The notes below the pieces were generated by a model. The model saw only the letters and a list, made by a program, of their open reading frames with translations. It had not been told where the DNA came from and made no database searches. A DNA stretch of 6,136 bases from IMG/VR virus record IMGVR_UViG_2657245439_000003; one strand, 5' to 3'. The stretch comes from a virus (lineage: Duplodnaviria; Heunggongvirae; Uroviricota; Caudoviricetes). The translations under genes and the position numbers were made by a program. Position 1 is the first letter of the stretch. Every line of letters begins with the position of its first letter. Below, piece by piece: positions 1-6,136 of the stretch.

Positions 1-1137
1 CTGACGCTTCAGGCAGAACTCCGGACGCTGGAGAAGCATGCCGGAGCGAATGAGAAAATCAGCCAGCAGCGCCGGGATTTGTGGAAGGCGGAGAATCAGT
101 TCGCGGTACTGGAGGAGGCGGCGCAACGTCGCCAGCTGTCTGCACAGGAGAAATCCCTGCTGGCGCATAAAGACGAGACGCTGGAGTACAAGCGCCAGCT
201 GGCTGCACTTGGCGACAAGGTTACGTATCAGGAGCACCTGAACGCGCTGGCGCAGCAGGCGGATAAATTCGCACAGCAGCAACGGGCAAAACGGGCCGCC
301 ATTGATGCGAAAAGCCGGGGGCTGACTGACCGGCAGGCAGAACGGGAAGGCACGGAACAGCGCCTGAAGGAACAGTATGGCGATAATCCGCTGGCGCTGA
401 ATAACGTCATGTCAGAGCAGAAAAAGACCTGGGCGGCTGAAGACCAGCTTCGCGGGAGCTGGATGGCAGGCCTGAAGTCCGGCTGGAGTGAGTGGGAAGA
501 GAGCGCCACGGACAGTATATCGCAGGTAAAAAGTGCAGCCACGCAGACCTTTGATGGAATTGCACAGAATATGGCGGCGATGCTGACCGGCAGTGAGCAG
601 AACTGGCGCAGCTTCACCCGTTCCGTGCTGTCCATGATGACAGAAATTCTGCTTAAGCAGGCAATGGTGGGGATTGTCGGGAGTATCGGCAGCGCCATTG
701 GCGGGGCTGCCGGTGGCAGCGCATCAGCGTCAGGCGGTACAGCCATTCAGGCAGCTGCGGCGAAATTCCATTTTGCAACCGGAGGATTTACGGGAACCGG
801 CGGCAAATACGAACCAGCCGGGATTGTCCACCGCGGGGAATTTGTCTTCACGAAGGAGGCAACCAGCCGGATTGGCGTAGGAAATCTTTACCGGCTGATG
901 CGCGGCTATGCCACCGGCGGTTATGTCGGTACACCGGGCAGCATGGCGGACAGCCGGTCGCAGGCGTCCGGGACGTTTGAGCAGAATAACCATGTGGTGA
1001 TTAACAACGACGGCACGAACGGGCAGATTGGACCACAGGCGTTGAAGGCTGTGTATGACATGGCCCGCAAGGGTGCCCGTGATGAAATTCAGGCACAGAT
1101 GCGCGATGGTGGTCTGTTCTCCGGAGGTGGACGATGA
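1..1137 (+). CDS. H: Tail tape measure protein, C-terminal ~378 aa; 5' end lies upstream of the window
   Basis: Frame 1 is open from base 1 to the TGA at 1135-1137 (track ORF 79..1137 is the same frame, started at an internal TTG). The translation (LTLQAELRTLEKHAGANEKISQQRRDLWKAENQ...RDGGLFSGGGR) matches my recollection of the lambda gpH C-terminus, with an A/Q/E/K/R-rich helical segment followed by a Gly/Ala-rich hydrophobic segment. The stop overlaps the M start (ATGA). Confidence 0.93.
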   Translation: MTLQAELRTLEKHAGANEKISQQRRDLWKAENQFAVLEEAAQRRQLSAQEKSLLAHKDETLEYKRQLAALGDKVTYQEHLNALAQQADKFAQQQRAKRAAIDAKSRGLTDRQAEREGTEQRLKEQYGDNPLALNNVMSEQKKTWAAEDQLRGSWMAGLKSGWSEWEESATDSISQVKSAATQTFDGIAQNMAAMLTGSEQNWRSFTRSVLSMMTEILLKQAMVGIVGSIGSAIGGAAGGSASASGGTAIQAAAAKFHFATGGFTGTGGKYEPAGIVHRGEFVFTKEATSRIGVGNLYRLMRGYATGGYVGTPGSMADSRSQASGTFEQNNHVVINNDGTNGQIGPQALKAVYDMARKGARDEIQAQMRDGGLFSGGGR

Positions 1138-1463
1138 AAACCTTCTGCTGGAAAGTGAAACCCGGTATGGATGTGGCTTCGGCCCCTTCTGTAAGAAAGG
1201 TGCGCTTTGGTGATGGCTGTTCCCAGCGAGCGCCTGCCGGGCTGAATGCCAACCTGAAAACGTACAGCGTGACGCTTTCTGTCCCCCGTGAGGAGGCCAC
1301 GGTACTGGAGTCGTTTCTGGAAGAGCACGGGGGCTGGAAAGCCTTTCTGTGGACGCCGCCTTATGGCTACCGGCAGATAAAGGTGACCTGCGCAAAATGG
1401 TCGTCGCGGGTCAGTATGTTGCGTGTTGAGTTCAGCGCAGAGTTTGAACAGGTGGTGAACTGA
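1134..1463 (+). CDS. M: Tail tip assembly protein M (minor tail protein), 109 aa
   Basis: ATG at 1134 overlaps the H stop (ATGA), with GGAGG at 1123-1127 about 6 nt upstream. The 109-aa product (MKTFCWKVKPGMDVASAP...EFEQVVN) matches lambda gpM in length and sequence as I recall it. Confidence 0.93.
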   Translation: MKTFCWKVKPGMDVASAPSVRKVRFGDGCSQRAPAGLNANLKTYSVTLSVPREEATVLESFLEEHGGWKAFLWTPPYGYRQIKVTCAKWSSRVSMLRVEFSAEFEQVVN

Positions 1464-2161
1464 TGCAGGATATCCGGCAGGAAACACTGAATGAATGCAC
1501 CCGTGCGGAGCAGTCGGCCAGCGTGGTGCTCTGGGAAATCGATCTGACAGAGGTCGGTGGTGAACGTTATTTTTTCTGTAATGAGCAGAACGAAAAAGGT
1601 GAGCCGGTCACCTGGCAGGGGCGACAGTATCAGCCGTATCCCATTCAGGGGAGTGGTTTTGAACTGAATGGCAAAGGCACCAGTACGCGCCCCACGCTGA
1701 CGGTTTCTAACCTGTACGGTATGGTCACCGGTATGGCGGAGGATTTGCAGAGTCTGGTCGGCGGAACGGTGGTCAGGCGTAAGGTTTACGCCCGTTTTCT
1801 GGATGCGGTGAACTTCGTCAACGGAAACAGCGACGCCGATCCGGAGCAGGAGGTGATCAGCCGCTGGCGCATCGAGCAGTGCAGCGAACTGAGTGCGGTC
1901 AGTGCCTCCTTTGTGTTGTCCACGCCGACGGAAACGGATGGCGCTGTTTTTCCGGGGCGTATCATGCTGGCCAACACCTGTACCTGGATCTATCGCGGTG
2001 ATGAGTGCGGTTATAGCGGACCGGCTGTCGCGGATGAATATGACCAGCCGACGTCCGATATCACGAAGGATAAATGCAGCAAATGCCTGAGTGGCTGTAA
2101 GTTTCGCAATAATATCGGCAACTTTGGCGGCTTCCTTTCCATTAACAAACTTTCGCAGTAA
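1463..2161 (+). CDS. L: Tail tip protein L (minor tail protein), 232 aa, with C-terminal cysteine cluster
   Basis: ATG at 1463 shares a base with the M stop (TGATG). The 232-aa product matches lambda gpL in length and sequence. Five Cys codons are clustered at 1979, 2006, 2075, 2084 and 2096 (CTWIYRGDEC ... CSKCLSGC). Confidence 0.93.
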   Translation: MQDIRQETLNECTRAEQSASVVLWEIDLTEVGGERYFFCNEQNEKGEPVTWQGRQYQPYPIQGSGFELNGKGTSTRPTLTVSNLYGMVTGMAEDLQSLVGGTVVRRKVYARFLDAVNFVNGNSDADPEQEVISRWRIEQCSELSAVSASFVLSTPTETDGAVFPGRIMLANTCTWIYRGDECGYSGPAVADEYDQPTSDITKDKCSKCLSGCKFRNNIGNFGGFLSINKLSQ

Positions 2162-2166
2162 ATCCC

Positions 2167-2910
2167 ATGACAGAGACAGAATCAGCGATTCTGGCGCACG
2201 CCCGGCGATGTGCGCCAGCGGAGTCGTGCGGCTTCGTGGTGAGAACGCCGGAGGGGGACAGGTATTTACCCTGCGTGAATATCTCCGGTGAGCCGGAGGA
2301 TTATTTCCGGATGTCGCCGGAGGACTGGCTGAGGGCAGAAATGCAGGGTGAGATTATGGCGCTGGTCCACAGTCATCCCGGCGGTCTGCCCTGGCTGAGT
2401 GAGGCCGACAGGCGGCTGCAGGTGCAGAGTGATTTGCCGTGGTGGCTGGTCTGCCGGGGGGCGATTCATAAGTTCCGCTGTGTGCCGCATCTTACCGGGC
2501 GGCGCTTTGAGCACGGGGTGACGGACTGTTACACACTGTTCCGGGATGCTTACCATCTGGCGGGGATTGAGATGCCGGACTTTCATCGTGAGGATGACTG
2601 GTGGCGTAATGGTCAGAATCTCTATCTTGATAATCTGGAGGCCACAGGGCTGTATCAGGTGCCGTTGTCAGCGGCGCAGCCGGGCGATGTGCTGCTGTGC
2701 TGTTTTGGTTCATCGGTGCCGAATCATGCCGCCATTTACTGTGGTGATGGCGAGCTGCTGCACCATATTCCTGAACAACTGAGTAAACGAGAGAGGTACA
2801 CAGACAAATGGCAGCGACGCACACACTCCCTCTGGCGTCACCGGGCATGGCACGCGTCTGCCTTTACGGGGATTTGCAACGATTTGGCCGCCGCATCGAT
2901 CTTCGTGTGA
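2167..2910 (+). CDS. K: Tail tip assembly protein K, with N-terminal JAMM/MPN-type and C-terminal NlpC/P60-type domains; long form 247 aa (alternative internal start at 2311 gives 199 aa)
   Basis: The ORF is open from the ATG at 2167, 5 nt after the L stop, to the TGA at 2908-2910. It contains an intact JAMM signature H-S-H-x7-S-x2-D (HSHPGGLPWLSEAD, nt 2368-2409) with a candidate upstream Glu (E19, nt 2221-2223). It also has an NlpC/P60-like Cys (GVTDCYTLF) with downstream His residues (NHAAIY, LLHHIP). The last 103 nt overlap I in another frame. Confidence 0.88.
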   Translation: MTETESAILAHARRCAPAESCGFVVRTPEGDRYLPCVNISGEPEDYFRMSPEDWLRAEMQGEIMALVHSHPGGLPWLSEADRRLQVQSDLPWWLVCRGAIHKFRCVPHLTGRRFEHGVTDCYTLFRDAYHLAGIEMPDFHREDDWWRNGQNLYLDNLEATGLYQVPLSAAQPGDVLLCCFGSSVPNHAAIYCGDGELLHHIPEQLSKRERYTDKWQRRTHSLWRHRAWHASAFTGICNDLAAASIFV

Positions 2911-3449
2911 AAACGGGGGCCGAAGCTATCCGGGCGCTGGCCACACAGCTTCCGGCGTTTCGTCAGAAACTGAGCGACGGTTGGTATCAGGTACGCATTG
3001 CCGGGCATGATGCAGGCGAAAACGAATTATCATCCCGTCTTAGTGAGCCGCTGGCAAATGGTGCAGTGATCCACATCGTTCCGCGTCTTGCGGGAGCCAA
3101 AAGTAGCGGTGTTTTTCAGGCGGTGTTGGGTGCGGCGTTGATTGCTACGGCAATCTGGATGCCGGGGATCAGTATCGCTTTTAGTGACATCCTCTTTTCA
3201 ATGGGCGCGGCGATGACGCTTGGAGGTGTTGCACAGATGTTGGCACCGAAAGCCAGTACCGCAACAACGACCAGCACGGATAACGGTAAGCAGAACACGT
3301 ATTTCTCGTCACTGGATAACATGGTTGCTCAGGGCAATGTTTTGCCTGTTCTGTACGGTGAAATGCGTGTGGGGTCTCGGGTGGTTTCTCAGGAGATCAG
3401 CACGGCAGACGAAGGGGACGGTGGTCAGGTTGTGGTGATTGGTCGCTGA
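2808..3449 (+). CDS. I: Tail tip assembly protein I, 213 aa
   Basis: ATG at 2808 lies inside the 3' end of K, in a different frame, with SD-like GAGAGG at 2791-2796. The N-terminus (MAATHTLPLASPGMARVCLYGDLQRFGRRIDLRVKTGAEAIRALATQLPAFRQKLSDGWYQVRIAG) and C-terminus (TDNGKQNTYFSSLDNMVAQGNVLPVLYGEMRVGSRVVSQEISTADEGDGGQVVVIGR) match lambda gpI as I recall it. The middle hydrophobic segment appears to differ and is about 10 aa shorter. Confidence 0.9.
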   Translation: MAATHTLPLASPGMARVCLYGDLQRFGRRIDLRVKTGAEAIRALATQLPAFRQKLSDGWYQVRIAGHDAGENELSSRLSEPLANGAVIHIVPRLAGAKSSGVFQAVLGAALIATAIWMPGISIAFSDILFSMGAAMTLGGVAQMLAPKASTATTTSTDNGKQNTYFSSLDNMVAQGNVLPVLYGEMRVGSRVVSQEISTADEGDGGQVVVIGR

Positions 3450-3466
3450 TGCAAAATGTTTTATGT

Positions 3467-3493
3467 GAAACCGCCTCCGGGCGGTTTTGTCGT
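3467..3493 (+). terminator. Terminator-like or attenuator hairpin in the I-J intergenic region
   Basis: GAAACCGCC (3467-3475), loop TCCG, GGCGGTTTT (3480-3488) form an 8-9 bp stem with a GC core, followed by a T-rich tract TTTTGTCGTTTAT. It lies between the I stop (3449) and the J RBS. Confidence 0.35.
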
Positions 3494-3496
3494 TTA

Positions 3497-3512
3497 TGGA
3501 GCATGACGAATG
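3497..3512 (+). promoter_or_regulatory. Ribosome-binding site and start codon of J
   Basis: GGAG at 3498-3501 sits 8 nt upstream of the ATG at 3510-3512. Confidence 0.5.
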
Positions 3513-6050
3513 GGTAAAGGCAGCAGTAAGGGGCATACCCCGCGCGAAGCGAAGGACAACCTGAAATCCACGCAGTTGCTGAGTGTGATTGATGCCATCA
3601 GTGAAGGGCCGATTGAAGGTCCGGTGGATGGATTAAAAAGCGTGCTGCTGAACAGTACGCCGGTGCTGGACAGTGAGGGGAATACCAACATCTCCGGTGT
3701 CACGGTGGTGTTCCGGGCAGGTGAGCAGGAGCAGACACCGCCGGAGGGATTTGAATCCTCCGGTTCCGAGACGGTGCTGGGTACGGAAGTGAAATACGAC
3801 ACGCCGATCACCCGGACCATCACGTCGGCAAACATCGACCGTCTGCGCTTTACCTTCGGTGTGCAGGCACTGGTGGAAACCACCTCAAAGGGTGACCGGA
3901 ATCCGTCGGAAGTCCGCCTGCTGGTTCAGATACAGCGTAACGGTGGCTGGGTGACGGAAAAAGACATCACCATTAAGGGCAAAACCACCTCGCAGTATCT
4001 GGCCTCGGTGGTGGTGGATAACCTGCCGCCGCGCCCGTTTAATATCCGGATGCGCAGAATGACGCCGGACAGCACCACAGACCAGCTGCAGAACAAAACG
4101 CTCTGGTCGTCATACACTGAAATCATCGATGTGAAACAGTGCTACCCGAACACGGCACTGGTCGGCGTGCAGGTGGATTCGGAGCAGTTCGGCAGCCAGC
4201 AGGTGAGCCGTAATTATCATCTGCGCGGGCGTATTCTGCAGGTGCCGTCGAATTATAACCCGCAGACGCGGCAATACAGCGGTATCTGGGACGGAACGTT
4301 TAAACCGGCATACAGCAACAACATGGCCTGGTGTCTGTGGGATATGCTGACCCATCCGCGCTACGGCATGGGGAAACGTCTTGGTGCGGCGGATGTGGAT
4401 AAATGGGCGCTGTATGTCATCGGCCAGCATTGCGGCCAGTCGGTGCCGGATGGCTTTGGTGGCACGGAGCCGCGTATTACCTGTAATGCGTACCTGACCA
4501 CGCAGCGCAAGGCGTGGGATGTGCTCAGTGATTTCTGCTCGGCGAAGCGCTGTATGCCGGTATGGAACGGGCAGACGCTGACGTTTGTGCAGGACCGGCC
4601 ATCGGATAAGGTGTGGACCTATAACCGCAGTAATGTGGTGATGCCGGATGATGGCGCGCCGTTCCGCTACAGCTTCAGCGCCCTGAAAGACCGCCATAAT
4701 GCCGTTGAGGTGAACTGGATTGACCCGAACAACGGCTGGGAGACGGCGACAGAGCTTGTGGAGGATACGCAGGCCATTGCCCGTTACGGTCGTAACGTCA
4801 CGAAGATGGATGCTTTTGGCTGTACCAGCCGGGGGCAGGCACACCGCGCCGGGCTGTGGCTGATTAAAACAGAACTGCTGGAAACGCAGACCGTGGACTT
4901 CAGCGTGGGCGCAGAAGGGCTTCGCCATGTGCCGGGCGATGTCATTGAAATCTGTGATGATGACTATGCCGGTATCAGCACCGGCGGGCGCGTGCTGGCG
5001 GTAAACAGCCAGACCCGGACGCTGACGCTCGACCGTGAAATCACGCTGCCATCCTCCGGCACCACGCTGATAAGCCTGGTTGACGGTGAGGGTAATCCGG
5101 TCAGCGTGGAGGTCCAGTCCGTCACCGACGGCGTGAAGGTGAAAGTGAGCCGTGTTCCTGACGGCGTTGCTGAATACAGCGTGTGGGGGCTGAAGTTGCC
5201 GACGTTGCGCCAGCGCCTGTTCCGCTGCGTGAGTATCCGTGAGAACGACGACGGCACGTATGCCATCACTGCCGTGCAGCATGTACCGGAGAAAGAGGCC
5301 ATCGTGGATAACGGGGCGCACTTTGACGGCGACCAGAGCGGCACGGTGAATGGTGTCACTCCGCCAGCAGTGCAACACCTGACCGCAGAAGTCACCGCAG
5401 ACAGCGGGGAATACCAGGTGCTGGCGCGCTGGGACACGCCGAAGGTGGTGAAGGGCGTGAGCTTTATGCTTCGCCTGACCGTGGCAGCGGATGACGGCAG
5501 TGAGCGGCTGGTCAGCACGGCCCGGACGACGGAAACCACATACCGCTTCACGCAACTGGCTTTGGGAAACTACAGGCTGACAGTCCGGGCGGCAAATGCC
5601 TGGGGGCAGCAGGGCGATCCGGCGTCGGTATCGTTCCGGATTGCCGCACCGGCAGCACCGTCGCGGATTGAGCTGACACCGGGCTATTTTCAGATAACCG
5701 CAACGTCGCATCTTGCCGTTTATGATCCGACGGTACAGTTTGAGTTCTGGTTCTCGGAAAAGCGGATTGCGGATATCAGGCAGGTTGAAACCACAGCCCG
5801 CTATCTTGGCACGGCGCTGTACTGGATAGCTGCCAGTAGCAATATTAAGCCGGGTTATGATTATTACTTTTATATCCGCAGCGTGAATACCGTTGGTAAA
5901 TCGGCATTTGTGGAGGCCGTCGGTCGGGCGAGCGATGATGCGGAAGGTTATCTGAATTTTTATAAAGGGTTGATCAATAAAACGCATCTCGGCAAGGAAC
6001 TGCTGGAAAACTTTGAGCTGACGGAAGATAACGCCAGCAAACTGGAGTAA
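3510..6050 (+). CDS. J: Host specificity protein J (central tail fibre / tail tip), 846 aa; apparently C-terminally truncated relative to the ~1132-aa lambda J
   Basis: ATG at 3510 is preceded by GGAG at 3498-3501. The product ([41 protein letters not shown]...) matches lambda gpJ from the N-terminus onward with scattered substitutions. The ORF ends at TAA 6048-6050 after ...[10 protein letters not shown], the point where lambda J, as I recall it, continues with a further ~280 residues. Confidence 0.88.
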
Positions 6051-6051
6051 T

Positions 6052-6082
6052 GCCGATCAGTTAAGGATCAGTTGACCGATCC
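6052..6082 (+). repeat. Short direct repeats with three clustered GATC sites just downstream of the J stop
   Basis: CCGATCAGTT-AAG-GATCAGTT-GA-CCGATCC: GATCAGTT occurs at 6055-6062 and 6066-6073, and CCGATC at 6052-6057 and 6076-6081. There are three GATC tetranucleotides within 28 bp (6054, 6066, 6078). Confidence 0.5.
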
Positions 6083-6096
6083 AGTGGCTGTGTAAG

Positions 6097-6131
6097 AATC
6101 CGGAAACGCTCACTTGTTTCCGGATTTTTTT
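6097..6131 (+). terminator. Rho-independent terminator downstream of J
   Basis: Perfect 11-bp inverted repeat AATCCGGAAAC (6097-6107) / GTTTCCGGATT (6116-6126) with an 8-nt loop GCTCACTT, immediately followed by a run of seven T (6125-6131). Confidence 0.6.
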
Positions 6132-6136
6132 ATGCA

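Follow-up and report, generated by a model that had tools for sequence, protein, structure and literature searches.

The closest described relative of the gene considered here is J of phage lambda, which encodes the tail-tip and host-specificity protein gpJ. Cryo-EM has established the order of its domains as hub, FNIII-1, FNIII-2, alpha-helical shaft, beta-prism central straight fibre and receptor-binding domain, with the helices of the shaft formed by residues 809-840 and 841-861 (PMC11101478). The complete chain of 1132 aa is represented in PDB 8IYK (chain J, 'Tip attachment protein J'), and the same chain is present in 8K35, 8XCG and 8XCI.

The second described system of relevance is the E. 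coli insertion sequence IS4, a member of the IS4 subgroup of the IS4 family whose transposase is InsG. IS4 carries inverted repeats of 18 bp and duplicates 11-13 bp of its target. Its published length is 1426 bp (PMC6650469), and target duplications of about 10 bp have been described for the IS4 family (PMC2266710).

The window analyzed here, a stretch of 6136 nt, is the whole of contig JHTH01000229.1 in the draft E. coli assembly GCA_001266385.1. It carries a lambda-like J that ends after 846 codons. Among the causes considered in the original prediction was a recombination or insertion junction, and this explanation has held up. A lambda-like E. coli prophage has almost certainly received a transposed copy of IS4 in its J gene, directly behind codon 846, and the rest of J very probably lies just past the element.

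The Shortened J Gene

The genes of the window are arranged as in lambda, in the order H-M-L-K-I-J. The ORFs upstream of J belong to the Pfam families Tape_meas_lam_C, Phage_min_tail, Phage_tail_L, Prok-JAB/NLPC_P60 and Lambda_tail_I. In the program-made ORF list, J occupies positions 3510..6050 of the plus strand and encodes 846 aa, ending with the residues NASKLE and the stop codon TAA at 6048-6050. The original prediction that this product is collinear with lambda gpJ from the first residue was borne out, as residues 1-846 align with residues 1-846 of the lambda protein without a single gap (E = 0). The alignment with J of phage 434 (1137 aa) is likewise gapless over residues 1-846, with 97% identity. 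Additionally, the protein contains the Pfam families FNIII-A_GpJ, Phage-tail_3, Ig_J and Ig_J_second. On the basis of the ORF, the gpJ alignment and the Pfam matches, positions 3510..6047 (plus strand) represent codons 1-846, the 5' part of a lambdoid tail-tip/host-specificity J.

When compared with gpJ as a whole, the protein possesses the collinear hub and the FNIII domains, and its gene holds the expected place in the tail cluster after H, M, L, K and I. However, the C-terminal fibre and the receptor-binding domain are not joined to these in one polypeptide, since the ORF ends at 846. It is in the intact C-terminus alone that the gene departs from J, and it does so because of the IS4 insertion. 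The break after codon 846 falls within the shaft, the alpha-helical part of the central tail fibre (helices 809-840 and 841-861). The hub domains, FNIII-1, FNIII-2 and the first portion of the shaft are kept, while the remaining shaft, the beta-prism fibre and the receptor-binding domain are absent from the 846-aa product. In its present state the gene is a disrupted J and not an intact one.

It had also been pointed out that lambda J is longer, and gpJ indeed reaches 1132 aa as against 846 aa here, the next residues of J being EFSKEWKD. This continuation is absent from all three translated frames past 6047, and DNA homology between the window and the intact J genes of phages and prophages is lost at about 6047. 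Repair of J by correction of a frameshift or nonsense change was rejected for lack of J-like sequence in the three frames beyond 6047; the earlier idea that some frame past 6050 might restore a lambda-like J was not upheld.

The Left End of IS4

The sequence following J had been described as non-lambda sequence that begins after the stop codon. It is foreign, as claimed, but it is the left end of IS4 and it begins at 6048, so the stop codon TAA is itself foreign. Specifically, the first three bases of the IS4 inverted repeat (6048-6050) serve as the stop of the shortened J ORF. Positions 6048..6136 (plus strand) comprise the first 89 of the 1426 bp of the element and are 100% identical to positions 12539-12627 of L006, a locus from another E. 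coli assembly. The first 40 nt of this end match exactly at 44 loci in species-representative genomes, and the only E. coli genomes whose match extends to the last position of the window have two annotations there, 'host specificity protein J' and, after it, 'IS4-like element IS4 family transposase'. The assignment of 6048-6136 to the IS4 left end thus follows from the inverted repeat at 6048 together with the RefSeq-annotated IS4 junctions, including the loci L001 (from strain RM10740) and L002.

The remaining features of IS4 are also found. The inverted repeats of about 18 bp begin with TAATGCC. The left one, TAATGCCGATCAGTTAAG, lies in the window at 6048..6065 (plus strand), and the right one, which lies beyond the window and is seen in L001, L002 and L006, reads TAATGCCAGTCAGTTAAG when reverse-complemented and in this form matches it at 16 of 18 positions. 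The element is 1426 bp long in L006 and L001 and 1425 bp long, with a frameshift, in L002. Each of these three loci has a 13-bp target duplication, CAGCAAACTGGAG, which recurs after the right IS4 end; the window contains the left copy only, at 6035..6047 (plus strand), corresponding to J codons ~842-846. At 10 other IS4 sites the duplications are 11-13 bp, and both the repeats and the duplications agree with those published for IS4. A single DDE transposase ORF of the IS4 type is present in L006, of which the window has the first 5 nt. The insertion also fits the target preference of the element, as described below. Overall, the window's left end is identical to E. coli IS4 over its 89 nt, and the element itself presents no differences. 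Copies of IS4 differ from one another by 4-15 SNPs, and what is particular here is the site of insertion, J codon 846.

Several sequence features had been noted after the stop codon, namely GATC-rich direct repeats and a strong terminator. GATC (Dam) sites can indeed be read from the sequence at three positions, 6055, 6066 and 6078, and the two copies of an 8-bp direct repeat, GATCAGTT, occupy 6055-6062 and 6066-6073 (6055..6081 in all, no strand assigned). They lie inside and beside the IS4 end, where they may be transposase-binding or Dam-regulated sites, a putative role. The hairpin is likewise present. Its arms, AATCCGGAAAC and GTTTCCGGATT, form a stem at 6097-6107 and 6116-6126 that runs into seven T residues at 6125-6131, the whole feature spanning 6097..6131 on the plus strand. 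RNA folding of the 89 nt from 6048 to 6136 gives -31.2 kcal/mol (z = -4.6), and none of 200 shuffled sequences was as stable. The hairpin (6097-6126) has a stem of 11-13 bp and stands directly before the ATG of the transposase gene. However, a simple terminator scan of the IS4 end did not call it; the probable reason is pairing between the A and T tracts on either side, which would consume the T-run. The hairpin is thus a result of RNA folding alone, and 'strong terminator' is a structural description rather than a demonstrated function. At the other end of the element, a second terminator-like palindrome lies over the right inverted repeat on the opposite strand.

The transposase gene begins at 6132 with ATGCA (6132..6136, plus strand), in correspondence with gene starts at 12623 in L006 and 8733 in L001. 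A candidate promoter for this gene, TTGACC separated by 16 nt from AAGAAT, with a TG upstream, is located at 6072..6099 (plus strand). It matches 9 of 12 consensus positions and has an extended -10 element; the match is one of consensus alone, and about one such site is expected by chance in the region. In IS10 and IS50, the transposase genes are shielded from outside transcription. IS4 may resemble them, as its hairpin and T-run precede the transposase ATG directly; in the case of IS4 this likeness is read from the sequence only. The hairpin and T-run would stop or occlude transcripts reading in from J, while a transposase transcript from the internal promoter would have its 5' end within the hairpin's left arm and would not be held back.

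The Complete Insertion in a Near-Identical Locus

The window stops at 6136 because the short-read contig ends 89 nt into a repeated IS, within IS4, which is common in such assemblies. The right junction, the 3' end of J and lom/stf/tfa of the window's strain lie past 6136, where the contig ends, and we infer them from L006. This locus is part of a 5.05-Mb contig that encodes an identical 846-aa protein, STH57125.1. Its identity to the window is 99.69% across the full 6136 nt and 100% across 2952-6136. The IS4 copy of L006 is 1426 bp long, with inverted repeats matching at 16 of 18 positions and the 13-bp duplication CAGCAAACTGGAG, and its in silico removal together with one duplicate yields an uninterrupted J ORF of 1132 aa. 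Its transposase has 442 aa, contains the Pfam families Nterm_IS4 (PF13006) and DDE_Tnp_1 (PF01609), and scores 304.5 bits against NCBIfam NF033592, for which the cut-off is 115.

Beyond the element, J codons 847-1132 are displaced by 1426 bp plus the 13-bp duplication. The 286 residues that they encode match Pfam Phage_Tail_Tip and Ig_GpJ_C as well as positions 888-1163 of the NCBIfam profile lambda_TipJ. They also share 97-98% identity with the J proteins of PhiR30_1, Turner and 2H10, all of them isolated phages, which indicates that the displaced C-terminus is undamaged. With the gene repaired, J has the length of lambda gpJ, to which it is also alike in its collinear residues 1-846 and in the gene order H-M-L-K-I-J. 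In contrast to lambda, the window ORF ends at 846, and the displaced C-terminus is of the PhiR30_1/Turner/2H10 type. Gene callers render the downstream fragment as a 271-aa ORF that starts from an internal ATG. After the J 3' end come lom, the tail-fibre genes stf and tfa, ybhB and bioA-like fragments. Inspection of the region downstream of J for an IS or transposase gene, which had been proposed as a check, has therefore found the IS4 transposase and, after it, the missing end of J, lom and the tail-fibre genes. From the K-12 map, the ybhB and bioA-like neighbours presumably mark the att lambda region (attλ).

Some further features of L006 deserve mention. Its H, I, lom and bioA are split, and I is intact in the window. 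Possible indel errors in L006 mean that these split genes are not relied on as evidence of decay. Two ORFs of 239 aa are also found downstream. Their identification as IS1 was considered and rejected, there being no IS1 end, no repeat between the two and no NCBIfam match.

These observations are accommodated by a simple insertion, in which IS4 would have duplicated 13 bp of its target, CAGCAAACTGGAG. The first triplet of the inverted repeat is TAA in frame, and translation of J therefore ends at the junction. The missing parts of J (codons 847-1132) would still be encoded at a distance of 1.4 kb, ahead of lom, stf and tfa. In the window's strain, the rest of IS4 would be followed by CAGCAAACTGGAG and then by GAGTTTTCG... 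of J; the right end of IS4 is predicted to adjoin CAGCAAACTGGAGGAGTTTTCG, with ...CTTAACTGACTGGCATTA joining CAGCAAACTGGAGGAGTTTTCGAAAGAG. Judging from the structural model of gpJ, an 846-aa J would be unable to support adsorption and infection, and the prophage would no longer yield infectious particles unless the IS were precisely excised. The original prediction of a loss of adsorption through the missing receptor-binding part of J is reasonable, if an inferred one; the tail would either fail to adsorb or not be made at all.

Alternative Explanations

Three other readings of the short J were weighed. The original prediction had named prophage decay as a possible cause, in which the 3' end of J and lom/stf/tfa have been deleted and IS4, or a deletion adjacent to and mediated by IS4, borders the remnant. 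IS copies can mediate deletions, and some IS4 copies of S. flexneri lack matching duplications, which indicates IS4-IS4 recombination. Moreover, the window ends within IS4, and the sequence downstream in its own strain is not seen directly. However, L006, with its perfect identity across 2952-6136, retains the 13-bp duplication, the 3' end of J, lom and the tail-fibre genes, and RM10740 has the same simple insertion. The very genes supposed to be lost follow the IS in both L006 and RM10740, and decay by deletion is improbable. An assembly or sequencing artefact is more improbable still. A stop in a J that continues could in principle be created by a base error or by chimerism at the end of a contig, and the window does come from a draft assembly, as a short contig with a repeat at its end. 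However, the independent assembly with the 5.05-Mb contig has the identical junction and encodes the identical 846-aa protein, the junction is also found in four complete RefSeq genomes, and no frame continues J after 6047.

A modular architecture, with the receptor-binding module encoded separately, had been proposed as well. Under this reading J would be naturally split, such that a hub protein (residues 1-846) and a fibre and receptor-binding protein (residues ~862-1132) assemble in trans into a functional tail. The 271-aa ORF with its internal ATG would provide the second protein, and it is undamaged and 97-98% identical to the C-termini of functional J proteins. In contrast, a complete mobile element and a target duplication between the two parts are the signature of an accident; the fragment consists of the displaced codons 847-1132, and excision of the IS restores a 1132-aa ORF. 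The phage collection contains no J that ends at 846, a possibility that had been raised, and close homologues are all ~1132-1137 aa long. In addition, the cut lies inside a trimeric helical shaft, the junction is rare (4 of 5426 genomes), and RefSeq marks both halves as pseudogenes. A split but functional J is thus as hard to credit as an artefact, and transposition of IS4 into an intact J is the preferred explanation.

Other Junctions Between J and IS4

The same junction is present in four complete E. coli genomes out of 5426, those of RM10740, FDAARGOS_536, 21AR0173 and AREA_492, and a closely similar J up to the junction occurs in about half of complete E. coli genomes. In all four, the insertion point, the orientation and the 13-bp duplication are those of the window, and RefSeq flags both halves of J as pseudogenes around IS4. 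The annotation of RM10740 consists of J with its C-terminus missing, the IS4 transposase, a tail-tip protein with its N-terminus missing, Lom, a tail fibre and a tail-fibre assembly protein. Its left junction reads ...GCCAGCAAACTGGAG/TAATGCCGATCAGTTAAG... and its right junction ...CTTAACTGACTGGCATTA/CAGCAAACTGGAGGAGTTT.... The exact junction pattern had zero matches in three further collections, namely the species-representative genomes, the viral contigs of IMG/VR and the metagenome contigs of JGI, and the junction is rare outside the few E. coli assemblies that BLAST and a protein look-up brought to light. No account of IS4 in J was found among the leading matches of a literature search.

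The four occurrences are not alike in their surroundings. RM10740 shares a 312-nt left flank that is identical to that of the window's lineage, with an IS4 copy that differs at 10 positions. The FDAARGOS_536 group represents a decayed prophage remnant in which the J flanks diverge within 21 nt to the left and 34 nt to the right of the IS, and in which the C-terminus of J is ~21% divergent. Between the three junctions, the IS4 copies are 5-13 SNPs apart, as much as copies at unrelated sites. The divergence of the FDAARGOS_536 group probably reflects separate insertion events. A single old insertion, followed by recombination and gene conversion among IS4 copies, would be another way to arrive at the same pattern; of the two, repeated and independent insertion at a single hot spot is the simpler explanation.

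Target-Site Preference at Codon 846

The IS4 target motif was derived from sequences flanking the element, taken from the 44 species-representative loci with exact ends plus E. coli loci; these provided 43 distinct flanks on the left, and 12 sites where both sides were available. These flanks share an A-run, ~3 nt, an imperfect palindrome of 11-13 bp (C.GC...G..G), ~3 nt and a T-run, and many of the target sites resemble bidirectional intrinsic terminators. A half-site matrix trained on 51 half-sites other than J ranked the J junction, at 13-bp spacing, first when applied to the L006 region with J repaired, which offers 21,054 positions. The score was 23.1, against an average of -13.5 (sd 7.4) and 17.9 for the runner-up, and it exceeded every leave-one-out score of the known sites, the maximum of which was 22.6. 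Only 3 of 266,150 background positions reached the J score, and all three were terminator-like palindromes. The empty site at codon 846 of the intact J of phage 434 also ranked first in its 8.5-kb region, with a score of 21.6. The J site was hit because it mimics the preferred target of IS4, an A-rich tract, a palindrome and a T tract. This result agrees with the 'spectacular apparent insertion specificity' described for the IS4 subgroup (PMC2266710).

Based on the current evidence, it is possible, though only tentatively proposed, that codons ~842-846 of lambdoid J genes are a built-in hot spot for IS4 that has been hit repeatedly and independently. Both the first rank of the site in the window's prophage and in intact phage 434, and the occurrence of the junction in diverged J contexts with different IS4 variants, speak for this. 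The site might be conserved because it encodes part of the helical shaft of the fibre, a proposal to be held with the same reserve. Equally tentative is the notion that E. coli could in this way ground its lambda-like prophages recurrently and, by virtue of precise excision, in principle reversibly. The presence of the junction in 4 of 5426 genomes, in diverged contexts, suggests that the hot spot is hit rarely.

Conclusion

In conclusion, the insertion of IS4 into J is an ordinary case of a prophage gene disrupted by an IS, of a kind already known and annotated in RefSeq. Only the quantitative fit of J codon 846 to the IS4 target motif and the possible recurrence of the insertion are new, and mildly so. 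The short J is an IS-disrupted gene seen across the break of a draft contig, and it represents neither a new tail architecture nor a host-range variant. The database entry of 846 aa, STH57125.1, is a truncation product, and the prophage is best counted among those defective in adsorption and infection. More generally, J codon 846 exemplifies how sequence-specific IS elements can immobilise prophages, at a hot spot that may be recurrent.

Comparison of the contig with the closest E. coli locus

The start of the contig falls partway through the tape-measure gene H and is presumed to be another assembly break, located at a sequence that further lambdoid prophages in this genome have in common with it. 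L006, the closely related E. coli locus that carries the full IS4 in J, differs from the window by 18 substitutions, 15 of which fall within a 466-nt patch of H (window 372-837), while the remainder is almost identical. This cluster looks like a small recombination patch. A second type of difference is found in gene I, which is intact in the window (2874-3449) and has one extra C in L006, at window 2951. The H, lom and bioA-like aminotransferase genes of L006 are also split. Together with the extra C in I, these interruptions may represent indel errors of the L006 assembly rather than real decay. Within J, a 625-aa ORF was called on the minus strand (window 4110-5987). This is a mechanical ORF call only, lying on the strand opposite to a well-supported gene.

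Elsewhere in L006, two 239-aa ORFs were called on the minus strand (16096-16815 and 19103-19822), with the 460-aa 'Collar' tail-fibre gene positioned between them. Neither ORF had a match in Pfam or NCBIfam, and comparison with each other indicated that they are not repeats. IS1 was considered as their identity and rejected, given the lack of an IS1 end, of a repeat between the ORFs and of an NCBIfam match.

IS4 copies in other genomes

Numerous IS4 copies are present in Kosakonia oryziphila and in a Scandinavium MAG. Across the IS4 flanks that were compared, many insertion sites are intergenic terminator-like palindromes, such as the one downstream of dacB. Exact 40-nt IS4 ends were also found in two unexpected taxa, Photorhabdus khanii (L035) and Methylobacterium mesophilicum (L039); the latter, a 265-bp contig, looks like contamination. 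In Shigella flexneri SFBU1023, the target duplications do not match at some copies (L022, L038, L027). To the right of the L038 copy, the flanking sequence starts with CTCCCCCGGTG, the duplication belonging to the L027 site, which suggests IS4-IS4 recombination in this genome, either by inversion or by deletion.

The IS4 target and its terminator-like character

The unoccupied equivalent of the J::IS4 site was identified in phage 434 (L003 5526-5538), at about codons 842-846 of J. With a score of 21.6 from the IS4 half-site matrix, it is the top IS4 target of the 8.5-kb tail region of this phage. The phage 434 J that holds the empty site is an intact gene of a viable phage.

The flanks of L008-L051, L004 and L005 share a common motif, consisting of an A-run, about 3 nt, an imperfect palindrome of 11-13 bp, about 3 nt and a T-run. 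Judged by this arrangement, the IS4 target resembles bidirectional intrinsic terminators. The right inverted repeat of IS4 itself lies within a palindrome that resembles a terminator and, on the minus strand, runs into a T-rich tract (L006 13935-13960). With the hairpin at the left end of the element, transcription coming into IS4 from the left or from the right would therefore meet a predicted hairpin.
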